Program-made: the position numbers and the translations under genes | The notes under the pieces: model-generated | Database searches by the model: none | What the model was told of the DNA's origin: nothing | The model's input: only the letters and a program-made list of their open reading frames with translations | Shown here: in pieces, positions 1-12,113 of the stretch | Numbering within the stretch: position 1 is the first letter of the stretch | Layout of the letters: each line of letters opens with the position of its first letter | NCBI GenBank assembly: GCA_964247135.1 | Contig: CAXTTL010000148.1 | Span: 1 to 12,113, forward strand | Direction: 5' to 3' | Length of the DNA stretch: 12,113 nt | Source of the DNA: an uncultured Deinococcales bacterium | Lineage (GTDB): Bacteria > Deinococcota > Deinococci > Deinococcales > JAAFIG01

Positions 1-159
1 TTTGAATGGATTGAAGTTTGGTACAAGCGCGAGTAGCCCGTCAGGTGCTTTCTTACGAGCAAGAACCGCGAACGTCGTCACTCGAGCCTGGGTTTCTTAG
101 CACCAACGGTGTTTGAGGAACGGAATGACTCTCGGAACTCCACATCCACAAACTCTTGA
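1..159 (+). pseudogene. IS3-family transposase OrfB C-terminal fragment, interrupted by a 39-bp in-frame insert containing a TAG stop
   Basis: TGG TAC [AAG CGC GAG TAG ... AGC AAG, 25-63] AAC CGC GAA CGT CGT CAC TCG AGC CTG. Removing 25-63 restores WYNRERRHSSL. Natural stop TGA at 157-159. Confidence 0.75.
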
Positions 160-166
160 CATTTCA
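1..166 (+). mobile_element. Right end of an IS3-family insertion sequence (transposase C-terminus plus right terminal inverted repeat), partial at window edge
   Basis: Frame +1 reads FEWIEVWY...NRERRHSSLGFLAPTVFEE, the typical C-terminal motif of IS3-family OrfB (YNxxRxHSSLGxxxPxxFE). It is followed by TCCACAAACTCTTGACATTTCA, ending in CA at 165-166 as IS3-family ends do (5'-TG...CA-3'). The adjacent minus-strand gene is cut at this point. Confidence 0.8.
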
Positions 167-270
167 CCCTGTTCCTTCAGCATGAATACAAAAGCTGCTA
201 AATCGGTATACCTCCAAATCTTCAGATTAGGGTCTTGAGATTCGGCAAATACTTCATGCTCTTCATACAT
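167..270 (-). pseudogene. 5' fragment of an IS-interrupted gene, probably DUF2971-like hypothetical protein
   Basis: Minus strand from ATG at 270 reads MYEEHEVFAESQDPNLKIWRYTDLAAFVFMLKEQG and then enters the IS end at 166. KIWRYxDxxxF resembles the N-terminus of DUF2971-type proteins (recognised from memory, not searched). The run-on ORF is 57 aa, shorter than anything in the ORF track. Confidence 0.6.
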
Positions 271-276
271 AAATAC

Positions 277-305
277 AATTTAAGCTTACAGGTGATTCAC
301 GTCAA
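277..305 (-). promoter_or_regulatory. Sigma70-type promoter, leaderless start of the interrupted gene
   Basis: Minus strand TTGACG (305-300), 17 nt, TAAATT (282-277), 6 nt, ATG (270). No Shine-Dalgarno. Confidence 0.6.
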
Positions 306-392
306 ATCGTTCATGATTCAAGCCCGAGCATTCAGCAATTCATCAGGAAAAAATGGTTTTAAACCGTGTCACGCGAGACTCACCAAAACAAT

Positions 393-434
393 CAAAAAAG
401 AAACTCGAGGTGCAAAAGCTTGCACCTCGAGTTT
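393..434 (-). terminator. Rho-independent terminator of the 443..1084 gene
   Basis: Perfect 15-bp stem AAACTCGAGGTGCAA (401-415) / TTGCACCTCGAGTTT (420-434) with a 4-nt loop, 8 nt past the stop, followed on the minus strand by CTTTTTTGA. Confidence 0.85.
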
Positions 435-442
435 GGATTGTT

Positions 443-1084
443 TTATTTATTGAGCAGTTGGAAGCCGTGATTGGATTTGGTCCAACCCGAGTTGAAACCG
501 ACCGTAATCCAGATCATGGCGAGCGGTTCGATCAAACGGCTTTTGGTCATGTCGCCCAGGTCCACCACGCCCCAACCGACACCCTCGAGAAAGTCTTGCA
601 CTGTTTTTTTGGCGTCTTTGTCGTTGCCAGCAATGAACATGTCGGGGTTGCCTCCAATAAACGTTTTTGGGTTGAGCATGGCGGGGGCGGTGATGATGTT
701 GAGGGCTTTGACCACAAATGAATCGGGCAGCCAGGCTTGAACCTGTTCGCCCGCCGAGGTGTTAAAACCAATCGAGAGCGCCGGTTGTCCGCTCGAGAAA
801 TCCAAGGGGTTGGTGATGTCCACCACGACCTTGCCGACCAGATTTTTGGGGTCGGCAAGATTAATGGCGTTTTGCGTACCGTCCCAATGGGTGGCGAGCA
901 GGATCATTTCACCAAATTTCGCGGCGTCGGCGTTGCTGGCAAGTTTCACGTCCTTGTTCTGGCTCGAGAATGCCTCCAGTTTGCTGGCGTCTCGGGTGCC
1001 GATGGTCACGTTGTGTCCGTGTTTGATCAGGTCGATGGCGAGTTGTTGACCGACGGCTCCGCTGCCAATAATTCCGATGTTCAT
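443..1084 (-). CDS. NADPH-dependent F420 reductase family / dinucleotide-binding oxidoreductase (COG2085-like)
   Basis: N-terminal Rossmann GIIGSGAVG and family motifs GKVVVDITNP, SAGEQVQAWLP, VVKALN, AGNDKDAK, DLG; 213 aa; SD AAGGAG upstream. Confidence 0.88.
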   Translation of the reverse strand: MNIGIIGSGAVGQQLAIDLIKHGHNVTIGTRDASKLEAFSSQNKDVKLASNADAAKFGEMILLATHWDGTQNAINLADPKNLVGKVVVDITNPLDFSSGQPALSIGFNTSAGEQVQAWLPDSFVVKALNIITAPAMLNPKTFIGGNPDMFIAGNDKDAKKTVQDFLEGVGWGVVDLGDMTKSRLIEPLAMIWITVGFNSGWTKSNHGFQLLNK

Positions 1085-1144
1085 GGGCTGCTCCTTGGGT
1101 TTGGCTCGGGTGTCTCTCGAGCGTAGAATCAGAATAAACTAGGG

Positions 1145-1195
1145 TAGACAGGTCTGTATGTTTCTTGGAGTACCAAAATAGACAGGTCTGTCTAT
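1145..1195. promoter_or_regulatory. Two TetR-type operators in a divergent promoter region
   Basis: ATAGACAG-GT-CTGTCTAT (1178-1195, perfect 8-2-8 inverted repeat) and a second copy TAGACAGGTCTGTA (1145-1158). The first abuts the -10 TAGAAT (1195-1200). Confidence 0.85.
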
Positions 1196-1207
1196 AGAAT
1201 GGGTGGT

Positions 1208-1780
1208 ATGGAAGTCAGCACCATCAGCAAACCCCGCGAACGCATCCTCGAGACGGCGGCGAAACTCTTTTACGCGAGCGGTTACAGGGCAATTGGAGTT
1301 GACCGTTTGATCGCAGAATCTGGCGTCGCCAAAATGACGTTTTACAAACACTTTCCCAGCAAAGACGATTTGATTGCAGCTTACCTCGAGCAGTCAAGCC
1401 AGAACTTCTGGAACTGGATTGATGCGATCACCCAAGATCAACCCGACCCAAGATGGCAACTCGAGCAGATTTTTGCCGCCATCGCAAACCGTTCCATCCA
1501 ACCCGCCTGCCTGGGCTGTGCCTTCATGGCTGCCGCGCTCGAGTTTCCAGATTTTGAACACCAAGCGCACAAGGTTGCACTTGCTTACAAGAACAGTGTG
1601 CTTGCCAAACTGACCGAACTTGCCGCAGCCAGCCGTGCTCGAGAACCCGAACTGCTGGGCGCAGGTCTGATGCTCTTGATGGACGGCGCGTGGAGTGCCG
1701 CCAGAATGTTTGGACCAGACAATCACGCCAAGCACGTGCTGGCTGCGGCTCAAGCCCTGATTGCCGCGCAAGTGAATTGA
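1208..1780 (+). CDS. TetR/AcrR family transcriptional regulator
   Basis: HTH RERILETAAKLFYASGYRAIGVDRLIAESGVAKMTFYKHFPSKDDL and C-terminal GCAF motif. Start moved from 1199 to ATG 1208 because TAGAAT-N7-ATG fits a leaderless transcript. Confidence 0.93.
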   Translation: MEVSTISKPRERILETAAKLFYASGYRAIGVDRLIAESGVAKMTFYKHFPSKDDLIAAYLEQSSQNFWNWIDAITQDQPDPRWQLEQIFAAIANRSIQPACLGCAFMAAALEFPDFEHQAHKVALAYKNSVLAKLTELAAASRAREPELLGAGLMLLMDGAWSAARMFGPDNHAKHVLAAAQALIAAQVN

Positions 1781-1947
1781 AGATGTATTGAATATCGAAG
1801 CTTCAACACAACATTGAAGCCCTGAGCGCACCAACCTCAGCCGCGCCTCAGTCTGGTGCCTGTATCACCTCAACCGAGCATGGTCATCTGACCTGGGCTT
1901 GTCTCATTCATCACAGAAATTCAACTGGGGCAAGTTAAGGAGCAATC

Positions 1948-2850
1948 ATGAATCCGAAAATCCTGAACCGCCGTCAATTGTTGCAGGGAGCCGCCCTCTT
2001 CGGAGCCGCAAGCCTCACCTCGGGTATCGGGCTGGCACAAACCGCAGCCACGACCACAGCAACAAAGCCCGACATCGACGTGGATGTGCTGAACTTCGCC
2101 CTCAACCTCGAGTACCTCGAAGCCGAATTTTACTTGGCGGCGGTGGGTCGCAAACCGAGTTACAAAACCTCCGGCATGGACTCGGGCATGGGTTCCAACG
2201 TGATCGGCGGCAAGAAAGTGAAATTCTCGAGCAGCGCCTTTGGTCGCGCCGTGCGCGAATACGCCGAAGAGATCGCCAACGACGAGGAAAACCACGTCAA
2301 ATTCTTGCGCGAGGCGCTCGGCGACAAAGCCGTCGCCCGTCCAACGATTGACATTGGACCGGCTTTCGCCGCCGCCGCTGCCGCCGCCAGCAAAAGTGCC
2401 ATCAAGGGTTTTGACCCTTATGCCAACGAATTGTTTTTCTTGCACGGTGCGTTCATTTTCGAGGACGTGGGCGTGACCGCCTACAAAGGCGCGGCACCAC
2501 TGATCACCAACCCAGCCTACCTCGAGGCGGCGGCGGGTATCTTGGGCGTTGAGGCTTACCACGCGGGCATTGTCCGCACGTTGTTGTATCAAAAGCGTTC
2601 GACCGTCGCTGCGGCTGGTCTTAGGGTTCATCAGGTGGTCGATGCGATCTCAGCCCTGCGCGATTCGGTGGACGGCACGGACGACCGCGACCAAGGCGTT
2701 TTGATCAACAACAGGGCAAACCTGGTGCCGACCGACGCCAACGGCATTGCGTTCAGCCGCACGACCAGCCAGGTGCTCAACATTGTGTACTTGGGCGGCA
2801 AGGGCAAGGGCGGCTTTTTTCCAAATGGTCTGAACGGTAAAATCAAGTAA
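1948..2850 (+). CDS. Tat-signal ferritin-like domain protein (Ferritin_2 / desiccation-related protein family)
   Basis: Twin-arginine signal LNRRQLL followed by a hydrophobic stretch ending GLA-Q. Family motifs DVDVLNFALNLEYLEAEFY, EIANDEENHVKFLR, FEDVGVTAYKGAA, ILGVEAYHAG and C-terminal GGFFPNGLNG. SD AAGGAG. Confidence 0.9.
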   Translation: MNPKILNRRQLLQGAALFGAASLTSGIGLAQTAATTTATKPDIDVDVLNFALNLEYLEAEFYLAAVGRKPSYKTSGMDSGMGSNVIGGKKVKFSSSAFGRAVREYAEEIANDEENHVKFLREALGDKAVARPTIDIGPAFAAAAAAASKSAIKGFDPYANELFFLHGAFIFEDVGVTAYKGAAPLITNPAYLEAAAGILGVEAYHAGIVRTLLYQKRSTVAAAGLRVHQVVDAISALRDSVDGTDDRDQGVLINNRANLVPTDANGIAFSRTTSQVLNIVYLGGKGKGGFFPNGLNGKIK

Positions 2851-2864
2851 ACCGCGAATTAAAC

Positions 2865-2918
2865 AAGCTCGAGCAGAACTCAAACGTTCAGCTCGGGCTT
2901 TAAACTTTAATTTTTTTG
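2865..2918 (+). terminator. Probable rho-independent terminator between convergent genes
   Basis: AAGCTCGAGC-A-GAAC / GTTC-A-GCTCGGGCTT stem (2865-2900, one G-U pair, one mismatch) followed by a T-rich tract TAAACTTTAATTTTTTT. Confidence 0.7.
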
Positions 2919-2957
2919 ACTGCAAATTCAAGCTCGAGTGACCAGTTTAAAAACCTG

Positions 2958-3326
2958 CTACTGAATCTCGAAGCCCAACTGCCCAGTCGAAGAATTGTTC
3001 TCGAGTTTTAAGTCCCAATTCCCAGCCGCAAGCGTGATCCCCTTGTCGATTCTGCCCAGCAGCACAGCCTTTTCGACGCCGTTGAGTTTGACGGTGGTGC
3101 GACCCTCGCGCAGTTCGCCGTAAAAGTGCAGCCTCGATTTGCGGGTCAAGGTGATATGACGCTCAAAACCCATGCGGGTGTCGTTCATGAACAGCGGCGT
3201 GTACGGTGGAAATCCCAGGTAAAAGCCCCCGTAAACGTTAAAAGTGGCAAAAACGAAATAACAGCACAGCGCCACGGCGACCAACGCCCACTGCCAGCGT
3301 TTGAGTTTGTAAGGCAAAAAAGACAC
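2958..3326 (-). CDS. Hypothetical protein with N-terminal membrane anchor and small beta-rich domain
   Basis: 122 aa ORF filling the gap; KLKRW followed by a hydrophobic helix; GTG start preceded by TAGAGT-N6 (3338-3333). Confidence 0.7.
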   Translation of the reverse strand: MSFLPYKLKRWQWALVAVALCCYFVFATFNVYGGFYLGFPPYTPLFMNDTRMGFERHITLTRKSRLHFYGELREGRTTVKLNGVEKAVLLGRIDKGITLAAGNWDLKLENNSSTGQLGFEIQ

Positions 3327-3484
3327 GGTTTCACTCTAGCTCGAGGGTTGCTGCAAAGTGTCCTTGAATCGCTTGCTCAAACGACCGTAAACGTTTGCGA
3401 ATATTGAACTCGAGTCTGAACAACCCGCTCGAGGTGCTTGAAGTACACCCTGAACGAATTGTTTCCTTGATATGATGCAGCCCA

Positions 3485-4237
3485 ATGGTGAAGGTGATTG
3501 CTATCGGGGATGTACATGCGGACTGGAGACACTTGTGGTCTGCCTTAAAAGCATCTTATGCAGCCACGCACGATGGCAAACCATCTCAGGTTGTGCTGGA
3601 CGGGCGTTACCGTGTGATCTTGATGGGTGATTTGGTGCATCCCAAAACCCAGGAGGCTTACGAAGAATTGACGGGGCGCGAGAATTACGATTGGCACGAC
3701 CCTGAGCACTTGCGCAGCGCCTCCAAAGCCCAGGCTCGGGAGTTGTACAAGATCAAAAATTTTGTCGATGAAGCCGAGGGCGGCGTCAGCATCATTCTGG
3801 GCAACCACGACGCGGCGGCGCTCGATCATAATTTTTTGCTGGGCACGGCGGTGGGTTTGACCCATGCCGAATTTGACGAATCCAAAGGCGGTTTGGCATT
3901 GCCCCAAGACCTGCAAGATTGGATGCGCACCTGGCAATCCGAGGTTCGGATTCACGGCGTGCAATTTGCCCACGCCGGACCAACCCCTGGCATGGCGTCC
4001 TACGATGATTTTTTTTACGGCGATCCCGACACCAAACGCTGGTGGGTTGATAAACCGTTCCTGGTGACCGCCAGCGGACACAAGTTTGGCGTCTACGGGC
4101 ATACGGTCATGAAAGACGGCATTCTGATCGACGAGGAAAACCATTTTGCCATGATCGACGCGCTCGAGAAACGCCAGTACTTGGACATGATGTTCCAAGA
4201 CGACGGCGAGTTTGCCTATCGCATCGCAGAATTTTAA
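3485..4237 (+). CDS. Calcineurin-like metallophosphoesterase
   Basis: Motifs IGDVHA, MGDLVH, LGNHD, FAHAG and YGHT in canonical order; TATGAT 8 nt upstream of ATG. Confidence 0.88.
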   Translation: MVKVIAIGDVHADWRHLWSALKASYAATHDGKPSQVVLDGRYRVILMGDLVHPKTQEAYEELTGRENYDWHDPEHLRSASKAQARELYKIKNFVDEAEGGVSIILGNHDAAALDHNFLLGTAVGLTHAEFDESKGGLALPQDLQDWMRTWQSEVRIHGVQFAHAGPTPGMASYDDFFYGDPDTKRWWVDKPFLVTASGHKFGVYGHTVMKDGILIDEENHFAMIDALEKRQYLDMMFQDDGEFAYRIAEF

Positions 4238-4263
4238 TGGGGCGAGACGCGTCTCGCCCCAAC
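4236..4263. repeat. REP-like 28-bp palindrome (perfect 24-bp core), may also act as a terminator or RNA stabiliser
   Basis: TGGGGCGAGACGCGTCTCGCCCCA (4238-4261) is a perfect palindrome. The minus strand reads GTTG-GGGCG-N10-CGCCC-CATT. Confidence 0.6.
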
Positions 4264-4280
4264 ACGGTAAACTGTTTGGC

Positions 4281-4592
4281 ATGAGGCTCGAGACGCTGCT
4301 GCCAATTGCGGGTTTGGGGTTGTACCTGGCAAACCTGGCGCTTGGGGTGGCGGTTCAGTTGCGTTACGTCAGTTTGCACAGAATGCGTTGGGTTCATCAT
4401 GCCCTGTATTTTGTGGTTTTTGTCGGTGCCATCTTGGCGGTGGTGGGCTTGATGATCGGGCGTTCAAAATGGTGGATGTTGACCCTGACCATCGGTGCGC
4501 TGGCGGTCTTGCCGCGTTACAAGGGCGGCACCAGACCGCACATGGTTCTGGCTGTGCTCGGTCTGGTGGGTTACGGACTTGCACTGTTTTAA
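4281..4592 (+). CDS. Small multi-pass membrane protein, unknown function
   Basis: About four hydrophobic segments with WVHHALYF and RPH motifs. Start placed at ATG 4281 (TAAACT-N7-ATG) rather than 4212, which overlaps the upstream gene and the palindrome. Confidence 0.75.
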   Translation: MRLETLLPIAGLGLYLANLALGVAVQLRYVSLHRMRWVHHALYFVVFVGAILAVVGLMIGRSKWWMLTLTIGALAVLPRYKGGTRPHMVLAVLGLVGYGLALF

Positions 4593-4633
4593 AAGGTTAG
4601 GCTCGAGGTATCCTGAAATTCCAAAGGACGTGT

Positions 4634-5422
4634 ATGGATTTTTTTGAGGTCATCAACAACCGAAAAACCACCAACGGACCGTTCGACCCGCGTCCTGTCA
4701 GCAAAGAACATCAACGAATCTTGATGGAGGCAGCCTCCCGAGCGCCGAGTCATTTTAATTCTCAACCGTGGCGTTTTATTTTGATCGAAGACACCAAAAA
4801 ACGCGCCGCAATTGCGGATTTGGCTGGTCGCAGCATGGAAAAACTGATTGCCGATGGTCTGTTTTTCGAGCGTTACCGCCCGTACTTTCGCTTTTCCGAA
4901 AAGGAACTCGAGGAGCGCGGCGACGGCATTCATTTTGACCAGTTGCCAGGACCGTTAAAACCATTTGCCAAACAGATCATGAGTCCAACCGGCGTCGAAA
5001 TCATGCGGCGCATGGGCGTACCCAAAATGCTCGGCAGGGACAACCGCGACCTGGTGGCGGGCAGCCCATTGATTATGGGCGTGATGCTCGACAAAGCCGA
5101 GTACATTCCAGGCAAATTAAGCGGCTTTTACTCGATTTTTGGCATGGGCGCGGCGATGGAAAACATCTGGCTGACCACCCACGCGCTGGGCATGGGCATT
5201 CAATTTATCAGCACGCCAATGGAAATTCCCGAAAACTGGCAACAGATGATTGCGCTTTTGGGCGTTCCCGATCACCTCGAGCTGATGGCGGTCTACAGAC
5301 TGGGTTACGTCAAAGAGGCGCAACGCCGCCCGAGCATCGACTGGTCGAGCCGTCACCGCAAACGACTGAGCCAGTACGTTTTCAGGGATTCGTGCGACAC
5401 GCCCGAAAGTGATGATTTGTGA
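4634..5422 (+). CDS. Nitroreductase family (FMN-binding) protein
   Basis: EVINNRKT...[49 protein letters not shown]. Confidence 0.9.
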
Positions 5423-6474
5423 ACCCGAAAATACTTGCTGTCGGAACTGCACTGCCAGAGCACCGCATCGAACAGCACAACATCCGCGAATTTGCCCGCA
5501 TACTTTTTGCCTCGAGCTTCAGGGACATTGACCGCTTGGTCACGATCTTCGAGAATTCGCAAATCAAAACCAGGGCGTTATGCACGGATTTGGCGTGGTT
5601 TGAAAGCCCCAAAAGTTTTAGTGAAAAAAATGCGCTCTACGTTCAACACGCCAGCAGTTTGAGTGAAGCCGCCGCGCTAGAAGCCTTAAAAAACGCAAAA
5701 CTCGAGCCTGCCCAAATTGACGCCATTATTTTTGTTTCGACCACAGGACTCTCCACGCCCAGCTTGGACACTGCCTTGATTAAGCGCCTGGGCTTGTCGC
5801 CACACGTCGCCAGAATGCCTTTGTGGGGTTTGGGCTGCGCGGGCGGCGCGGCGGGTCTGGCTCGAGCCTCCGAGTACGCCAGAGCCTTTCCAGGCAGGCG
5901 CGTGCTGCTGGTGGCGGTGGAACTGTGCAGCCTGACCTTTCAGCACAATGACCGCAGCAAATCGAACTTGGTGGCAACCAGTTTGTTTGCCGACGGTGCG
6001 GCAGCCGTGATCGTCAGCACCGAGGGCGACTCGAGAAGCCCCGAGCTTCTTGGCAGTTACAGTACCCTGATTCCAGATTCCGAAGACGTCATGGGTTGGG
6101 ATATCGTGGACGGCGGTTTGAAAGTCCGATTTGCCAAAAGCGTTCCCGATTTGGTGCGCAGCATCATGCGCCAAAACCTCTGCGAAGCCGCCAAAGCAAA
6201 CGGCATCAAACTCGAGCAAATTCAGCATTTTGTCACGCACCCTGGCGGCTTAAAAGTCTTGGAAGCCTACCAAGAATCCCTTCACCTCGAGAAAGATGCC
6301 TTAAAAGATGCCAGAAGCGTGCTCGAGAATTGCGGCAACATGAGCAGCGTCAGCGTGCTTTTTGTGCTCGAGAAATTTATGCAACGACGCTCGAGCCTCA
6401 ACCCTGGCGAGTACGGCGCGATCAGCGCGATGGGACCTGGCTTTAGTGCCGAACACGTGATTTTCAGGACGTGA
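5419..6474 (+). CDS. Type III polyketide synthase (chalcone-synthase-like; BpsA/SrsA type)
   Basis: Catalytic Cys-His-Asn in [12 protein letters not shown] and GNMSS; also [16 protein letters not shown] and MGPGF. GTG start overlaps the upstream stop (GTGA). Confidence 0.95.
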
Positions 6475-6926
6475 ACATGCCCAACCTTGTCACACAAATC
6501 CAAAGCATTCTCGAGCAAGAACTGGCACGTCATCACGACACGACCATCATGCAGGCTCGTGTGGCAGAGGCAATTTTTGGCTTTGCGGTGGACAATCCCA
6601 AAATTGAACAAGAACTGATACTCGAGGCGCTGGCGGTGCTCTCCGATCAGGGACGTGAGGCGATGCGCAATGCGGCAAGCGCCGCCAAACGAATTTTTTT
6701 AGAGAATGAAACGCTCGAAGTCTTAACCCGCGAACGGGTGCTCGAGCGGCGCAAACCCCAACGCGCCAGCGCCGTGCAACTGGCAAAAGAAAACGATTTG
6801 GAAGGACTGCGACGCATTGGTGCTCGAGCCTTGCAACTTGGGCTGCAAGCCGCCAAGCCAGACGTTGCCAAAGTGATGATTGAAGCTTGGGAACTTTTGA
6901 GCCAGTACGAACGTAGTCACACCTGA
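6471..6926 (+). CDS. Hypothetical, probably alpha-helical protein
   Basis: 151 aa ORF coupled to the PKS stop by a GTGA overlap (alternative ATG at 6477); Ala/Leu/Glu/Arg rich; no motif recognised. Confidence 0.7.
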   Translation: MNMPNLVTQIQSILEQELARHHDTTIMQARVAEAIFGFAVDNPKIEQELILEALAVLSDQGREAMRNAASAAKRIFLENETLEVLTRERVLERRKPQRASAVQLAKENDLEGLRRIGARALQLGLQAAKPDVAKVMIEAWELLSQYERSHT

Positions 6927-6990
6927 CAGAAGTCTTGCTAGACTGATAGTCGAAAACCAAAAGCCACGTTAGAACTCGAGAGGTGAAATC

Positions 6991-7545
6991 ATGAGCGCAC
7001 CCACCCCAAACCCCGTGCCAATTTCAGAAATGATCGATCAGAGCATCAAGGTCATCAGCAACCCGACAGTGCAAACTTTTGACACTTTTGAGAATCGCGG
7101 CACAATGCGCGACGCCCTGATTTACGTTGGTCTGGGCGCAATGGTTTCGGGTGCCCTCAGTTTCAGTGGCGGACTGGGCGGCATTTTAGGCGGTGCAATC
7201 TCGACGCTGGCATCATTTTTTGTATTTGTCTATGTGGTTCATGCCTTTGGAAAATCCCAAGGCGGCACCGGAACGCTCGATCAGGTGGCTTACACGTTTT
7301 CTTTATTTTGGATGCCACTCTCGATTCTGTCCGCCCTTGCCATTTTGATTTTGACCATCACGATTGTTGGCATTTTCTTAATCCCGCTTTTGCTGTTCGC
7401 CATTCTTGCCGCCAATATTTATTTTGCTTACACCGCCGTGCAATCCAGCATGAACCTGCCCAGAGGCTCGAACGCCATTGTGACTTTGGTGGTCGCCGCG
7501 ATTGCCACAATGGTCACTTACGGCATTATTGACACGATCATCTGA
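6991..7545 (+). CDS. YIP1 family membrane protein
   Basis: Short soluble N-terminus (KVISNPTVQTF), about five hydrophobic helices, GG.G loop (GKSQGGTGT); SD GAGGTG. Confidence 0.75.
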   Translation: MSAPTPNPVPISEMIDQSIKVISNPTVQTFDTFENRGTMRDALIYVGLGAMVSGALSFSGGLGGILGGAISTLASFFVFVYVVHAFGKSQGGTGTLDQVAYTFSLFWMPLSILSALAILILTITIVGIFLIPLLLFAILAANIYFAYTAVQSSMNLPRGSNAIVTLVVAAIATMVTYGIIDTII

Positions 7546-8072
7546 TGCTGTATTTGCTGGGTTTTGTCGCCGCCATCATCATTCAACGCCTGCTCGAGCT
7601 TCGCGTGGCAAAACGCAACCTCGAGTTTGCACTGGCAAATGGCGGGCAGGAATTCGCGCCCGATCATTACAAATTCATTGTGTTGCTTCACGTGTCCTGG
7701 ATCGTTTTCATGCTGCTCGAGGGAATTCTTCGCGGCTCGAGCTTGAGTGGTTTTTGGTGGTTGTGGCTTGGCATTTTTGTGCTCGCGCAACTCGGGCGTT
7801 ACTGGGCGATCACCAGCCTCGGCAAATACTGGAACACCAGAATTGTTATTATTCCCGGTGGCAATCTGGTCGCCAAAGGACCTTACAAGTATTTCAAACA
7901 CCCCAATTACATTGTGGTGGCGCTCGAGCTTTTTGTTGCGCCCATGATTTTTGGCTGCTGGGTGACGGCGGTTCTCTCGAGTTTGGTCAATGCGGCGTTG
8001 CTGCTGGGGGTGCGAATTCCGGCAGAAGAACGGGCGCTGGAGGAATACCGAAAAAGCATTCAAACTGTATAG
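7545..8072 (+). CDS. Isoprenylcysteine carboxyl methyltransferase (ICMT) family protein, BpsB/SrsB-like O-methyltransferase
   Basis: QRLLELRVAKRN, GGQE...HY...V.LH, RYWAITSLGKYWNTRI, GPYKYFKHPNY, RIPAEERAL; TGATG coupling to the YIP1 gene. Confidence 0.92.
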   Translation: MLYLLGFVAAIIIQRLLELRVAKRNLEFALANGGQEFAPDHYKFIVLLHVSWIVFMLLEGILRGSSLSGFWWLWLGIFVLAQLGRYWAITSLGKYWNTRIVIIPGGNLVAKGPYKYFKHPNYIVVALELFVAPMIFGCWVTAVLSSLVNAALLLGVRIPAEERALEEYRKSIQTV

Positions 8073-8082
8073 CTCGAGATTC

Positions 8083-9045
8083 TTACTTGAACTTCCCGCG
8101 TTCGGCAAGAATACACGCCAGCGCGATGCTGTTAAATTTGGTGCTCTCAGAATCGGCTCGAGAGGTCAGCACCATCGGCGCACTCGCCCCCATGATGATG
8201 CCTGCGACTTGGGCATCGCCAAAATAGACCAGGGTTTTGTAAAAGACATTGCCCACGTCTATGTTATCGACAATTAAAATATCGGCGTGCCCTGCCACGG
8301 GCGAAACGATGCCTTTGATGCGGGCGGCTTCCTCACTGACGGCGTTATCCAGCGCCAATGGTCCGTCGATCAGTGCGCCCTTGATCTGTCCGCGATCACC
8401 CATTTTTGAGATAATCGCGTCGTCCACGGCGGTGCTCATGTCGGGGTTGACCACTTCGATGGCGGCGAGCATGGCCACTTTGGGTTTTTCGAGTCCAAGT
8501 GCGTGCGCGAGTGCCACAGAATTTTGCACAATCTCAATTTTGGCTTTAAGATCGGGTTCGATGTTCATCGCGCCGTCGGACATCAAGAACAGACGATCAA
8601 ATTTCCCTTTGGCTTCAAACACCAGCACGTGCGACAAAAGCTTGCCCGTGCGCATTCCCCATTCTTTATTTAAAACCGCCCGCAAGACCGTGGCGGTGTC
8701 GAGAAGCCCCTTCATTAAAATTTCAGCTTTGCCGCTGGTGACGGCTTGCACCGCCAATTCGGCGGCTTGGGCGTGGTCTTTGGCGTTGACAATCTCGAGT
8801 TTGTTGGGATCGATGCCCAGTTCATGGCAAATCACCCGAATTTTGGCTTCGTCCCCGAACAAAATGGGCGTTATCATGCCCTCGAGCCTGGCGTTGTGAA
8901 TCGCGCCGAGCACGTGATCGTCTTCGGCGGCGGCGACCGCCACGCGTTTTGGTCCGCGCACCTGACCGATCAGTCGCGCCAAGGAGAGCAAACCGCGCAT
9001 GGAGCTGACGGCATCGATGTTGGTGAAATCCAGTGTTTCGGTCAT
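8083..9045 (-). CDS. ptb: Phosphate butyryltransferase (PTA/PTB family)
   Basis: VAVAAAEDDHVL, ILMKGLLDT, LLSHV, PKVAMLAAIEVVNP, DGPLALDNAVS, GNVFYK, LTSRADS; directly downstream of buk. Confidence 0.9.
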   Translation of the reverse strand: MTETLDFTNIDAVSSMRGLLSLARLIGQVRGPKRVAVAAAEDDHVLGAIHNARLEGMITPILFGDEAKIRVICHELGIDPNKLEIVNAKDHAQAAELAVQAVTSGKAEILMKGLLDTATVLRAVLNKEWGMRTGKLLSHVLVFEAKGKFDRLFLMSDGAMNIEPDLKAKIEIVQNSVALAHALGLEKPKVAMLAAIEVVNPDMSTAVDDAIISKMGDRGQIKGALIDGPLALDNAVSEEAARIKGIVSPVAGHADILIVDNIDVGNVFYKTLVYFGDAQVAGIIMGASAPMVLTSRADSESTKFNSIALACILAERGKFK

Positions 9046-9056
9046 GATTGGCTCCG

Positions 9057-10184
9057 TTAAATGGGAATTTGAAAGTCTAAAGCCGCCTCGAGGTTGTAAA
9101 GCACCCGTCCTGCGCCCTCAGCCAGGGCTTCCATCTCGAGTTCGCCTGGAATCACCACCACGGGCGCAATCCAACCCAGGCGCGTCTCGAGGCGCTGCAT
9201 CAAGCTGGTCCAATGGGCGGCGGTGCCAGTGAGCACGATGGCGTCTGGACGCCCTGGGCTGGCGGCGGCATACGCGCCAACATTTTTGGCGATTTGATGC
9301 ACGTAAGCGTTGATGGCTTCGCGCGTCGGCTGGTCTTGTACCGCACGGCTTTCAATCACTTTCAAATCGCTGGTGCCCAACATGCCCTGAAAACCACTTT
9401 GACGCCGCAATTGAAACTCGAGAATGTCGCGCGGCAGGCTGTACGCCAGATCGAGCAAACCCTCAATCGGCAAGGTCCCAGCCCGTTCGCTCGAGAATGG
9501 ACCCTCGTCGAGCAGAGCGCCCGTCGTGTCGATGGCGCGACCGTTTTGAAAACTGGTGACGCTCGAGCCTCCGCCCAAATGCGCGACCACGATGGTCGAA
9601 TCTTCAAAACGCTTGCCGATCTCAATGGCGGCGCGGCGTGCCACCGCCCTGGCGTTCAGCGCATGAAAACGACTGCGGCGGCTGAGGTACGGCACGCCCG
9701 TCACCCGAGCCTCGGGCAGCAGTTCGTCCACGGTGGGTGGGTCTACCAGATAGGCGGGAACGCCAAATAGTTCCGCCCACTCGAGCGCCAACCGCGCCCC
9801 GTAATTCGAGGCGTGAATGCCGTTTTTATGCAGCAAACTGTACTGCGCCAGTTGTTTGGTCACACGGTATGTTCCGGCGGCGCACGGTCCGAGCAAACCC
9901 GCCCGACAAGAAACCGCATCAGGTTTTGTCCATTCGGTGCTGGCTTGCTTGATAAAAGCCCGAATCGCCTCCATCGCATCGCTATCCAAACCCACCGGCG
10001 CGTCTAGGGCTGTTCCATCCAGCGACAGGGCGGCTGCACCGTGTTCAGAATCTCGGGCTTTGAGGGTCGAGTGTTGCAACTCGAGTTTTTCGACCACGGC
10101 GGTCACGCCCTTGTTGTTGGCGGTCACGGTTGCCAACCCAAGTTTGGTCGAGGTTGAGCCTGGGTTGAGGACGTAAACGATCAT
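9057..10184 (-). CDS. buk: Butyrate kinase (acetate/butyrate kinase family)
   Basis: LNPGSTSTK, HASNYG, VDPPTVDE, FHALN, HLGGG, EGPFSSERAG, PGELEMEALA; TATCCT-N7-ATG leaderless-type start. Confidence 0.88.
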   Translation of the reverse strand: MIVYVLNPGSTSTKLGLATVTANNKGVTAVVEKLELQHSTLKARDSEHGAAALSLDGTALDAPVGLDSDAMEAIRAFIKQASTEWTKPDAVSCRAGLLGPCAAGTYRVTKQLAQYSLLHKNGIHASNYGARLALEWAELFGVPAYLVDPPTVDELLPEARVTGVPYLSRRSRFHALNARAVARRAAIEIGKRFEDSTIVVAHLGGGSSVTSFQNGRAIDTTGALLDEGPFSSERAGTLPIEGLLDLAYSLPRDILEFQLRRQSGFQGMLGTSDLKVIESRAVQDQPTREAINAYVHQIAKNVGAYAAASPGRPDAIVLTGTAAHWTSLMQRLETRLGWIAPVVVIPGELEMEALAEGAGRVLYNLEAALDFQIPI

Positions 10185-10212
10185 TGCGCACAGGATAGCA
10201 TTTCGGTTACAC

Positions 10213-11304
10213 CTAAATTCTCGAGTAACGCCCCCCTGGCAGCTCGAGGATGACGTTTTTGAGTTTCAGCATCATCAAAATCGATTGCGCGGCGGGCATG
10301 GCTAAACCCGTCCGAAGCACAATGTCATCGACCAGCAGCGCATCGTCGAGCGCGGCATAAACCCTGGCTTCGTCTCCCTCGAGACTCGGGGCGGCGGACG
10401 GCGTGACCGAACCCCAGCGCATCTCCTCCAAAATGTCTGATACCGATTCGATCAAGACCGCGCCTTCTTTGATCAAACGGTTCGGTCCCTTGGAATTGCT
10501 CTCACCTGGGCGTCCTGGCATGGCAAAAACCGTGCGTCCAGCCTCGAGCGCGGCAACGGCGGTGATCAAACTGCCCGAATCCAGATCGCCCTCGATGACC
10601 ACCGTGCCGCTCGAGAGTCCGGCAATGATTCGGTTGCGGGCTGGGAAATTGTGCGCGGCGGGTCGGGTGCCAATCGGGTACGCCGACACCAAGGTCAGTT
10701 GATTGGCGAGGGCGCTGTTCTCGCTGGGGTAAATATGATCCACGCCGCTGCCCAGCACCCCGATGCTCCTGCCGCCCGCTTCAACGCTCGAGCGGTGCGC
10801 CTCGGTGTCAATCCCTCGAGCCAAGCCCGAAACCACGATCACCCCCGCCAACGCGAGTTCTCTGGCGAGTTTGGCGGTAAAGGCTTTGGCGTGAGGGCTA
10901 CACTTGCGCGTGCCGACAATGCCAATCGAGTGCGGGGTCACGCCGATCAGTTCCTCGAGCGCGGTGACATCGCCGCGCACCCACAGCACGGGCGGCGGAT
11001 CGTAAATGGCTTTCAGCGCCGCAGGATAATTTGCACTCGAGCTGGCAATCACTTGCACATCGAGTCTTAAAGCCCGTTCCAGTTCGGTGGTCGCCCGTTC
11101 CAAACTCTGGCTCGAGCCGATCCCCGCAATGCTTTTGGAATCCAGCCCTGGCACGTCGCGCAACTGCATCAGTTTTGTCTCGAGCACCGTTTGGGCGTTA
11201 GAAAAATGATCGAGCAAGGTTTTGATGCGCACCGGACCAAGTCCAGGAGTAAAATCGAGCGCCAACATCGCATGGGTTTCGGGGTCGTGAAGAAGTTGAG
11301 TCAT
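10213..11304 (-). CDS. dprA: DNA-processing protein DprA (Smf)
   Basis: N-terminal PGLGPVR helix-hairpin region, YPAALKAIYDPPPVLWVRG, IVGTR, VSGLARGIDTEAH, FPARNRIIAGLS, SGSLITA, GPNRLIKEGA and a C-terminal winged-helix region. Confidence 0.96.
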   Translation of the reverse strand: MTQLLHDPETHAMLALDFTPGLGPVRIKTLLDHFSNAQTVLETKLMQLRDVPGLDSKSIAGIGSSQSLERATTELERALRLDVQVIASSSANYPAALKAIYDPPPVLWVRGDVTALEELIGVTPHSIGIVGTRKCSPHAKAFTAKLARELALAGVIVVSGLARGIDTEAHRSSVEAGGRSIGVLGSGVDHIYPSENSALANQLTLVSAYPIGTRPAAHNFPARNRIIAGLSSGTVVIEGDLDSGSLITAVAALEAGRTVFAMPGRPGESNSKGPNRLIKEGAVLIESVSDILEEMRWGSVTPSAAPSLEGDEARVYAALDDALLVDDIVLRTGLAMPAAQSILMMLKLKNVILELPGGRYSRI

Positions 11305-11388
11305 GGTTGAGGCATCATCTTATGATGAATTGGTAAAACCAAGAGGTCAAAGCGCAAACGTACCAAATCCCAAAAAACTGAATTCGAG

Positions 11389-11416
11389 GCAAGGGCGCAT
11401 GTCCATGCGCCCCTAC
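11389..11416 (-). repeat. REP-like 28-bp palindrome overlapping the ABC permease stop codon
   Basis: Minus strand GTAG-GGGCGCATG-GA-CATGCGCCC-TTGC: a GTAG tetranucleotide followed by a GC-rich hairpin, the hallmark REP layout. Confidence 0.65.
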
Positions 11417-12113
11417 TCGTAACGAAACACCCTCGAACCGACCAGCAAAAACAAGAATCCAAAGCCGATCAAGATCAAGGTGCTGGGCAGAACACTCGAG
11501 AAATTTGCGCCGCGCAAAATCACGTCTTGCAGGGCGTTCATGCCCCAATATGTTGGAAGTATTTTGGCAAGGGTCTGCATCCAGACTGGGGTGACATCGA
11601 GTGGCCACCACAAACCGCCAAGCGCACTGGTGACAGTGACTGCCAGGGTGCTAAAGCTGGTTAACTGGGCTGAAGTGCGGGTCAGTGCGGCGGTCAGACC
11701 ACCGAAGCTTGACGCCATAAAACCAAACGCCAGCACGGGCGGCAAGAGCGCCGAAATGCTGCCCCAGTGCACACCCAACGCCAGGCTCGAGAAGGCGATC
11801 ATGGCAAAGAGTTGCAGAATCAGGATAAAGGCGTTGCCCAAAAGTTTTCCGAACATCACCGCGCCCCAGCCGACGGGTGCGGCAAAAAGTCGCGCCAGCG
11901 TGCCGCCGCTGCGTTCGCGTTGCAACGCCAAGCCGGTTTGCGCCCCGAACAGCAAGGCAAACATTAAGGTCATGCCTGGTGCGGTCTGGCTCGAGCCGCT
12001 GGCTTCGGCGGTGCTGGAGCTGGCGTTCGCCAAAATTTGTTCGACGTTGACTTCAAATAGGTTGTCGTTCAACAGACCGCTGGCTCTTTTGGCGGCATCC
12101 GTTTGCACCGTCT
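11413..12113 (-). CDS. ABC-2 type transporter permease, 3' portion (5' end outside window)
   Basis: ERSGGTLARLFAAPV, GKLLG, LGGLWWPLDVTPVWMQTLAKILPTYW and several TM helices; the frame stays open to the window edge. Confidence 0.92.
   Translation of the reverse strand, partial: TVQTDAAKRASGLLNDNLFEVNVEQILANASSSTAEASGSSQTAPGMTLMFALLFGAQTGLALQRERSGGTLARLFAAPVGWGAVMFGKLLGNAFILILQLFAMIAFSSLALGVHWGSISALLPPVLAFGFMASSFGGLTAALTRTSAQLTSFSTLAVTVTSALGGLWWPLDVTPVWMQTLAKILPTYWGMNALQDVILRGANFSSVLPSTLILIGFGFLFLLVGSRVFRYE

Follow-up and report, generated by a model that had tools for sequence, protein, structure and literature searches.

CTCGAG is iterated throughout the genome of an uncultured Deinococcales bacterium (the host genome) and throughout its family (the host family; 5 genera, 19 genomes), and constitutes a HIP-like iterated palindrome outside the cyanobacteria. 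An ongoing directional force, acting weakly and genome-wide at the level of DNA, holds the motif at approximately one copy per 150 bp. The best explanation, to which we assign somewhat less than an even chance, is that a protein of DNA uptake, recombination or repair favoring site-bearing DNA has spread CTCGAG through the family.

Density, reading frames and spacing

Within the window, i.e. the entire 12,113-nt stretch of host DNA analyzed here, CTCGAG occurs exactly 72 times (Table 1), matching the positions and the approximate count of the original prediction, and none of 200 dinucleotide-preserving shuffles reaches this number (mean 2.29, sd 1.49, largest 7). CTCGAG is the commonest hexamer of the host genome (5.09 Mb, 84% complete, contigs of up to 116 kb), with 33,925 copies making up ~4% of bases, and its enrichment survives observed/expected (O/E) ratios of order 0 (24.8), order 1 (35.2) and order 2 (trinucleotide model; 14.4). 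The excess extends well beyond the window: every host-genome contig longer than 3 kb carries 2.6-11.3 sites per kb, and the 18 other independently assembled family genomes are enriched as well. All 19 genomes, with GC contents of 46-61%, contain 12,028-35,442 copies (4.3-6.8 per kb), whereas six Deinococcus-like genomes contain 128-942 (0.03-0.27 per kb). The iteration is family-wide and independent of GC content.

Table 1. Features of the window bearing on CTCGAG iteration.
Feature	Position	Strand	Basis or remark
Dispersed CTCGAG array, n=72	81..11995	.	mean spacing ~165 bp; no larger repeat unit around sites
Perfect 15-bp-stem hairpin, CTCGAG in each arm (404, 426)	401..434	.	folding and sequence
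Frame CTC GAG example, Leu-Glu	1247..1252	+	in TetR-family gene 1199-1780
Frame xCT CGA Gxx example, Ala-Arg-Glu	1638..1643	+	in TetR-family gene 1199-1780
Frame xxC TCG AGx example, Phe-Ser-Ser	2226..2231	+	in ferritin-like gene 1948-2850
Imperfect hairpin 3' of ferritin-like gene	2865..2900	+	CTCGAG (2868) in one arm, one-off CTCGGG (2892) in the other
Three intergenic sites (3340, 3409, 3428)	3340..3433	.	155-bp spacer of divergent genes
Stretch aligned with five same-genus genomes	8083..12107	.	scored with 2959-8078 for conservation, losses and gains

CTC and GAG are common codons, Leu-Glu accounts for 54% of CTCGAG sites, and a 2- to 6-fold excess in high-GC relatives may be partly codon-driven, all of which would suit a by-product of codon or dipeptide usage. 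However, among the 4,698 genes (87.5% coding) called with our own ORF and codon-score caller, 29,262 coding sites were observed vs 4,072 in within-gene synonymous-codon shuffles (sd 56, 10 shuffles; 7.2-fold) and 1,725 expected under whole-codon permutation, such that Leu-Glu codon usage is insufficient, as had been claimed. Each of the three frames is 5.7- to 14-fold above synonymous shuffles: CTC GAG is found 18,291 times and encodes 76.7% of Leu-Glu dipeptides, xCT CGA Gxx 4,313 times vs 304 (14-fold), and xxC TCG AGx 6,658 times vs 587 (11-fold). Further window examples are 1385 (CTC GAG, TetR gene), 5861 and 6823 (xCT CGA Gxx) and 5511 (xxC TCG AGx); these and the tabulated frames agree with ORF coordinates, as first assigned. 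The proteome is itself distorted, with Leu-Glu the most inflated dipeptide (O/E 2.34; Glu-Leu 1.01, Ser-Ser 1.61). Since CTC supplies only 15% of Leu codons if the next residue is not Glu, vs 24.5% overall, it is the motif that shapes codon use rather than codon use the motif. Assembly or binning error fares no better: the motif is present in 19 independent assemblies, one of them a single contig, and parts of the window, among them the site-holding 5755-5905 and 4492-4740, recur with 0-1 differences in short contigs from three unrelated public freshwater runs. A codon by-product or an artefact is refuted by these results and retains practically no probability; CTCGAG iteration belongs to the DNA as such, and not to proteins or codon use.

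Spacers are denser in the motif than genes, as anticipated (7.28 vs 6.57 per kb genome-wide), and the eleven window sites first listed as intergenic all lie outside gene calls, within ~1.2 kb of spacer. The hairpin at 401..434 has folding energies of -25.0 and -24.4 kcal/mol, with z scores of -6.8 and -7.1, and none of 200 shuffles matches its stability. On the minus strand a U run follows it, so that it resembles a terminator for the oxidoreductase gene ending at 443. The hairpin at 2865..2900 folds at -21 kcal/mol (z -6.5). Intergenic hairpins with CTCGAG in both arms number 166 genome-wide, mostly at gene 3' ends, and terminator hairpins hold only ~7% of intergenic sites.

CTCGAG shows no gene-level role: its density does not vary along genes, and its spacing is close to Poisson (CV 0.96). 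A putative abundant nucleoid or chromosome-organizing protein could bind the motif, with selection maintaining closely and evenly distributed sites that would help to compact or segregate the chromosome, or to repair it after fragmentation. Such a role would suit the uniform coverage (of the 3,078 genes that reach 600 bp, only 31 are site-free), the slight under-dispersion at 500 bp (variance/mean 0.91) and the conservation of sites in all frames and spacers. We nevertheless consider it quite unlikely, as spacing is otherwise Poisson-like and becomes over-dispersed above 1 kb, and as nucleoid proteins rarely require an exact 6-bp palindrome. A precedent in its favor comes from cyanobacteria, where the available text of PMC5861425 ties HIP1 periodicity to chromosome structure.

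Conservation, turnover and foreign DNA

In an alignment of genomes G000 and G005, which represent two species ~14% apart (283,785 columns, 85.9% identity), 1,583 of 1,997 CTCGAG sites are kept (79.3%, vs 46.7% for all hexamers), ranking the motif 2 of 2,826 hexamers in retention. Third codon positions are 90.1% identical inside CTCGAG and 72.2% outside, and 119 of 176 intergenic sites are kept. When G004 is added (84,633 hexamer windows), retention is 850 of 969 (87.7%) vs 67.2% for same-composition hexamers, with 88 lineage gains vs 119 losses, ancestral states being set by two reference genomes in a star-like genus. CTCGAG arises from precursors that differ by 1, 2 and 3 changes at rates of 3.95e-2, 4.31e-3 and 4.92e-4, vs means of 1.31e-2, 4.13e-4 and 2.72e-5 for 179 permutation controls (ranks 3, 1 and 1 of 180); these rates, 3- to 18-fold above same-composition hexamers, reflect small event counts (9, 9 and 5). 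Synonymous Leu-Glu recodings, fast-evolving in any case, make up many of the multi-step gains, and the flanks of multi-change gains diverge normally (6.4-8.6% vs 6.8%). Substitutions among orthologs converge on CTCGAG. Within the window, 57 sites were seen in at least four genomes: 27 are present in all, 11 were lost in a single genome, 5 were gained in a single genome and 14 show a mixed pattern. Biased gain and conservation fit selection, biased conversion or repair alike.

The unit under this force is the exact hexamer. In the host genome, 62% of TCGA and 80% of CTNNAG occurrences fall within CTCGAG, and TCGA outside it has an O/E of only 1.12. One-off variants retaining TCGA had been described as common; they in fact reach only ~1.0-1.6 times their composition (order-0 expectation ~2,740). 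Per mutational path, CTCGAG exceeds each of its one-off variants by factors of 14 to 49 (ln 2.7-3.9), and by ~300 (ln 5.7) in the case of CTAGAG, in which the purged CTAG is embedded; the per-site advantage is graded and weak. That the full hexamer is the unit suggests a protein of type-II-like specificity for six bases.

With slower loss and faster gain of CTCGAG than of matched hexamers, resident DNA is saturated and recently acquired low-GC DNA is without the motif. Islands of 27-40% GC form the longest CTCGAG-free gaps, site density is 1.45 per kb in genes below 40% GC vs 6.6-7.4 in genes of at least 50% GC, and a phage-like contig carries 3.55 vs 6.7 genome-wide. These foreign-looking regions could also be explained if CTCGAG were a self-marker, read as a Chi-like or density signal by a putative nuclease or defense system that degrades CTCGAG-poor DNA, such that resident DNA and successful phages accumulate the motif. 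Heavy restriction pressure on the lineage, with many palindromes purged, is compatible with this, as are some of the IMG/VR viral contigs listed, at 4-6 sites per kb. However, most of the CTCGAG-rich viral contigs among those listed also carry many GAGCTC, and so probably belong to other, high-GC hosts. Chi is likewise a short motif over-represented in core DNA, and identifies self to a DNA-processing machine, but Chi sites are asymmetric, strand- and orientation-skewed and only few-fold enriched, and the palindrome CTCGAG cannot carry orientation. We regard a self-marker of this kind as very improbable.

Methyltransferases and restriction systems

The original prediction of a HIP-like, lineage-wide and actively maintained palindrome is borne out by its presence in all frames and spacers, its conservation and the convergence upon it; the mechanism named first, a methyltransferase with biased repair, is not. 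Under Elhai's HIP model, a CTCGAG- or TCGA-specific methyltransferase with methylation-guided mismatch or very-short-patch repair would turn near-cognates into the full site and restore mutated sites. Several observations are in keeping with this: 1) cyanobacterial HIPs are accompanied by methyltransferases that target the HIP or its core, according to the available text of PMC4390886; 2) CTCGAG is methylated in genomes from hot springs and in their phages, as reported in the accessible part of bioRxiv 10.64898/2026.06.24.734251; 3) XhoI-family endonucleases, paired with beta-class (N6_N4) or gamma-class (Eco57I/TaqI_C) methyltransferases, occur in 7 of 364 genomes of the phylum; 4) the sister-family genome G027 has an XhoI-linked-type methyltransferase with a divergent XhoI-like partner, and 2,645 of its 3,131 CTCGAG sites lie within GCTCGAGC, a HIP1-like 'G + site + C' layout; 5) host-genome flanks are nearly random save for G at -1 in 39% of sites; and 6) one-off deviations are commoner at outer than at inner positions (outer to inner 9,573, 8,267 and 4,572).

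Against this, no methyltransferase was found to be co-extensive with the trait. Among seven Pfam DNA-methyltransferase families, no orthogroup runs throughout the host family: G008 lacks C5 enzymes (PF00145), which are non-orthologous elsewhere in the family, PF01555 is absent from the single-contig genome G011, an orphan D12 enzyme is found in 8 of 19 family genomes, MT-A70 in 1 of 5 genomes, and two unassigned host-genome methyltransferases in 6 and 7 of 41 genomes. Matches to PF07669 of ~500 aa were rejected as a family-wide candidate, being assorted type I HsdM proteins with 23-55% identity. The other host-genome methyltransferases pair with SacI-, NgoPII-, Eco29kI- and NotI-like endonucleases, and the sites of host-genome restriction systems are purged, not enriched (GAGCTC has 0 copies). 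XhoI/PaeR7I systems share the recognition sequence and are present in sister families of the order, but genomes normally avoid restriction sites, 0 of 19 host-family genomes contain a member of the XhoI endonuclease family, and the best host-family homologues of the sister-family XhoI-linked methyltransferases are only 33-47% identical over short stretches. Sister genomes G022 and G038 have the methyltransferase, yet almost no GCTCGAGC.

Dcm/Vsr of E. coli is the textbook route to an excess of methylation sites, in which sequence-specific repair can enrich its own site, although the excess of CCWGG is small there. Unlike E. coli, the host has no Vsr detected in its 84% complete genome and no family-wide C5 methyltransferase, and its C-to-T losses of CTCGAG are not rarer than T-to-C losses. 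Gains are already accelerated at 2-3 changes from the motif, a pattern that repair confined to near-cognate mismatches would not produce. A CTCGAG-specific methyltransferase may be hidden among non-orthologous enzymes or in the 6-43% of host-family genomes that is unassembled; overall, we judge methylation-guided repair unlikely, though a serious contender.

Iterated palindromes and a possible route of spread

Like HIP1 (GCGATCGC) and alternate HIPs, which are 15- to 300-fold over-represented, CTCGAG is a short GC-rich palindrome found clade-wide in spacers and in all frames of genes, with cross-genome conservation exceeding codon constraint and with lineage-specific variants (here CTCGAG, GCTCGAGC and CCTCGAGG by family). 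It differs in sequence (the HIP1 core CGATCG has only 47 copies in the host genome), in length (six bases vs eight), in phylum, and in density, at one per 150 bp vs up to one per 350 bp for HIP1 in the portion of PMC5861425 available. HIPs usually come with a methyltransferase, by the account in PMC4390886, whereas no co-extensive one was found in the host family. Our literature searches retrieved no report of CTCGAG iteration in this family of Deinococcales.

Uptake sequences offer a second parallel. The USS of Pasteurellaceae and DUS of Neisseriaceae are likewise short, family-wide and over-represented throughout the genome, are tolerated in coding DNA at weakly constrained positions, are often paired in terminator hairpins, are sparse in foreign DNA and can be accounted for by molecular drive, given a slight bias at each site. 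They are asymmetric motifs of 9-12 nt, occurring about once per kb, with a known receptor or demonstrated uptake bias, whereas CTCGAG is a 6-bp palindrome and ~7-10 times denser. The both-arm hairpins at gene 3' ends and a dprA gene in the window add to the likeness, but competence genes do not discriminate, as motif-free Deinococcus genomes also encode DprA. Thermus and Deinococcus are not known to favor particular sequences in DNA uptake. In cyanobacteria, HIP1 makes transformation more efficient and has been put forward as a watermark for uptake, according to the available parts of bioRxiv 2024.09.10.611283 and PMC13756078.

The agent that we infer is a sequence-specific protein, hypothetically one reading CTCGAG during DNA uptake, recombination or repair, which would favor DNA carrying the motif. 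Molecular drive would then spread CTCGAG as a label for the DNA of self or kin, along the lines modeled for uptake sequences and now proposed for HIP1, and drive of this kind would not need a single conserved orphan methyltransferase. The iteration of CTCGAG in the host family is likely the counterpart of HIP1 in a second phylum.

CTCGAG in the window, the genome and the family

CTCGAG occurs 72 times in the window, matching position for position the original prediction of about 72 copies, compared with a mean of 2.29 (sd 1.49, max 7) in 200 dinucleotide-preserving shuffles. The reading frames proposed for individual copies agree with the ORFs (CTC GAG at 1247 and 1385; xCT CGA Gxx at 1638, 5861 and 6823; xxC TCG AGx at 2226 and 5511), and all eleven copies proposed as intergenic lie outside the gene calls made here. 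The enrichment is not confined to the window: in the genome of this uncultured Deinococcales bacterium (G000; 386 contigs, 5,091,702 bases, 52.7% GC, longest contig 116 kb, an estimated ~84% complete), site density is 2.6-11.3 per kb on every contig longer than 3 kb. CTCGAG is the top hexamer of this genome, with 33,925 copies, or 1 per 150 bp (6.7 per kb), making up about 4% of its bases. Observed/expected ratios (O/E) are 24.8 from base composition (order 0), 35.2 from dinucleotides (order 1) and 14.4 from trinucleotides (order 2); a fourth-order model leaves a residual of 1.24, a figure of little weight since the pentamers CTCGA and TCGAG are themselves part of that model. Highly iterated palindromes (HIPs) are marked by a genome-wide palindrome excess of more than about 15-fold (Elhai 2015; Xu et al. 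2018), and CTCGAG shows such an excess in G000.

The unit of enrichment is the full hexamer. Within CTCGAG lie 62% of all TCGA, the remainder being at O/E 1.12, and 80% of all CTNNAG. One-off variants, described from the window as also common, are in fact near expectation across G000. These deviants are more numerous at outer than at inner positions, as in HIPs (9,573 at positions 1/6, 8,267 at 2/5 and 4,572 at 3/4), although a steeper gradient has been described for HIP1, the cyanobacterial HIP. Per mutational path CTCGAG is 14- to 49-fold more numerous than each one-off variant, the exception being CTAGAG, which holds the purged CTAG and is outnumbered about 300-fold; the excess, whose natural logarithm is about 3, amounts to a weak bias per site. 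TaqI-like methylation of TCGA was dropped as a driver because TCGA elsewhere occurs about as often as expected, and because both TTCGAA and GTCGAC are purged. Site flanks are nearly random, except that 39% of sites have a G at position -1, and the commonest octamer form is GCTCGAGC (4,225 copies). The HIP1 core CGATCG is all but missing from G000 (47 copies, O/E 0.03), and the CTCGAG repeat is therefore not HIP1 in another guise.

Genes were called with a simple custom ORF and codon-score caller (4,698 genes, 87.5% coding), and CTCGAG is found at 6.57 per kb within them and 7.28 per kb in spacers. All frames are enriched relative to within-gene synonymous shuffles: 18,291 sites against 3,182 for CTC GAG, 4,313 against 304 for xCT CGA Gxx, and 6,658 against 587 for xxC TCG AGx. 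The 29,262 coding sites compare with 4,072 (sd 56) in these codon-preserving shuffles and with 1,725 expected from whole-codon permutation; the synonymous shuffles are conservative, because the codon frequencies that they keep are already inflated by CTCGAG. As in other HIPs, the enrichment thus spans every frame and non-coding DNA, beyond codon use. Leu-Glu is the most over-represented dipeptide of G000 (23,833 against 10,195 expected, O/E 2.34; Glu-Leu 1.01, Ser-Ser 1.61), and 76.7% of Leu-Glu pairs are encoded by CTCGAG. CTC supplies 24.5% of Leu codons overall and 15.0% before residues other than Glu. CTCGAG has shaped protein composition.

The motif is shared by all 19 genomes of the Deinococcales family, of five genera, that includes G000 (hereafter the family), with 12,028-35,442 copies each, or ~4.3-6.8 per kb, in whole-genome counts of 41 genomes. 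Counts are 1,966-7,001 (~0.9-2.9 per kb) in the remaining three families of the order and 128-942 in six Deinococcus-like genomes (genus g7). At dprA loci, Deinococcales relatives have 5.5-6.6 CTCGAG per kb and two Deinococcus loci 0 and 0.36 per kb. The excess is independent of GC: in sampled stretches, O/E is 31 at 45.9% GC (G009), 22 at 54% (G005) and 13.8 at 60.6% (G011, a single-contig genome of which 40 kb was fetched). Parts of the window are matched with 0-1 differences by contigs of three public freshwater runs, which cover small shares of it (0.05-0.14, contigs only), and none of their 40 listed differences falls inside a site against 1.4 expected, a small number. Since the motif is found in nineteen separate assemblies and in these near-exact matches, an artefact is excluded; codon use or artefact as the source of the excess carries practically no weight.

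As an observation apart, the first end of the window recurs at 85-95% identity at or near many contig ends (contigs C14 and C65 of G000, and genomes G001, G002, G003 and G005), its first 55 bases are 100% identical on C65, and public-run contigs pile up and diverge there.

Conservation, gain and loss between species

The genus of G000 comprises six species about 13% apart in a near star, with terminal branches of 0.08-0.10 and a single inner branch that extends 0.010-0.016 to either side of the midpoint root. A 20-kb query against the five same-genus genomes gave patchy cover, and long contigs of two of these species, G005 and G004, were aligned instead. Among 57 window sites seen in at least 4 genomes, 27 are present in all, 11 are missing from one, 5 occur in one only and 14 are mixed. 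When 399 kb of G005 was aligned to G000 (283,785 columns, 85.9% identity), 1,583 of 1,997 CTCGAG (79.3%) were kept compared with 46.7% of all hexamers, placing CTCGAG second of 2,826 hexamers (median 45.9%, 95th percentile 60.6%). Coding sites are kept at 80.4% and intergenic sites at 67.6% (119/176), and by frame at 82.7% (CTC GAG), 66.9% (xCT CGA Gxx) and 81.7% (xxC TCG AGx). Identity at third codon positions is 90.1% within sites and 72.2% elsewhere, and that of intergenic bases 91.1% and 82.9%, respectively; conservation above control motifs and above the same codons elsewhere, a property of HIPs, is thereby seen for CTCGAG. Changes at differing sites of the CTC GAG frame are synonymous in 105 cases and protein-altering in 95. 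It is the DNA word CTCGAG that is kept, not the Leu-Glu residue pair.

Polarity was assigned in a triple alignment of G000, G005 and G004 (84,633 hexamer windows, from 1.18 Mb of G005 and 349 kb of G004). The three genomes have 425 sites in common; 42 were lost in G000 and 77 in G005, 60 were gained in G000 and 28 in G005, and a further 87 and 44 had no assignable polarity. Where both reference genomes agree on CTCGAG it is retained in 850 of 969 cases (87.7%), compared with 68.1% for all hexamers and 67.2% for hexamers of the same composition. Convergence of substitutions on CTCGAG, a proposed test of the original prediction, is borne out at one, two and three changes relative to the 179 other permutations of its six letters, with precursors agreed by both references.

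Gains of CTCGAG by number of changes from the precursor, compared with permutation controls
Changes	Gains/precursors	Rate	Control mean	Expected gains	Rank of 180
1	9/228	3.95e-2	1.31e-2	~3.0	3
2	9/2,087	4.31e-3	4.13e-4	~0.86	1
3	5/10,171	4.92e-4	2.72e-5	~0.28	1

The direction of this bias is clear, and the fold values are rough, as counts are small and ancestral states come from two references. Several multi-change gains are synonymous recodings of Leu-Glu. The flanks of multi-change gains diverge normally (6.4-8.6%, background 6.8%), and these gains are therefore neither hypervariable spots nor obvious blocks imported by recombination, both of which were dropped as explanations. CTCGAG is thus a real, family-wide iterated palindrome that acts at the level of DNA and is kept by biased gain and loss. 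From this pattern we infer a protein that recognizes precisely this hexamer and skews which DNA is retained. Our favored reading, held tentatively and at a little below even probability, is that a preference in uptake, recombination or repair would spread CTCGAG as a mark of kin DNA.

Placement along the genome, likely foreign DNA and avoided palindromes

Sites are spaced in G000 in a near-Poisson manner (CV 0.96; variance/mean 0.91 at 500 bp, rising to 1.88 at 5 kb), at a flat 6.3-7.3 per kb along genes; density peaks at 10-11 per kb within 50 bp downstream of stop codons. A role as the binding site of a nucleoid protein, third among the readings we weighed, we consider improbable. Intergenic hairpins with CTCGAG in both arms number 166, mainly at gene 3' ends; 57 of them (34%) lie in convergent-gene spacers, which make up 16% of all spacers, and such two-site hairpins account for only ~7% of intergenic CTCGAG. 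Frequent inverted-pair terminators are a trait of uptake sequences (USS/DUS) and are found in G000. Uptake sequences differ in being asymmetric, 9-12 nt long and present at ~1 per kb, whereas CTCGAG is palindromic, 6 bp long and present at 6.7 per kb, and its flanks are nearly random. The window encodes dprA, and Deinococcus without a CTCGAG excess also has dprA.

The longest site-free stretches of G000 are islands of 27-40% GC and are likely recent foreign DNA. Genes below 40% GC carry 1.45 CTCGAG per kb, and among the 3,078 genes that are 600 bp or longer only 31 lack a copy. Resident DNA is saturated with CTCGAG and recent arrivals are not.

Features of the window and of the G000 genome
Feature	Location	Description
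Repeated end	window 1-166	probably an insertion-sequence end at which assemblies break
Perfect hairpin	window 401-434	-25 kcal/mol, z -6.8; one of two strongly folding examples in the window
Gene stretches	window 4634-6926 and 8083-11304	nitroreductase, type III polyketide synthase and 151-aa ORF without Pfam match in one operon-like run; also phosphate acetyl/butyryl transferase with acetate/butyrate kinase, and dprA
CTCGAG-free stretch	C13:11899-14536	among the longest (1.7-2.6 kb, 27-33% GC)
CTCGAG-free stretch	C70:14174-16418	as preceding
CTCGAG-free stretch	C13:4764-6745	as preceding
CTCGAG-free stretch	C20:7992-9673	as preceding
CTCGAG-free stretch	C1:102567-104482	as preceding
D12 methyltransferase	C320:1064-2985	paired with SacI-like endonuclease
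C5 methyltransferase	C14:36040-37933	paired with NgoPII-like endonuclease
Second C5 methyltransferase	C178:2933-4752	paired with Eco29kI-like endonuclease
Beta-class methyltransferase	C207:3-1647	paired with NotI-like endonuclease
Two MmeI-like enzymes
One type I system
Three unassigned beta-class genes
1,499-aa protein, Eco57I and N6_Mtase matches	C112:1671-6167	on a contig of many small genes with 3.55 CTCGAG per kb, half the usual density; contig resembles a prophage or another type of mobile element, partly ameliorated
265-aa N6_N4 methyltransferase gene	C189:4856-5653	no CTCGAG; beside a 38%-GC gene on an otherwise normal contig; probably a recently acquired R-M module

Many 6-bp palindromes are nearly erased from G000 (GAGCTC 0 copies, GGGCCC 1, CGGCCG 3, AGGCCT 4, CGTACG 5, GGATCC 7, CCGCGG 11), as are the tetramers GGCC (O/E 0.02) and CTAG (O/E 0.07). 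The family-name sites of the G000 endonucleases are among these purged palindromes, and the restriction-modification systems therefore explain avoidance, not the enrichment of CTCGAG. GAGCTC has 0-25 copies in most family genomes and 568 in G008, and no methyltransferase of the SacI-linked type was found in G008. That CTCGAG itself serves as a self-marker for a nuclease ranks fourth, and we regard it as very improbable.

CTCGAG-rich contigs were also encountered in a sample of viral sequences from IMG/VR (at least 120 loci). Among the matches listed, seven contigs of 56-72% GC (L406, L323, L418, L385, L405, L391 and L400) have 4-6 CTCGAG per kb at O/E 12-18. The loci L406, from a 110-kb contig, and L323 have no GAGCTC, like the family of G000; most CTCGAG-rich viral contigs among the matches listed are GAGCTC-rich and 64-72% GC, and their hosts are therefore probably outside this family.

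Candidate agents, sister-lineage variants and relation to other HIPs

A methyltransferase of XhoI- or TaqI-like specificity was the agent to look for under the original prediction, and four XhoI-family or partner proteins gave no tblastn match in G000. HIPs usually go together with a methyltransferase of their motif or of its core. Across the family no orthogroup spanning all members was found in PF00145, PF01555, PF02086, PF02384, PF07669 or PF05063, in genomes 57-94% complete; specificity is unreadable from sequence, and non-orthologous enzymes could share a site. PF00145 (C5) enzymes are missing from G008 and non-orthologous elsewhere in the family, and PF01555 is missing from G011 and G015. 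Individual candidates for the driver were likewise rejected on their distribution: a 349-aa N6_N4 methyltransferase adjoining alaS occurs in only 6 of 41 genomes, a 466-aa enzyme on contig C4 in 7 of 41 (two of which have stop codons in the gene), an orphan D12 enzyme in 8 of the 19 members of the family and also in G019, and MT-A70 in G011 only. The recurrent matches of ~500 aa to PF07669 are not one family, being assorted type I HsdM proteins 23-55% identical, and the sole similarity to them in G000 is its own type I gene. Very-short-patch repair of the Dcm/Vsr type would combine Vsr with a C5 enzyme for the site; Vsr (PF03852) has no match in G000, which is 84% complete, and both C5 enzymes pair with endonucleases of other types, NgoPII- and Eco29kI-like.

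Of 364 genomes of the phylum, 7 encode the XhoI-family endonuclease (PF04555). None of these belongs to the family, whose 19 genomes accordingly lack an XhoI/PaeR7I-type pairing of this endonuclease with an adjoining methyltransferase. XhoI-linked methyltransferases elsewhere in the phylum are of the beta class in G021, G167 and G185 and of the gamma class, with a TaqI_C domain, in G031; close homologues (63-72% identity) occur in G033, G027, G022 and G038, and the best in the family reach only 33-47% identity over short stretches. Three of the former, G027, G022 and G038, are sister-lineage genomes of the same order, each with an XhoI-linked beta methyltransferase and a divergent XhoI-like partner ORF. 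Maintenance of CTCGAG by methyltransferase-guided repair, which we rank next after a preference in uptake, recombination or repair, appears unlikely for the family, though less so than the nucleoid or nuclease roles.

In these sister lineages the motif is largely restricted to an octamer. In G027 (L440), 2,645 of 3,131 CTCGAG (84%) lie within GCTCGAGC; in G022 (L441), G026 and G038 (L442), 1,768-1,822 of 1,966-2,203 (83-90%) lie within CCTCGAGG, and GCTCGAGC has 5-19 copies only. The Elhai model, in the accessible text of its source (PMC4390886), predicts a layout of G, methylase site and C, as in HIP1; GCTCGAGC has this layout, but CCTCGAGG does not. Sharing across a clade with occasional variant motifs, another mark of HIPs, is thus found here. 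The order therefore holds a set of CTCGAG-centered iterated palindromes, of which the family of G000 is the extreme case, any flank being tolerated. Almost every other flank context around CTCGAG is missing in G027, G022, G026 and G038.

The CTCGAG iteration belongs among the HIPs. No earlier report of its hyper-abundance was found in the openly accessible main texts of the literature on CTCGAG, HIPs, Deinococcales and over-represented palindromes. The accessible text of Elhai 2015 (PMC4390886) treats HIPs for cyanobacteria only and mentions neither CTCGAG nor Deinococcus, and that of Xu et al. 2018 shows the conservation of HIP1 by tests resembling those used here. In the portions available, a 2026 paper (PMC13756078) and a 2024 preprint (bioRxiv 2024.09.10.611283) propose HIP1 as a methylation-dependent transformation watermark, and a 2026 preprint (10.64898/2026.06.24.734251) includes CTCGAG among methylated motifs in hot-spring genomes and phages, without addressing abundance there. 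A more comprehensive statement would be that Deinococcales in the wide GTDB sense own CTCGAG-centered HIPs independent of HIP1, with flanks that differ between lineages (bare CTCGAG once every 150 bp, GCTCGAGC or CCTCGAGG), kept in the family of G000 without a dedicated methyltransferase as a kin-DNA watermark read by a putative hexamer-specific uptake, recombination or repair protein, with a reshaped proteome (Leu-Glu 2.3-fold); in this entirety it is doubtful.

HIP1 has been without explanation for thirty years, partly because it was believed to be restricted to cyanobacteria. With an independent and denser iterated palindrome present in a second phylum, the requirements of such motifs can be tested by comparison, with useful contrasts among sister lineages with octamer variants, sister lineages with XhoI-type systems, and Deinococcus relatives lacking the motif. 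Should methyltransferases prove not to be involved, the prevailing model of HIP origin would need revising. In these genomes CTCGAG gives a strong compositional signal that can serve binning and the detection of foreign DNA, and its density could act as a clock for the residence time of DNA. It biases the composition of their proteins, and XhoI would cut their DNA into pieces of ~150 bp unless the sites are modified.
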